The position numbers and the translations under genes were made by a program. Positions 1-64,000 of a stretch of DNA of 64,000 nt are shown piece by piece. The stretch is from contig OY969811.1 of NCBI GenBank assembly GCA_963703315.1, positions 2,912,001 through 2,976,000 on the forward strand, read 5' to 3'. Source of the stretch: an uncultured cyanobacterium. Its GTDB lineage: Bacteria; Cyanobacteriota; Cyanobacteriia; Pseudanabaenales; Pseudanabaenaceae. Under the pieces are notes generated by a model, which worked only from the letters and a program-made list of their open reading frames with translations, was not told the DNA's origin and did no database searches. The number at the start of each line of letters is the position of its first letter. The stretch's first letter is position 1.

Positions 1-152
1 TGGATGATCTAATTCAACTCATGTTTCAGACCTACGAAACTGTTGATGCCTTAGAAAAAAAGCTATCTGAAGTCAGCAAAACTTTAGACCAGCCAGAGGA
101 TGCTAAACGGGCTGCGGCAGTGATTTTACAAGTACTTAGACCTTTTTACTAA
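1..152 (+). CDS. 3' end of a CDS entering from the left edge, product unknown
   Basis: Open frame from base 3 (DDLIQLMFQTYETVDALEKK...VILQVLRPFY) ending TAA at 150-152, followed by a hairpin. Confidence 0.6.
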   Translation, partial: DDLIQLMFQTYETVDALEKKLSEVSKTLDQPEDAKRAAAVILQVLRPFY

Positions 153-169
153 TCATCAAGCTAAGCCAA

Positions 170-204
170 AAGTGAGTGGCGGTGCGTAGCGCCGCCACTC
201 ACTT
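170..204. repeat. REP-like GC-core hairpin (GAGTGGCGG...CCGCCACTC family)
   Basis: aagtgagtggcggtgc-gta-gcgccgccactcactt; the same core recurs at ~2620, ~8860, ~39615 and ~49245. Confidence 0.8.
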
Positions 205-273
205 CTTATGGTCTTGAGACGCATTAAAGTAAGGTAAGCTTCTAGAAACACTAATTTTCATCCATAGAACGTA

Positions 274-1614
274 ATGGCAGCTACTTCTTCTCGACAGCCC
301 AAAATTATTGTGCTTGATGATGACCCCACAGGGGCGCAAACTGTACATAGCTGCCTATTGCTAACTAAATGGGATGTGGAAACTCTGAGAATTGGTTTGG
401 CAGATGCCTCACCGATTATGTTTGTCCTTACTAATACCCGATCGCTTACCCCCGAAGATGCCGCAAACGTAACTCGCGAAGTTTGTCGCAACCTCAAACC
501 TGCGATCGCGGCTGAAGGTATTCAAGACTTTTTGATCGTGAGTCGTTCTGACTCGACTTTGCGCGGACATTATCCAATCGAAACCGATGCGATCGCTGAG
601 GAGTTAGGCAATTTTGACGCACATTTTTTGGTTCCCGCATTTTTTGAAGGGGGACGCTTTACCAAATCGAGTGTGCATTATTTAGTGGTGAATGGCGTAC
701 CTACCCCAGTCCATGAGACTGAATTTGCTAAGGATTCTGTTTTTGGTTATACCCATAGCTATTTGCCTGATTATGTCGAAGAAAAAACTCAGGGCAGAAT
801 CCCTGCGGCAAAGGTAGAAAGATTTGTGTTAGGGGATATCCGTGCAGGTATCCGTCTCCGACTAGCTCGCTTGCGTGACAATCAATGTGGTGTCGTTGAT
901 GCGGAAAACCAAGCCGATCTCAATCAATTTGCCTCCGATATTTTAGCGATCGCCTCTACAGGTAAACGCTTTTTATTCCGTAGTGCCGCTAGTTTGCTGA
1001 CTGCTCTTGCTAAGTTGCCACCCCAGCCCATTCCTGCGGAAGAGATGTCGAAATATATGCGATCGCATAAAGCAGGTGTGGCGATCGTCGGCTCCCATGT
1101 TAAAAAAACCACCGAGCAGTTAGAACATCTCCTGAAAGCTCCTAATACCGTTCCTGTGGAAATCGATGTTTCTCGCCTACTAAGTGATACCGAAGCACAA
1201 TCAGAAGTCCTTAAACAAGAAGGATTAACCCAAGTTTACCAAGCTCATCAACTAGGCAAAACGGCGGTGATATTTACCAGTCGGAAAGAATTAGAGTTTG
1301 CCGATACTTCTACTCGTCTGGCATTTGGGCAATCAGTTTCAGCGCTCTTGATGGCGATTGTGCAGGAATTACCCACCGATATTGGCTTTTTAATTAGTAA
1401 AGGTGGCATTACCTCTAATGATGTTTTGAGTACAGGCTTAAACTTGCCCACTGCAAGGCTATTAGGTCAAATTTTGGCTGGTTGCTCGGTGGTGCGTACT
1501 CCTGAAAATCATCCCCGTTTTCCTGATTTACCCGTTGTCCTATTCCCCGGTAATGTTGGTGATGCTCATGCCTTAGCCACTGTTTATACAAGGCTGGCGA
1601 TCGGTATTGAATAG
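274..1614 (+). CDS. Four-carbon acid sugar kinase family protein (DUF1537)
   Basis: N-terminal VLDDDPTG, RSDSTLRGH, KGGITS and FPGNVG motifs. Confidence 0.9.
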   Translation: MAATSSRQPKIIVLDDDPTGAQTVHSCLLLTKWDVETLRIGLADASPIMFVLTNTRSLTPEDAANVTREVCRNLKPAIAAEGIQDFLIVSRSDSTLRGHYPIETDAIAEELGNFDAHFLVPAFFEGGRFTKSSVHYLVVNGVPTPVHETEFAKDSVFGYTHSYLPDYVEEKTQGRIPAAKVERFVLGDIRAGIRLRLARLRDNQCGVVDAENQADLNQFASDILAIASTGKRFLFRSAASLLTALAKLPPQPIPAEEMSKYMRSHKAGVAIVGSHVKKTTEQLEHLLKAPNTVPVEIDVSRLLSDTEAQSEVLKQEGLTQVYQAHQLGKTAVIFTSRKELEFADTSTRLAFGQSVSALLMAIVQELPTDIGFLISKGGITSNDVLSTGLNLPTARLLGQILAGCSVVRTPENHPRFPDLPVVLFPGNVGDAHALATVYTRLAIGIE

Positions 1615-1625
1615 ATCGTAAATAC

Positions 1626-2228
1626 TTACAAAATCGCCCCGTCAAAGTTGGTGTTTTCCATACTTGCCCCATCAAACATGGCTTTAGTGAGATCACTTTT
1701 TAGCAGGTCAGCATTGTCCAGATTTACTTCGGTCAGGTTAGCGGTTTTGAGATTTGCATAACTTAGATTGCAACCATCGCAGTTAGCCCCCGTTAAGTCT
1801 GCGCCTTGCAAATTTGCGAATTCGAGATGGGCATTACTCAGGTTCGCACCTCGTAAATTGGCATTTTGGAGATTTGCGCCTTTTAAAACTGCCCCACTCA
1901 GATCGGCTCCTCCCAGATTAACTTGCCTTAAATTTGCATTACTTAAGTCAGCATGAGTCAGGTTTGTAAAGCTCAGGGTTGAACGCTCTAGATTTGCCCC
2001 CCGCAAATCAGCTTCACTTAAATCGGTCAGGTCTAGATCAGCATCTTGCAGATCAGAATTTGTAAGATTAATTGATGACAATTTGCAGCAAGATAGCTTC
2101 AACCCCGAAAATTTTTCCGAATTAAAATCTTTACGTCCCATTTCATACATTTTTTTGAGTGCCATTCCCATCGCAAGGGTATTGGCTGTAGGGGGATGAT
2201 AAGTTCCAGGATTTTGAGTGGACATCAT
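1626..2228 (-). CDS. Pentapeptide repeat protein
   Basis: Long run of A(D/N)LxX pentapeptides. Confidence 0.9.
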   Translation of the reverse strand: MMSTQNPGTYHPPTANTLAMGMALKKMYEMGRKDFNSEKFSGLKLSCCKLSSINLTNSDLQDADLDLTDLSEADLRGANLERSTLSFTNLTHADLSNANLRQVNLGGADLSGAVLKGANLQNANLRGANLSNAHLEFANLQGADLTGANCDGCNLSYANLKTANLTEVNLDNADLLKSDLTKAMFDGASMENTNFDGAIL

Positions 2229-2452
2229 TGTGATCTCTCTCTAGCTGAGTCATTTAGCTACTTGTAACTATTGACTTCAATATAAAGCGATCGCCCTCAA
2301 TTGCACTTCACCCTATAGGATTGCCCAAAAAATGAAGATGCTTGGGAGAGCGTAGGGACGTTAACAGATTAATGAGGATTAAGCTAGAATAGTTAAGATA
2401 AACGACGCTTTGCACCGTTTAGTCTAGATCTTGATATCCAATGGAGAAAATA

Positions 2453-2548
2453 ATGTCAAAAGAACAAAAGGGTAATAAAGAGTCTAAAAAACCTAAGAAA
2501 GATCCTTCTGAAAAGAAGGAAAAGAAAGATCCTAAAAGATACGATTAA
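2453..2548 (+). CDS. 31-aa Lys-rich small protein (not in ORF track)
   Basis: ATG at 2453 preceded by GGAGAA; reads MSKEQKGNKESKKPKKDPSEKKEKKDPKRYD then TAA. Confidence 0.6.
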   Translation: MSKEQKGNKESKKPKKDPSEKKEKKDPKRYD

Positions 2549-2576
2549 TCCAGAACTGACAAGGCTTTCTCAAAGT

Positions 2577-2691
2577 TATAGCCATAGCCAAGCAAGTTAA
2601 GACATAAAACCCCAAAGAGAGTGGCGGCGCGAAGCGCCGCCACTCTCTTTGGGGTTTTAGTTTTGTCCTAACATAACTGACTACAGCTATA
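2577..2691. mobile_element. MITE-like palindromic element, family A
   Basis: TATAGC...GCTATA termini and a central long hairpin; highly similar copy at 45665-45773. Confidence 0.7.
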
Positions 2692-2758
2692 GTATTAGCC
2701 TTACACACATTGCTAATACTAAAATATTGAAATAATTGAAATAGATTAGATAAGTCCT

Positions 2759-3178
2759 ATGTCAACTGAAACCTTGAGCAACTCCAGTAACAAAGATTTT
2801 GCTGAATATGCACCCCAAATTTTGGAACGCGCCGAAGTAGCTTTGCGATGTGCGCCATTTAGCGTGAAGTTATTGGCAGATATGGCAAAACAAGGTGTGA
2901 ATTTGAGGGTGATCGCTGGTAATGAAGGAATTAAAAATGCATATTTAACCAGAGCAACTAATTTAATTATTACGGAAAATGCTTTGCTATGGCTGATTCA
3001 AGTAGGTGTGTTGCGCCGTGAAGTGGATGGACAAGGTATCACTGATAGCTTCCGCTTGACACCAATGGGACATTTGTTACTCGATAAATGGCGATCGCAA
3101 CCTAGATTTCCCGATCCTAGTTTTGGCGATCGCTTAAAAAATTTTTGGGCGCAGATTCAAATCTCGCGCTTTCTTTAA
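2759..3178 (+). CDS. Conserved cyanobacterial protein (Npun_F0494-like)
   Basis: WLIQVGVLRREVDGQGITDSFRLTP motif. Confidence 0.8.
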   Translation: MSTETLSNSSNKDFAEYAPQILERAEVALRCAPFSVKLLADMAKQGVNLRVIAGNEGIKNAYLTRATNLIITENALLWLIQVGVLRREVDGQGITDSFRLTPMGHLLLDKWRSQPRFPDPSFGDRLKNFWAQIQISRFL

Positions 3179-3388
3179 TTTAGTGGTGCGCGGCTAAGCC
3201 GCGCACCACTAATGCTAAATGCGATGCTAAGCATCGCATTTATTTTATGGAACAAAATCTCTCACTTAAGCGTCCTGCATTAGAGCCTATTGCCCTATCT
3301 TGAAGCATTGTGTGCTTTCGGTAGCCATGCATCAATTCAATTAGGCTTTAGCAAATCACGGATCACATTAAGTTGAGAACAAATCACG

Positions 3389-5032
3389 ATGAATATTTTC
3401 CGTAAAAATTTTCGTAACCAAATAAATACAGGGGTTCGGAAGACATCTCTATGTCTATTTGCGGCAACTCTAACTACAGCATCTTTGCTGAGTACTATAG
3501 AAGCGATCGCGGCTCCTTCTGTTCCTCAAATCGTTGCTCAAGTTCCGCAAGATTGGAAAACAGGAGTACAGCTTTTACGTTTGCTGGATAATTCTGGCAA
3601 CCTCTCAAGCATTGGCATCTTACTCGACGTTGCCAATAAGCCTTCAACAACTTATGCCAATGCGGTATATCAGCTTTATGTAAGACGCTCTGGGGAATGG
3701 CGCGAAGTTTATACTAATTCAGGGGCAAGACTACTCTCCAAAAATGCGGGTAGACAATCTTCTTTTGTGGAAGTGATTCCCTTAAATTTACTGAGTGAAA
3801 AAATTTCACTTGATGATATTTACAATGGTGATCTCAAGGCAATTACGAGCGTTCGCTACGATCAGCCCAATGGAATCAAGGATGCAAGATTTACGATCGA
3901 AGAAGTGAGATCCTTTACTTCAATTGTTACAGCTAGTGCGTCTGATGTAAGTTCTGGACGAATTGCTTATATATATAACAATTCATCCAACAACTCTTCT
4001 AACAATTCATCCAACAACTCTTCTAATAATTCATCCAACAACTCTTCTAACAATTCATCCAACAACTCTTCTAACAATTCAGGACTTTCTGATCGCGACT
4101 TGGGGATTTCAAGCAGTTCTCAATCGAATCAAACTACTATTGTCCAAACCACCAATGTCCAAACAAATAATTCTATGAAAACAAAGCCTGTCTTTGTTTC
4201 TAGAAGAGATGATGATGACGATGAAGATGATGATTATGAAGATGATGATCGTAGATCTGATCGTCAAGATCGCAAGGATCGGAGGAATGTCGATGGTGTT
4301 GAACTATCCAAGAAAAATCCTCATCGCGGACATTTCAGCCTAGCCGTTTTGCAGTCTCAGCCACGTTTGTCTGAAGTGGTTGCTCGCATATCCATCAAAT
4401 CTAAGCGTTCTAAAGGTTTTCTTGAAGAGCGCTTTGTCGGTGACTATCGCTTTGCGATCAATCAACGCGCTACCTTTATTCGTGGTCTAAATGCAGGCGA
4501 TCGCTTAGTCGTCAGACTGTTTGATTTACAAAATCGTCCTCTGGGCTATAGCGAAGTACAGTTGCTGAAAAATTTCTCAACGATCAGCCTCATTTTGCCA
4601 AGTGATCCATCAGCCTATGGCACATTAAGAACTATCTCAGGGATTGACTCAGAAAGAGTTGGGCGCATTGATCGCAATGTCAGAATCTATGACTATTTCA
4701 CCCAAATCCAGACTAGTAATTCTATCTCCCAAACAGTTGCGAGATTTTTGACCACATCACAGGGTATTCCCCTCGGTTTATTTAACGTGGCTGGTCTGCC
4801 TCAAGCAACCAATCAGTTTACATATACCAATGCATTCTTCAAAGGTAATCAATCATTAATTGATCGCGCAATCAATGTATTTACCCCAAGCTTGCCTCCT
4901 GTAATGCAGGTTTTACCTGGTCAACTAACTTCACTAATTCCTATTACCAACAACCAATCTACGTTTGATGTAGTCCGCAAGATTCTCGATTACAAAGACT
5001 TGCGTCCCAATGGTTTAACAACCTTATTCTAA
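3389..5032 (+). CDS. Putative secreted hypothetical protein with an SSNN repeat and an acidic tract
   Basis: 547-aa ORF with signal-peptide-like N-terminus (...AIEAIA), SSNN tandem repeat and Asp-rich stretch. Confidence 0.8.
   Translation: MNIFRKNFRNQINTGVRKTSLCLFAATLTTASLLSTIEAIAAPSVPQIVAQVPQDWKTGVQLLRLLDNSGNLSSIGILLDVANKPSTTYANAVYQLYVRRSGEWREVYTNSGARLLSKNAGRQSSFVEVIPLNLLSEKISLDDIYNGDLKAITSVRYDQPNGIKDARFTIEEVRSFTSIVTASASDVSSGRIAYIYNNSSNNSSNNSSNNSSNNSSNNSSNNSSNNSSNNSGLSDRDLGISSSSQSNQTTIVQTTNVQTNNSMKTKPVFVSRRDDDDDEDDDYEDDDRRSDRQDRKDRRNVDGVELSKKNPHRGHFSLAVLQSQPRLSEVVARISIKSKRSKGFLEERFVGDYRFAINQRATFIRGLNAGDRLVVRLFDLQNRPLGYSEVQLLKNFSTISLILPSDPSAYGTLRTISGIDSERVGRIDRNVRIYDYFTQIQTSNSISQTVARFLTTSQGIPLGLFNVAGLPQATNQFTYTNAFFKGNQSLIDRAINVFTPSLPPVMQVLPGQLTSLIPITNNQSTFDVVRKILDYKDLRPNGLTTLF
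3977..4081 (+). repeat. In-frame 24-bp tandem repeat, about 4.4 copies, encoding NNSSNNSS
   Basis: Unit aacaattcatccaacaactcttct at 3977, 4001, 4025 (one mismatch), 4049 and partial at 4073. Confidence 0.95.
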
Positions 5033-5123
5033 AAAAGAGAGGCGGTGCAAGCACCGCCTCTCTTTTTTAGAATATTTGCTTAGGGCAGACAAGGAGCTTA
5101 AGTCCCTTGTTCATAAACGTTCA

Positions 5124-5216
5124 CTAAGAACAAAAAACTAGAAGATGAGTTGCGGCGCGGAGCGCTGCAACTCATCTTCTAGTTTTTTGTTCTTAGCTAA
5201 CTCTTGCATTGCTATA
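5124..5216. mobile_element. MITE-like element, family A (partial)
   Basis: gagttgcggcgc core hairpin with a GCTATA right end; similar to 11718-11832 and 45361-45476. Confidence 0.6.
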
Positions 5217-5224
5217 GTTTGAAG

Positions 5225-5557
5225 TTATTGGACTTCCTGCCTTGAACCATTAAACACAAGAGCATTAGCCATCTGATTCAGCTTGTTACTATTTAATTGC
5301 TCAGCATTTTCTTGATATCTGCCGCGAATCTGTACATACTCATCCTCCAACAAAAAGTCTTTCACCTTCTCATATTCCCGCGCAGAATAAACCACTTGAT
5401 ATCCTTCAGTTGGGTCATAAAGTGTAAATATCCCATCCACATCACCAACCAACATCAACACATAAGGTAGATCAGAAGTTGGATCAACCCACATTTCAAT
5501 AAACTTCCAATTAGATAACTTCGCTTGGTTTTGTGCGTGGAATGACATGATATTCAC
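5225..5557 (-). CDS. Hypothetical protein, candidate immunity/antitoxin partner (start uncertain)
   Basis: Overlaps the 3' end of the upstream ORF; acidic/aromatic, with YEKVKDFLLEDEYVQIRGR. Confidence 0.65.
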   Translation of the reverse strand: MNIMSFHAQNQAKLSNWKFIEMWVDPTSDLPYVLMLVGDVDGIFTLYDPTEGYQVVYSAREYEKVKDFLLEDEYVQIRGRYQENAEQLNSNKLNQMANALVFNGSRQEVQ

Positions 5558-5870
5558 CCTTAATAATTTTCATTTCTGCAAAATATAACGGTAGCCAATT
5601 CCCCTCTAAATCAATTCTATAGCCTATTGCTTGCTCGAAATACATCCCATAACGTTCATGACCTCTCACAGTGCCAATAAACTCGCCCTTTTCAAACAAA
5701 GCTTCCGTAACCTCAAGCAATGTTTGGAGATCTTTAAACACATGAGCTTTACCATCTTCTCTTAGCAGTTTCAACATTTGTGGTGTATCTGGCAAATGCT
5801 TCTGTACGTGTCTTTCTGCTAAAACAAGTCCTCTTGGTAGTTTACGATTTTCGCCATCGTTTTGCGGCAT
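5511..5870 (-). CDS. Hypothetical protein with toxin-50/Ntox50-like motif pattern
   Basis: HVQKHL near the N-terminus, IG in the middle, C-terminal YHVIP. Confidence 0.65.
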   Translation of the reverse strand: MPQNDGENRKLPRGLVLAERHVQKHLPDTPQMLKLLREDGKAHVFKDLQTLLEVTEALFEKGEFIGTVRGHERYGMYFEQAIGYRIDLEGNWLPLYFAEMKIIKGEYHVIPRTKPSEVI

Positions 5871-5935
5871 AAAATTTATATGGTAGCGATCGCAGTTAAC
5901 TTAGAAAAATTAACCTGCGATCGCTATCGGAGAAG

Positions 5936-6469
5936 TTAAGAAATACGCAATAGTTCCACATCAAAAATTAATGTGGCATTAGGAGGAATGACTCCACCTG
6001 CTCCACGAGCGCCATAACCCAAATCTGGAGGAATAATTAGGGTACGGCGATCGCCAACACGCATATCGGCTAAACCTTCATCCCATCCCTTAATTACTTG
6101 ACCAACACCAAGCTTGAAGGAAAAAGGACTATTGCGATCGCGAGAACTATCGAACTTGGTTCCATCTTCGAGCGTGCCAGTATAATGCACGACGACGGTA
6201 TCGCCTTTTTTAGGTGTTGCACCTGTACCAGCAGTGATTACTTTATATTTAAGTCCAGTGCCAGTGTCTTTGATATCGGAATCACTCATATTAATTAAAG
6301 ATGCTTCTGCTATTTTTACTTCTGTTTGAATTGGTGCGCCTGTAGATGGCGCACTAGTACTAGCGACTGCTGCCTGTCCGCCTGTAATTTGAGCAACTAC
6401 AATGACCAGTACAGCAACTGCCATAATGCCAAAGCTAATCAAAATTCCTTTCAAGGCTAATATCTCCAA
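5936..6469 (-). CDS. FKBP-type peptidyl-prolyl cis-trans isomerase
   Basis: [26 protein letters not shown] and [14 protein letters not shown]-terminal hydrophobic segment. Confidence 0.95.
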
Positions 6470-6563
6470 TCAATTATGTGATGACTTCGCTTTTGGGATT
6501 TTACAGTGATTCTGTAACAAAAAAAAGAAGCCACTTGGTAACATCCTCGTGACTTCCTTTTTA

Positions 6564-6640
6564 TATAGCAAAACAAGTTTTGCTTAGGACACAAAAACTA
6601 AATGATAGTTGCGATGCAACTATCGTTTAGTTTTTGTGTC
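6564..6640. mobile_element. Truncated family A element next to the tRNA-Phe 3' end
   Basis: tatagcaaaacaagttttgcttaggacacaaaa matches the left end of 11718-11832. Confidence 0.55.
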
Positions 6641-6649
6641 TCATATATA

Positions 6650-6722
6650 TGCCAGGAACGAGATTTGAACTCGTGACACGTGGATTTTCAGTCCACTGCT
6701 CTACCAACTGAGCTATCCCGGC
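6650..6722 (-). tRNA. trnF: tRNA-Phe(GAA)
   Basis: Reverse complement GCCGGGATAGCTCAGTTGGTAGAGCAGTGGACTGAAAATCCACGTGTCACGAGTTCAAATCTCGTTCCTGGCA folds as a cloverleaf. Confidence 0.97.
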
Positions 6723-6875
6723 ATGGCGCTTTTTTTGCGCTTTATTAAGATAACACCTATGGTGATTTACAATCAATAAAATTTGAAAATTTGTCCAAAA
6801 AACCCAAAAAAGAGAGATGGCACTTTGTGCCATCTCTCTTTTTTGGGTTTTAAGACAGCGAAAAGCGCAGTAAGG

Positions 6876-7508
6876 CTATGACCCAGTTACTAACCAAAAA
6901 ACTGAACGTAATCCATCCCGTAAAGACTTCGCAGGATTTTCGGATTTAATTCTAGAAGGAATCGTCACAGGATGCATTTCAATGCCACGACTACCTAAAA
7001 TTATTTTGCCAATCACAAGGGCGCGGGGCATATGAAAATCAGAAGTCAGTACATATACATCCGTAATCTTGCGCTGCTGTAATTCCGTCACCATAATTGT
7101 AAAATTTGATACGGTATCCACGGCTCGGTAATCCAGATGTATACGATCGCGCCTTACTCCCGCAGTATCAAATACATATTGGGCATATTCCTCTGGACTG
7201 CCCGAAGATACAAAAATTGGTAACTGTGGATGTTGTAAAGCAAACTGAGCAGCAAATTTTTCGCGGGTCGGCGAGCCTCCCAGTACCAATATGGCTTGTG
7301 GTTCTCTAGCCGATGGACTGGTGCTGACTGATGGGAAACAGGTCATTCCAAAAATCACGCACCCAGAACTAACTAACCCAGATAAAGCTGTCATAGAAAT
7401 CCTGCTAGAAAAAGGGTTAAGCATCATCATTACTGCATCGTTGCGAATCAGCAAAATATTATCTGGAGGATGGAACAATATGCAACAAGATTTTGCTAAA
7501 AGGTTCAT
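6876..7508 (-). CDS. YdcF/DUF218 family protein (true start probably downstream)
   Basis: ILVLGG, A.DT..N and LTSDFHMPRA motifs. Confidence 0.88.
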   Translation of the reverse strand: MNLLAKSCCILFHPPDNILLIRNDAVMMMLNPFSSRISMTALSGLVSSGCVIFGMTCFPSVSTSPSAREPQAILVLGGSPTREKFAAQFALQHPQLPIFVSSGSPEEYAQYVFDTAGVRRDRIHLDYRAVDTVSNFTIMVTELQQRKITDVYVLTSDFHMPRALVIGKIILGSRGIEMHPVTIPSRIKSENPAKSLRDGLRSVFWLVTGS

Positions 7509-7532
7509 CCTGCGGATGAACCTTTTAGCATT

Positions 7533-8129
7533 CTAAAAATCTAGCTCACGTCTGCCCTCGATCGCTTTGGCGAGGGTGACCTCATCTGCATATTCTAAGT
7601 CACCTCCCATCGGAATACCAAAGGCAATTCGCGTAACTTTTGTAAAGGGTTTTAATAAGCCACCCACATACAAAGTTGTGGTTTCACCTTCCACACTAGG
7701 AGCGATCGCCATAATCACCTCAGCGACTTTATTACCACTGACACGCCGCACCAGACTCTGAATATTTAACTGGTCGGGGCTAATCCCATCCATTGGCGAA
7801 ATCAGTCCACCGAGAACATGATATTTGCCACGATATTCGCGAGTTTTTTCAAGGGCAATTAGATCGCGGGAGTCAGCAACTACACAAATGATGGAGTTGT
7901 CGCGACTAGGATGGGCGCAAATTTCACAAATTGGTTCTGCGGAAAGATGCCCACAGATTGTACAAAGACCAACCTGCTGCTTTGCTTGAATCAATGCTTG
8001 AGCAAGGGCTTCTACCTCTTCAGTGGGGCGCTTGAGGATATGTAGTGATAAGCGTTGAGCAGTCTTGGTTCCCACACCAGGCAAGCGCTGCAATTGTTCG
8101 ATGAGATTGGCTAGAGGTCGAGTATACAA
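7533..8129 (-). CDS. recR: Recombination mediator RecR
   Basis: HhH LPGVG.KTAQRL, C4 zinc finger, Toprim EGETT and [12 protein letters not shown]. Confidence 0.97.
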
Positions 8130-8198
8130 AACAGCGAGGGGTATGAAGTAACGCTAACAATTTTAACAAAAAAGTAGAATCAGCCCTTCGAGCTACCT

Positions 8199-8783
8199 CT
8201 ATTGATTAGTTTTGGCAAAGCGAGTTTGGAGATCGTAGGCTTCTCGCTCCATGAGATTATTTTCATAGATCTGTTTGGCACGTTTATATTCCACAAAGTA
8301 CTGATAGCCAAATTGATCTAAGCCGCCATTTTGAACGCATTGACGAACATGGGTCATCTCATGCGCTAAAACTGATAGTTGTTTGATATCTTCAGGCTTG
8401 TAAGGATCACGAAGATAAATGCGATCGCAATAGGTTTGGGCGATCGTATCAACTTTGCCAAAATGCACCGCCACATTACCAAATACCCAGCGATCCATCA
8501 TTTGTGCGTTATAAACGACGGTCACCCGATCAATGTAGTCAATAAAATAGCGGCGTAAATAACGCTTTTGGACGTTATCAAGAGGTTTACCACCTACATT
8601 TTTTGACCGCATGGTTTTTGCCGCCGCTTGATAGGCGATCGAGCCTGCTTGTCCCCAAGCTTCCTCGGCTAGGCTCGATTTTGTTTCAGAGTCAGCAAAA
8701 AAGCTCACATCTGAGAGTCCTACAGTTGCGACTAGAGCTAAGGTAAGCAAAATTAAAAAGCCGATTCTGCGAAGGCTATCCAT
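8199..8783 (-). CDS. DUF4157-type zincin-like protein with N-terminal hydrophobic segment
   Basis: HEMTHVRQ (HExxH) with a downstream EREA. Confidence 0.75.
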   Translation of the reverse strand: MDSLRRIGFLILLTLALVATVGLSDVSFFADSETKSSLAEEAWGQAGSIAYQAAAKTMRSKNVGGKPLDNVQKRYLRRYFIDYIDRVTVVYNAQMMDRWVFGNVAVHFGKVDTIAQTYCDRIYLRDPYKPEDIKQLSVLAHEMTHVRQCVQNGGLDQFGYQYFVEYKRAKQIYENNLMEREAYDLQTRFAKTNQ

Positions 8784-8922
8784 TTCATTGCTCTTGAGAC
8801 AAGTAGAAACGTTACGAAGCTTTGCCTTAAATGATTGCGGTATTTAGAGAATTTTATAGAGTGGCGGCGCGAAGCGCCGCCACTCTATAAAATTCTTCTT
8901 CGGACTGTTATTACGATGATTT

Positions 8923-9663
8923 CTATTGTGAATTCTGATTTAACTCATTAGAAACAATCACTACAGTGATATTGTCGCGACCACCGCGTAACTTGGCTGA
9001 CTCAATCAGAGCTTGGGCAGCTTGTTGAGCATTGCGAATACTTTTAAGATGATGAGCAATGCGATCGTCAGTGAGTTCTTCGGTTAAGCCATCACTACAG
9101 ATCAAAAAGCGATCGCCTGGTTGCCATTCGATTTCGCGGGCAGGAATAGTTTTAATGTCTTCACGCCCTAGACATTGCAATAACATATGTCGCCAAGGAT
9201 GACTTTTAGCATCTTCAGGATTAACTACCCCTGTTTGAATTGCCCTTGCAATCCATGTATGATCATCACTAATTTGCTCCAGCTTTGCACCGCGCAATCG
9301 GTATAATCGCGAATCACCAATATGGGAAAACCAAGGCTGATCATCACGAAACAGCAAAATGACTACCGTTGTCCCCATGTCCGATCGCACAGGATTTGCC
9401 GATTGATCATTAATAATCGCTTGATTGGCTTTATCGATCGCATCTTGGATCAGTTTTTGAGTATCAGTTTCGATATCCCAAAAGGCTTCTAAGCTGGCGC
9501 GAATGGCATCAACAGCAATCTGGCTTGCCACCTCGCCTCCTGCGTGTCCTCCCATGCCATCAGCAACTACAAAAAATCGTCCGTCAGGATCGACATAGTA
9601 AGAATCTTGGTTGGCTGATCTCACACAGCCTGTATCGGTTGCTCCTGCAAATAGACGCTTCAT
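8923..9663 (-). CDS. PP2C-family Ser/Thr protein phosphatase
   Basis: NQD, VADGMGGHAGGEVAS, GDSR, CSDGL and DNIT motifs; likely start at MKRLFAG. Confidence 0.93.
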   Translation of the reverse strand: MKRLFAGATDTGCVRSANQDSYYVDPDGRFFVVADGMGGHAGGEVASQIAVDAIRASLEAFWDIETDTQKLIQDAIDKANQAIINDQSANPVRSDMGTTVVILLFRDDQPWFSHIGDSRLYRLRGAKLEQISDDHTWIARAIQTGVVNPEDAKSHPWRHMLLQCLGREDIKTIPAREIEWQPGDRFLICSDGLTEELTDDRIAHHLKSIRNAQQAAQALIESAKLRGGRDNITVVIVSNELNQNSQ

Positions 9664-9839
9664 GTTAGGTGGTTCGGCTCGACGTATTGAATTGACCAGT
9701 TCTGCTATAGCAATCTTTAGTTTAACGCTCACAGGCAAAAACTATAGCAATATCTCCTGCGATTGATATTTTTGTTTTCTGTACTTTACCCAAATATAGC
9801 TGTACCGCTTCTCACCATAGCTATATTTGGAGTTATAGA

Positions 9840-11531
9840 TCACCGTTCAGGGCGATCTATGCGCGATAACAATCGTAATAAAACTAATACAAAAATACCT
9901 GCGATGATTGCCGTAACTATGGCAGGAATCTGTGAGCCATTTACAAACAAGAGCGTGGCACACAATAGACAGGTTGCCCCTAACAAAGCATAAATTGCGC
10001 CGATGCCAACGTTACTGAGTCGTCTTAAAAGGCGATCGGTTTCTTGAGATTTAACCCTGACTCGTATATCGCCGCGATCAAGTTTGGATAGGGTTTCATC
10101 AATACGACGAGGCAAGGCGATCGCCGTATTACTTACCTGTGCAGCTTGACGACCTAACTCACCTAGAAAGGCGGTGGATAAATTGCCTGATTCTCTAGAA
10201 CTGCCATTTTCCATAAGATTTGTTGCGTAGGGTTTTGCGACTTCCATAAAGTTAAAGTTGGGATCAAGTCCTTTGCCTAGACCTTCAAGGGTGGAGAGCG
10301 CCCTCATCACAAAGGTAAAGGTAGCGGGAAATCGAAATGGTTGGTCATAAGCAATATCGTACAAATCATCACTGATCGCGGCAACCGATTGCTTACCCAT
10401 CGGCTGCCCCATAAAATTGTCGAGCATATATTGTACTGATCGCCTAATTGGACCAATATCGCCTTTGACTTCTAAAGCTCCTAGCTCGATTAAAGAATTA
10501 ACCACTGCCTCAGCATCTTTTTGTGCGATCCCAAAGAAAGTCTTTAATAGTTTGTCACGGGTAATCGACTGGATCTGCCCCATCATCCCGAAATCATAAA
10601 AAATTAGTTCGCCTTTACCTGTGACCGCTAAATTTCCGGGGTGGGGATCAGCGTGGAAAAATCCATGATTGAGCAACTGTTCTAGATATGCCTCAGCACC
10701 AATACGGGCGATCGCTTGGCGATCGAGTCCTGCGGCTTCCAGTGCATCATAATTACTAACTTTAATCCCCGGCATATATTCCAATGTCAGGACTCTTCGT
10801 GAGGCATAGCGCCAATATACTCTTGGAACCATAATGCGGCGATCGCCTCGAAAGTTACGCCGAAAGGTATCTGCATTCTTGCCTTCATTTAAGTAATCCG
10901 CTTCTTCATAGAGAATTTTGCGACATTCCTCATAAATGCCAACCCAATCACGTCCCCTACCATATTTGGGATGATTTTGAAAATATTGAGCAATTTTCTT
11001 GAGAATCCCTAAATCGATCGCAAATAGTTTTAATAACCCTGGACGCTGTACCTTAACAACAATTTCTTCGCCTGTATGCAATTGCGCTTTATGGACTTGA
11101 CCGAGACTTGCTGCCGCAAGGGGGATCGGATCAAAGTAGCCGAACATTGTCTCAACGGGTTTACCTAAGTCTGACTCAATAATCTGCTTAGCTTTTTCGG
11201 CAGTAAATGCAGGAACCTTATCCTGTAACTTTGATAGCTCCTCGACCGACTCCGTTGGCAAAATATCAGCACGGGTAGAGAGCAACTGCCCAACCTTAAT
11301 AAAGGTTGGACCTAGTTGCAGCATTGACTCACGCAGCCATATAGCGCGTTTACGAGTGCGTTTTTTGACCTTTGCTTCAGTCTTACCACCGACATAGCTC
11401 CATTTTTTACCGTCGAGCCAGATCATCCAAGAAAAGGTCAGAACGGTTCGCCAAATGTCAATAGTACGGGCAAGTTCAGAGTAGTTGTCACGACTCCAGC
11501 GATAGTTGGGTTCAGGAGATAAAGCTGGCAC
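9840..11531 (-). CDS. ABC1/AarF/UbiB family atypical kinase
   Basis: LGPTFIKVGQ, AAASLGQVH, VKVQRP, FHADPHPGN and DFG motifs. Confidence 0.95.
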   Translation of the reverse strand: MPALSPEPNYRWSRDNYSELARTIDIWRTVLTFSWMIWLDGKKWSYVGGKTEAKVKKRTRKRAIWLRESMLQLGPTFIKVGQLLSTRADILPTESVEELSKLQDKVPAFTAEKAKQIIESDLGKPVETMFGYFDPIPLAAASLGQVHKAQLHTGEEIVVKVQRPGLLKLFAIDLGILKKIAQYFQNHPKYGRGRDWVGIYEECRKILYEEADYLNEGKNADTFRRNFRGDRRIMVPRVYWRYASRRVLTLEYMPGIKVSNYDALEAAGLDRQAIARIGAEAYLEQLLNHGFFHADPHPGNLAVTGKGELIFYDFGMMGQIQSITRDKLLKTFFGIAQKDAEAVVNSLIELGALEVKGDIGPIRRSVQYMLDNFMGQPMGKQSVAAISDDLYDIAYDQPFRFPATFTFVMRALSTLEGLGKGLDPNFNFMEVAKPYATNLMENGSSRESGNLSTAFLGELGRQAAQVSNTAIALPRRIDETLSKLDRGDIRVRVKSQETDRLLRRLSNVGIGAIYALLGATCLLCATLLFVNGSQIPAIVTAIIAGIFVLVLLRLLSRIDRPER

Positions 11532-11624
11532 AGTTCACTAAAGATGGAAGGACTAAAAATCTGTAACAAACCTTTACATCTTAGCGTAAATGTTTATATT
11601 TGTTAACATTTAAATTCCCTATGA

Positions 11625-11719
11625 TATAGCATTTCACAGTCTAGTAAGGTACGGGATTTTTTTCCCGCCGAAGGCGGGAAAAAAATCCTCTGTAACTCGC
11701 TTGCTTGAAAAGCGCTATA
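11625..11719. mobile_element. MITE-like element, family B
   Basis: TATAGC...GCTATA ends with a ttcccgcc-gaa-ggcgggaa core; related copies at 30283-30342 and 53546-53640. Confidence 0.7.
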
Positions 11720-11832
11720 TAGCAAAGCAGGTTTTGCTTAGGACATAAAACCAGAAGATGAGTTGCGGCGAAAAGTGCCACAACTCGCTTCTTGGGTTTT
11801 GGTTTGTACTAGCTAACTCTTTTTTTGATATA
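11718..11832. mobile_element. MITE-like element, family A, joined to the family B copy through a shared TA
   Basis: Inverted relative of 45361-45476. Confidence 0.7.
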
Positions 11833-11969
11833 TCAATATCAATGTGTAAATTCTACGATCTAGGAGATAGATTGTTGAGGCGATCGCGAACAGGAAATGA
11901 AAAAAGCCTTATCGCACCTCGGCAATGACTTTGCAGACAAACATCCATCAGTTTAATTTCTAGTAACTA

Positions 11970-12043
11970 TCGGAATGTTGGGATTTGAACCCAAGACCCC
12001 CACTACCCCAAAGTGGTGCGCTACCAAGCTGCGCTACATCCCG
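11970..12043 (-). tRNA. trnP: tRNA-Pro(GGG)
   Basis: Reverse complement CGGGATGTAGCGCAGCTTGGTAGCGCACCACTTTGGGGTAGTGGGGGTCTTGGGTTCAAATCCCAACATTCCGA; anticodon arm CCACT-TTGGGGT-AGTGG. Confidence 0.96.
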
Positions 12044-12153
12044 TTGCGTTTTTGACGCTTTCCTATGATAGCACGATGATTTACAAATTTGAAAAGTTAA
12101 CAAAAAATATCGCGATAAAAGCTAATAGAGTTACGGCATAACTCTGTTGGCTT

Positions 12154-12726
12154 TTATTTACCCAGATTACGTTTGAGTCTTTCGAGTTCTTCATCCATCT
12201 CCCAACGTCGGAAGGTTTCTTCTAGTTTGTCATTAGGATCACGAAAGGGCGGAGTGTAGAGATTATCCCAGTTTAAAGGAGTACTAGAAGGAGATTTTGT
12301 TTTGGCAGTTTTGGCAGCCTCAGCGATTTTTGCTTGCACTTCTTTGCGGCGTTCTTGGATTTGGACTTGCAGGGCTTGACTATCGATCGCTCGTTTTTTG
12401 ACTAATTCCATTTGCGCCCAGATTTGATTACCTTGACGTAGCAAAGCCGCTTCACGTTCTTTGGCAGGATTAGCCAGATCAGGGCGATCAAAGGACTCTG
12501 CTTTAACCGTGCGATCGTGCCAAACTCGAATTTCTTCAGCAATTTCGAGAATCCGATCCTGTAATTTTTTCTCTTCTTGTTTAGAGCTAATGATTAACTT
12601 CGTAATCTCTTCTTCTTGCTGGCGCAACTTATCTTCGAGGATTTGCAACTCAATTTGGGGATTATTGCGAATAAATTCCTCTAGACGAGTTTCCAAAAAG
12701 CGAGATATATCGTCTATCAACCCCAT
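12154..12726 (-). CDS. Cyanobacterial PspA-like coiled-coil protein (TIGR04376-like)
   Basis: MGLxDDxSRFLETRLEEF N-terminus and FRRWExDEELE C-terminus. Confidence 0.8.
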   Translation of the reverse strand: MGLIDDISRFLETRLEEFIRNNPQIELQILEDKLRQQEEEITKLIISSKQEEKKLQDRILEIAEEIRVWHDRTVKAESFDRPDLANPAKEREAALLRQGNQIWAQMELVKKRAIDSQALQVQIQERRKEVQAKIAEAAKTAKTKSPSSTPLNWDNLYTPPFRDPNDKLEETFRRWEMDEELERLKRNLGK

Positions 12727-12816
12727 ATATTTTCCTCAGATAAGCTGCTATGAGTTTACTCAATTTACTAAATGATTGCGCTGTAATTTAGACGCAAAAG
12801 TTATCTTTATGATTAT

Positions 12817-13953
12817 TTAAAATCTTTGTCCAACAAATACAGTTTTCGTTTCTTTACCGCGTTTGAGGATAATTTCTTGCTGGCTCACGCGAGATAATGA
12901 CCAACCTGTATTATTGATTACTTTACCTAATCCAATTGATTGCACAGAGCCATTTATGTCAATCATCGCTGTAGAGCGATCGCCTAAATCTAGCACGCCA
13001 ATTAATGTATAAGTTGGTGCTGGTGCAGATACAGGTGTGTTTACCGCTTGAGTAGGCGCAGAGTTGGTCTTTGTTGTTGATGTGTTGGAGGAGACATCAA
13101 CCGAGTTATTGGTAGTGACAGGAGGTAAGGCAAGTGGTGATGGTAAATTTCCACTATTCGTTGGTACAGGGGGTTGATAGACAGGTACATACATCGGTTG
13201 TTGCATCCCATTTGCAAAGGGATTTGCGCCAACTGGTAGAGGCATATTCCCGATGAGTGGTGCTGTCATGAGGGGAAGGTTGCTACCAATGGGGGCATTA
13301 TTTGAGTTAGTGGCGATCGCCCGATTTTTATCAACTACTTCCGCTAGCATCCGCTTAACTTCGTCAGCAAAGGTTTTGTTGTCAGGGACAGCTTTGGTAT
13401 TGACTTGGGCAACGCTAACGGACTGTTTGCCTAACCAAATGCCATGATTAATCGTCCACATTACTGCTGCTAAGAGGGCTGAGCTACAGGCAACCACCAG
13501 CAAAATGCGATCCAAAAGACTATATTTGGCAACTCCTAAGGGTGGATCTATGGGCGGAATATTGCCAGTTGGTTCTGGATTCCGCATGATGTAGGGCTGA
13601 ATCCAGAGTACATCTTGTTTGGAAATGGGAGGTAAGGAAATATCAGCAACATTAAGTTGAGTAATGTTAACCGTATCTTTGGATGTCGATCTGTCTCTTT
13701 CGGTAGCATCAACCTTAGAAATGGCAACTATGTCTGAGCTTGAGGAGTTTACAGAAGCATAGGGTGCTAATTTTGGGGATTGACTGCGGTTCTGCCCCTG
13801 TTTTTGTCTGAGCGATCGCTGCTTAGCATAATCAACATGGAGTGTATTCTCAACCTCTCCAAATAGATCATCCATTAAGTTATCAACGTTGTCCGTATAA
13901 GCGTCAACGTCTTGCGTTACATAAAACTGTTTATTATCTGTATCTTGTGTCAT
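12817..13953 (-). CDS. Hypothetical membrane protein with one TM, a Pro-rich linker and a small C-terminal beta domain
   Basis: 378-aa ORF; LMDDLF motif, TM segment, LIGVLDLGDRSTA...VFVGQRF. Confidence 0.75.
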   Translation of the reverse strand: MTQDTDNKQFYVTQDVDAYTDNVDNLMDDLFGEVENTLHVDYAKQRSLRQKQGQNRSQSPKLAPYASVNSSSSDIVAISKVDATERDRSTSKDTVNITQLNVADISLPPISKQDVLWIQPYIMRNPEPTGNIPPIDPPLGVAKYSLLDRILLVVACSSALLAAVMWTINHGIWLGKQSVSVAQVNTKAVPDNKTFADEVKRMLAEVVDKNRAIATNSNNAPIGSNLPLMTAPLIGNMPLPVGANPFANGMQQPMYVPVYQPPVPTNSGNLPSPLALPPVTTNNSVDVSSNTSTTKTNSAPTQAVNTPVSAPAPTYTLIGVLDLGDRSTAMIDINGSVQSIGLGKVINNTGWSLSRVSQQEIILKRGKETKTVFVGQRF

Positions 13954-14174
13954 ATACCGACCCTGTTCACTTTTTTATACATACACAACAACGGGTTATA
14001 CCCAAATCATGCTGTTTTTATCGCTATCTTAACCAAACTGCAATGCTCTCAACTCGTCTCAACACAAATCAGAAAAATAATACTGGTATGTAATACCACA
14101 GATTGCTGCTTAGCACCATAACTTTGATGATGGATCTATAAATTACAGCACAAAAATCTGCAAACAATTTTGAC

Positions 14175-14402
14175 GTAGGGGTAGAGCATTTGCGCCACAA
14201 TTTTTTAACTTTTTGCTAGGATTTTGACCCGCAAATGCTCTACCCTTTCCCCATTTGAGGATTAGGCTGCGATCGCGTTAAGTTTAGGGCAGAGCATTCC
14301 TGTATATAAAATCTAGTGATATAGATAAATAGTTGTAGGAATGCTCTGCCCTAAACTCCAAAAAAGAAAAGGGACGCTTTGCGTCCCTTTTCTTTTTTGG
14401 AG
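14175..14402. repeat. Cluster of three REP-like inverted repeats
   Basis: 16-bp IR 14179-14194/14230-14245 and 21-bp IR 14281-14301/14337-14357 (both GGGYAGAGCATT core), then an aaagaaaagggacgc hairpin. Confidence 0.85.
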
Positions 14403-14408
14403 ATTTGT

Positions 14409-15380
14409 TTAAATTCTGACTAAATCAGGATAAATCGTTAAAACCTCATCATTGGTGAGGGTATATTCCTCAGACTGAGGTTCCCATAATACTTCTACGG
14501 CTAATAGATTGTCGGTAGGGATAGAGCCAATCATGGATAGTGCTGATTGCAAATCTTCTGAAGAGCGTAAAGCTGGTAATTTGCTCAAAGATTCTCCAGA
14601 AACTGCTAGTAATAGGGTCACTACAATATATTCGCTAGGATCTTCAAGACTGGTGCTACCTTCGCTAGGTAGCGAGGCAACCGTTTTACCTTGCAATACA
14701 CGACCACTAACATTACTTAACACTTCAGCATTGAGTTTGCTGCGCTCGGACATTACTAAACTATTAAATTTTTGTTCCGCAAGGGCAAACTTGGTGTTTT
14801 CATTAGCGCTGCTGACATAGATCCAATATTCAGGATGGCGCATCAAGGAAATAGCCGTTTCACGAGTAACGGTGGCTAAGCCTTCTACATCGGAGGTGTC
14901 AGACTCTAGGGCAAGACGGGTTAGCTCTTGTTGGAGCGATCGCGCTGAGGCGAGTAACCCAACTTGAATTTTGGCAACGCTGACCTTACTATTCATGCCA
15001 GTGATGCCTTCGCCCTTGCCACTACCGCGAAATGCTTGGAGGATTACACCTGCAATGATCGCAATTAGCAAAAAGGTAAACAAGCCACCACCCATGCCGC
15101 CACCAAAAAACATAGGTAGAAAGAAGAATCCACCACCGCCGCTATTGCCGTAATAATTGCTACCGCTATAACCTGAATTTGATGGGGCAGAACGACTGGG
15201 GGCTGATTTAAAAGAGCTACCACCAATTCTGCCGCCTGAACGTTTTGCGAAAGCTTCTTGGGCATTGCCAAACAAGGATATCGCAATCAGTGAAATTGCT
15301 GAAATTACCGCAAGCGATCGCGTCCAGACTTTGACGTTAGCTTTAACTTTTTTCATAAATTCTGAGCTAAAAAACTTCAT
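14409..15380 (-). CDS. DUF1517 domain protein
   Basis: SGGRIGGSSF, Gly-rich segment plus TM, LMRHPEYW, EYIVVTLL and AVEVLWEPQ. Confidence 0.88.
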   Translation of the reverse strand: MKFFSSEFMKKVKANVKVWTRSLAVISAISLIAISLFGNAQEAFAKRSGGRIGGSSFKSAPSRSAPSNSGYSGSNYYGNSGGGGFFFLPMFFGGGMGGGLFTFLLIAIIAGVILQAFRGSGKGEGITGMNSKVSVAKIQVGLLASARSLQQELTRLALESDTSDVEGLATVTRETAISLMRHPEYWIYVSSANENTKFALAEQKFNSLVMSERSKLNAEVLSNVSGRVLQGKTVASLPSEGSTSLEDPSEYIVVTLLLAVSGESLSKLPALRSSEDLQSALSMIGSIPTDNLLAVEVLWEPQSEEYTLTNDEVLTIYPDLVRI

Positions 15381-15482
15381 AGGAACTAGAAACTTGCCTT
15401 AAAAAATTGCTATAGATGTTCTATATCAATTCTAACCTGAGTCTAAGTTTTCAGGGAGTTAAAAAAGGTGCAGCGCTTTGCC

Positions 15483-16445
15483 CTACACCTTTTTTAATAA
15501 CCAATCCATCACCCGATCGCCTAGCGATACACCATCAAGACGATCAATTTCGCGCACACCTGTGGGGCTAGTGACATTCACCTCCGTCAGGTAGCCACCA
15601 ATCACATCAATTCCTACAAACATTAAGCCATCACGCTGGAGAGTCGGTGCAAGTTGGTTGCATATTTCCCTCTCGCGATCGGTAATATCAACTTGCGCCG
15701 CACTACCACCTGCCGCCATGTTGCCCCGAAATTCACCCGATTGCGGAATGCGATTTACTGCGCCAATGGGTTGACCATCCAGCAAAATAATTCGCTTGTC
15801 TCCTTTTTGTGCGTCAGGCAAGTATTCCTGCACCATTACGGGAGTTTTGCCCATATTCGTACTGATTTCGATCAGCGAGTTGATATTGCGATCGCCTACT
15901 TCCAAAAACAAAATTCCTTCACCGCCTTTACCACCTAACGGTTTCATCACAGCTTTCCCTTCAGCCTCTACAAACTCACGAATTGTCCCTTTGTCAGCCG
16001 TCACAATTGTTTTCGGAATTGCATCGGTAAATTGGAGGGCGTACATTTTCTCATTGGCAGCGCGAATACCTTGGGGCGAATTGAGAACTTTAGTTTTACT
16101 AACATCCACATAATCGAGAATATAAGTAGCATAGAGATATTCGGTGGTGACGGGTGGATCAGGGCGCATCCACACAAATTGCATATTTTCTAAAGGTTGA
16201 AATTTGCCATCTGCGACTTCATACCAAGGATTAGAAACTTGCCATTTACCATTTACAAGAGGGATTGGATAGATTTTGGTGGATTGCAGAAATGCCCATG
16301 CTTTGCCATCTTTGACACTGAGCGTATTCATATTGGCAATAAAGACTTCATAGCCCTTGCGACAAGCTGCTTCCATCAGTGCAACACTGGTGTCATGGGC
16401 AGGATCGAGTTTCGCGATCGGATCAATAATAAAAGCAAGCTTCAT
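15483..16445 (-). CDS. gshB: Glutathione synthetase
   Basis: MKLAFIIDP, NEK, GDKRI, FRGNMAAGG and EVNVTSPTG. Confidence 0.97.
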   Translation of the reverse strand: MKLAFIIDPIAKLDPAHDTSVALMEAACRKGYEVFIANMNTLSVKDGKAWAFLQSTKIYPIPLVNGKWQVSNPWYEVADGKFQPLENMQFVWMRPDPPVTTEYLYATYILDYVDVSKTKVLNSPQGIRAANEKMYALQFTDAIPKTIVTADKGTIREFVEAEGKAVMKPLGGKGGEGILFLEVGDRNINSLIEISTNMGKTPVMVQEYLPDAQKGDKRIILLDGQPIGAVNRIPQSGEFRGNMAAGGSAAQVDITDREREICNQLAPTLQRDGLMFVGIDVIGGYLTEVNVTSPTGVREIDRLDGVSLGDRVMDWLLKKV

Positions 16446-16479
16446 AGAATTTTATTGAGGTTTTGATGATGATTGTCTA

Positions 16480-16648
16480 GATCCCCCAGAGATTTTAAAA
16501 TCTCATCAATTACCCCTCCCTAACCCTCCCCTTTGAAAGGGGAGGGAACAAGATTTCTAGTCTTCCCCCTTTACAAGGGGGAATTAAAGGGGGTTTTTGA
16601 GACTTGTGTGTACAGGTCAGCTTGTATAAGGGGAATTGAGGGGGATCT
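16480..16648. repeat. Cluster of short C/G-rich dispersed repeats
   Basis: ccctcccctttgaaaggggaggg, tccccctttacaaggggga and aaggggaattgagggggat. Confidence 0.7.
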
Positions 16649-16690
16649 CTGAGAGATCTTAACCGCAGAAAGTAATTCTTCAATGACTCC

Positions 16691-16987
16691 CTAGTCGCGC
16701 GTGGAAACTAGTCGTAATAACTGTGGTATTTCCTCTGTCTCAGGCGCAAATTCTAACTGAGTTTCGCGGGTGGGCAAATACCCTGATTCTGCAAAAGAGA
16801 TTAACATTCTCTGCAAGGCAATCCATACCTCTGACTCAAATTCCCAATCATGCCGCGAATTAGCTCGACCTGAGATCGATCGCAATGCCCAAAAGTAACT
16901 ATTACGGACGATTGAGCCTTGCTTATTATATTTCGGCACATCATCACGATGGATAAATAGAACTTCGTTTTCAATTTTGACGCGCAT
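16691..16987 (-). CDS. Conserved hypothetical protein immediately downstream of minE
   Basis: 98-aa ORF whose ATG abuts the minE stop; RNSYFWALRSI. Confidence 0.8.
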   Translation of the reverse strand: MRVKIENEVLFIHRDDVPKYNKQGSIVRNSYFWALRSISGRANSRHDWEFESEVWIALQRMLISFAESGYLPTRETQLEFAPETEEIPQLLRLVSTRD

Positions 16988-17713
16988 TTATTCTGAATGA
17001 TTCTCACTGACAACATCTTGAGGTTCTGATGATTCAGATAAATTGAATGACAGTTCTAATTGATCGGTGTGATCACTTGCTTGATCTTCCACTTGAGCCT
17101 CTACTTGCTCAGTTTGATTAACATCGTTAGGACTTTCTACTAACTTCTCAGGACTAACTGTAACTACATGCTGAACATTAATAGATTCTTGATCTGTGGC
17201 TATAACTTGAGACTTATTGGTAGCATTTCTTAATTTTGTGCTTACGTTTATAGTTCGTTCGGCAATTTCATCTATATTTTCAGCAGTAGGACTTTCGGGG
17301 GCAACTTTTTCGGTTTCTTTAGCGGCGATCGCATCAAGGGCTGCTTCTGCGGAAAGATCCATTTCTAAGGAGGATGGATCAGCATTTAACATTGCATTGG
17401 CTTGATCTAACTGATCTGGTTGATCAAATAATTCCTCTAGATCAGGAAACTCTTCGCGCACCATCCTGATGGGCAAATTTGCAATTAGTGCGGTCATCCG
17501 TTTGTCGGACTCTAAACGAATATCCAATGAACTTTCATCAAGCTCTACATATTTAGAAACTACACGCATAATCTCATGACGCATACTTTCAAATACCTGT
17601 GGCTCGATCGCCGCCCGATCATGAGCCAAAATAAACTTCAAACGCTGCTTGACTTGCGCTCCACTAGGGACATTACTTCTTTGAAATAGGCGATCGAGCA
17701 GTGTTGAAATCAT
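16988..17713 (-). CDS. minE: MinE with a long acidic C-terminal extension
   Basis: KQRLKFILAHDR...VVSKYV...ANLPI; directly downstream of minD. Confidence 0.9.
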   Translation of the reverse strand: MISTLLDRLFQRSNVPSGAQVKQRLKFILAHDRAAIEPQVFESMRHEIMRVVSKYVELDESSLDIRLESDKRMTALIANLPIRMVREEFPDLEELFDQPDQLDQANAMLNADPSSLEMDLSAEAALDAIAAKETEKVAPESPTAENIDEIAERTINVSTKLRNATNKSQVIATDQESINVQHVVTVSPEKLVESPNDVNQTEQVEAQVEDQASDHTDQLELSFNLSESSEPQDVVSENHSE

Positions 17714-17721
17714 CTCAAACC

Positions 17722-18525
17722 TCAGGAGTTCCCACTAATCCAGCTTGACAGACGCGCAAAAATTCCTTTTGGTGGAGCTTCGAGTTGTAAAAACTCAACA
17801 TCTCTACCTTCAAGACGTTTTGCCACGTTCATATAGGCAGTGCCTGCAAGGGAGGGCTTATCTGACAACACCAATGGTTCCCCTTTATTTGTGGAAACGA
17901 TCACCTGCTCGTCATCGGGAATTACGCCAATTAATTTAACTGACAAAATATCCAGCACATCTTCGACACTCATCATGTCGTTATTTTTTACCATAGCTGG
18001 GCGAATACGGTTCAAAATTAACTTAATATCGGTGATGCGATTGGCTTCGAGTAACCCAACTACGCGATCGGCATCCCGTACCGCCGAAATTTCGGGAGTC
18101 GTGACGATGATTGCCTCTTTTGCGCCAGCGATCGCATTTTGAAATCCTGACTCAATCCCTGCGGGGCAATCGATCAATACATAATCAAAATAACGGCTTA
18201 AAACTTCCACCAAAGCCTTCATGTGGGCTGCCGTGATCGCGGTTTTGTTGCGAGTTTGCGGTGCAGCCAATAAAGACAGATTCGGCTGGCGCTTGTCTTT
18301 AACTAAGGCTTGGTCGAGTTTACATTCTCGCGCAATTACCTCTAGGGCTGTATACACGATGCGATTTTCCAATCCCAATAACAGATCGAGATTTCGCAAG
18401 CCAAAGTCAGCATCCACCAAAACCACTTTGCGTCCGAGTTTGGCGATCGCCATGCCGAGATTTGCAGAAGATGTGGTCTTGCCGACACCACCTTTACCAG
18501 AGGTAACAACGATAATGCGACTCAT
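17722..18525 (-). CDS. minD: Septum site-determining ATPase MinD
   Basis: SGKGGVGKTT, GLRNLD and DCPAGIE. Confidence 0.97.
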   Translation of the reverse strand: MSRIIVVTSGKGGVGKTTSSANLGMAIAKLGRKVVLVDADFGLRNLDLLLGLENRIVYTALEVIARECKLDQALVKDKRQPNLSLLAAPQTRNKTAITAAHMKALVEVLSRYFDYVLIDCPAGIESGFQNAIAGAKEAIIVTTPEISAVRDADRVVGLLEANRITDIKLILNRIRPAMVKNNDMMSVEDVLDILSVKLIGVIPDDEQVIVSTNKGEPLVLSDKPSLAGTAYMNVAKRLEGRDVEFLQLEAPPKGIFARLSSWISGNS

Positions 18526-18579
18526 GTTTACAGGTTACTATAGATGAATATTTGGTAAGAATGACGCGAAACGTAATTT

Positions 18580-19626
18580 TTACTTAGACTTTGAAGAATA
18601 ATCAACAGCTTGGACAATTTGGATCGCAGGCGTACCCTGATTACTTACGAAGGCAACTTCGGGATAAAAATAAGTACTAGGACTCTCAACACGGGCGATC
18701 AAACTAGCGATTCTGATTTGGGTAGCATTGAGGTGTAAAGCCATAACTACCGCTTGGGCATTGCCTTTCACCCCTGCATGAGCCATGCCCTTGAGCTTGC
18801 CCCATACAATAATGTCACCTTCAGAGATCAGTTCTGCACCAGCATTGACATCACCGAAGACAATGATACTGCCAGAATGCCGAATTTCTGTACCAGATCT
18901 TACGGTCATCTTAATGTATAGCGGATCATCGGTTGGGGCATTAGGAATTGGGTTAAAACCTAATATCTCCTGAAAGATAGTTCCCTGCTCTACACAAAAG
19001 CCCATACTCGCAGCATTAATTGCGGTCTGACGACGATTTGTCACCACACAATGTAGCAGCAATTGATGATTTTGTAATGACTCGGATAGTTCTTGGAGTT
19101 GACGGGTATCTAACAGGCGATCGCCTGCTTGGAGATGCACCTGTGTACGGGGCTTCCAATCATGTCCACTGGCTGCCATGCGCTGCTCTAACTGGGAAAG
19201 TATTTCTTCCCAAGTCAAGGTTAGCAATGAATTTGCAGGACTACTTGGCTCGCTCCATCCCATAGGCTGCCCAAGAGGTTGAGATTCACCGTTATCATTT
19301 GGTTTATCAAACGGTAACTTGATCTTTCTCTCTGTCGGTAATAGCAGATTCAGCTTGCCATCTAGGGTTTTAAACCTAACTTGGGCAATCTCAGGGTCAG
19401 GAGTTGGCTCTGGCTGAGATTGTTTAGCAGGTTTATTGGGAATTGGTTTGAGTTCACCCCCCTCAACATCTGCAACCGTAAGTGGTGCAAGAGTAAGAGT
19501 CTCCTCGGTCTCTGCCACGAAAACGACTTCGGGCATCTCCGCAGATGACAAATCCCCTGCCCCTGACTGGAATTTTGTAGGCGGCAGAGGATTAGGTTTC
19601 ACGGCAATATTACGCTCGTTATTCAT
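18580..19626 (-). CDS. minC: Septum site-determining protein MinC
   Basis: TVRSG, GDVNAGAE and GKLKGMAHAG; upstream of minD. Confidence 0.92.
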   Translation of the reverse strand: MNNERNIAVKPNPLPPTKFQSGAGDLSSAEMPEVVFVAETEETLTLAPLTVADVEGGELKPIPNKPAKQSQPEPTPDPEIAQVRFKTLDGKLNLLLPTERKIKLPFDKPNDNGESQPLGQPMGWSEPSSPANSLLTLTWEEILSQLEQRMAASGHDWKPRTQVHLQAGDRLLDTRQLQELSESLQNHQLLLHCVVTNRRQTAINAASMGFCVEQGTIFQEILGFNPIPNAPTDDPLYIKMTVRSGTEIRHSGSIIVFGDVNAGAELISEGDIIVWGKLKGMAHAGVKGNAQAVVMALHLNATQIRIASLIARVESPSTYFYPEVAFVSNQGTPAIQIVQAVDYSSKSK

Positions 19627-19691
19627 GAAGCTTGTTTCAAGCTAAAAATCTAAAAACTAGAAAACAAGGGGCTGAAGCCCCTTGTCCTATT

Positions 19692-22181
19692 CTAAGCTGA
19701 AGGTAGTAACTGAAGATTATTATCAGAACCACTTAGAGCTTGCTGCTCGATTACTTTGACCTTGCCATCATCATCGACATCAACCTGTACTGATGCACCT
19801 TCACGGACTTTGCCCGTCAAGATTTCTTCAGCAAGGGAATCTTCGAGTAAGCGCATGATCGCTCGACGTAATGGACGCGCACCGTAGCTGGGGTTATAGC
19901 CTTCTTGGACTAACAGATCCTTAAAGCGCTCAGTTACCGTAAGCACGATGTGCTTATCGAGCATCCGCTTGAAGAACTCGTTGAGCATGAGATCGGCGAT
20001 CTCCTTGACTTCGGGTTTGGTCAACTGACGGAAGACGATGATTTCATCAAGACGGTTGAGGAACTCTGGACGGAAGTATTGCTTGAGTTCTTCGTTAACC
20101 AGCGATCGGATGCGGGTATAAAGCGCATCCTCTTGGCTAGCGGCGAAGTCAAAGCCAAGACCACCACCGCCTTTTTCAATTACCTTCGATCCGACGTTAG
20201 AGGTCATGATCAAGAGCGTATTCTTAAAGTCAACCGTCCGTCCTTTGGAGTCAGTCAAGCGACCATCTTCAAGGACTTGTAAGAGCAAGTTGAAGACATT
20301 GGGGTGCGCTTTTTCGATTTCATCAAATAGCACGACAGTATAAGGACGACGGCGCACTGCTTCCGTAAGCTGTCCACCCTCGTTATAACCAACATAGCCA
20401 GGAGGTGAACCGATCAGTTTGGATACGGTGTGACGCTCCATGTATTCCGACATATCGAGGCGAATCATCGCATCTTCGGAACCAAAGAAGTAAGCAGCAA
20501 GAGCTTTGGTTAGCTCTGTCTTCCCAACACCTGTAGGACCAGAGAAGATAAAGCTAGCGATCGGGCGGTTGGGACTCTTAAGCCCCACACGGGCGCGACG
20601 GATCGCACGAGAAATTGCTTTGACCGCTTCATCTTGTCCAATCACGCGGCTATGCAGAGTTTCTTCCATCTGCATGAGCTTGACCGATTCAGACTCAGTA
20701 ATCTTGAGGACAGGTACGCCAGTCCAAGAACTGACGATATAAGCAATATCCTCTTCGGTTACATGAATTTCAGGAGCTTCCTCGGCAGGAGTTTCCGCCT
20801 TTTTCGTTTGACTGAGGGCGCGAATTTGTTGCTTTAGATCAATTTCCTTGTCGCGCAATTCCGCAGCCTTATCAAAGTCTTGCTTACGAACGGCATCATC
20901 CTTATCTTTGAGGGTTTGACGCAATTCTTTGTCAAGCTCCTTCGCGGCAGGAGGTAATTGTGAATTAATCAAGCGCACCCGCGAACCAGCTTCATCAATC
21001 AAATCGATCGCCTTGTCTGGTAAGAAGCGATCGCTAATGTAGCGATCGGACAATTTGGCGGCGGCAACTAGGGCTTCATCATCAATCTTGAGTTTGTGAT
21101 GCTCTTCATAGCGCTGACGTAAACCGATCAAGATTTCGATAGTTTCTTCAACGCTTGGTTCACCGACCATTACTGGTTGGAATCGGCGTTCAAGGGCGGC
21201 ATCACGCTCAATATGCTTGCGATATTCATCAAGGGTGGTTGCGCCAATGCATTGCAGTTCACCACGAGCAAGGGCGGGCTTGAGAATGTTAGCAGCATCG
21301 ATCGCGCCTTCCGCCGCACCAGCACCGATCAAGGTATGGACTTCATCAATTACCAAGATCACATTGCCCGCCGTGCGGACTTCTTCCATGATTTTTTTGA
21401 GGCGTTCCTCAAATTCACCACGATATTTTGTACCTGCTACGAGCAGACCGATATCTAAGGTAACAACCCGCTTTTCTTGCAAAATGTCAGGAATATCACT
21501 GTTAGAAATACGCTGAGCTAGACCTTCAGCGATCGCGGTTTTACCAACACCTGGTTCACCAATCAAAACGGGGTTATTTTTGGTGCGGCGACCAAGGATC
21601 TGGATCACACGTTCAATTTCTTTTTCACGACCCACAACAGGATCGAGCTTGCCATCTTGGGCTAGCTGAGTTAGATTTGAGCCAAACTCATCAAGGGTGG
21701 GTGTTTTGGTGCGTCCTGACGAGCCACCACCTGCGGAGACTTCGGCAGTCTCACCTAACATACGGATGACTTGAGTGCGGACTTTGGACAGATCTACGCC
21801 CAAGTTTTCTAAAACTCTAGCGGCAACGCCTTCGCCTTCACGAATTAGTCCTAGCAATAAATGCTCAGTACCGATATAGTTATGCCCCAACTGGCGGGCT
21901 TCTTCTAACGACAACTCTAGGACTCTTTTGGCGCGAGGCGTGAAAGGTATTTCAACTGCTACAAAACCAGAGCCGCGTCCGATGATTTTCTCAACCTCGA
22001 TGCGAGCATCTTTGAGGTTTACACCCATGGACTTAAGTACTTTGGCGGCAACGCCAGTTCCTTCTCCGATTAGACCCAATAGGATTTGCTCTGTGCCGAC
22101 AAAGTTATGACCGAGGCGGCGAGCTTCCTCTTGAGCCAGCATGATGACTTTAATTGCTTTTTCTGTAAAGCGTTCAAACAT
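19692..22181 (-). CDS. clpC: Clp protease ATPase subunit ClpC
   Basis: [25 protein letters not shown]; two AAA+ modules. Confidence 0.98.
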
Positions 22182-22457
22182 GGCGTTTCCCCATACTTTG
22201 CTGCGTTCTGGTTAAAATTAATACTAGCACAGCATTAGCAGCATTCTGTGTGTACGGCTTTCACTCCTTTTTAACTAAATTGTGAAGATCTCTCTTAGGG
22301 ATCATGTTTGCTTTTTACGGGCTGTTTAGACCCATATTTTTAGTTTTTTGTGGTTTGTGCAACCGATTAAAGCGCCGCTTTGCTGTATCCGAGGCTTAGG
22401 CAAAACCAAGAAGCGGGGTGCGCTGCACCCCGCTTCTTGGTTTTTGTGTCCTAGCCG

Positions 22458-24254
22458 TTAACTTTTAGCAGGAGGCAAAGACAACTTAACGTGTAGTTCT
22501 TTCAATTGCGAGTCATCGACACTGGATGGCGCATCGGTCAACAGGTCGCGTGCTTGCTGAGTTTTCGGGAAAGCAATCACATCACGGATCGAGTCTGCAC
22601 CAGCAATCAACATCACTAAGCGATCGAGTCCAAAGGCTAAACCGCCGTGAGGAGGAGTGCCATATTCAAAGGCTTCCATGAGGAATCCAAACTTCTCTTT
22701 TGCTTGCTCATCACTTAGCCCGATCGCCGCAAATACTTTCTCTTGAACTTCGCGCTTATGAATCCGAATACTACCACCGCCAATCTCTGTACCGTTAAGT
22801 ACAAGGTCATAGGCTAGTGCGATCGTATTCACATCAATAGGTTGACCATCGGCAATATCTTCAGGACGAGGCGATGTGAAGGGATGGTGCAGTGCTTCCA
22901 ATCTTTTCTCATCAGCATTCCACTCAAACATCGGGAAATCAGTGATCCAGACAAAATTGAGCTTGTCATGATCGATTAATCCTAACTCATGACCTAGAGC
23001 TAAACGTAAACGATAGAGAGATTCATTGACGATCGCCTTTTCACCAGCACCAAATAACAGGATTGTCCCTGCGGTTGCGCCTGTGCGTTCGAGCAATTCC
23101 TTCTTAACTTCATCGGTAAGGCTATCTTTAAGAGCGCCGATGGTATCGATTACGCCGCCTTCACGCACGCGGATAAAGGCTAAGCCCTTTGCGCCATACT
23201 GTGCAACGAGATTGGATAAGTCGCCACCGGGTTTGATGCGGGTATTGGAAATTGCTTCATCACCACCAATGACGGGTAGAACTTTGATAATGCCGCCATT
23301 GGCAACGGTGTTGGCAAAAACTTTAAAGCCCGAATTGGCAAACAAATCAGTGACATTGACCAATTCCATACCAAAGCGAGTATCAGGGCGATCGCAGCCA
23401 TAGCGATCCATTGACTCAGCGTATGTAAGTCGAGGGAAATCACCAAGTTCTACACCTTTAACAGTTTTGAAAATGTAGCGAATTAGGTTCTCATTTAGCT
23501 CAATAATTTCTTCCTGAGACATGAAACTCATTTCCATGTCCAGTTGCGTAAATTCAGGCTGGCGATCAGCCCGAAGGTCTTCATCACGGAAACATCGCGC
23601 AATCTGATAGTAGCGATCGCATCCGCCTACCATTAGCAATTGCTTAAACAACTGTGGAGACTGAGGCAATGCATACCATTGACCTGCATTAACTCGACTT
23701 GGCACAAGATAATCCCGCGCTCCTTCAGGAGTGGAACGGCAAAGGATCGGCGTTTCCACTTCCATAAAGCCATATTCATCTTCAAGGAAGCGACGAATCG
23801 ATTTGACCACCTCAAATCTGAGTTTGAGATTGCTGGCTAGGCGATCGCCACGCATATCGAGATAGCGATATTTCAGGCGCAATTCTTCTTTAATCGTGTC
23901 CGCTTCCGAAATTAGGAAGGGTAGCGGCTTGCTGACTGCATTCAATAATTCGATTGATTCTGCATAAATTTCTACTTCACCTGTAGCTAGTTTCGGATTG
24001 AGCGACTCGTCGGGACGCTTAGAAACTTTGCCGATAATCCTGACCACGTATTCATTTCGCATTTCCCCTGCGAGGTCATAGGACTCAGGAGTACGCTGGG
24101 GATCGCTGACGATTTGCAAGATTCCTGTGCGATCGCGCAAATCTAAAAAGATCACACCACCATGATCCCGTCTGCGATCGATCCAACCGCACAAGCTAAC
24201 TGTTTGTCCGATATGTTCGGCGTTGAGGTGACCGCAATAGTTGCTACGCATCAT
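22458..24254 (-). CDS. aspS: Aspartate--tRNA ligase
   Basis: OB fold [28 protein letters not shown] and PPHGG. Confidence 0.98.
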
Positions 24255-24376
24255 GATGTTATTGGCGAAACTTTAGATAAAAAAGTGAAAATTGTAATTT
24301 TGACCATTTACTATCATAACTTGTAAAGGATTCAAAACTTAAAAAACTAAAGATAGACAGCAATTCTCAATTATGG

Positions 24377-27300
24377 CTACTTGGCAAGCTGCATTGTGTC
24401 TAGCCACTCAATTAAATGATCGAGTTGTTTATCATGGGATAACGTGCCTAAACCTCTCACAGTGACATTGCCTTTGCTAAATACAAAGCGCGATCGCAAA
24501 TGACTCGGTAAATGCTCATGGAGTAATTTCCATGCTGGTTCTTCCATCTTTGACTCTAGGACAACGTGTTGCTTACCATCAGGCTTAATCCGTGAGAAGC
24601 CAATTCGCTTAGCAATTAACTTCAATTCCATGACTTTGATTAATTGCATGGCAGGGGCAGGAACCTTTCCATAACAATCATTCCATTCTTCAATAATTTG
24701 GGTAAGCTCACGGCGCGAATTGACAGAAGCTACGGCTCGGTAGGCGCTCATCTTGCGGTCGCCATCAGGAATATACTCCGCAGGTATAAAAGCAGTAATC
24801 GGTAAATCCACCTGTGTATCATCGACTTCAGGGATTTCCGAACCACGTATTTCGGCGATCGCCTCTTGCAGCATTTCCATATAGAGATCAAAGCCAATCG
24901 TGTTAATCTGTCCAGACTGTTCTGCACCAAGCAAATTGCCGACACCTCTGATTTCCATATCGCGCATTGCTAATTGATAGCCTGAACCGAGATGCGTAAA
25001 TTCTTGAATTGCTTTCAGTCGTTTACGAGCGACATCGGTGAGTTCACCTTTCTCTTGATAAAACAGCCATGCATGGGCTTGGATGCCAGCACGACCGACC
25101 CGACCTCGCAATTGATAAAGTTGTGCTAGTCCAAATCTTTGAGCATCTTCGATAATGATCGTATTCACACGAGGAATATCCAACCCAGATTCGATAATCG
25201 TAGTACAGATCATCATGTCTGCTTCACCACTATTGAAACTGAGCATGGTTGCTTCGAGTTCCGCTTCGGGCATCTGTCCATGCGCGATCGCCATGCGTAC
25301 CGATGGCAACATTTCATGAACTCTTGCCGACACCTCCTCAATATCATCAATGCGCGACACCACATAAAAAATCTGCCCACCGCGATCGAGTTCTTGACGG
25401 ATGGCTGCCCTTACCAATTCAAGGTTATAGCGAGAGAGATGGGTCATGATCGATCGCCTTGAGGGTGGTGGCGTAGTAATCAGACTCATTTCCCGCACGC
25501 CCGACATCGCCATATACAAAGTGCGCGGAATCGGTGTTGCGGAAAGGGTGAGAACATCTACTTCTGTTTTGAGAGTTTTGATTTTCTCTTTCTGAGCCAC
25601 ACCAAAGCGTTGTTCTTCATCAATTACCAATAGCCCTAAATCCTTAAATTCCACTTCTTTGGATAGAAGCTGATGCGTACCGACCACAATATCTAATTCA
25701 CCCGTTTTTAATTTTTTGAAGATTTCCTTCTTTTCAGAAGTAGTGCGGAAACGGTTAAGCAGTGCAATATTCACAGGATAGGCTGCATAGCGTTCTTGCA
25801 AACTATGATAATGCTGTTGCGCCAGAATCGTTGTGGGGACTAGTAGCGCTGCTTGTTTGCCAGAGGTGACTGCTTTAAAAATGGTACGAATCGCTACTTC
25901 CGTTTTACCAAAACCAACATCGCCACAAACAAGACGATCCATTGGACGGGAACTTTCCATATCCTGCTTCACGTCCTGTGTTGCCTTGAGTTGATCAGGT
26001 GTGGCTTGATAGGGAAAGGAATCTTCCATTTCCTGCTGCCAAGGATTATCAGGAGGGAAAGAATATCCCACTTGTTGCGATCGCTTGGCATAAAGTTCTA
26101 ACAAATCAAAGGCAATCTTCTTAATCGCTTTCTTGGCTTTGCTGGTAGTGTTTGTCCAAGCCTTGCTTGCCATTTTATGCAGTTCGGGCTTGCCTTCATT
26201 CATGCCCCGATAGCGCGATAGAGTGGACATTTGATCGACAACTACTCGTAACAATCCATCGGCATATTTGAGAACTAAATATTCGCGAGTTTCCTTATTA
26301 ACCGTCAACTTCTCTAATTTAATAAACTGACCCACACCATGATTTTTATGTACAACGTAATCACCTGCGGATAATTTATTCAGATCAACCTGTTTGGAGA
26401 CGGCTCGGCGGCGTTTACGCACATAGTTGGGAGTTCCCAAGGCGTGCTGTCCAAAAAACTCGCGATCGCTAATTACAGCAATCCGATAGGTGGGCAGTAC
26501 AAAACCTTGGATCTCGGCAATGCCTGAATATTTCAAAGCTACGGCAATCCGTAAATTATGGGTTTTCTCGATCGCAGGATAATCACGGACATTGGGAATA
26601 AACTGCGCCTGACAATCATGTTCTTGGAGCAGCGCAACCGTGCGCGAAGGCTGGGCGGAGATGAGAATGATTTTGTACTTCTGTTCGCGATAGTCGCGAA
26701 TTGTCTGAGCTAGCTTCCCGAACTGGTGCGGAATCGCAGGAACAGAACGACTAGCCATATTCAACCCACGATTTTCTTCGGCTAGTTCCGATAGATCAAG
26801 GCGATCAAATTTATTAATTTGTTCTAGACATTCCGTAAAGGAGCGATGGAGTTTGCCCTCACCCCCAGCCCCTCTCCCATTGAGGGAGAGGGGAGCAATT
26901 TCTACAGAGGATTCATACCAGCGATCGCAATGGGCTTGACATTGATCGATTTCATCAATGACGACTAAACAATTTTCTGGACTTGGTAAATAATCTAATA
27001 AAGAAGCGGTGGAGTTGGGATGAACCGCAAAACCTTGAGGTGTAAACTCATCCTCTAGCTCGTCATTGGTTGATGTGGAATCTCCTAATATATGACCGTA
27101 GCTAGTGGGAGTCAGTAAGATAGAGGGAATACTATCCAGTGGTCTTTGGGTGGCGGGTTCAAACTCACGAATCCGTTCGATTTCATCGCCAAACCAGTCA
27201 ATCCGCACAGGCATTTCACTAGAAACTGGGAAAATATCAATAATATCGCCACGTCTTCCCCATTGCCCCTCAGTTTCCACGGTTGAGGTATGGCTATAGC

Positions 27301-27802
27301 CCATTAGGGTTAAGTTTTCCGCCATATCTTGCAGTTTAATCTCAGAACCAACTTCCAAAGATAGGCAATATTCTTTAAAGGCTTCAGGACTGGGTAAATG
27401 CGGCTGAAGGGCGCGATCTGTCGCCACGATCGCTACTTTTTTCTTGTCTCCCTCGCGCTCATGCCAATTCACCAAATCCGCTAACACCTGCATCTGTCCC
27501 CAAATGATCTCTGATTCAGGCTGATAAGGCTCGTAGGGCAAGGCATCGGAATTGGGGTAAAAATGCACAGTCTGCCAACCCATCGTTTCCAATTGCACAG
27601 ACCAACGCCCTGCCTCCTCAATCGTGGCGGCAATCACTAACATCAGCCGTTCTTGCTTTTGACTCAAGGTGGAGCTAACGAGTCCTTTGCCCACCCGCGA
27701 TAAACCTGAAAGACTGAGTTGATGCGATCGCACCAATTTACTCTCTAGTTCATCAGTGAGAGGCGATCGGATTAATGAACGAATTACAGAGGAAAATGGC
27801 AT
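24377..27802 (-). CDS. mfd: Transcription-repair coupling factor
   Basis: UvrB-like N-terminus, CarD-like [18 protein letters not shown] and TRCF C-terminus. Confidence 0.98.
26855..26896. repeat. 42-bp dispersed repeat lying in frame inside mfd
   Basis: GCCCTCACCCCCAGCCCCTCTCCCATTGAGGGAGAGGGGAGC with a 10-bp hairpin; encodes [14 protein letters not shown]. Confidence 0.7.
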
Positions 27803-27878
27803 GGTCTATCTAGAATAGGTAATACTAAAATTCAGGGTTTGGCTCATCGGCACATAAGTAAAGTTGTTGAAATTAAAC

Positions 27879-27953
27879 GTAGGATGGGTTAGCGATCGCG
27901 TAACCCATCATTGAGACACACTTGATGCGTTACGTTGCACTAACGCATCCTAC
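27879..27953. repeat. GTAG-type REP doublet (REPIN-like)
   Basis: GTAGGATGGGTTAGCGATCGCGTAACCCATC and inverted GATGCGTTACGTTGCACTAACGCATCCTAC. Confidence 0.8.
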
Positions 27954-28110
27954 ATTTAATTAAGCTTTCCCACTTAGTAACGCTTATGCTAACCGCTAAG
28001 GGACTCGTAATAGATTTTTGTGGCGCGGCAAAGCCGCGCCACAAAAATCTCTAGTTCTTTATTTACCACGCTAACAAAATTTGCAGCGATTTTTGGGAGA
28101 TAAGTTTTTA

Positions 28111-29466
28111 ATGATCAGACACTTAGAAGAACAAAATCTAGAATATGCGTTTTATCAGCTAGCCGATCGCCTGATTGAGCGTCTCCACCATGACGAACAT
28201 CTCACGATTAATTTAGATAGTGAGCGCAGCCAATTCACGAGATTTAATCATGCTAAGGTTCGACAATCAGGGGTTGTCGCTGATGGAAATGTGACAATTT
28301 CGCTGATTTTTAATCAACGCGAAGCCTATGCCGAATTTCCCTTTACGGGCGATCTCAGTACCGATATCGCGATCGCCATCACCAGCCTCGATTATCTTAG
28401 GCAAGAAGTCGCCCAAATTCCTGAAAATCCTTATCTGGTCTTACCTGAAAATCAAGGCTCCAGTCGGGAAGTTTATCAAGGCAAGTTGTTAGCACCAGAA
28501 GAGGCGATCGCCACAATTCTCGCACCTGTAGCAAACATTGACTTTACAGGCTTTTATGCATCAGGTTCGATCATTCGTGCCAATGCCAACTCCGCAGGTC
28601 AGAGACATTGGTTTGCGACCGATTCTTTCTTTGTCGATTATTCGATGTTTGTCCAGACTAATTCTGGAGAAAAAGCTGTCAAAGGTATTTACGCTGGTAC
28701 AGAATGGCAACCAGAGTCTTACAAGTTAAAGATTGCGCGATCGCAAGAGCAACTCGTAGCTTTACAAAGACCTAGCAAAACTCTAGAACGTGGGCAGTAC
28801 CACACCTATTTTGCCCCCGATGCTGCTGCCTATTTATTGAGCTTCCTCACTTGGAGCGTAGGGGAGGCGAGTTTACAGCAGGGTAGTAGCGCCCTTTTGA
28901 AATTAAAAAATCAGGAACGCACCCTCTCACCCTTGCTATCCCTCAACGAAAACTTCACCTACGGCAATGTGCCACGTTTTAATAGCTTAGGGGAAGTAGC
29001 ACCTGAACATTTAGCGATTATTAGCAATGGCAAGCTAGTAAATACGCTCGTCAGTTCTCGCAGTGCTAAGGAATATGGCAAAACTGCCAATGGTGCAGGT
29101 AGTGGTGAATCAATGCGATCGCCTGAAATTGCCGCAGGAAATTTAACGGGCGCAAATATTCTTAACCAGTTAGATACGGGGCTATATCTGTCAAATCTGC
29201 ATTATCTGAACTGGAGCGATCGCGCTGGCGGCAGAATCACAGGCATGACTCGCTATGCTTGTTTCTGGGTCGAAAATGGCGAATTAATTGCCCCCATTGA
29301 AAATCTGCGTTTTGACGATAGTATTTACGATTTCTTAGGCGACAATCTTGAAGAATTGACAGCATTTCGGGAATTTATTCCTGATACGGGAACCTATGAA
29401 AAGCGATCGCTAGGCGGTATTCTCTCCCCTGGAATGCTAATTAAAGACTTTACATTTACGCTGTAA
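28111..29466 (+). CDS. TldD/PmbA family protein (TldE-like)
   Basis: RFNHAKVRQ, NLHYLNWSD, TGMTR and NLRFDDS; likely ATG at 28111. Confidence 0.88.
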   Translation: MIRHLEEQNLEYAFYQLADRLIERLHHDEHLTINLDSERSQFTRFNHAKVRQSGVVADGNVTISLIFNQREAYAEFPFTGDLSTDIAIAITSLDYLRQEVAQIPENPYLVLPENQGSSREVYQGKLLAPEEAIATILAPVANIDFTGFYASGSIIRANANSAGQRHWFATDSFFVDYSMFVQTNSGEKAVKGIYAGTEWQPESYKLKIARSQEQLVALQRPSKTLERGQYHTYFAPDAAAYLLSFLTWSVGEASLQQGSSALLKLKNQERTLSPLLSLNENFTYGNVPRFNSLGEVAPEHLAIISNGKLVNTLVSSRSAKEYGKTANGAGSGESMRSPEIAAGNLTGANILNQLDTGLYLSNLHYLNWSDRAGGRITGMTRYACFWVENGELIAPIENLRFDDSIYDFLGDNLEELTAFREFIPDTGTYEKRSLGGILSPGMLIKDFTFTL

Positions 29467-29943
29467 ATATCATGCTTTAGAATTATGCTTTAGATAAATT
29501 GAGAACAATCTATCTTTTCTAATCTTCCTAAAAAAAATATTGCCTAAAAATCAATATTTATTAACCTTGTATACAATGCTACATAGCTAGGTTATTAGTA
29601 TTGATAGATACACTTACTATTTACTTGTGTATAAGGTTTTATGCTTTATCTCGGACATTATTCACTAGTCCAATCTTGAGATTATTAAAAAAAAGTAAAA
29701 TAGACTAGGGATAGCTGATTATGCAAAACTATGCCTAGTCTTTAAGTGCTAAAACATTTACCTAGAGAGCTTTTACAGCTTTATATCATCAGTTTATTCA
29801 GTTAGCTATATCCAATAATTTTAAGCTTTTAACATTATCTGCGACATTTGGCGGTAGAAAAAAGTTATCTAATAGTTATATAAAGTAATTATTTTTCAAA
29901 AAATCGGGTAAGCTGTTAAGGTAGCTTAAGAGCCAGAATTTCT

Positions 29944-30183
29944 ATGTTGTTAACTTCCTACAAAAATATTCTGCCAGCTTCAATTGCCTTAATCGGGGGG
30001 GTAATGTTGACTGTTGGTTTTCCACAGCTATTGCTAGAAAATAATCACGTAGGATACACACCATCTCGTCCTCAACCTAAGACGACGCAAGGTGGAGGAT
30101 CTCGTTTAATAGATATTAATCGTGAATTAGTATCTTCTCGTTCACTAGCTCCTCAAGCTAGTACTGCAAAAACATTAGCTTAA
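29944..30183 (+). CDS. Small putative secreted peptide with a P..TxGGGSR motif
   Basis: 79 aa: hydrophobic N-terminal segment followed by YTPSRPQPKTTQGGGSR. Confidence 0.65.
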   Translation: MLLTSYKNILPASIALIGGVMLTVGFPQLLLENNHVGYTPSRPQPKTTQGGGSRLIDINRELVSSRSLAPQASTAKTLA

Positions 30184-30228
30184 AGTAACGTTTAGCATGA
30201 TCATAGGCACGAAGTTTCAGGCAAATTA

Positions 30229-30398
30229 CACCAAAAAAATAGAGAGAGATTCTAAGAATCTCTCTCTATTTTTTTGGTGTTATATAGCGAGTTACAGGAG
30301 ATTGTTTCCCCGCCGAAGGCGGGGAAACAATCCCGTACTTCATGCACCTAAAAAGCGAGTTGCGGCGCTTCGCGCCGCAACTCGCTTTTTAGGTGCAG
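30229..30398. repeat. Three adjacent palindromes, including a partial family B element
   Basis: caccaaaaaaatagagagagattc IR, ttgtttccccgcc IR and tgcacctaaaaagcgagttgcggcgc IR. Confidence 0.85.
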
Positions 30399-30499
30399 CT
30401 TACGACAAAGCGCTTGCATACATTTAAGCAGGAATTTGATAGGATAAAGTCATTTCAAAATGTGGGTCTTAGGGCGGCAATTCTAACTAAAATCTTTAA

Positions 30500-33085
30500 A
30501 TGATTGCTATCAAAACACTTAAGTCCAATTGGGAAAAATTACCTCGTAGAATTCAACAATGGGGCGGCTTTTTTCTGTCTAGTGGCAGTATCTACTTATT
30601 AGTATTTGGGCTGCGTTGGTTAGGTTGGTTACAGCCGATGGAATGGGCGGCTTTTGACCTATTTATTCAGCTTCGACCTGAAGAGCCTGTTGATCAACGA
30701 GTGATCATTGTTGGTGTCAAAGAGTCAGACATTCGTTATTTGGGTAGGTGGCCCGTATCTGACCGCATTCTTGCCAAAGTTTTGCTTAAAATTCGTGACC
30801 AACAACCGAAAGTGATTGGGCTGGACTTATATCGAGATATTCCCGTTGATGATGGCTACAAAGAATTAGAGCAGGTATTTAAAACTACACCTAATCTCAT
30901 TGGTATCGAAAAAAGTATTGGCGATCGCTTTGATAGTGTGATTGCACCACCGCCTGCTTTAAAAGTACTGGGACAGGTATCTGCAAATGATGTAATTATT
31001 GATCCTGATGGCAGATTGCGACGGGCTTTACTCTATCCATTGCCTGAAGGTAATGAGGGTTTAGCAAGTCTTGGCTTGGAAATAGCCCTAAGATATCTCA
31101 AAGATAAGGGCATAGAACCGAAATCTTCAGCTTCTGGCAATTTACAGCTTGGCAATACCATTTTTAAGCCGATCGAAAGTACTGATGGCGGCTATATTAA
31201 CGCGGATGCAGGGGGATATCAAATCTTGATGAACTATCACGGTTCTTCAGACAAGTTTCGGCATATTTCCCTTGAAGATCTACTAGAGAATCGCATTGAT
31301 CCCAATTTAATGCGCGATCGCATTGTGTTAATTGGCGTTCAGGCAGTTAGTCTTAATGATGTTTTTTACACACCCTACAGTAGTAATTTCATCACTTCCC
31401 CAACGCGAATGTCGGGAGTTGAGGTGCAAGCAAATATCATTAAATCAGTCTTAGGGGCAGTTCTTGATAATCGACCACTTTTCAAAGTCTGGACAGATCT
31501 ATGGGAAGAGATCTGGATTGCTTGCTGGGCGATCGCTGGGGCGGCAATTATTAGCATATTTGCGACTAGACGCTTAATTTTGATTGGCGTGATTATTGGT
31601 GGAGCAATTCTCCTGAGCGGTAGTACTTATGCTCTCTTTCTAGGAGGATGGTGGATACCCTTAGCACCCTGTTTAGTGACTTATATCGGCTCAATCTTGG
31701 TAATGCAGAGCTATACCTATGTCTCACAACTACGCGAATTAAACTCAGCGCTTTCAGATTCGGTGGAAATGCTAGCCCATGATGCTTCCCATGATGCCTT
31801 GACAGGTTTACCAAATCGCAATCTCTTTATGGATCGCGTAGAACACGCAATTAAATATAGTAAACGTCATCCTAGTTATCTATTTGCGATCTTTTTTATT
31901 GACTTAGATCGCTTCAAGATGATTAATGACAGTCTGGGACATCATATTGGTGACTTGTTCTTACAGGCGATCGCGCAGGTTTTACAGGATTGTTTACGTT
32001 CAATTGATACGATTGCGCGACTTGGTGGTGATGAGTTTACAATTCTCGTGGATGACATTCAAGATGCGGGTGAAGCTCTCGTAGTTGCGAATCGGATTCT
32101 CAACAAATTTCTCTCACCAGTAATTATTAAAGGAGAAGCAATTTTTCCGAGTGCTAGTATCGGGATTGTGATTAGTACTCCTGATTACGATAATTGTATG
32201 GATTTGCTCAGGGATGCTGATATCGCCATGTATCGCGCCAAAGCTTTAGGTAAAGGGCGCTATACTCTCTTCGATCAAGAGATGTATGAGCAAACACTAA
32301 GGTTGACGCAGTTGGAGAGTGAACTCCACTATGCGCTAGAACATCAAGAATTTGAGCTTTATTATCAACCAATTGTCTCTCTAGAAACTGAAAAACTATC
32401 TGGATTTGAAGCCTTAATTCGTTGGAAAAATCCCAAACGTGGTTTTATTTCTCCCATCGAGTTTATCCCCCTCGCTGAAGATACAGGATTGATTATTGCT
32501 GTTGGTGATTGGGTCTTAAAGGAAGCTTGTCATCAATTACAGCAATGGCTACAGCAATTCCCTGAAGCTGCTGGTTTGAAGATGAGTATCAATCTCGCTA
32601 GTCATCAAATTCGTGAACCAGATCTATTAGATAAATTAGACAAAATTCTTGAAAAGACTGGTATTGATGGCAATTCCATCCGTTTAGAAATTACAGAAAG
32701 CACCTTAATGGATCAAGGTGAAGAAACGATTAAGAAGCTTTCGCAATTAAGAGCGCGGAATATTCAATTGAGTATTGATGATTTTGGACAAGGCTATTCT
32801 TCCCTTAGTTATTTACATCGATTTCCCATTAATATTCTCAAAATTGATCGCGCCTTTGTCAATCAGATGAGTGATGGTGGTGAGAATATCGAAATTGTGC
32901 GGACGATTACGATGTTGGCGCATACTTTAAACATGAGTGTGGTTGCTGAAGGTGTAGAAACACTCCAGCAAGCCGAAATCTTAAAACAGTTAGGTTGTGA
33001 GTTTGGTCAAGGTTATCTCTTTTCTAGACCTTTAACTGCTGCCGATGCAGAAATGGCGATCGCCAAAAGTATAGCGCAAGAATAG
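30500..33085 (+). CDS. CHASE2-GGDEF-EAL c-di-GMP signalling protein
   Basis: CHASE2 (WP.SD, IGLDLYRD, DPDG..RR, GVEVQA), three TMs, RLGGDEF, FEALIRW and IDDFGQGYSSL. Confidence 0.95.
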   Translation: MIAIKTLKSNWEKLPRRIQQWGGFFLSSGSIYLLVFGLRWLGWLQPMEWAAFDLFIQLRPEEPVDQRVIIVGVKESDIRYLGRWPVSDRILAKVLLKIRDQQPKVIGLDLYRDIPVDDGYKELEQVFKTTPNLIGIEKSIGDRFDSVIAPPPALKVLGQVSANDVIIDPDGRLRRALLYPLPEGNEGLASLGLEIALRYLKDKGIEPKSSASGNLQLGNTIFKPIESTDGGYINADAGGYQILMNYHGSSDKFRHISLEDLLENRIDPNLMRDRIVLIGVQAVSLNDVFYTPYSSNFITSPTRMSGVEVQANIIKSVLGAVLDNRPLFKVWTDLWEEIWIACWAIAGAAIISIFATRRLILIGVIIGGAILLSGSTYALFLGGWWIPLAPCLVTYIGSILVMQSYTYVSQLRELNSALSDSVEMLAHDASHDALTGLPNRNLFMDRVEHAIKYSKRHPSYLFAIFFIDLDRFKMINDSLGHHIGDLFLQAIAQVLQDCLRSIDTIARLGGDEFTILVDDIQDAGEALVVANRILNKFLSPVIIKGEAIFPSASIGIVISTPDYDNCMDLLRDADIAMYRAKALGKGRYTLFDQEMYEQTLRLTQLESELHYALEHQEFELYYQPIVSLETEKLSGFEALIRWKNPKRGFISPIEFIPLAEDTGLIIAVGDWVLKEACHQLQQWLQQFPEAAGLKMSINLASHQIREPDLLDKLDKILEKTGIDGNSIRLEITESTLMDQGEETIKKLSQLRARNIQLSIDDFGQGYSSLSYLHRFPINILKIDRAFVNQMSDGGENIEIVRTITMLAHTLNMSVVAEGVETLQQAEILKQLGCEFGQGYLFSRPLTAADAEMAIAKSIAQE

Positions 33086-33128
33086 TTAAGAATGGTGGCG
33101 CTTTGCGCCACCATTCTTAACTATTGGA

Positions 33129-33268
33129 ATTAGCAAAAGTTATACTAAGTAGCTAGGCATAAGTAAACTTAAAACCTAGAAGCTTGTGCCGCCCGCTACG
33201 CGGGCGGCACAAGCTCTGGTTTTGGGTTTTAACTGTGCTGAGCTACTTAGTATTACTTTTGCTAATCC
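33129..33268. repeat. Nested palindromic element
   Basis: Outer IR ttagcaaaagt..tactaagtagct / agctacttagta..acttttgctaa; inner agcttgtgccgcccgc hairpin. Confidence 0.75.
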
Positions 33269-33283
33269 TGATATAGAAGATTT

Positions 33284-34513
33284 ATGCATTACCAGCCAAA
33301 AACAATCAAGATTTTACGCTATCCATTTAGCCTCGTAATTAGCGCGATCGCTCTGATATCAGGAAGTTGCACTGTCATAGAACCTAGCCTGAAATCGCCA
33401 GTTGCTCAACCGACAGCATCAGCGATCGCTACGAATAATACAATTAATAAAGAACGTAATCCGACTGGTTTTAAACAAATTACATTAGTCAAAGATTTAG
33501 AAAGACCTTGGGGAATGGCTTGGTTGCCTGATGGCGCGATTCTGATTACTGAACGAGTTGGCAGAGTCAAAATCTTGCGAAATGGATTACTAGAGGAAAT
33601 TGCGATCGCGAATATTCCAAATCTATTCATATCTGGACAAGCAGGTTTGCTGGATATCTCGTTACATCCACGCTTTGACCAAAATAATCTGGTCTATCTT
33701 ACTTACTCTTCTGGAAACCTCCAATCTAACTACACCAGTGTTTTACGAGCCAAATTTGATGGCAAAGCTTTGGTTGAGCCGCAAGTGATTTTTGAAGTTA
33801 AGCCATCAAAGTCAGGAAATCAGCATTTTGGTTCGCGGATCGCTTGGCTGCCTGATCAAACAATGCTGGTGGCGATCGGTGATGGGGGAAATCCACCTTT
33901 AGCATTAAATGGTGAACTAATTCGCAATCAAGCCCAAAAGTTAGATAGTCAGCTTGGCAAAATTCTCCGCATCAAAGATGATGGCTCCATTCCCTCTGAT
34001 AATCCCTTTGTAAAAAACTCTAGCGCTAATCCTGCAATCTGGAGTTATGGACATCGCAATATTCAGGGGTTATTTGCTGATCCCTTATCGCAGCAAGTCT
34101 GGGCAACAGAGCATGGTGCAAGGGGTGGGGATGAATTAAACCTCATCGAAGCTGGCAAAAACTATGGCTGGCCAGTTGTCAGTTTTAGTCAAGAATATAT
34201 TGGTGGCAAGGTTTCCACCGAAACATCTCGTCCTGATATGGTCGATCCCAAATTGGTATGGACTCCTTCGGTCGCACCGTCAGGACTAATGATATATCGT
34301 GGCGATCGCTTTCCAGAGTGGAAAGGCAATCTCTTTGCAGGAGCCTTAGTATCGAAGGAAGTTGTTCGCATCAAAATAGAAGCAAATAAAACCGTAATTC
34401 AAGAAAATATTCCCATTGGGCAAAGGGTACGTGATGTAAGGCAAGGGAAAGATGGATTTATTTATATTCTGACCGATGAACAAGCGGGGCAATTGATTCG
34501 ACTAGAGCCATAA
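33284..34513 (+). CDS. PQQ-dependent sugar dehydrogenase (GSDH family), probable lipoprotein
   Basis: PWGMAWLPDG, HFGSR, GHRNIQG and NYGWP; lipobox-like ISGSC. Confidence 0.92.
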   Translation: MHYQPKTIKILRYPFSLVISAIALISGSCTVIEPSLKSPVAQPTASAIATNNTINKERNPTGFKQITLVKDLERPWGMAWLPDGAILITERVGRVKILRNGLLEEIAIANIPNLFISGQAGLLDISLHPRFDQNNLVYLTYSSGNLQSNYTSVLRAKFDGKALVEPQVIFEVKPSKSGNQHFGSRIAWLPDQTMLVAIGDGGNPPLALNGELIRNQAQKLDSQLGKILRIKDDGSIPSDNPFVKNSSANPAIWSYGHRNIQGLFADPLSQQVWATEHGARGGDELNLIEAGKNYGWPVVSFSQEYIGGKVSTETSRPDMVDPKLVWTPSVAPSGLMIYRGDRFPEWKGNLFAGALVSKEVVRIKIEANKTVIQENIPIGQRVRDVRQGKDGFIYILTDEQAGQLIRLEP

Positions 34514-34564
34514 GTCATCCAAGAGAATTGCGGCGCTTTGCGTCGCAATTTTCTTGGGGATCTC

Positions 34565-35521
34565 CTAACTAGTTTGCTTGTAGCCTAGTTTTAAGAAAAT
34601 ATTTTCGAGAGTATCTTGAGTGCGATGGAAGTTAGAAATGGGAATTTCGGCTTCAATGAGAGATTTTAGTAATGTCGCGCAGTCTTCAATACTACCCAAA
34701 AACTGTACCCGCACGCTGGACACCCCCGATAGAACTTCTATCTCTTGGACTAGGGGCGATCGCCTTAATACAGTTTGCAAATCTTCGAGATTGCCTAAAG
34801 TTGAGATTAATAACTGTTGTTGATCCTGATTGCTGCGATCGTAAAGCTCTTGTAGACGCGAACTCTCAACTAGCCGACCTAGCTCCATAATACCGATGGA
34901 TGTACAGATTTCCGCCAGATCGCTCAAGATATGCGATGAAATCAGAATTGTCATCCCCTGTTGTTGCAGAGATTTAATAATATTGCGAACCTGCACCCGC
35001 GCAAGGGGATCGAGTCCTGATACGGGTTCGTCCAGCAATAGTAAGGTCGGGTTATGAATAATGCTGCGAGCAAGGCTAAGACGTTGTTTCATCCCGCGTG
35101 ACAGTGTGGCAATTACTTCATTCTTTTTCTGTTGTAATTCCACTAGCTCAATTACTTCATCCAATCTTTGCGATCGCTGTGGATCTCGCAAAAAGTATAG
35201 ACGTGCAAAATAATCAAGATAATCCCAAACGGTTAAGTCATCGTAAAGGGGAAAGTCATCAGGTAAATAGCCCAGTTGTCGCTTTAGTTCAGGATTATTG
35301 TGACCTCGTAAAAACCGCGCTCCATTAATATAAATCTCGCCTGCGGTAGGTTCTTCGGCAGCCGCTAACATCCGAATCAAGGTAGTTTTGCCAGCACCAT
35401 TAGGACCAATCAGTCCATAAACTTCACCGCGATCGATCTGCAAGTCGAGATGATTAACGGCAACATGATTATCAAACTGTTTTGTCAATCGGTGAGTGCG
35501 AACCGTCGGTACTACTGTCAT
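34565..35521 (-). CDS. ABC transporter ATP-binding protein
   Basis: GPNGAGKT, LSRGMKQR and LLLDEP. Confidence 0.95.
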   Translation of the reverse strand: MTVVPTVRTHRLTKQFDNHVAVNHLDLQIDRGEVYGLIGPNGAGKTTLIRMLAAAEEPTAGEIYINGARFLRGHNNPELKRQLGYLPDDFPLYDDLTVWDYLDYFARLYFLRDPQRSQRLDEVIELVELQQKKNEVIATLSRGMKQRLSLARSIIHNPTLLLLDEPVSGLDPLARVQVRNIIKSLQQQGMTILISSHILSDLAEICTSIGIMELGRLVESSRLQELYDRSNQDQQQLLISTLGNLEDLQTVLRRSPLVQEIEVLSGVSSVRVQFLGSIEDCATLLKSLIEAEIPISNFHRTQDTLENIFLKLGYKQTS

Positions 35522-35624
35522 GAGATTGATCTAAAAGTTACAGCTATGTTAACCTTCACCTTGCAAATTGTGAAGATATTGCCAACACAACTTTAAATCT
35601 GACTCTACGTAACCACAACCCTAT

Positions 35625-37532
35625 TTATACATCTCCTTGTCGATAGCGATCGATCAAATTTGGTAAATGGTCAAAACCATCAACACCAATGATTGGGATT
35701 AATTGCGATCGCTGTTGTTGTAAAAGAGCAGCGAATTTCTCTGCCCCCAACTTTCCTTGCAAAATCACCACCAACGCTGCTGACTGTTGCCATGCTTTGC
35801 TATGTCGCTGTTCGAGCAGATACATCCCCAAACTCGCGTGATAGGTGGCTAGTTCTAATTGATTGAGTTGATAAAATGCTTCTCCAAGATAGGCATGACT
35901 AAGAGCTTGTAAATCGCGATCGCCGATTTGTTGAGTGATGCCAAGTCCTTTCTCTAGGGCAATCTGTGCTTGACTGGGCTGTGCGATCGCAATATAAGCC
36001 GTACCAAGTCCCACCCAACACAGTGCTTGATTTTGGAGATCATTCAGTTTCTCTGATAGCTTTTGTCCACGTTCCAAATGGTTGATCGGAGTTTCCAATT
36101 CTTCGGGAGTAATCGATTCCTGTTGTCGAGCTAGCATTACTTCGCTATAACCGAGATTTGCCAGAGCATTAGCTTCCCCTTGTCGATCGCCATGTTGTCG
36201 CGCTAAAATCACGGCTCTCTGAGCTTGTGATTCACTAGTATTAAAATCTTTTTGAATGAGACTAATCCGACTGAGGTGATTGAGATTGGCAATTTCGCAT
36301 TTTTGATCACCGACTTCACGGGCAAGATTGAGCGCTTCTTGATGCAGGGTGATCGCCTGATTGTGATGTCCCATCCAAGCTTGGGAATAACCTAAAACCG
36401 TGAGAATGCGTGCTTTTTCCTGAGTATTCTCTGATTCTTTGAGAGGCTGATCGAGATAGTTAATCGTTTCGCGGAAACTTTCACCAGAAAAGGAAGCAAA
36501 AACACCACCATAGAGCGGAAAGTTTTCGCGTTGGGCAAAGCTTCTCAATGTCTGTAAACTTAGTCGGAAGCAAATCTTGGCAAGATATTGGCGATCGCCT
36601 TCTGCTAATTGGGATGCATTGGAAGATACATTGGAGAAGCCACTACTGAGTTCTCCCCAAATCATCGCAAAGGCAATAAAGGTCACGCCTGTCAGATGTA
36701 ATCCTGCTTTAGCATCATAGGGTTGCTGATCAAACCAATGCACTAAGCCATTTTGTAAATATTGCAATAGGATCACTAGCTCAACCCAAGCACTGATATC
36801 AATGCTGAGTTGGGATTGGGCGATCGCTGCTGCCGATTGATTGAGCGCTTGTCCTGCAAAAAGATCGCGGGGTAGAGGACTAGTAATCTGTTGTGACCAA
36901 ATATGCCAAGGACCTGTTACTTTGGTGCGTTCAAATCCCACCTGTCGCTGTGGTTCATAAAGCCAACTAACGAGAGAACCTTCCAAAAGGTCAAAGGATG
37001 CTAAGCCGCGAGTCAGTCCATTGGCAAACTGACGTAATGTAAATGCTTCCGTATCATCGGGCAGACTTTGGGCAGATTGTTGTAATAATTGGGAAAGAAG
37101 TTGAATATGTTGACGTTCAAAAACGGGCGTATGATTGGGGTCAAGAACTTGGATCAAAGTGGATAAGCGATCTTGCGGTTCCGCATTCAGGATCGTCTGT
37201 AAACCTCTAGTGCAAGCATCTTGAAGTTGGTAGTTTTTTTGCCACTGTTCCCATGCATCCTTGAGAATCTTCATAGCGCGAAGTTTTTGAGTAGCTTTTG
37301 CCCTTTTCACTTCATCGGTTTGAGCATCAAAATTTGCTTGAAGCACATCAGCTTGTTCGGCGACGGCTCTCTCAAATATTTCCCCTGTGCCAGCTTCAAG
37401 ACTTTCGCTCAGAATGCGATAGACGTGTTCTTTGGAAAGCAACTTGCCATTTTCTATATTAAGAATTATGCGCTCAACAAAAATAATGTAGCGATCGCGA
37501 GTTGTTAGAGGTTTGTTGGCAGAATCTGTCAT
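35625..37532 (-). CDS. Tetratricopeptide repeat protein
   Basis: C-terminal TPRs (AREVGDQKCE, GDRQGEANALANLG). Confidence 0.85.
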   Translation of the reverse strand: MTDSANKPLTTRDRYIIFVERIILNIENGKLLSKEHVYRILSESLEAGTGEIFERAVAEQADVLQANFDAQTDEVKRAKATQKLRAMKILKDAWEQWQKNYQLQDACTRGLQTILNAEPQDRLSTLIQVLDPNHTPVFERQHIQLLSQLLQQSAQSLPDDTEAFTLRQFANGLTRGLASFDLLEGSLVSWLYEPQRQVGFERTKVTGPWHIWSQQITSPLPRDLFAGQALNQSAAAIAQSQLSIDISAWVELVILLQYLQNGLVHWFDQQPYDAKAGLHLTGVTFIAFAMIWGELSSGFSNVSSNASQLAEGDRQYLAKICFRLSLQTLRSFAQRENFPLYGGVFASFSGESFRETINYLDQPLKESENTQEKARILTVLGYSQAWMGHHNQAITLHQEALNLAREVGDQKCEIANLNHLSRISLIQKDFNTSESQAQRAVILARQHGDRQGEANALANLGYSEVMLARQQESITPEELETPINHLERGQKLSEKLNDLQNQALCWVGLGTAYIAIAQPSQAQIALEKGLGITQQIGDRDLQALSHAYLGEAFYQLNQLELATYHASLGMYLLEQRHSKAWQQSAALVVILQGKLGAEKFAALLQQQRSQLIPIIGVDGFDHLPNLIDRYRQGDV

Positions 37533-37601
37533 ATAGATTTTATTTCTAGCTAATCAGTACAGGGCAAAAAGTTGCTTACAAAGGTCTTGAAACACTGCAT
37601 T

Positions 37602-38273
37602 TCACTCTAGCAGATCAGGGCGGCGTTGCTTAGTACGCAGGATTTGTTGTTCTTTTCTCCATTCTGCAATCAATTTATGATTACCCGATCGCAATACTTC
37701 AGGAACTTCCCAACCACGAAACACAGGAGGGCGAGTATATTGCGGATAATCTAACAATCCATCTTCAAAACTCTCAAACTTGAGCGAATCTTCCTTCCCA
37801 ACTGTCCCCGGTCTGAGGCGAACAACTCCATTAATTAATGCCAGTGCAGGAATCTCTCCACAGGTCAATACAAAATCACCAAGAGAAACTTCGCGAGTGA
37901 CTAAATGTTCGCATACTCGTTCATCAACGCCCTCATAGCTTCCACAAATGAGAACTAGCTGATCATAATTAGCGAGTTCCTTAAACATTTCCTGCTTCAT
38001 TGGCTCACCCTGCGGCGTTAAGTAAATTATTTCGCGCTTGGACAAGCTAGGTAATGATTCCACCGCCGCAAAAATAGGGTCAGGCTTCATTAACATTCCC
38101 ACACCGCCGCCGTAGGGTTCATCGTCTACGCGATGGTGCTTATCGGTAGTGAAATCTCTAGGATTGGTCAGATAGACGCTAGCAATTTGATTGGCGATCG
38201 CCTTACCTAGCAAACTGGTCTGCAATGGCGAAGTAAAAAATTCAGGAAAGAGAGTGACAATATCTATACGCAT
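37602..38273 (-). CDS. trmD: tRNA (guanine37-N1)-methyltransferase
   Basis: VDDEPYGGG, YEGVDER, SLGDFVL and YPQYTRP. Confidence 0.97.
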   Translation of the reverse strand: MRIDIVTLFPEFFTSPLQTSLLGKAIANQIASVYLTNPRDFTTDKHHRVDDEPYGGGVGMLMKPDPIFAAVESLPSLSKREIIYLTPQGEPMKQEMFKELANYDQLVLICGSYEGVDERVCEHLVTREVSLGDFVLTCGEIPALALINGVVRLRPGTVGKEDSLKFESFEDGLLDYPQYTRPPVFRGWEVPEVLRSGNHKLIAEWRKEQQILRTKQRRPDLLE

Positions 38274-38355
38274 AAATAAATTTTACCCGAACCAATGCTA
38301 TTTTTTGAAAGACTCACTGAGTGAGCTTTTCAAAAAATAGCATTGGTATATTTGG

Positions 38356-39606
38356 ATGTTAACTGTCTCTGAAGTCGAAAAAATAATTTTAGATTTAGTA
38401 AAACCTTTTAATCCTGAAATTGATAGTGAAATCTTGCCATTGTCGCAAGCGCTAAACCAAATTTTGGCAGAGGATATCCAAAGCGCCCTAGACTTTCCCC
38501 ATTGGGATAATTCAGCAATGGATGGCTATGCTCTGCGTTATGCCGATTTAGAAGATTTGCCAGATTTACAGTTAGCGATCGCTACCGACGAAATTCCCGC
38601 AGGTACAGCGATCGCTCCTCCCTTAGCTAAAGGTGAATGTATTCGCATCTTTACGGGCGGAATGCTGCCCATTGGCGCAGATACGGTGATTATGCAAGAA
38701 GATACTGAACGGATTGGTGATTTTCTACAACTTAAAGTCAAACCCATGCAAGGTGAATATGTGCGCCGCAAAGGTGAATTTATCAAGGCAGGGACAACTC
38801 TGGTTAAAGCAGGAGCTAAATTAGGAGCAACCGAAATTGGTGCAATCGCCTCTGCAAACTGTCAACAGGTCAAAGTGTATCGTCAACCTAAAATTGCCAT
38901 TATTTCTACGGGCAGTGAACTGGTGAGTCTCGGCTCTCAAGCACTTCAGTTAGGACAGATTATTGATTCTAATTTATATGCTTTGTCAGCCTTAGTAACC
39001 CAAGCTGGTGCGATCGCCATTCCCTATGGCTCAGTTCGCGATAATCAAAATGAACTAGAAGCAATCATTCAAAAAGCGATCGCCACAGCCGATATGGTTA
39101 TCTCTACAGGCGGCGTTTCCGTTGGTGATTATGATTATGTGGATGAAATATTGGAAAAGATCGGAGCGAATATCTATGTGCGCTCAGTGGCGATTAAACC
39201 GGGAAAACCTTTAACCGTAGCTTCCCTCACACGCACTCTTAAAGTGAATAAAAGTGAGGATAAAGTTCTCTATTTCGGAGTTCCCGGTAATCCCGTTTCG
39301 GCAATGATGAGCTTTTGGCGATTTATGCGTGGGGCGATCGCCAAATTAAATGGAACTAACGAAACTTGCTGGTATCCCGAATTTATCCAAGCAATGACTA
39401 CAGAGGATTTACATTCGCAAGGCAGACGCGAAACCTATCTGTGGGGAAGGTTAAGCTATCAAAAAGGGAAACCGATTTTTCAACCTGTGAGTAATTATAG
39501 TTCTGGAAATTTGATGAGTGCGATCGGTGCAAATGCCCTCGCTGTAATGCGTGTCAACCAAAGCTATCTGCCTGCGGGAGACCAAGCGATCGTCATGCTC
39601 ATTTAA
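38356..39606 (+). CDS. moeA: Molybdopterin molybdotransferase
   Basis: SAMDGYA, STGSEL, GGVSVGDYD, KPGKP and PGNPVS. Confidence 0.96.
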   Translation: MLTVSEVEKIILDLVKPFNPEIDSEILPLSQALNQILAEDIQSALDFPHWDNSAMDGYALRYADLEDLPDLQLAIATDEIPAGTAIAPPLAKGECIRIFTGGMLPIGADTVIMQEDTERIGDFLQLKVKPMQGEYVRRKGEFIKAGTTLVKAGAKLGATEIGAIASANCQQVKVYRQPKIAIISTGSELVSLGSQALQLGQIIDSNLYALSALVTQAGAIAIPYGSVRDNQNELEAIIQKAIATADMVISTGGVSVGDYDYVDEILEKIGANIYVRSVAIKPGKPLTVASLTRTLKVNKSEDKVLYFGVPGNPVSAMMSFWRFMRGAIAKLNGTNETCWYPEFIQAMTTEDLHSQGRRETYLWGRLSYQKGKPIFQPVSNYSSGNLMSAIGANALAVMRVNQSYLPAGDQAIVMLI

Positions 39607-39885
39607 AGAATTTAGAGTGGCGGCGCAAAGCGCCGCCACTCTAAATTCTTTAAATGAGATTTGGTATAACTTATATATAACTATACAATTTGAAAAGTTA
39701 TAGACAATGTTTACTAGTCTTACACTAAACTAGTTAAGGCTGCGAGAGAAGAAATAGAATCAATCTGTTTCCATCAATCTGTGTGCAATTGACAACTATC
39801 GGTATCAAGCACATGTATGCAAAATTCTCATCTTATGTGTTGGGCATATTTTCTAGCCGCTTACATCATTGAGGATGTTTGTCGT

Positions 39886-41091
39886 ATGCCAGCAGATTCA
39901 AACAGTTTAGCGAATGAGAATATCCTGACTCTTTTAAGAGCATATAGAGTTTCTCCATCAGAAAACTTAGAACAGCAGCTTGTGGAAATTTACACAGGGT
40001 TAATTAGTGAGACAATCACTTCCTTGCCAATTTCCTTAATTAATCAAACTCGAATTGGCGATCGCCGTTCTAGCGATCGCGTAAATTTAACTGAACGCCG
40101 TGTGTCCAATCAAAGGTCTGGAGAACGTCGCTCTAGCGATCGCGAATTAATAGAAATTGGTAAGCAAGGCTTAAAGAAAGCAATCACCCAATTTAATCCA
40201 GACCAAAATCAAGATTTCTCAGAATTTGCGCGATCATATATATATCAGCACCTAGAGAACTTTTTGCAAAGACAACACTTAGATAACCGTAATGAGCCAC
40301 AGGATGAGGAAGATGTTGAACTTGTAGCTACACCTACACGCAAACAAGAAACTCTCGAAATTTTGCAAGCCTATCGGGCGAATCCATCCACGAAATTACG
40401 CAATCAACTCGTAAATCTAAATATCGGCTTAGTCCGCCGAGAAGCTTATCACTGGAAAAATCAATGCCAAGAAAGTTTTGAAGACTTAATGCAGGTTGGC
40501 TCAATCGGACTAATTAATGCGATCGAACGTTTTGATGTCAGTAAGGGCAACGCTTTTAGTTCTTTTGCCGTGCCATATATTAAGGGAGAAATCCAGCATT
40601 ATCTACGAGACAAAAGCCCCACGGTGAGGATGCCTCGTGCATGGTTAACAATCTATAACCAAGGTTGCAAAATTATTCGTAATAGACGGACAGAGACGGG
40701 GCGGGAACCATCTAGTCAAGAAGTTGCCGATGAGTTAAATATTACCGTTGGCGAATGGTATGACATCAAGCTTGCCTGTCAAAACCGATCGCCACTTAGT
40801 CTAGACACTCCCATCGATCAAAGTGAGGATGGGACAACATCCATCGGCGATCTCGTTACTGATCAAAAATATCAAAGTTTTCAACTCGCCCAAGAAGATA
40901 ACATCCGTCTCCAACAAGCTCTCGATCTCTTAGAAGATCGCACCCGTGAAGTGGTCGAATTTGTATTTCTCAAAGAATTTACCCATCGTGAAGTTGCCGA
41001 AACTCTTGGCATTAGTGCTGTCACCGTTTCACGACAAGTCAAGAAAGGATTAATTGCGCTCAAAAAGATTTTGGCTACGCCTATCGAATAA
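39886..41091 (+). CDS. sigF: SigF-type sigma factor with an extra N-terminal degenerate sigma-2 domain
   Basis: LRNQLVNLNIGLV, DLMQVGSIGLINAIERFD, FSSFAVPYI.GEIQHYLRDK and a region 4 HTH; ATG at 39886 has GAGGA upstream. Confidence 0.85.
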   Translation: MPADSNSLANENILTLLRAYRVSPSENLEQQLVEIYTGLISETITSLPISLINQTRIGDRRSSDRVNLTERRVSNQRSGERRSSDRELIEIGKQGLKKAITQFNPDQNQDFSEFARSYIYQHLENFLQRQHLDNRNEPQDEEDVELVATPTRKQETLEILQAYRANPSTKLRNQLVNLNIGLVRREAYHWKNQCQESFEDLMQVGSIGLINAIERFDVSKGNAFSSFAVPYIKGEIQHYLRDKSPTVRMPRAWLTIYNQGCKIIRNRRTETGREPSSQEVADELNITVGEWYDIKLACQNRSPLSLDTPIDQSEDGTTSIGDLVTDQKYQSFQLAQEDNIRLQQALDLLEDRTREVVEFVFLKEFTHREVAETLGISAVTVSRQVKKGLIALKKILATPIE

Positions 41092-41139
41092 TAAAAAAGC
41101 ACTCACCGAAGGTGAGTGCTTTTTTATTACACCCAAGAC

Positions 41140-41544
41140 TTAAATCGCAGTAGTTGCTTGCACTCTAGCGCGAGCAGTCCGCAAGTTTTGTTCCGCTTGA
41201 ATTTTACCTTGCTTGTCTTCAGGCTTTAAATTAGCCAAAGCTTGTTCAGCTTGTTCTAACTTTTTACGGGCTTCTTCAGGGTTAATATCGCTACCCAATT
41301 CGCCACTACGCACCAAAACAGTGACTTCGTTTTCTTCGACTTCAGCAAAACCACCCGTAAGAGCGATCGCTGCCCAAGCCTTATCTTTACGAAAACGCAA
41401 TACACCTGTTTCCAGTGCTGAAATCAGAGGAGCGTGATCAGTTAAAATACCTAATTGCCCTGTGGAACTAGGTAAAATCACTTCCTCTGCCACAGTATCC
41501 AGAATCGTATGATCTGGAGAAATTACTTTTACAGTTAGGGTCAT
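41140..41544 (-). CDS. atpC: ATP synthase F1 epsilon subunit
   Basis: GQLGILTDHAPL and GGFAEV; downstream of the beta subunit. Confidence 0.97.
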   Translation of the reverse strand: MTLTVKVISPDHTILDTVAEEVILPSSTGQLGILTDHAPLISALETGVLRFRKDKAWAAIALTGGFAEVEENEVTVLVRSGELGSDINPEEARKKLEQAEQALANLKPEDKQGKIQAEQNLRTARARVQATTAI

Positions 41545-41575
41545 TTTTTAAAATATTTGGTAATAGGTTTTAAGT

Positions 41576-41661
41576 TTTAGCTTTTGGGCTGTTAGCTGTT
41601 AGCTATTAGCGTTTAGCTTCTCAAAAGCTAACAGCTAACAGCTAAACGCTAATAGCCAAAA
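41576..41661. repeat. Inverted heptamer array (TAGCTGT / ACAGCTA type)
   Basis: gctgttagctgttagctattagcgtttagct ... agctaacagctaacagctaaacgctaatagcc. Confidence 0.8.
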
Positions 41662-41664
41662 TGC

Positions 41665-43107
<1,443 letters not shown>

Positions 43108-43319
43108 TTACTCCAGCCTCTTAACTCAGAATCTAAAAAATTTGCGATGAAATGGCGTGCAAGAAGATGTATGCAAGAAAATGCAATACATCAGCCTGTA
43201 AAAGTTTAACTAAAAATTAAACTTTTCGCACTTACATATAAAGCTAACCGCTTCTCAAAATATCATTTAATGGGGATCGAAAGATCGCTGGTTTCCTGAA
43301 AACGATTAGATTTTCTGCT

Positions 43320-43832
43320 ATGGGTCAACTAATTTTATATATTGCGACTAGCTTGGATGGTTATATTGCTCGTAGTTCTGGGGCAGTGGACTGGTTATTT
43401 ACAGATCAAGACTATGGCTATGATGATTTTTATGATTCAGTCGATCGCCTATTGATGGGACGCAATACCTATGAGCAAATCCAGTCATGGGGCGATTATC
43501 CCTATCCAGAGAAGCAAGGTTTTGTATTTTCAAAAACTATTCAGCAGGAGCAAGATAAAAATGTAACTTTTGTTGTTGGTGATTTAGTGAGTTTTGTTAA
43601 AGACTTAAAATCACAGGATGGTAAAGATATTTGGCTAGTTGGTGGAGCGGCGATCGCGAAAACCTGTTTAGAAAATCATCTGATTGATAAATTTATCCTC
43701 TCAATTCATCCGATCATCTTAGGGGAAGGTATTCCTTTATTCCCTCCACCTCTTCCAACATTGAATTTAAAGTTAGAACACAGCCAAACTTTTGATACAG
43801 GATTGGTACAGCTTACCTATCAAGCTTTATAG
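43320..43832 (+). CDS. Dihydrofolate reductase-like (RibD C-terminal) family protein
   Basis: IATSLDGYIA, MGRNTY, IWLVGG and PIILGEGIPLF. Confidence 0.9.
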   Translation: MGQLILYIATSLDGYIARSSGAVDWLFTDQDYGYDDFYDSVDRLLMGRNTYEQIQSWGDYPYPEKQGFVFSKTIQQEQDKNVTFVVGDLVSFVKDLKSQDGKDIWLVGGAAIAKTCLENHLIDKFILSIHPIILGEGIPLFPPPLPTLNLKLEHSQTFDTGLVQLTYQAL

Positions 43833-43899
43833 CAAAGCTCTGTAAGCACAAATAAAAAAGCAGCGCGAGGCGCTGCTTTTTTATTTGTGCTTACGTAAC

Positions 43900-45207
43900 C
43901 TAAACAGAAACGGTCTGCCACTCTAGACGCTCTAAGGTGTGAGAACGCTCTAGCGCACGCTCAAAGCTATCGAGTTTGGGTTCAATCAAGAATGGCTCAC
44001 CGACATAGCCTTGAATCGCTTCTTGAGTCTTGAGACCATTACCTGTGATGTAGACAACAGTAGTTTCTTCAGGATCGATTTTGCCAGCTTCAACCAGCTT
44101 CTTGAGAACAGCGATCGTCGTGCCACCAGCAGTTTCGGTAAAGATACCTTCAGTTTCTGCAAGGAGCTTCATCGCTTGGATGATTTCATCATCGTTAACT
44201 GATTCAATGTTGCCATTGGTCTTGTGAGCAATGTCGATCGCATAGATACCATCAGCAGGATTACCGATCGCTAAGCTCTTAGCAATGGTCTTAGGCTTGA
44301 CAGGGGTAATAAAATCGCGACCTTCTTTGTAAGCAGCAGCGATCGGTGAACAGCCTTCTGCTTGTGCGCCACTGAAGCGAACAGATTTATCATCCACTAA
44401 GCCCACCTTCACAAATTCGTTAAAACCCTTGTAAATCTTGGTAAATAAAGAACCAGAAGCCAGAGGCGCAACGATGTGATCGGGTAACTTCCATCCGAGT
44501 TGTTCGACAACTTCATAGGCGAGGGTTTTGGAACCTTCAGAATAGTAAGGACGGAGGTTGATATTTACAAAGCCCCAGCCGTGAGTATTGGCTACTTCTG
44601 AACAGAGGCGGTTTACTTGATCGTAGTTACCATGTACAGCGAAAACTTTAGGATTGTAAATGGTTGTACCGAGGACTTTACCTGCTTCGAGATCAGAGGG
44701 AATGAACACACAACACTCTAAGCCTGCATGGGCAGCTATCGCGGCGGTGGAGTTTGCCAAATTACCAGTACTCGCACAGGCAACGGTGGTAAAACCTAGC
44801 TCACGGGCGCGGCTGAGGGCTACAGAAACTACGCGATCCTTGAAGCTCAAGGTGGGCATATTGACAGCATCATTTTTGATGTAGAGGTTTTTGATGCCGA
44901 GACGCTTAGCAAGGCGATTTGCCTTGATCAAGGGAGTCATGCCAGTGGAAACATCGATATAGTTTTCAGTCTTAACTGGTAAGAAATCGCGATAGCGCCA
45001 GATCGAGAGAGGACCAGCTTGAATAGTTTCACGGCTGACTCTAGCGGCGATCACATCGTAGTTATAGGCAACTTCCAGAGGGCCAAAGCACAATTCGCAA
45101 ACGTGCATCGCCTTAGCTTCATACTCTGCACCGCACTCTTTGCACTTGAGATTACTAAAGGTGTCAACACGTTCGCTGGTGTAAGGAGAAACAATCGTTG
45201 CAGTCAT
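43900..45207 (-). CDS. thrC: Threonine synthase-family PLP enzyme with an N-terminal Zn ribbon
   Basis: PTLSFKDR, ASTGN and CKEC..CELC; likely start MTATIV at 45207. Confidence 0.85.
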   Translation of the reverse strand: MTATIVSPYTSERVDTFSNLKCKECGAEYEAKAMHVCELCFGPLEVAYNYDVIAARVSRETIQAGPLSIWRYRDFLPVKTENYIDVSTGMTPLIKANRLAKRLGIKNLYIKNDAVNMPTLSFKDRVVSVALSRARELGFTTVACASTGNLANSTAAIAAHAGLECCVFIPSDLEAGKVLGTTIYNPKVFAVHGNYDQVNRLCSEVANTHGWGFVNINLRPYYSEGSKTLAYEVVEQLGWKLPDHIVAPLASGSLFTKIYKGFNEFVKVGLVDDKSVRFSGAQAEGCSPIAAAYKEGRDFITPVKPKTIAKSLAIGNPADGIYAIDIAHKTNGNIESVNDDEIIQAMKLLAETEGIFTETAGGTTIAVLKKLVEAGKIDPEETTVVYITGNGLKTQEAIQGYVGEPFLIEPKLDSFERALERSHTLERLEWQTVSV

Positions 45208-45269
45208 GTTCTTGGTCGCCCTTTTATTGTTAAAGGTTTTCGTTTGATTTTTTACTTTAACGAACCTTA

Positions 45270-45320
45270 ACACGCTACTAAAATAGTCGTCAAATATACC
45301 CGACTAAAATAGTCGGATAT
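45270..45320. promoter_or_regulatory. Tandem IscR/Rrf2-type operator-like sites
   Basis: 45296-45320 ATACCCGACTAAAATAGTCGGATAT matches ATASYYGACTRwwwYAGTCRRSTAT at 24 of 25 positions; degenerate copy at 45270-45294. Confidence 0.65.
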
Positions 45321-45360
45321 ATCTCTAAAGCAATAACAATAATATTAAGCGATCGCTATA

Positions 45361-45476
45361 TATAGCAAAGCAAGAGTTGGTTAGTACAAACTAAAAACCC
45401 AGAAGGCGAGTTGCGGCGCGGAGCGCCGCAACTCGCCTTCTGGGTTTGTGTCCTAAGCAAAACTTTTTTTGCTATA
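45361..45476. mobile_element. MITE-like element, family A
   Basis: TATAGCAAA...TTTGCTATA termini and a central perfect hairpin. Confidence 0.7.
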
Positions 45477-45659
45477 GTTCTTGAAACTCTCGCTTGAGTT
45501 CGTTAAGTACTAGCAAGGAAAATAACTTCTTAAACTCGTTCATAGTTTAATTCCTTCTCTTTGAATATTCTTCAACAAAGCAACATCTTTAGCATTAAAT
45601 CGGTCTTCACTCATGGGAATGATGGAGACAATCTCATCGTAGTCTAATAGGATTTTGAT
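45472..45659 (-). pseudogene. Remnant of a minimal nucleotidyltransferase (MNT) gene plus a short coupled fragment
   Basis: IKILLDYDEIVSIIPMSEDRFNAKDVALLKNIQREGIKL stop, with ATGA overlap into MNEFKKLF... Confidence 0.55.
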
Positions 45660-45664
45660 ATAGC

Positions 45665-45773
45665 TATAGCCATTTTAGTTAAGACATAAAACCCAAAAGA
45701 GAGTTGCGGCGCGCCGCGCCGCAACTCTCTTTTGGGTTTTGGGTTTGTCCTAACATAACTGGCTACCGCTATA
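45665..45773. mobile_element. MITE-like element, family A
   Basis: Highly similar to 2577-2691. Confidence 0.7.
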
Positions 45774-45920
45774 CAAAGTATTGTTGCCCGTCATCGCAAA
45801 ACTCAGAAACATAGATAGTTCTGGTAAATTCAATGGAGTTGATTTCTCCCCAATCGATGTTGAGATTCTAACCCCTGACCTCCAACAAATTGATGCAGGG
45901 GATTGCTGTAAATACTGCCT

Positions 45921-46229
45921 TTACTCAGCTTCCAGAGGAGCCATAGTTAACCCTGCTTGCTTTAACTGCGCGTGATAAAGCTCAGCTTGCTCCATTGGTC
46001 CCACCCAGACGATCGCTAAGCCTTCAAAATGTACTTGATTAGTTAATTCCCACGCTAGATCTTCGGTCATGTGGGGAACATATTTCATCAAAGATTCAGA
46101 AACGTGTTCAAAAGTATTGAAATCATCATTTAACACAATGACCTTATATTTGGGGTAAGGCTTGCGTATTACCTCCCGCACAGTATCTTTAACTTTTTCG
46201 GGGGTTTGAACAGCAGCAAAAATAGCCAT
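45921..46229 (-). CDS. clpS: Clp protease adaptor ClpS
   Basis: YKVIVLNDDFNTF...VHFEG...AELY. Confidence 0.93.
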   Translation of the reverse strand: MAIFAAVQTPEKVKDTVREVIRKPYPKYKVIVLNDDFNTFEHVSESLMKYVPHMTEDLAWELTNQVHFEGLAIVWVGPMEQAELYHAQLKQAGLTMAPLEAE

Positions 46230-46516
46230 AATTACAACAAACACTTTACTTCATTGATTATCTCAAAATTAATATAACTGTTGCGACCTCTTAGCAAAGC
46301 CGTAAAAAAATATTTTCTAAGACTTTTAAGATAAAGCTTAAGTACGCTATAATTAAAAACCTATGACTATAGGTTGAACTAGAACTCTCTTGCTAGGGAC
46401 ACCAAATTATAGACATAGGATGTAAACCGCAAAAAGCTGTAATGCTTGCTGCTCTTACATTTCCGGGAGGAAACCAAAAAATCTCAAGGAGAACAGGAAC
46501 AAGGATAAATTTAGTT

Positions 46517-47557
46517 ATGGTCAATCGGACAAAAACTGCTACTACCACCAATGTCGGCTTTACACATGAAGATTTTGCCAAACTCTTAGATAAGTACGAT
46601 TATCACTTTAGCCCCGGCGACATTGTTGCAGGTACAGTATTCAGCATTGAGCCTAGGGGCGCACTTATTGACATTGGCGCAAAAACAGCAGCATACATCC
46701 CCATTCAGGAGATGTCGATCAACCGAGTTGACCAGCCTGAAGAAGTTTTGCAAAACAATGAAACCCGTGAGTTTTTCATTCTCGCTGACGAAAACGAAGA
46801 AGGACAGTTAACTCTCTCGATTCGTCGTATCGAGTACATGAGAGCATGGGAACGTGTCCGTCAGTTGCAAGCAGAAGACGCAACTGTGCGATCGCTTATT
46901 TTTGCTACCAACCGTGGTGGCGCATTGGTCAGAATCGAAGGACTACGCGGATTTATCCCTGGTTCACACATCAGCACCCGCAAGCCTAAGGAAGAATTGG
47001 TTGGCGAAGAATTGCCACTCAAATTCTTGGAAGTAGATGAAGACCGTAACCGTCTTGTCCTCAGTCATCGCCGCGCCCTCGTCGAGCGCAAGATGAACAA
47101 GCTCGAAGTTGGCGAAGTTGTGATCGGTGTGGTACGCGGGATCAAGCCCTACGGTGCATTCATCGATATCGGTGGTGTCAGTGGTTTGCTGCACATCTCG
47201 GAAATCTCCCACGAGCATATCGAAACTCCTCACAACGTCTTCAATGTCAATGACGAAGTGAAGGTGATGATCATCGATCTCGATGCCGAACGTGGTCGGA
47301 TTTCGTTATCTACCAAACAACTTGAAGCTGAACCTGGTGATATGGTCAAAGACCCTCAACTGGTTTACGCTAAAGCCGAAGAGATGGCTGCTAAGTATCG
47401 TGAACAACTAAATGCACCTCCTGCGGTCATGGAAATCCCTGTTGCCGCAGTTGAAGAGGAAGAGTATGAAGTTCCTGATGCAATGGAAGAGCCAGAAATT
47501 CCTGAAGAAGTTGTAGCTGAAGCAGTAGAAGAAACTGAAACTGAAGCTGAAGCTTAG
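46517..47557 (+). CDS. rpsA: 30S ribosomal protein S1 (three S1 domains)
   Basis: LLDKYDYHFSPGD, GFIPGSHIS and GLLHISEISH; likely start MVNRT. Confidence 0.96.
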   Translation: MVNRTKTATTTNVGFTHEDFAKLLDKYDYHFSPGDIVAGTVFSIEPRGALIDIGAKTAAYIPIQEMSINRVDQPEEVLQNNETREFFILADENEEGQLTLSIRRIEYMRAWERVRQLQAEDATVRSLIFATNRGGALVRIEGLRGFIPGSHISTRKPKEELVGEELPLKFLEVDEDRNRLVLSHRRALVERKMNKLEVGEVVIGVVRGIKPYGAFIDIGGVSGLLHISEISHEHIETPHNVFNVNDEVKVMIIDLDAERGRISLSTKQLEAEPGDMVKDPQLVYAKAEEMAAKYREQLNAPPAVMEIPVAAVEEEEYEVPDAMEEPEIPEEVVAEAVEETETEAEA

Positions 47558-47587
47558 TTAGGTATGAAGGAAAGTTAATATTTTCTA

Positions 47588-47625
47588 TAAACAAGGTGAG
47601 GCTTTCTTACCTTGTTTTATTTTTT
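47588..47625 (+). terminator. Probable intrinsic terminator of rpsA
   Basis: aaacaaggtgag/cttaccttgttt stem followed by a T tract. Confidence 0.6.
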
Positions 47626-47629
47626 AGTA

Positions 47630-47658
47630 CTGACAACTGTAATCTTATAGGTTACAAT
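47630..47658 (+). promoter_or_regulatory. Probable higBA promoter with an overlapping palindromic operator
   Basis: CTGACA-N17-TACAAT overlapping TGTAAT-N7-GTTACA. Confidence 0.5.
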
Positions 47659-47753
47659 TGCCTCTATAGATAAATATTTAGTTAAGCATTTTCTGAATCG
47701 GAGGTTTTAATGAATATATCAGTCAGTCGCATTTAGAAATGAAATAAAAAATA

Positions 47754-48026
47754 ATGATAAAAAGTTTTAAGGATAAATTGCTTGAGAAATTACTAAATGG
47801 TGAAATACAAGCAACAAGTAAAGAACACAAAAAACTACAAAAGAGACTTGAACATATAGACTCAGCTTCAAAAATAGAAAATCTTAAGTTACCTGGATAC
47901 GATTTACATGAACTAAAAGGAAAGAAAAAAGGTGTGTGGGCTATAAAAGCATCTGGAAACTGGCGAATTACATTTAGGTTTGAAAATGGTCATGCTTATG
48001 AAGTAAATCACGAGGATTATCACTAA
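47754..48026 (+). CDS. higB: HigB-like (RelE/ParE superfamily) toxin
   Basis: MIKSFKDK, LPGYDLHELKG, WRITFRF and terminal DYH. Confidence 0.92.
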   Translation: MIKSFKDKLLEKLLNGEIQATSKEHKKLQKRLEHIDSASKIENLKLPGYDLHELKGKKKGVWAIKASGNWRITFRFENGHAYEVNHEDYH

Positions 48027-48115
48027 GAATAAAAGTCAGGGATGTGATTTTATGTAAAATCACATCCCTGACTTCTAGAAGTAGCGTATTTATAACGCAA
48101 AGAAGAGGTACTTTT

Positions 48116-48427
48116 ATGAATGAATTATTAGAAAGTTTAAAGAATAGAAAAAACAGACCGTCTCATCCTGGAGAGATTATCTTAGATATTTTGGAAGATG
48201 TAGAGATTTCTCAAACTCAGTTTGCCAAAATGCTAGGGGTATCTCGCCGAACAGTTAATCAAATTATTCGGGGACATAGACCAGTGACTGTAGATATGGC
48301 AATCAGGATTGGGAAGGCTTTGGGCAATGGTCCTGAGTCATGGCTCAATCTTCAGCAAAAGGTAGATCTTTGGGATGCTTTACAGAAGTATGAAGAAGAA
48401 TATGAGAAAGTATTGACGGTTGCGTAA
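48116..48427 (+). CDS. higA: HigA antitoxin
   Basis: HPGEII, HTH and WLNLQ; ATG at 48116 preceded by AGAGGT. Confidence 0.92.
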   Translation: MNELLESLKNRKNRPSHPGEIILDILEDVEISQTQFAKMLGVSRRTVNQIIRGHRPVTVDMAIRIGKALGNGPESWLNLQQKVDLWDALQKYEEEYEKVLTVA

Positions 48428-48430
48428 AAT

Positions 48431-49228
48431 TTGAAAAAGCGTTTAGATGTTTTATTGGTTGACTTGGAGCTTGCACCATCGAGGGAGCAGGCTCAAAAGT
48501 TTATTCGAGCTGGCTGGGTACAGGTCAATCAACAGGTGATTGATAAGGTTGGCACTGAGGTCAAGGATGATGCGGTGATTTTGGTGAAGCAACGATCGCC
48601 TTTTGTGTCGAGAGGCGGCGAGAAATTGGCAGGAGCCTTAGCTAAGTTTGCAGTAAATTTGCGCGATCGCACTTGTTTTGATGGCGGCATTTCGACAGGC
48701 GGATTTACGGACTGTATGCTCAAACAGGGTGCAGCAAAAGTCTATGGGATCGATGTGGGCTACGGACAAGTTGCTTGGGAAATTCGCAGTGATGAGCGAG
48801 TTGTGTTGCGAGAACGCACGAATTTGAGACATCTCACGTCTGAGGATTTATATACACCTGAAGATATCGTTCCCGACTTTGCAGTATTAGATTTATCGTT
48901 TATTTCACTGACGAAAATTTTGCCTTCGCTATGGAATTTGTTGCGATCGCCCCGTGAGACTTTACTTCTAGTCAAACCCCAATTTGAGGCAGGTAAGGGT
49001 CAAGTTGGCAAAAATGGCATTGTGCGCGAACCGAAAATTAGGGCTGAGGCGATCGCCAATGTTTTAACAACTGCTCAAGGTTTAGGTTGGCAATTTCAAG
49101 GTTTAACGCCTTCACCAATTCAAGGACGGACTGGTAATTATGAATATTGGCTATGGCTAAGTGAGAAAACTTCAGAAATTACTACACCTAGCTTTGAGGA
49201 TATTTTGGTAATTGCTCAAGATAAATAG
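48431..49228 (+). CDS. tlyA: TlyA family rRNA methyltransferase
   Basis: S4 domain, FVSRGGEKL, STGGFTDC and LVKPQFEAG. Confidence 0.95.
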   Translation: MKKRLDVLLVDLELAPSREQAQKFIRAGWVQVNQQVIDKVGTEVKDDAVILVKQRSPFVSRGGEKLAGALAKFAVNLRDRTCFDGGISTGGFTDCMLKQGAAKVYGIDVGYGQVAWEIRSDERVVLRERTNLRHLTSEDLYTPEDIVPDFAVLDLSFISLTKILPSLWNLLRSPRETLLLVKPQFEAGKGQVGKNGIVREPKIRAEAIANVLTTAQGLGWQFQGLTPSPIQGRTGNYEYWLWLSEKTSEITTPSFEDILVIAQDK

Positions 49229-49450
49229 ATCTGTAGCCCAAAAGAGAGTGGCGACGCGGCGCGTCGCCACTCTCTTTTGGGCTACAGATCTTAACGCTTC
49301 TTAACAAGCTAACCTTATTTCTAGATATAACTACCCATAAACTAAACACTAGTCGTAAAATAAGCTGTTATATAGGTATATAAACTGCAATTTATCAGCG
49401 AAATCTTCTAGCCGTATAAAAACAGCATAATCAAGAAAACAGTACGAACT

Positions 49451-50530
49451 ATGGTAGCTACTCCTTCTAAACCCAATGTAAGCCAGTCAAACCAACAAAA
49501 GGTTAATGGAACTGGCAGACGCGATAGTATTTTGACCCCACGCTTCTACACCACTGACTTTGAAGCGATGGCAAATATGGATATCTTCGATCTTACGCCA
49601 GACTACGAAGCAATCCTCGAAGAATTCAAATTTGACTATAACCGTCGTCACTTTGTCCGTACTGCCGACTTTAACCAAAGTTGGGATCATATTGATCCTA
49701 AAGTGAGAGAGCATTTCCGTGTATTTTTAGAAGGATCTTGCACCTCAGAATTTTCAGGCTTTCTGCTCTATAAAGAAATCGCTGTCAAAATCAAAGACAA
49801 GAACCCTCTGATGGCAGAAATCTTTAGCTTGATGAGCCGCGATGAAGCACGTCATGCTGGTTTCTTGAATAAAGCAATGCCAGACTTTGATTTGCAACTT
49901 GACCTTTCGACCCTATCGAAAACCAAGAAATACGTTTATTTTGCACCGAAGTTTATTTTCTACGCGACCTACCTCTCTGAAAAGATTGGCTACTGGCGCT
50001 ATATCAAGATTCACCAGCATTTCCTCTCTCATCCTGAATATCGCATCTACCCAATCTTCAAATTCTTTGAAAATTGGTGTCAAGATGAAAGCCGTCACGG
50101 TGACTTCTGTAGTTTGCTTCTCCGCAGTGAAACCAATAATATCAAGGGTATCAGAGCTAATCTCTGGAGCAAGTTCTTCTTGCTATCAGTCTTCGCAACC
50201 ATGTATCTAAATGATATTTGCGTTCGCAACGAGTTCTATGAATCCATCGGCATGGATACCAGAAAGTATGTCGATGAAGTTCTCCGCGAAACTAATCGTG
50301 ATGCTGCTAAGGCATTCCCTGTAATCATGGATTTAGAAAATCCTAAGTTCTGGTCTTGCCTGAAGAAGTGCGAAGAGAACAATGCCAAGTTAGTCAAAAT
50401 TGATGAATCCAATGCTCCTGAATGGTTGAAGAAGATTCAAAAGCTGCCTTACCTTGCTAATAATGGCTTGCAGTTCTTGACGATGTATCTACAACCTTCT
50501 ATTCCTACTCCAAAGGGTGTAGTTCTTTAA
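49451..50530 (+). CDS. acsF: Mg-protoporphyrin IX monomethyl ester oxidative cyclase
   Basis: LTPRFYTTDF, EFSGFLLYKE, DEARHAG, LSEKIGYWRY and DESRHG. Confidence 0.95.
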   Translation: MVATPSKPNVSQSNQQKVNGTGRRDSILTPRFYTTDFEAMANMDIFDLTPDYEAILEEFKFDYNRRHFVRTADFNQSWDHIDPKVREHFRVFLEGSCTSEFSGFLLYKEIAVKIKDKNPLMAEIFSLMSRDEARHAGFLNKAMPDFDLQLDLSTLSKTKKYVYFAPKFIFYATYLSEKIGYWRYIKIHQHFLSHPEYRIYPIFKFFENWCQDESRHGDFCSLLLRSETNNIKGIRANLWSKFFLLSVFATMYLNDICVRNEFYESIGMDTRKYVDEVLRETNRDAAKAFPVIMDLENPKFWSCLKKCEENNAKLVKIDESNAPEWLKKIQKLPYLANNGLQFLTMYLQPSIPTPKGVVL

Positions 50531-50593
50531 GAAATAATCGCAAAGCGATGAATCAACAAAAAGGGACTCGCTTTGCGAGTCCCTTTTCGTTGG

Positions 50594-52006
50594 TTAAATT
50601 TGTTTTAGCTCGTTTGATAGCTTGGCAACCATATCCTTAGCACCTCCAAATAACATCATTGTTTTTTGTTGATAGAACAGGTCATTTTCCACACCCGCAA
50701 AACCTGCACTCATGCCGCGCTTAATCACGATCGCATTTTTAGCTCTATCCACTTCCAGAATTGGCATTCCATAAATGGGGCTAGCCTGATTCGTGCGTGC
50801 CGCAGGGTTGACTACATCATTTGCACCGATAATCAACACCACATCGGTATTCTCAAATTGAGTATTGATGTCATCCATATCGTATAGCTGCGAATAGGGA
50901 ACATTGGCTTCGGCTAGTAGCACATTCATGTGACCGGGCATCCGACCCGCCACAGGGTGAATCGCAAATTTCACTTCCACACCTTTGCGCTCTAGCAGAT
51001 CCGACAACTCACGGACAGCGTGCTGGGCTTGGGCAACTGCCATGCCATAGCCCGGAACGATCACGACCGATCGCGCATAGCCTAACATCATCGCGCATTC
51101 TTCAGGATCAATAGTTTTCACGCTTCTGTTACTACTATCGCTGGTATCACCATCTGATACTAAAGGTGTACCAAAACCACTAAATAGAACATTGGTAAGG
51201 GTGCGATTCATTGCCTTACACATAATCTGGGTAAGAATTAAGCCTGATGCACCAACTAATGCGCCCGAGATAATCAAGACATTGTTCATTACTACGAAAC
51301 CTGCGGCACTGGCGGCAACCCCTGACAGGGAGTTAAGTAGCGAGATCACCACTGGCATATCACCGCCACCAATGGGAATCACGAACAATATGCCAACTAA
51401 TAATGAGATCACATTAATTCCCACAAATCCCGCGAGATCGGCAGGATTGGCAATTAGCAACGCGGCTCCAACGGCAAAGGCAACTAATAGGGCAATGTTA
51501 ATGAATTGTTGATAGGCAAAGCGAATTGGTGCGCCTTTCATGATTCCTTGCAGTTTGGCAAAGGCAATCATACTGCCCGTAAAGGTGATATTACCGATCA
51601 AGATGCTGACAATAATCGAGAGGTTATCGACGAGGGGTAAGGTCTGACCATGACTGATCACGCGCCAATATTCACCTACAGCAACTAAAGAAGAAGCTAG
51701 ACCTCCTAATCCATTTAATAAGCCCACCATCTGAGGCATATCAGTCATGGCGACTCGATAAGCAATCAGGGAACCGATCGCCGATCCGATCGCGATCGCT
51801 ACCATAATCAAGCCGTAGCTCAATACTTGCTTATCAAGTAATGTGGCGATGACGGCTAAGAACATCGCGATCGCCCCTAGCAAATTACCACCCCGCGCTG
51901 TGGCAGGTGATCCCATCTGTTTGAGACCAATAATAAAGAGAGAAGCTGCAACTAAATAAGTTAATTGGATTCCCGTTGGCACATAATTCAAGATGTTTTC
52001 TAACAT
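50594..52006 (-). CDS. pntB: NAD(P) transhydrogenase beta subunit
   Basis: VPGYGMAVAQAQH, HPVAGRMPGHMNV and GANDVVNPAA. Confidence 0.97.
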   Translation of the reverse strand: MLENILNYVPTGIQLTYLVAASLFIIGLKQMGSPATARGGNLLGAIAMFLAVIATLLDKQVLSYGLIMVAIAIGSAIGSLIAYRVAMTDMPQMVGLLNGLGGLASSLVAVGEYWRVISHGQTLPLVDNLSIIVSILIGNITFTGSMIAFAKLQGIMKGAPIRFAYQQFINIALLVAFAVGAALLIANPADLAGFVGINVISLLVGILFVIPIGGGDMPVVISLLNSLSGVAASAAGFVVMNNVLIISGALVGASGLILTQIMCKAMNRTLTNVLFSGFGTPLVSDGDTSDSSNRSVKTIDPEECAMMLGYARSVVIVPGYGMAVAQAQHAVRELSDLLERKGVEVKFAIHPVAGRMPGHMNVLLAEANVPYSQLYDMDDINTQFENTDVVLIIGANDVVNPAARTNQASPIYGMPILEVDRAKNAIVIKRGMSAGFAGVENDLFYQQKTMMLFGGAKDMVAKLSNELKQI

Positions 52007-52012
52007 GGTAAT

Positions 52013-52303
52013 TTATGCCTCTTTCTTCTTGAACATTTGCAACATCCGATCGGTGACCAAAAAGCCCCCGACGACGTTGATGGTGGCGCAGACGACGGAT
52101 ATCAATCCCAGAATGACGGAGAGATTAGGATTTACATCGCTACCTGCGACAATGAGAGCGCCAATTACCGATATGCCTGAAATCGCGTTAGAGCCAGACA
52201 TAAGAGGGGTATGTAATGTCGGTGGCACTTTGTTAATTACTTCAAATCCTGTAAAGGAAGCAAGGGCAAACACAAATAGAGCGCTGATTAATGATTCGTT
52301 CAT
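52013..52303 (-). CDS. pntA: NAD(P) transhydrogenase alpha subunit, membrane part
   Basis: LHTPLMSGSNAISG and GGFLVTDRML. Confidence 0.95.
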   Translation of the reverse strand: MNESLISALFVFALASFTGFEVINKVPPTLHTPLMSGSNAISGISVIGALIVAGSDVNPNLSVILGLISVVCATINVVGGFLVTDRMLQMFKKKEA

Positions 52304-52366
52304 AGTTAATATTTATGGATTGAGATTAGGGTTGGCGCTTTGCGCCGACCCTAATCATCTAGTTGA

Positions 52367-53512
52367 TTAAGCGGTTACTACTAATTGAGAGAGAGCATCT
52401 TTGACACGCTGATTACGGATTTCCCCAGCATGGGTAATGCAAGTGCTGCTGATAATGTCATCTTCAAAATCCAGATTGAGTTCGCCTTTCTTGATCAAGT
52501 GATTGAGAAGATTGAGCAAGTTCTTCGCATATTTTTGGGAAGCATGGATGGGCATCGAAGCAGGTAAATTGATAGGCGAAATGATGGTTACGCCATGACG
52601 CACCACATCTTTACCAGCTTCAGTTCCTTCACAGTTGCCCCCCTGCTCACCAGCCAGATCGACGATGATCGAGCCGCGTTTCATCTGCGCGATCATCGCA
52701 TCGGATACCATTACAGGTGCTTTGCGTCCAGGGACTTGAGCCGTGGTAATCACAATATCGGCATCCTTAATATGCTTCGCTAGAATTTCTTGAGCGTGCT
52801 GTTTGGCAGCTTCCGAAATCTCCTTGGCATAGCCACCTACGGCAGTGGTGTCTTCTTGTAAAGTCACATCAATAAATTTCGCGCCCAGACTCTGCACTTC
52901 TTCACGCACCGCAGGACGAATATCGTAAGCCTCAACCTGTGCGCCCAGACGACGCGCCGTCGCGATCGCCTGAAGTCCTGCCACACCTGCACCGAGAACA
53001 ACAACTTTTGCAGGAGGAATTGTTCCTGCTGCCGTAGTCAACATCGGTAGATATTTTGGTAAGGCGGCGGCGGCAATGAGAACGGCTTTGTAACCAGCGA
53101 TCGATGCTTGAGAAGAAAGAGCATCCATGCTTTGCGCCCGACTACTGCGCGGGATCATTTCCATGCTCATCGCCGTCACTCCCTGATGGGCGAGGCGGCG
53201 AATCAGTTCGGGTCTACCTAAAGGATTGAGGAATCCAATCGTAATTTGTCCTTTCTTGAAACTGCTTACTTCTTCTTCACGAGGTGCGCCCACCTTCAGC
53301 AAAACGTCTGATTCACTAATGAGAAAGTCTTTATCATTAATTATCTTAGCGCCGACTTCTTCATAAGCCGAGTTTGCGAAGAAAGAAGATTCACCAGCAT
53401 GACTTTCGATCAAAACTTCTAAGCCATTTTTGACTAAACGACCTACCACTTCAGGAATTAGAGCTACTCTACGTTCACCAAATTCTATTTCCTTGATAAC
53501 GCCTATCTTCAT
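52367..53512 (-). CDS. pntA: NAD(P) transhydrogenase alpha subunit, soluble part
   Basis: ERRVA, RAQSMDALSSQ, GAGVAGLQA and GGNCE. Confidence 0.96.
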   Translation of the reverse strand: MKIGVIKEIEFGERRVALIPEVVGRLVKNGLEVLIESHAGESSFFANSAYEEVGAKIINDKDFLISESDVLLKVGAPREEEVSSFKKGQITIGFLNPLGRPELIRRLAHQGVTAMSMEMIPRSSRAQSMDALSSQASIAGYKAVLIAAAALPKYLPMLTTAAGTIPPAKVVVLGAGVAGLQAIATARRLGAQVEAYDIRPAVREEVQSLGAKFIDVTLQEDTTAVGGYAKEISEAAKQHAQEILAKHIKDADIVITTAQVPGRKAPVMVSDAMIAQMKRGSIIVDLAGEQGGNCEGTEAGKDVVRHGVTIISPINLPASMPIHASQKYAKNLLNLLNHLIKKGELNLDFEDDIISSTCITHAGEIRNQRVKDALSQLVVTA

Positions 53513-53545
53513 TCATGCACCTTATTCGCGTATTTGCAATAGCGT

Positions 53546-53640
53546 CACAGCCTTTTTCAAGCAAGCGAGGTATAGAGAATTGTTTCTCCGCCTAAGGCGG
53601 AGAAACAATTCCGTACTTCACTAGACTATGAAACGCTATA
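53546..53640. mobile_element. MITE-like element, family B
   Basis: Inverted relative of 11625-11719. Confidence 0.65.
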
Positions 53641-53759
53641 AACTATTGTTTATCTTTTAAATATGTAAACTTATTTAAGATCGTAACTGTCTTTATCTAA
53701 TCAATTCTTTAGACAATCTTTACTGTGTGAGCAAGGAAACTTTACAAAGGAATAGACTT

Positions 53760-54587
53760 TTAGGACTTTGCCTTGATTACCTCTTCGGTTAGCGCAACCC
53801 ATTGAGCTACATCAAGATCTTCGGCTCTAACTTGAGCATTAATACCCATATTTTCTAAAATTAGAACTAATTGATCGCGATCAATTTCGGAAATGAGATT
53901 ATTGCGTAACATCTTCCTTTTTGTGGCAAAGCCGAGAGTGATTAAACGCTCTAGAAATTTAGGATCGCTGGCTGTGGTGACTGGAGGACGGGGAATAATG
54001 CGAACTACTGCGGAATTAACCTTGGGTGGTGGGTAAAAGGCAGATGCAGGAACATCGCAAATGAACTGACAATCTGCTAGATACTGAATCTTGACACTGA
54101 GAGCATTGTAAGCTTTGTGACCTGCTTTGGCGGCAAGGCGATCGCCGATTTCCTTTTGGACTAAGAGGACAATCTGCTCAAACTGTTGAATTGGTTCTGA
54201 AAGATTTCCCAATAGTCTTTTGAGAATTTCGCCTGTGATGTTGTAGGGAATATTGGCAATGACTTTATTAGTTTGCGAAGGAAGAGGAATATCGAGAATA
54301 CTTCCCTCTATTAATTGGAAGTTCTTTTGATGCATGGTTTTGCGAAGCTTTTCGCAAAGATCGCGATCAATTTCTACTGCCGTGAGGGATTCGACAAAGG
54401 GTAGAAGTAAACGGGTGAGATTGCCAGTACCAGGTCCTATTTCTAAAATGCGATCGCTAGACTTTAACTGCCCCGCCTGCAATATTTTGTTAAGAACGGC
54501 ATCACTCCGTAGCCAATGTTGCCCAAACTGTTTGCGCGGACGGATGGTTTTGCTAGGAATGTATGCTGGTTTATCGAGATTGGTCAT
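53760..54587 (-). CDS. rsmA: 16S rRNA dimethyladenosine methyltransferase
   Basis: FGQHWL, LEIGPG.G, ANIPY and FYPPPKV. Confidence 0.96.
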   Translation of the reverse strand: MTNLDKPAYIPSKTIRPRKQFGQHWLRSDAVLNKILQAGQLKSSDRILEIGPGTGNLTRLLLPFVESLTAVEIDRDLCEKLRKTMHQKNFQLIEGSILDIPLPSQTNKVIANIPYNITGEILKRLLGNLSEPIQQFEQIVLLVQKEIGDRLAAKAGHKAYNALSVKIQYLADCQFICDVPASAFYPPPKVNSAVVRIIPRPPVTTASDPKFLERLITLGFATKRKMLRNNLISEIDRDQLVLILENMGINAQVRAEDLDVAQWVALTEEVIKAKS

Positions 54588-54704
54588 TGCGATCGCTAGT
54601 TAAAAGTTAGATGGTGCGAAACGAGTTACTTACGCTATTATCGCTAGGTTAGCATCACTCAAAACGATCCCCAAATTATTATCGCTAAGCTGTTAGCGCT
54701 AAAT

Positions 54705-55295
54705 GTGCAAAGACAATCTTCTTCGTTTACTATTCGTCACGCTAGCTCTAGAGATGTCGGTCATGTCGCAGATATCTTGACCGAGAGTTTTTATCGTAGC
54801 TCCGATCGCAAGGTCAATCTTTTGCTACGTTGCTTTACAGATTTGGTATATCCACTCTTACGCTACGGGATTATGCTCGATCTCAGTAGCCGAGTTGGTG
54901 AAAAACTGCCCTGCTATGCTTGTCTGATTGCCACCCATCCTGCCAACAAATCCCAAGCGATCGCCTCTCTAGAAATTGGGCTGCGCTATGTACCTGTAAA
55001 TCCTCACCATATATTTTGGTTAGGTCGCGAAATGGAGCAGTATCCCTATATTTTTAATCTAGCTGTACATCCTCAATGGCGGCGACGCGGTGTAGCAAAA
55101 CAACTTTTACTCGCCGCCGCCCAAACAGTTAAACAGTGGGGCTTTGCTAGTTTATATATGCACGTGCTAGAAGATAATCAACCTGCGCGTAATCTTTACG
55201 ACTGTCTTGGATATCAATTACATAGCCAAGAGGGTCATGTAAATTATTGGCTATTGGGTCGTCCACGACGATTTTTATTACAAAAAAATTTATAG
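54705..55295 (+). CDS. GNAT family N-acetyltransferase
   Basis: NLAVHPQWRRRGVA and N.PARNLY. Confidence 0.9.
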   Translation: MQRQSSSFTIRHASSRDVGHVADILTESFYRSSDRKVNLLLRCFTDLVYPLLRYGIMLDLSSRVGEKLPCYACLIATHPANKSQAIASLEIGLRYVPVNPHHIFWLGREMEQYPYIFNLAVHPQWRRRGVAKQLLLAAAQTVKQWGFASLYMHVLEDNQPARNLYDCLGYQLHSQEGHVNYWLLGRPRRFLLQKNL

Positions 55296-55414
55296 CTGTC
55301 GCAAGGGGCTTAGCAACTCTACTGAAAGCTGCATAGTTAATCAACGCTAAAATTTGAGATCAAGTTACAATATTGATCTGTTGAAATAACTTATCAGGAG
55401 TACATCTGCCAACT

Positions 55415-55846
55415 ATGACCATCGCAACCGATATCCCTAACCCCACCGATCTCCACCACACCAGAGACAATGACCAAAGCTACCGCATGGCTCAAGCAGC
55501 AGTAATCGCTGCGGACGATCGCAAGGGAGAAAATATCGTTTTACTCGCGATCGGTGAAGTCTCGACTTTAGCAGAGTATTTTGTGATTGCATCGGGATTT
55601 TCTAAGGCACAGGTGCGGGCGATCGCTGGTGCGGCGGAAGAGGCGATCGAAGAAAAATTTGCACGGAAACCCCGAAATATTGCGGGGGAACAAGATGGCA
55701 CTTGGATTTTGCTAGATTATGGCGATCTGATTGTCCATGCAATGATGGGTCAAGAGCGTGAATATTATGATCTTGAAGCATTTTGGGGTCATGCCCCCAA
55801 GCTGGAAGTAGTTTTACCTACTCCTGAAGCTCAAGTCGTAGAGTAA
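55415..55846 (+). CDS. rsfS: Ribosome silencing factor
   Basis: ADDRKG, YFVIASG, WILLDYGD and YDLEAFW. Confidence 0.95.
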   Translation: MTIATDIPNPTDLHHTRDNDQSYRMAQAAVIAADDRKGENIVLLAIGEVSTLAEYFVIASGFSKAQVRAIAGAAEEAIEEKFARKPRNIAGEQDGTWILLDYGDLIVHAMMGQEREYYDLEAFWGHAPKLEVVLPTPEAQVVE

Positions 55847-55847
55847 T

Positions 55848-56029
55848 TAAAACCTTTGGCGCACGCGCCGCGTGCGCCAAAGGTTTTAGGGTTTTATTTG
55901 TGAATTAAAAACCAAACCCAGTAAATACCAAAACACAAAATGGTGACACCATTTTGTGTTTTGGTATTTACTGGGAAGGCTTAGAAAAAAGTAGAGACAG
56001 CGCTTTGTCCCATCTCTACTTTTTTCTAG
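55848..56029. repeat. Cluster of three palindromes
   Basis: Includes a perfect 29-bp IR at 55917-55945/55947-55975 with a 1-nt spacer. Confidence 0.85.
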
Positions 56030-56093
56030 GCATTGACAACACAGACAAGCGATAATTAACAAATCTCGTTTACATTTGGACATACTAGAATTT

Positions 56094-56318
56094 ATGAAGG
56101 TTGGCGATCGCGTTCGTGTTAAGACAGCATTAAATGTCTTTCATCACCCTGAACACAAGGGTAAATCTTTTGATATCGCAGGATTGGAAGGTGAAATTGT
56201 GCGTGTACATAAAGAATGGAATGGTCGTCCGATCAGTCCTAACTATCCCTATGAAGTTAGATTTAACCCTAAATTTGTTACGCATTTAGGCGATCATGAA
56301 TTAGAGTTAGCTAACTAA
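56094..56318 (+). CDS. ftrV: Ferredoxin-thioredoxin reductase variable chain
   Basis: MKVGDRVRV..HHPEH..GLEGEI..WNGRPISPNYP. Confidence 0.9.
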   Translation: MKVGDRVRVKTALNVFHHPEHKGKSFDIAGLEGEIVRVHKEWNGRPISPNYPYEVRFNPKFVTHLGDHELELAN

Positions 56319-56377
56319 CTTACGGTTAAGGAAGGTCTGCATTGCCTACAGACCTTCTTGCCACAAGAGGTTTACTA

Positions 56378-57388
56378 ATGGAAGCCACAATTTTCAGTAT
56401 TGTTTTCGCTCTTTTTAGTGGTACTTATATCTATCGCTCTTTTCGGATTATCGAAGAAGGACAGATTGCCCTAGTTGAGAGATTTGGTAAATATCAAAAA
56501 ACGATGGAACCTGGCATTAATATCGTTTTGCCATTTCTTGATCGCGTTGCCTTAGTGCAAAGCTCCCGCGAACAGGTTTTAGAAATGTCGCCACAGCCCT
56601 GCACGACTTCCGATAGCGTCAGTGTCAGCGTCAGTGGTGTGATGTATTGGCAAGTTACTGATCTCAAACAGGCAAGATATAACATTGAGAATGTCGATAA
56701 ATCGCTGATTGTGTCCCTCGCCACTCAAATTCAAACACAGATTGGACGATGCGATCTCGATAATATTATTGGTGGGCAAGAGCGCATTAACGAAGAGATT
56801 TTGCAGGGTATTTCTAGCGATACTAAAGATTGGGGAATCAGGGTATTGCGCGTGAGATTAGGGGAAATTACAATTCCTACATCGGTGCTGTTATCGATGG
56901 AAAAACAAAAAGCAGCAGAAATTGAGAAGAAAGCGATGATTTCCCTATCTGAGGGTGAAAAGACTTCGGAAATTAAAAAGGCGGAGGCAGTGGCACTTTC
57001 CAATCGGGTTCTCGCTGAATCAGAGCGCCAAGTCCGTTTAGAACAAACTGAGGCGATGGCACTATCGATTGAACGCATTGCCGATGCGATCGCCAATCAT
57101 CCGCATGGACAAGAAGCAGTCCAATATTTATTAGCTCAAAAATATATAGAAATGGGACAAGCGATCGGGCAAAGTCCCAGCAGTAAGGTTTTATTTATGG
57201 ACCCACAGTCCATTCCGGGGGCAATTCAATCGTTACTAGCGATGACTGATAGCAAGATGGCTGAGGCGATCGCTAAGCAACCTTTTGGCGCAAGCAGCAA
57301 TATTCCACCATCATTACGCAATTTACCTGAGATTAAACCTTTTAAACCACCGTCAGCAAATGAGAATATTGATCCAAGCAGTAATTGA
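56378..57388 (+). CDS. SPFH/band 7 (stomatin-like) protein
   Basis: N-terminal TM, VERFGKY..PG, WGIRVLRV and C-terminal AQKYIEMG..IG.S.SSKV. Confidence 0.9.
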   Translation: MEATIFSIVFALFSGTYIYRSFRIIEEGQIALVERFGKYQKTMEPGINIVLPFLDRVALVQSSREQVLEMSPQPCTTSDSVSVSVSGVMYWQVTDLKQARYNIENVDKSLIVSLATQIQTQIGRCDLDNIIGGQERINEEILQGISSDTKDWGIRVLRVRLGEITIPTSVLLSMEKQKAAEIEKKAMISLSEGEKTSEIKKAEAVALSNRVLAESERQVRLEQTEAMALSIERIADAIANHPHGQEAVQYLLAQKYIEMGQAIGQSPSSKVLFMDPQSIPGAIQSLLAMTDSKMAEAIAKQPFGASSNIPPSLRNLPEIKPFKPPSANENIDPSSN

Positions 57389-57746
57389 TGGAAATGACAG
57401 AAATGAGCAAGGATGACAAGCTGAATAAGATTTATAGCTTTGCCAAAATCTTGCTCCTCCATCTGATCAAACAACGCGCCGAAAATCGCACTACGCGATC
57501 ATGGGATCTTTCAATTAAAAATTTAGTGCGAGAAATTCAGCGCACCAACCCATGGAGTAAGGCTAAAGGTAATTATTGCGAACAGAACTACGCGAGGCGA
57601 TAGAAGAGGCTTTTGAGATTGCACTAGATGCTGCTGCGGGTGAGGCTTTTGAGGGCAGATATGAGTCTGATGCGTTGGGTGCAATGGTCGATCGCGATGC
57701 AATTATCAATCAGGCGATCGCTTTAATTTCTGGTAGTAATGTGTGA
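57385..57746 (+). pseudogene. DUF29-like gene, frameshifted and probably 5'-truncated
   Basis: EMSKDDKLNKI..LLLHLIK..TTRSWDLSI continues in another frame as ELREAIEEAF..EAFEGRY..MVDRDAII to TGA at 57744-57746. Confidence 0.7.
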
Positions 57747-57783
57747 GATAAAATCAAAATATTGATAAATCAGTGTTCAACGT

Positions 57784-58414
57784 ATGGAAATTATTACTCA
57801 TCTTATTGTGGCTGCGATCAAGATCATTGTTGATTCTGGGGTATTAGGTAAGATTGGCGATGGTGCAATAGCTAAAGTTGGTGAAAATGCTGTTGATGGT
57901 GTTGGCAACCTGTCTCAGAGATTATGGTCAATGCTAAGTTGATTCTGGGGTATTAGGTAAGATTGGCGATGGTGCAATAGCTAAAGTTGGTGAAAATGCT
58001 GTTGATGGTGTCGGCAACCTGTCTCAGAGATTATGGTCAATGCTAAAGCAGAAAGCTCCTGATACTGATACGGTCAAGAAATTGGGTACAGGAAAAGAGG
58101 TTGATTATCAGCAAGCGGTGATTGATGTAGAGGCGATCGCTGATGATCCTGATGTGGTGAAGTTGTTGGATGAGGTGCGATCGCTACTATCCAGCAACAA
58201 GGAACTAGCAGATAAGGTTGAGGCTTTAGCGGCACAAGTTAAATCTAAAAATATTCAGGTAGCAGCTAAAGACTTTAAGTCGGATGAGTTGGAATTTGGA
58301 GGCAATCAGAAAATATCGTCAACTGAGTCTAAGGCGGTTAATAAACAAACTGGATTTGATAGTGTGAAGATTAAAGGTAAGGCTACGATCAAACTCAATC
58401 AACAAATTAATTAG
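57784..58414 (+). pseudogene. Small helical (Bell/HeLo-like) effector with a C-terminal amyloid-like motif, split by a 109-bp duplication
   Basis: The frame from ATG 57784 stops in the duplication junction; deleting one copy gives a continuous 173-aa ORF. Confidence 0.7.
57829..58046 (+). repeat. 109-bp tandem duplication
   Basis: 57829-57937 and 57938-58046 are identical except GTT/GTC at one Val codon. Confidence 0.95.
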
Positions 58415-58606
58415 GTGATTACTATGCTCGAAGCTCAAGATTTACGACCTTTGCTCAAGGAGTTATTGCGTGAAATGTTTACGCAGGAGCGTGATTTGTT
58501 GGCTGAGTTGATTTATGAGGTTATGGAGGATGTGGCGATTGCTAGGGCGATCGCTGAGGGTAAGGATAGCGAAAATGTTGATCGAGATGAAATCTTAAAT
58601 TTATGA
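58415..58606 (+). CDS. Small antitoxin-like protein
   Basis: 63 aa, acidic, EDVAIARAIAEG..ENVDRDEI; abuts the upstream stop and overlaps the downstream ATG (ATGA). Confidence 0.65.
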   Translation: MITMLEAQDLRPLLKELLREMFTQERDLLAELIYEVMEDVAIARAIAEGKDSENVDRDEILNL

Positions 58607-60933
58607 GCGATAAATATAATCAAACAGGAATTAGCGGTTCTACCTTTGGCGATAACGCTCAAATTGAGATTAAGCAGGAGATTAAAGCATCACGCCAAAA
58701 TCAAGCAATTCCTAGCAATGTACGGCATGGTTCACCCAACTTTGTCGGGCGAGAGGAAGAACTTGCAGAGATTCATACAAAACTGCAAGCGGGTCAGGGT
58801 GTAATCGTCTGTGCGGTGGAGGGGATGGGTGGTGTCGGTAAGACCGAACTTGCTCTGCAATATGCGACTCGCTATCAACAGGAATATGTGGCGCAGTATT
58901 GGTTGTCATTGCGGGAGATGGGATTGGCTCAGGCAGTGGTGACGATCGCTAGTCCTTATCTTGACTTACCCGAATCAATGCGATCGGCTAGTCTAGATCA
59001 ACAAGCAGCATGGTATTGGCAAAACTGGTTGCCTGAGACTGGCAAGCTATTGGTGATTCTCGATGATGTACCGAAGGCGGAGAGCATTCCCAATGTTGCC
59101 ATGCCCATCGATCCGCGTGTGCGGGTATTGGTAACGACGAGAGAACGGGAATTGAATGTGGGTTTTGAGTCTGTGCCTCTGGATGTGTTGTCAGAGGAGA
59201 AAGCACTGGAACTGTTAAGAAAAATAGTTGGCGCGGCAAAGGTAGATAAAGAACTTGTCACTGTCAAAGAGATTTGCAATACTCTGGGTTATTTGCCTTT
59301 GGGCTTAGAGTTAATTGGTGAATATCTGAGCAAAAATCGCTTTCTGACTTTTGCCAAGTTACAAGAAAGGTTAAATCTTGCCGATGAATCAATTGCACGG
59401 GAACGCAAGTATAGGTTTTATGGCGATCGTGGTGTGGAAGCAGCAATCCAACTGAGTTGGGATGACATCAGTGCTGGCTCTCAGAGAGTGGCGATGTTGT
59501 TAGGGCTGTTTGCACCTGTTGAGATTTTGTGGGAGTTGGTGGCTGAGATTGGAGCAAGTGCCGAAATTACGGAAGCAGAACTCAATGAGGCTAGAGGTCA
59601 GTTAGACAGTTTGCATTTGATTCAACCAACTGATGAAGAATGCAACTTTTATAAGATTCATACGCTAGTGCGTGATTTCTTTCGTACCAAGCTATTAAAA
59701 GCTGAAGAGAATCATCAGTTTCGGCAAGCATTTGTAACCAGTTTGCTGGCTATAGCTAAAGAAATACCCCAATCACCAACGCGAGATTTGATTGCAAAGA
59801 TAACTCCAGCTATTCCTCATTTAGATTTGTTGAGTCGCGAAATGCTGAGTGATATTCTCAATCGTGAAGAGGATTTGGTGTGGGCGTTCTTAGGAATTGC
59901 TTTTTACTATAATGGTCAAGGGCTATATGATTTGGCAATTCCACATCTAGAAAACTGCCTCAAATCTACGGAGTCATTATTAGGTGTCACTCATAGAGAT
60001 GTTGCACTTACCATGAGCAACTTAGCCGCAAACTACATAAAAACAAGGCAATATCAAAGGTCAGAGACTCTCCTTCTGCGATGTATAGAGATTTATCAAA
60101 ATACATCAAGAGAAGATGATCCTGAACTAGCACCAGTTTTTAACAACTTAGCCTCACTGCAAAAACAAAAGGGTAATTGGAACAAGGCTTTATATTATTA
60201 TCAAAAGTCTCTTGTACTTATTGAGAAAAAGTGGGGAAATCAGCATATAAAGGTAGCCACTATCTACAACAATGTTGGAGGAGTTTATGAATCGCTATGT
60301 GATTATGAACAAGCTGAGATGTTTTTTGTACTGTCGCTCAAAATAAGGGAAAGTTTTCTGGGTGCAGATCATCCAGATGTAGCACAAAGTCTTTGTAATC
60401 TTGCAGGAATTTACAGATTACAAAATAAACGTATCGAATCAGAAAACCTCTACATCCAATCAATTAAGATAAGAGAAAGTAAGCTAGGAATAGATCATGT
60501 TGATGTTGCTATTACCCTCAATAACCTTGCACTACTTTATTATGATTGGCAGAGATATTCTGAGGCAGAGTTTCTATTAAAAAAATCTCTTTTTATTAGG
60601 GAACGTCAAGTAGGAGCAGACCATCTTGATGTCGCCCAAAGTCTTAACAATCTTGCTTCACTGTACTACTTTCAAAGGAATTATAGCGAAGCCGAACCGC
60701 TCTATCTGCGATCGCTTTCCATTAGGGAACGTCAACTAGGAGAAGACCATCCCGATGTCGTCACTAGTCTCGACAATCTCGCAAGTTTGTACGAGTTGCA
60801 AGGAAGATATGAGGAAGCAGAGCCACTCTATGTAAAAGCATTAGAAATTCTGGAAGTTTCTCTAGGAATGGAACATCCAATTACACAAAAGTGTCGCGAT
60901 AATCTCCAGTCTCTACGCGATCTACAAAACTAA
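58603..60933 (+). CDS. NLR-like STAND protein: short N-terminal motif, NB-ARC, TPRs
   Basis: FVGRE, GMGGVGKT, LVILDDV, LVTTR, GYLPL, HTLV and HPDVA.SL.NLA repeats. Confidence 0.93.
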   Translation: MSDKYNQTGISGSTFGDNAQIEIKQEIKASRQNQAIPSNVRHGSPNFVGREEELAEIHTKLQAGQGVIVCAVEGMGGVGKTELALQYATRYQQEYVAQYWLSLREMGLAQAVVTIASPYLDLPESMRSASLDQQAAWYWQNWLPETGKLLVILDDVPKAESIPNVAMPIDPRVRVLVTTRERELNVGFESVPLDVLSEEKALELLRKIVGAAKVDKELVTVKEICNTLGYLPLGLELIGEYLSKNRFLTFAKLQERLNLADESIARERKYRFYGDRGVEAAIQLSWDDISAGSQRVAMLLGLFAPVEILWELVAEIGASAEITEAELNEARGQLDSLHLIQPTDEECNFYKIHTLVRDFFRTKLLKAEENHQFRQAFVTSLLAIAKEIPQSPTRDLIAKITPAIPHLDLLSREMLSDILNREEDLVWAFLGIAFYYNGQGLYDLAIPHLENCLKSTESLLGVTHRDVALTMSNLAANYIKTRQYQRSETLLLRCIEIYQNTSREDDPELAPVFNNLASLQKQKGNWNKALYYYQKSLVLIEKKWGNQHIKVATIYNNVGGVYESLCDYEQAEMFFVLSLKIRESFLGADHPDVAQSLCNLAGIYRLQNKRIESENLYIQSIKIRESKLGIDHVDVAITLNNLALLYYDWQRYSEAEFLLKKSLFIRERQVGADHLDVAQSLNNLASLYYFQRNYSEAEPLYLRSLSIRERQLGEDHPDVVTSLDNLASLYELQGRYEEAEPLYVKALEILEVSLGMEHPITQKCRDNLQSLRDLQN

Positions 60934-61418
60934 TGAATATGACTCCTAAAAGTATTGTGACTATTTATGACAAACAAGGGCGTGATTACCAAATTGAAGT
61001 TAATGAGCATGAGTCCATTCTTTCGCTTAAAGTTTATCGTTCGTTGGATTGTGTTGGACTAAGGGATATGGTCGGTCATATCGACTGTGTTTTTGAGTAT
61101 CCTAATGAAATGGTTCTAGGAGATATTCACTTTGAAGACAAGATAGACCGTAACCGACTAAAACGCATTTATGCATTTTTTCATCAAGAACCGAAAAACT
61201 ACCGCAGGCTGAGACTAGGAACTGCCACACTAAAATTTCTCATCAAATATATTAAGGAGAAAGGAATCAAAAAGCTTCATGGGTCAATAACTCAACGCGA
61301 TCTTACTGCTAACCCGAATCTAATCAAATGGTATCGAGATAATGGTTTTACAGTAGAAGCTCTAACGGCTCAAGAAATAGACAATAGTGTAGCCAAAATC
61401 TGTCTTTACCTGCTATAA
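60933..61418 (+). CDS. GNAT-like protein coupled to the NLR gene
   Basis: TAATG overlap; NYRRLRLGT and LIKWYRDNGF resemble acetyl-CoA-binding motifs. Confidence 0.7.
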   Translation: MNMTPKSIVTIYDKQGRDYQIEVNEHESILSLKVYRSLDCVGLRDMVGHIDCVFEYPNEMVLGDIHFEDKIDRNRLKRIYAFFHQEPKNYRRLRLGTATLKFLIKYIKEKGIKKLHGSITQRDLTANPNLIKWYRDNGFTVEALTAQEIDNSVAKICLYLL

Positions 61419-61444
61419 CGCCTAAAAACTACTTGACTGTAAAG

Positions 61445-61479
61445 GCGATCGCGGGTGTATTTTGGTTTTGATTTAGGCG
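61445..61479 (+). repeat. HIP1-associated direct repeat, copy 1
   Basis: gcgatcgcgggtgtattttggttttgatttaggcg. Confidence 0.9.
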
Positions 61480-61487
61480 TGGAATTG

Positions 61488-61898
61488 TTACTGAATCTGT
61501 AAAGTAAATTCTTGTATTTCTCTATTGCTAGCAGAATAATAGCTAACATTACCATCAGCAATCCTCACCACCTTTCCCATCCGCTTTGCTTTTACATTAA
61601 ACTCAGAGTTACGGAAGAGATTTCTGAGTAGAAGAGAGATTTCGGAAGCACGAGAATCTGGCAAATTAAAGCAGACTATACAAAAATATTCACTTATCGC
61701 TACTTTTCGCCAAAAATCCCGCTCATTGATAGTAATAAATGCAGGCTGCGCTTCTTTTCGCAACAACATAGGAATCGCTTCATCTTTAATAATCGAGTTA
61801 GGGCGCAAGTCCGTAATAAAGCAGACATTACCCTGATACCACTTGCCGATCGCCTGTTCTAGATTCGCTCCTAAAAGTTGTTCGTCAAGGACAATCAT
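61488..61898 (-). CDS. PIN-like (DUF5615/VapC45-type) putative toxin
   Basis: MIVLDEQL, IKDEAI and FITINERDF; ATGA-coupled to the upstream DUF433 gene. Confidence 0.7.
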   Translation of the reverse strand: MIVLDEQLLGANLEQAIGKWYQGNVCFITDLRPNSIIKDEAIPMLLRKEAQPAFITINERDFWRKVAISEYFCIVCFNLPDSRASEISLLLRNLFRNSEFNVKAKRMGKVVRIADGNVSYYSASNREIQEFTLQIQ

Positions 61899-62224
61899 GC
61901 TGCACTCAAAATAGGAAGACTCTCAAGAAAATGAGTTGTCACAACTTGAATCGCCTCAGCGATCGCCTCACGCGAAACCCTTCCCCGAAAACCAAGCACA
62001 ATATTTTCAACATTCTCACCCTTAGCTAAGCGCTCCATCACACCCGCAATCTCAATCCGAGTGTACTTAAAAGTTGGGCGATCGCCACAAACTCCCATAG
62101 CCCGAACAACATACTGCCCTAGTGGATAGTAGCTATAGGATTCGCCATTAATTATTTCAGTGACAAGCGATCGCATATAAACTTTTTCATCCAAAGATTT
62201 TAAAACAGTCATCTCCCAAACCAA
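61895..62224 (-). CDS. DUF433 domain putative antitoxin
   Basis: GVCGDRPTFKYTRI...LAKGENVENI...AIAEAI. Confidence 0.8.
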   Translation of the reverse strand: MVWEMTVLKSLDEKVYMRSLVTEIINGESYSYYPLGQYVVRAMGVCGDRPTFKYTRIEIAGVMERLAKGENVENIVLGFRGRVSREAIAEAIQVVTTHFLESLPILSAA

Positions 62225-62338
62225 TAATAAACTTTCTTCTTGTCAATACAAAAGCCATATTTTTGTAATTATATCACGGCAAAATTGCGCCCAATCCAAG
62301 TAGATTTTACGCACATCCATAATTTTTAAAGTAGCCAA

Positions 62339-62378
62339 GCGATCGCGAGTGTATTTTGGTTTTGATTTAGGCGATCGC
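62339..62378 (+). repeat. HIP1-bounded direct repeat, copy 2
   Basis: gcgatcgcgagtgtattttggttttgatttaggcgatcgc. Confidence 0.9.
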
Positions 62379-62389
62379 TAAAATATGTC

Positions 62390-62418
62390 TTGACCACAAG
62401 TAACATATAAGTTACTCT
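62390..62418 (+). promoter_or_regulatory. Probable TA promoter with a palindromic operator
   Basis: TTGACC-N17-TACTCT overlapping AGTAAC-N6-GTTACT. Confidence 0.55.
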
Positions 62419-62428
62419 GGTGTCTAGT

Positions 62429-62800
62429 ATGAAAGTCCAAGAATATATCCAAGAAGATGGCTCAAACCCCTATCAGAAATGGTTCGATAATCTAGATACG
62501 ATCGCTGCGGCAAAAGTGACAGTTGCAAAATCACGTCTAGAGTTAGGCAACACATCAAACATCAAATGGTTTGACGGAATTGGTGAATATCGAATTGATT
62601 GAGGCGCAGGATACCGAATTTACCTAGCCCAAGATGGCAGTCAACTCATAGTTCTATTTGGTGGAGGCACGAAAAAAGGTCAGCAATCCGATATTGAACG
62701 AGCTAAAGAACTACATCAAGAGTATAAAAGACGTAAAAAAGAGGCTAGACAAACAGCCGTAAAAGAAGAAATTGACAAAAAGAAGAAAAAGAAAAAATGA
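62429..62800 (+). pseudogene. RelE/HigB-type addiction-module toxin with an internal TGA
   Basis: ...[18 protein letters not shown]...[17 protein letters not shown]; the frame stays open to TGA at 62798-62800, overlapping the antitoxin ATG. Confidence 0.85.
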
Positions 62801-63129
62801 CAACTATACCCCTAACACGCGACTTTAAAGAAACAGTTAATGCAAGAGTCCAAAGAGATACAGCATTTGCCGCCGCTTTACTTGATGAAGCTATTTCCCT
62901 TTTCCTCAATGGTGAACCAGAAACCGCAAGACTCATATTGAGAGATCTCGTTAATGCCACCATCGGATTTGAAGAACTAGCGATCGCCACCTCAAAACCC
63001 AGTAAAAGCCTTCATAGAATGCTCTCTGCAAAAGGAAATCCCACAATGGATAATCTCACCGCTATTCTCAAAGTTTTGCGTAAAACCCTTCAAGTCGATA
63101 TCAAAGTACAGACTGTTAATTGTGCTTAA
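62797..63129 (+). CDS. HTH addiction-module antitoxin
   Basis: [29 protein letters not shown]. Confidence 0.88.
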
Positions 63130-63139
63130 AATATTTCTG

Positions 63140-63179
63140 CTGATCGTGAGTATATTTTAGTTTTGATTTAGGCGATCGC
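63140..63179 (+). repeat. HIP1-associated direct repeat, copy 3
   Basis: ctgatcgtgagtatattttagttttgatttaggcgatcgc. Confidence 0.85.
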
Positions 63180-63278
63180 TTAGTTTATATCCGCCAAGTT
63201 TCAGGCTATGCGATCGCCTAAAGTACTCATCCAAACTCCCTAATTGGCGATTATCCTTCTATCTAAATTTGTAAATCA

Positions 63279-63764
63279 ATGTCATCAAATATTGCAGTTA
63301 CTGAATTTGTGAAACCTGCGATCGCTTTAGGTAGTTTACGCAGAGTGCATCACATTGCTTTAAATGTTCGCGATATGCAAGCTTCCTGTGAGTTCTATGG
63401 CAATATTTTAGGACTACATCAACTTGTTGGTGATCAAGTTCCCAGCACTCTCGTGGATTTAGTCGCCGCAGGTAAAGTTGCTAACTTTATCACTCCCGAT
63501 GGAACTGTGATCGATCTATTTTGGGAACCAGACTTAACTCCACCAGATCCCAATCCACAGATGCAATTTACTCGCGCTAATCATCTTGCTTTTGATATTG
63601 CCCCTGAATTGTTTGATCAAGCTGTGGAAGTATTACGATCGCATCAAGTAGCGATCGAAGGTGAACCTGTGACACGTCCGACTGGTAGGGGCATTTACTT
63701 TTACGATCCTGATGGATTTTTAATTGAAATACGCTGTGATCCTATAGAAAAGCAAACAAACTAA
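63279..63764 (+). CDS. VOC/glyoxalase family protein
   Basis: HHIALNV..FYG.ILGL, HLAF and YFYDPDG..IEI. Confidence 0.92.
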   Translation: MSSNIAVTEFVKPAIALGSLRRVHHIALNVRDMQASCEFYGNILGLHQLVGDQVPSTLVDLVAAGKVANFITPDGTVIDLFWEPDLTPPDPNPQMQFTRANHLAFDIAPELFDQAVEVLRSHQVAIEGEPVTRPTGRGIYFYDPDGFLIEIRCDPIEKQTN

Positions 63765-63846
63765 AACCCAAGAAGCAATTTGTGGCGCTCCGCGCCGCAA
63801 ATTGCTTCTTGGGTTTTGTGTCCTAAGCAAAACTTTTTTTGCTATA
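63756..63846. mobile_element. Family A element overlapping the VOC stop codon
   Basis: Right end gtgtcctaagcaaaactttttttgctata is identical to that of 45361-45476. Confidence 0.65.
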
Positions 63847-63854
63847 TAGTATTT

Positions 63855-64000
63855 TTATGGGATAGAACTAGCTGCTCTATCCATAAACTCTTGCCAAGTG
63901 TCATTAGGTTGCCAAATTTTGTGTAAATCAGCGATCGCTTGCTCATGGTTTATGCCCCCTCGCAACCGACGATAGAGATAGACAAAGACTGACACACGCA
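63855..64000 (-). CDS. 3' end of a probable tyrosine-phosphatase-like (DUF442-type) protein
   Basis: RVSVFVYLYRRL...ADLHKIWQPNDTWQEF, stop at 63855-63857. Confidence 0.6.
   Translation of the reverse strand, partial: RVSVFVYLYRRLRGGINHEQAIADLHKIWQPNDTWQEFMDRAASSIP

Follow-up and report, generated by a model that had tools for sequence, protein, structure and literature searches.

How an NLR that carries only a short head in front of its NB-ARC domain might be coupled to a small helical protein encoded upstream is the question raised by this locus, which lies in a window (the whole stretch of DNA analysed) of 64,000 nucleotides. On the sequence evidence, the locus is quite probably a Bell/BASS amyloid-signalling cell-death module of Pseudanabaena, of a subtype related to BASS4, that has been inactivated in this genome. 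The kind of system named in a preliminary description of the locus, a Bell/BASS pair, holds up: close homologues of both genes are present in the published set, and from locus to locus the head class varies with the tail class.

The locus and its effector family

The features of the locus are collected in Table 1. The NB-ARC-TPR protein claimed previously is there, with the NB-ARC at residues 51–286 (about 58753–59460), TPRs, and Walker A/B, GxP and MHD-like motifs that are all intact. The effector gene, collinear with the NLR gene and 188 nt away from it, had been placed directly upstream, but the ORF of a RelB-like antitoxin, which overlaps the NLR start, lies between the two. The ParE/RelE toxin is absent from the window locus; it is present in locus L041 (PF05016) and, by sequence, also in L019, L020, L032 and L060, while its loss is shared by L085 and L099. 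In relatives, the Bell gene is commonly flanked by DUF29, with DUF29 matches in many loci.

Table 1. Coordinates of the features of the locus within the window
Feature	Position	Strand	Basis or remark
DUF29 gene, two frames (57385–57603, 57576–57746)	57385..57746	+	PF01724 match
Bell-type effector gene, frameshifted	57784..58414	+	147 homologues
Hydrophobic N-terminal helix, predicted membrane-targeting	57790..57846	+	Hydropathy, family alignment
Tandem duplication, 109 nt	57829..58046	+	Copies 57829–57937 and 57938–58046
Pseudo-repeat R1, 18 residues Q to Q	58256..58309	+	Acidic in family, degenerate in window allele
Pseudo-repeat R2, 19 residues Q to Q, and C-terminus	58346..58411	+	Basic, conserved; putative BASS4-related subtype 'A'
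RelB-like antitoxin, 63 aa	58415..58606	+	PF25734, E 1e-12
NLR, 776 aa, short head + NB-ARC + TPR repeats	58603..60933	+	Frame intact
Head-type 'a' motif of the NLR, 19 residues Q to Q	58621..58686	+	Motif comparison

The small protein has 147 homologues, 120 of them listed, and all listed ones with a genus or family name are Pseudanabaena or Pseudanabaenaceae; matches occur in 31 of the 71 genomes of this family. The homologues have in common about 105 helical residues, followed by differing tails, which we label A, E (a variant of A), B, C and D. The common part is a small helical domain of ~100 aa with a hydrophobic N-terminal helix and an acidic residue at position 2 or 3. The hydrophobic helix attributed to the window protein is borne out by a best 19-residue Kyte-Doolittle mean of 2.0, and AlphaFold places a helix at residues 4–16 of the intact homologue P0001.

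The AlphaFold model examined for a Babybell-like fold, with four helices cupped around the first, has a pLDDT of 69 and a pTM of 0.49, and its helix 1 is of low confidence. Structure searches that started from two AlphaFold models and barely probed the tail gave generic helical matches only (best Z 6.5 and 5.6), Foldseek gave no match at E 0.001, and Pfam, PADLOC and PDB sequence scans gave no name for the domain. Other leads were set aside: ZAR1 (6j5t) as a fold match scored Z 5.1, within noise; PF20701 HetE-N (18% of one cluster, rank 23) is not among the 25 families listed for 77 members; and P0142 is not a Bell-NLR fusion.

Homology to the published Bell set is seen indirectly, through the tails of the family, in the Bell-side classes C03 and C06, and through a neighbouring NLR in C07. 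Specifically, in the part of PMC8086366 supplement 1 available to us, C03 contains tail D verbatim and C06 tail B, C07 contains C-like tails, and entry C07_OYQ63523.1 is the L032 NLR, whose two-motif head is filed there under one class only. Because its tails stand verbatim in published classes, we take the small-protein family to be the published Bell family. C03, C06 and C07 correspond to BASS3, BASS4 and BASS5 by our own mapping, which was made by class sizes.

Tail and head motifs

The A tail consists of two pseudo-repeats, R1 of 18 residues with a mean charge of −5.9, and R2 of 19 residues with a charge of +3. The AlphaFold model of the P0001 tail, made with a 77-sequence alignment, shows two matching strand sets (pLDDT 70–79), and by inspection the E/D residues of R1 are in register with the K residues of R2, a charge register that is like the salt bridges of HET-s. 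The preliminary description had seen R2 and had missed R1 and its degeneration. The two 22-residue segments that it aligned, one ending the tail and one in the NLR head, are both there with their 7 identities, but this match alone does not rise above chance, since 11% of shuffles (p 0.11) reach the score of 31 obtained when the tail (50 residues) and the head (45 residues) are aligned locally. Head-tail identity in the window is 32%, versus 43–56% in validated pairs, and a complex prediction with tail and head scored 0.02.

An HMM of 14 related NLR heads, chosen knowing their likeness to the tail, ranks the window tail first of 8061 ORF C-termini (E 6.4e-6), and in a genome search the window tail is one of its 4 matches (E 1.2e-4). 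With an HMM of the nine 'a' heads, the window tail is not among the 8 best of 8061 ORF C-termini; the mean score of this 'a'-only HMM is 5.3 bits on 35 A/E tails versus 2.5 on D tails. In hhalign comparisons that used small proxy alignments of 3–10 sequences, not the published BASS profile HMMs, A R2 matches the BASS4 tail (B_R2) at 56% (E 1e-4, 15 columns) and the BASS4 head (b) at 71%, and gives 0.1–2.4% with the BASS3, BASS5, BASS7 and BASS9 tails (proxies D, C, B7 and B9). By the same method A R2 matches the 'a' heads at 84% and the a' heads at 97%, and the a' head bridges A and BASS4 tails (87%).

The spacing of the motif differs between A and BASS4. By a rung-length criterion that is ours and not that of the BASS authors, the Q-to-Q rung is 19 residues on both sides in 9/9 A/E pairs and 20 on both sides in 8/8 B/b pairs, and the window tail lacks the 20-residue rung of cyanobacterial BASS4 (tail B, head b). 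In the five B pairs that match only broadly (see below), the heads are shorter where measurable. As judged by motif comparison, the window tail is a distinct subtype related to BASS4 with a 19-residue rung; between strict membership in BASS4 and a separate class, it may best be placed as such a subtype, the profile comparison being by proxies.

The suggestion that the motif could be a new family was overstated, although no such string occurs in the part of the published set that was searched. In that part of PMC8086366 supplement 1, QTGF, NQQI, ELDAEI, ELEAEI, ELDAEV, GKAVI, KATFK and GDNAQI have 0 matches, KATIK occurs in PDB negatives only, and GKAT, QTGI and STFG are unrelated in all of the places examined (6/25, 6/13 and 6/13). 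The available part of PMC12261475 likewise holds nothing on the A subtype; Table S2 of Dyrka et al., the PMC12261475 supplements and the journal version may list it. The subtype is wider than the genus, as A-like tails occur on divergent Bell domains among 99 representatives, and the tail HMM finds matches in 7/401 cyanobacterial genomes of three families, some of the matches being a further variant. In the intact locus L113 of family f8, a different Bell subfamily bears an A-like tail, and the locus also has an MNT-HepT pair and an a-like head. Its counterpart L124 is broken and has RelB-ParE.

Published Bell/BASS4 pairs (10.1101/2020.01.06.895854) resemble the window family in their ~105-residue helical domain with a hydrophobic helix 1 and an acidic residue at position 2, in a C-terminal motif that is repeated on the Bell side and single on the NB-ARC-TPR protein, in collinear gene order and in their occurrence in filamentous cyanobacteria; in addition, the sister tail B is BASS4 verbatim. 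They differ in rung length (20 residues versus 19 in the window type), in their tail, which the 'a' heads of the window type do not match (hhalign 0.1%), and in gene spacing, since 57% of published collinear pairs are ≤10 bp apart, versus 143–1328 nt in 37/38 of our loci. The window copy further differs in being broken. The available text of Dyrka et al. (10.1101/2020.01.06.895854) describes mostly abutting genes, with motifs repeated on the Bell side.

Co-variation of tails, spacers and heads

At the window locus, an NB-ARC protein with TPR repeats lies collinear with the effector and within 5 kb of it. An NLR lies within 2.5 kb of 37 of the 55 distinct Bell tails in the loci analysed; among the other 18 tails, 13 have <1.5 kb downstream, L002 has an NLR further on, and the rest are without one. 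Four Bell loci have >3 kb downstream but no NLR.

We compared 38 non-redundant Bell/NLR pairs, 37 of which have typed tails. A or E tails are followed by heads a (7), a' (1) and a'+c (1), B tails by b (8), b' (4), a'+c (1) and d (1, with a D-tailed Bell between), C tails by a'+c (5), c (1) and d (2), and D tails by d (6). Tail and head match strictly in 29 of the 37 typed pairs and broadly in 34, five of them only broadly, with three outright mismatches. The window motif itself is shared in at least 5 non-redundant pairs: all A/E pairs (9/9) carry a or a' on the head, and L113 adds to them. Conversely, all seven typed pairs with head 'a' carry A/E tails, and the head occurs also in L113 and L124.

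The mean score of cognate pairs is 44.9, versus 27.1 with other tail types (0/20000 permutations), a result inflated by kin because the relatives are not independent (L042 nearly duplicates L045, and L033 nearly duplicates L058). Tail type on the Bell tree and head type on the NB-ARC tree show little tree signal, with 16 changes versus 18.9 shuffled (36/500 as low) and 13 versus 15.7 (26/500 as low), respectively. Different tails are found on Bell domains 96% identical, and different heads on NB-ARCs 94% identical. The Bell tree omitted L045, L058 and L038; independent-pair tests on it, which are under-powered, gave 4.3/6 pairs in the expected direction and none opposite (p 0.125, not significant). 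Since tail and head are physically linked, the co-variation may be partly hitch-hiking.

The genes between effector and NLR vary with the motif class. Spacers of the 37 typed pairs contain RelB, alone or with ParE (8), MNT-HepT (5), HicA (5), DUF29 (12), or other or no ORFs (7), as assigned by Pfam on representatives and by sequence likeness for the rest; DUF29 is toxin-antitoxin-associated. DUF29 stands after B tails, HicA before d heads, and RelB after A and C tails, and in the three outright mismatches the spacer is composite and long (985–1328 nt). In 30/37 loci, the genes about which tails and heads are swapped are toxin-antitoxin or DUF29 genes. The exchange is cassette-like, taking tail, spacer genes and head as one, with at least five motif classes on near-identical bodies. 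In the nine RelB loci (8 pairs and the truncated L043), 5/5 C tails go with a c-bearing head and 4/4 A tails with a or a' (P 0.048 under random assortment, kin not being independent), a hint that the match is kept by selection and not by linkage alone.

Such swapping of tails and heads with toxin-antitoxin or DUF29 genes in the middle was not found in print, nor were NLRs that combine two distinct motifs. In the part available, Dyrka et al. (10.1101/2020.01.06.895854) use none of the terms toxin, antitoxin, recombination, modular and swap, and no paper that brings amyloid signaling motifs together with toxin-antitoxin genes and bacterial NLRs turned up in the literature searched. Two-motif heads do have a fungal precedent, since the accessible part of PMC9815663 shows one two-motif configuration in Tuber NLRs.

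The scores of individual head types bear on whether 'a' is the true partner of the A tail. Given that a' heads score 68 against A tails and 'a' heads 35, and that the 'a'-only HMM does not recover the window tail, the 'a' head could have drifted until it no longer templates the A tail, being kept by linkage, with the a' type as the true cognate. This is unlikely, as 'a' is conserved in 9 distinct versions, has a 19-residue rung like that of A in 7/7 pairs, and is found downstream of A-like tails whose spacers are RelB, RelB-ParE, MNT-HepT or unannotated, on NB-ARCs of more than one clade as well as in a second family. We tentatively extend the cassette picture, in a form that has a real but lesser chance of being right: the Bell/NLR loci could be a natural combinatorial library of tail, toxin-antitoxin spacer and head cassettes, in which shared spacers serve as hinges for recombination, specificity is set partly by rung length (19 versus 20) and R1/R2 charge, and a'+c NLRs serve as branched adaptors firing A-type or BASS5-type effectors.

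Proposed mechanism and state of the window copy

For the pairs of the window family, we infer amyloid formation, cell killing and defence by analogy with known systems. On the model of HET-S/NWD2 and Bab/Agp, ligand binding to the TPRs would induce NB-ARC oligomerisation, and the clustered NLR heads would stack into a β-solenoid seed. The seed would template the two repeats of the tail, with R1 (acidic) lying on R2 (basic), and tail conversion would free hydrophobic helix 1, leading to membrane damage and death of the infected cell. Recombination inside the conserved Bell and NB-ARC domains would move tail, spacer genes and head together.

Bab/Agp (10.1101/2024.11.07.622273), as far as the available part of that paper goes, has a Bell-related effector with a C-terminal amyloid motif, BASS11, and an 'MEPIS'-type N-terminus, which the family consensus MEPVS resembles (the window allele starts MEIIT versus this consensus), and a sensor with an N-terminal motif. 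The sensor is TPR-GreA/B-PIN in Bab/Agp, whereas it is NB-ARC in the window family, and the Babybell domain is shorter; antiphage defence is shown for Bab/Agp, whereas the window family is known from sequence. The fungal HET-S/NWD2 and HELLF/FNT1 pairs (HRAM motifs; PMC7889193, seen in part) are alike in layout, with two pseudo-repeats on the effector, one on the NLR and a β-solenoid-like prediction; they differ in their 21-residue repeats, versus 18 + 19 in the A tail, and in the HeLo domain. In the available part of PMC8086366, HET-s is the closest grammatical match of BASS4.

It is very unlikely that the motifs pair as a finite β-sheet or solenoid adaptor in place of a self-propagating amyloid, or that the effector is not a pore former. 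The helical domain has no fold match above noise and the data are sequences, which leaves room for either, but in the available parts of the published work BASS1 and BASS3 pairs showed prion behaviour and cross-seeding (BASS4 was not among the motifs tested there), and Bab/Agp kills through BASS11.

With the system type published and one member proven antiphage, the broken copy in the window is by itself of little weight. The family joins effector and sensor bodies that are nearly the same to five or more motif classes, in matched, mismatched and two-motif combinations, and would provide a panel for cross-seeding barriers. Its two-motif combinations would let amyloid branching be examined, branched pathways being predicted only in the available part of PMC7889193, and the A tail would be a HET-s-like two-rung bacterial motif suited to structure work.

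In the window, the frameshift caused by the duplication divides the effector gene into a 52-aa N-terminal ORF (57784–57942) and a 124-aa ORF starting at an internal ATG (58040–58414). With one copy of the 109 nt, the gene encodes 173 aa, as the preliminary description had obtained by collapsing the duplication, and 144 of these residues are those of the intact 172-aa homologue P0001. The copies are 108/109 identical, the single difference being synonymous, so the duplication event is recent. R1 has deteriorated as well: 4 residues are absent from all 24 relatives, its charge is −2 versus the family mean of −5.9, and it has 6–9 amino-acid changes in 18 codons versus 2.3 among relatives, with one change in R2. 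Gene conversion from the NLR head into R1 is ruled out, as the register differs. With the duplication, the degenerate repeat 1 and the missing ParE toxin, the window copy is probably dead, and the locus has the look of a defence cassette in decay that has lost its killer arm. The genome has only one A-type tail, and since its effector cannot be made whole, the intact NLR is left there without a complete cognate partner.

The recent origin of the duplication, the in-frame ATG at 58040 and the a'-like heads of two further NLRs of the genome would also suit a reversible switch, or a decoy in which the 124-aa product, which is without helix 1 and keeps the tail, absorbs seeds like non-toxic HET-s. 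Either is highly improbable, because no clear ribosome-binding site precedes 58040, no flanking microhomology is seen, and the split DUF29 gene, toxin loss and R1 degeneration speak for decay. An assembly error, with an intact module behind it, is barely credible as the source of the duplication: run X2 yields a contig of a close relative without it, and none is seen in the other homologues among those listed, but in run X1, possibly the source sample, the contigs form the loop expected from a tandem repeat, where the 109-nt piece has a depth of 15.3 (flanks 9–10) and a junction piece of 60 nt reaches 30 bases to either side, one fewer than the bridging rule asks for, and the copies differ at one base.

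A promoter and terminator scan of the locus gave scores not above shuffles. In the DUF29 gene of the window, other contigs have 4 extra bases at 57582.

Genes flanking the cassette

The start of a GNAT-like ORF overlaps the stop of the NLR (window position 60933). The toxin-antitoxin-like genes that lie 3′ of the module comprise DUF433, which has a small ORF as its partner, and another small pair at 62420-63129.

Features beside the cassette (window coordinates) and further Bell or NLR loci in the same genome (G000:C1 coordinates)
Feature	Coordinates	Strand	Remark
SPFH/Band 7 protein	window 56342-57388	+	immediately 5′ of cassette
GNAT-like ORF	window 60933-61418	+	weak PF00583 match, E 0.0025
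Additional toxin-antitoxin-like genes	window 61488-63129		3′ of module
Second cassette (L002/L010)	G000:C1:1060382-1066726	-	same genome as window
Third NLR (L008)	G000:C1:38839-41229	+	two-motif head
Third, divergent Bell	G000:C1:4288134-4288562	-	BASS5-like tail

Further Bell and NLR genes in the same genome

The second cassette is composed of an orphan BASS4 tail fragment, DUF29, a Bell effector gene, HicB-HicA-HicB, a transposase-like gene and an NLR, in that order. Its Bell is intact and carries a tail of the BASS5 type, and its NLR bears a two-motif head, that is, two different motifs on one protein. The transposase-like gene, which we take to be IS630-like, lies on the opposite strand. 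Upstream of the third NLR, a 166-aa ORF gives no Bell match. The divergent Bell is abutted by a NACHT-like ORF, on which no matching head was seen.

Broken effectors and variant tails in relatives

Bell genes are also broken or truncated in loci L016, L038, L095, L115 and L124 of relatives, suggesting that effector loss is common. Protein P0142 (453 aa) joins a Bell-like domain at its N-terminus to a transmembrane segment and to a long C-terminal stretch that carries no annotation.

Loci L118 and L119 of another genome (G036) contain a further BASS4-like tail variant, carried by a different Bell subfamily and followed downstream by DUF29 or HicBA and then by b′-type NLR heads. The b′ heads found behind BASS4 (class B) tails probably have their true cognate in this variant. 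Locus L035 is a tandem array, in which a Bell with a BASS4 tail is followed by DUF29, a Bell with a BASS3 tail, HicA, and an NLR with a BASS3-type head.
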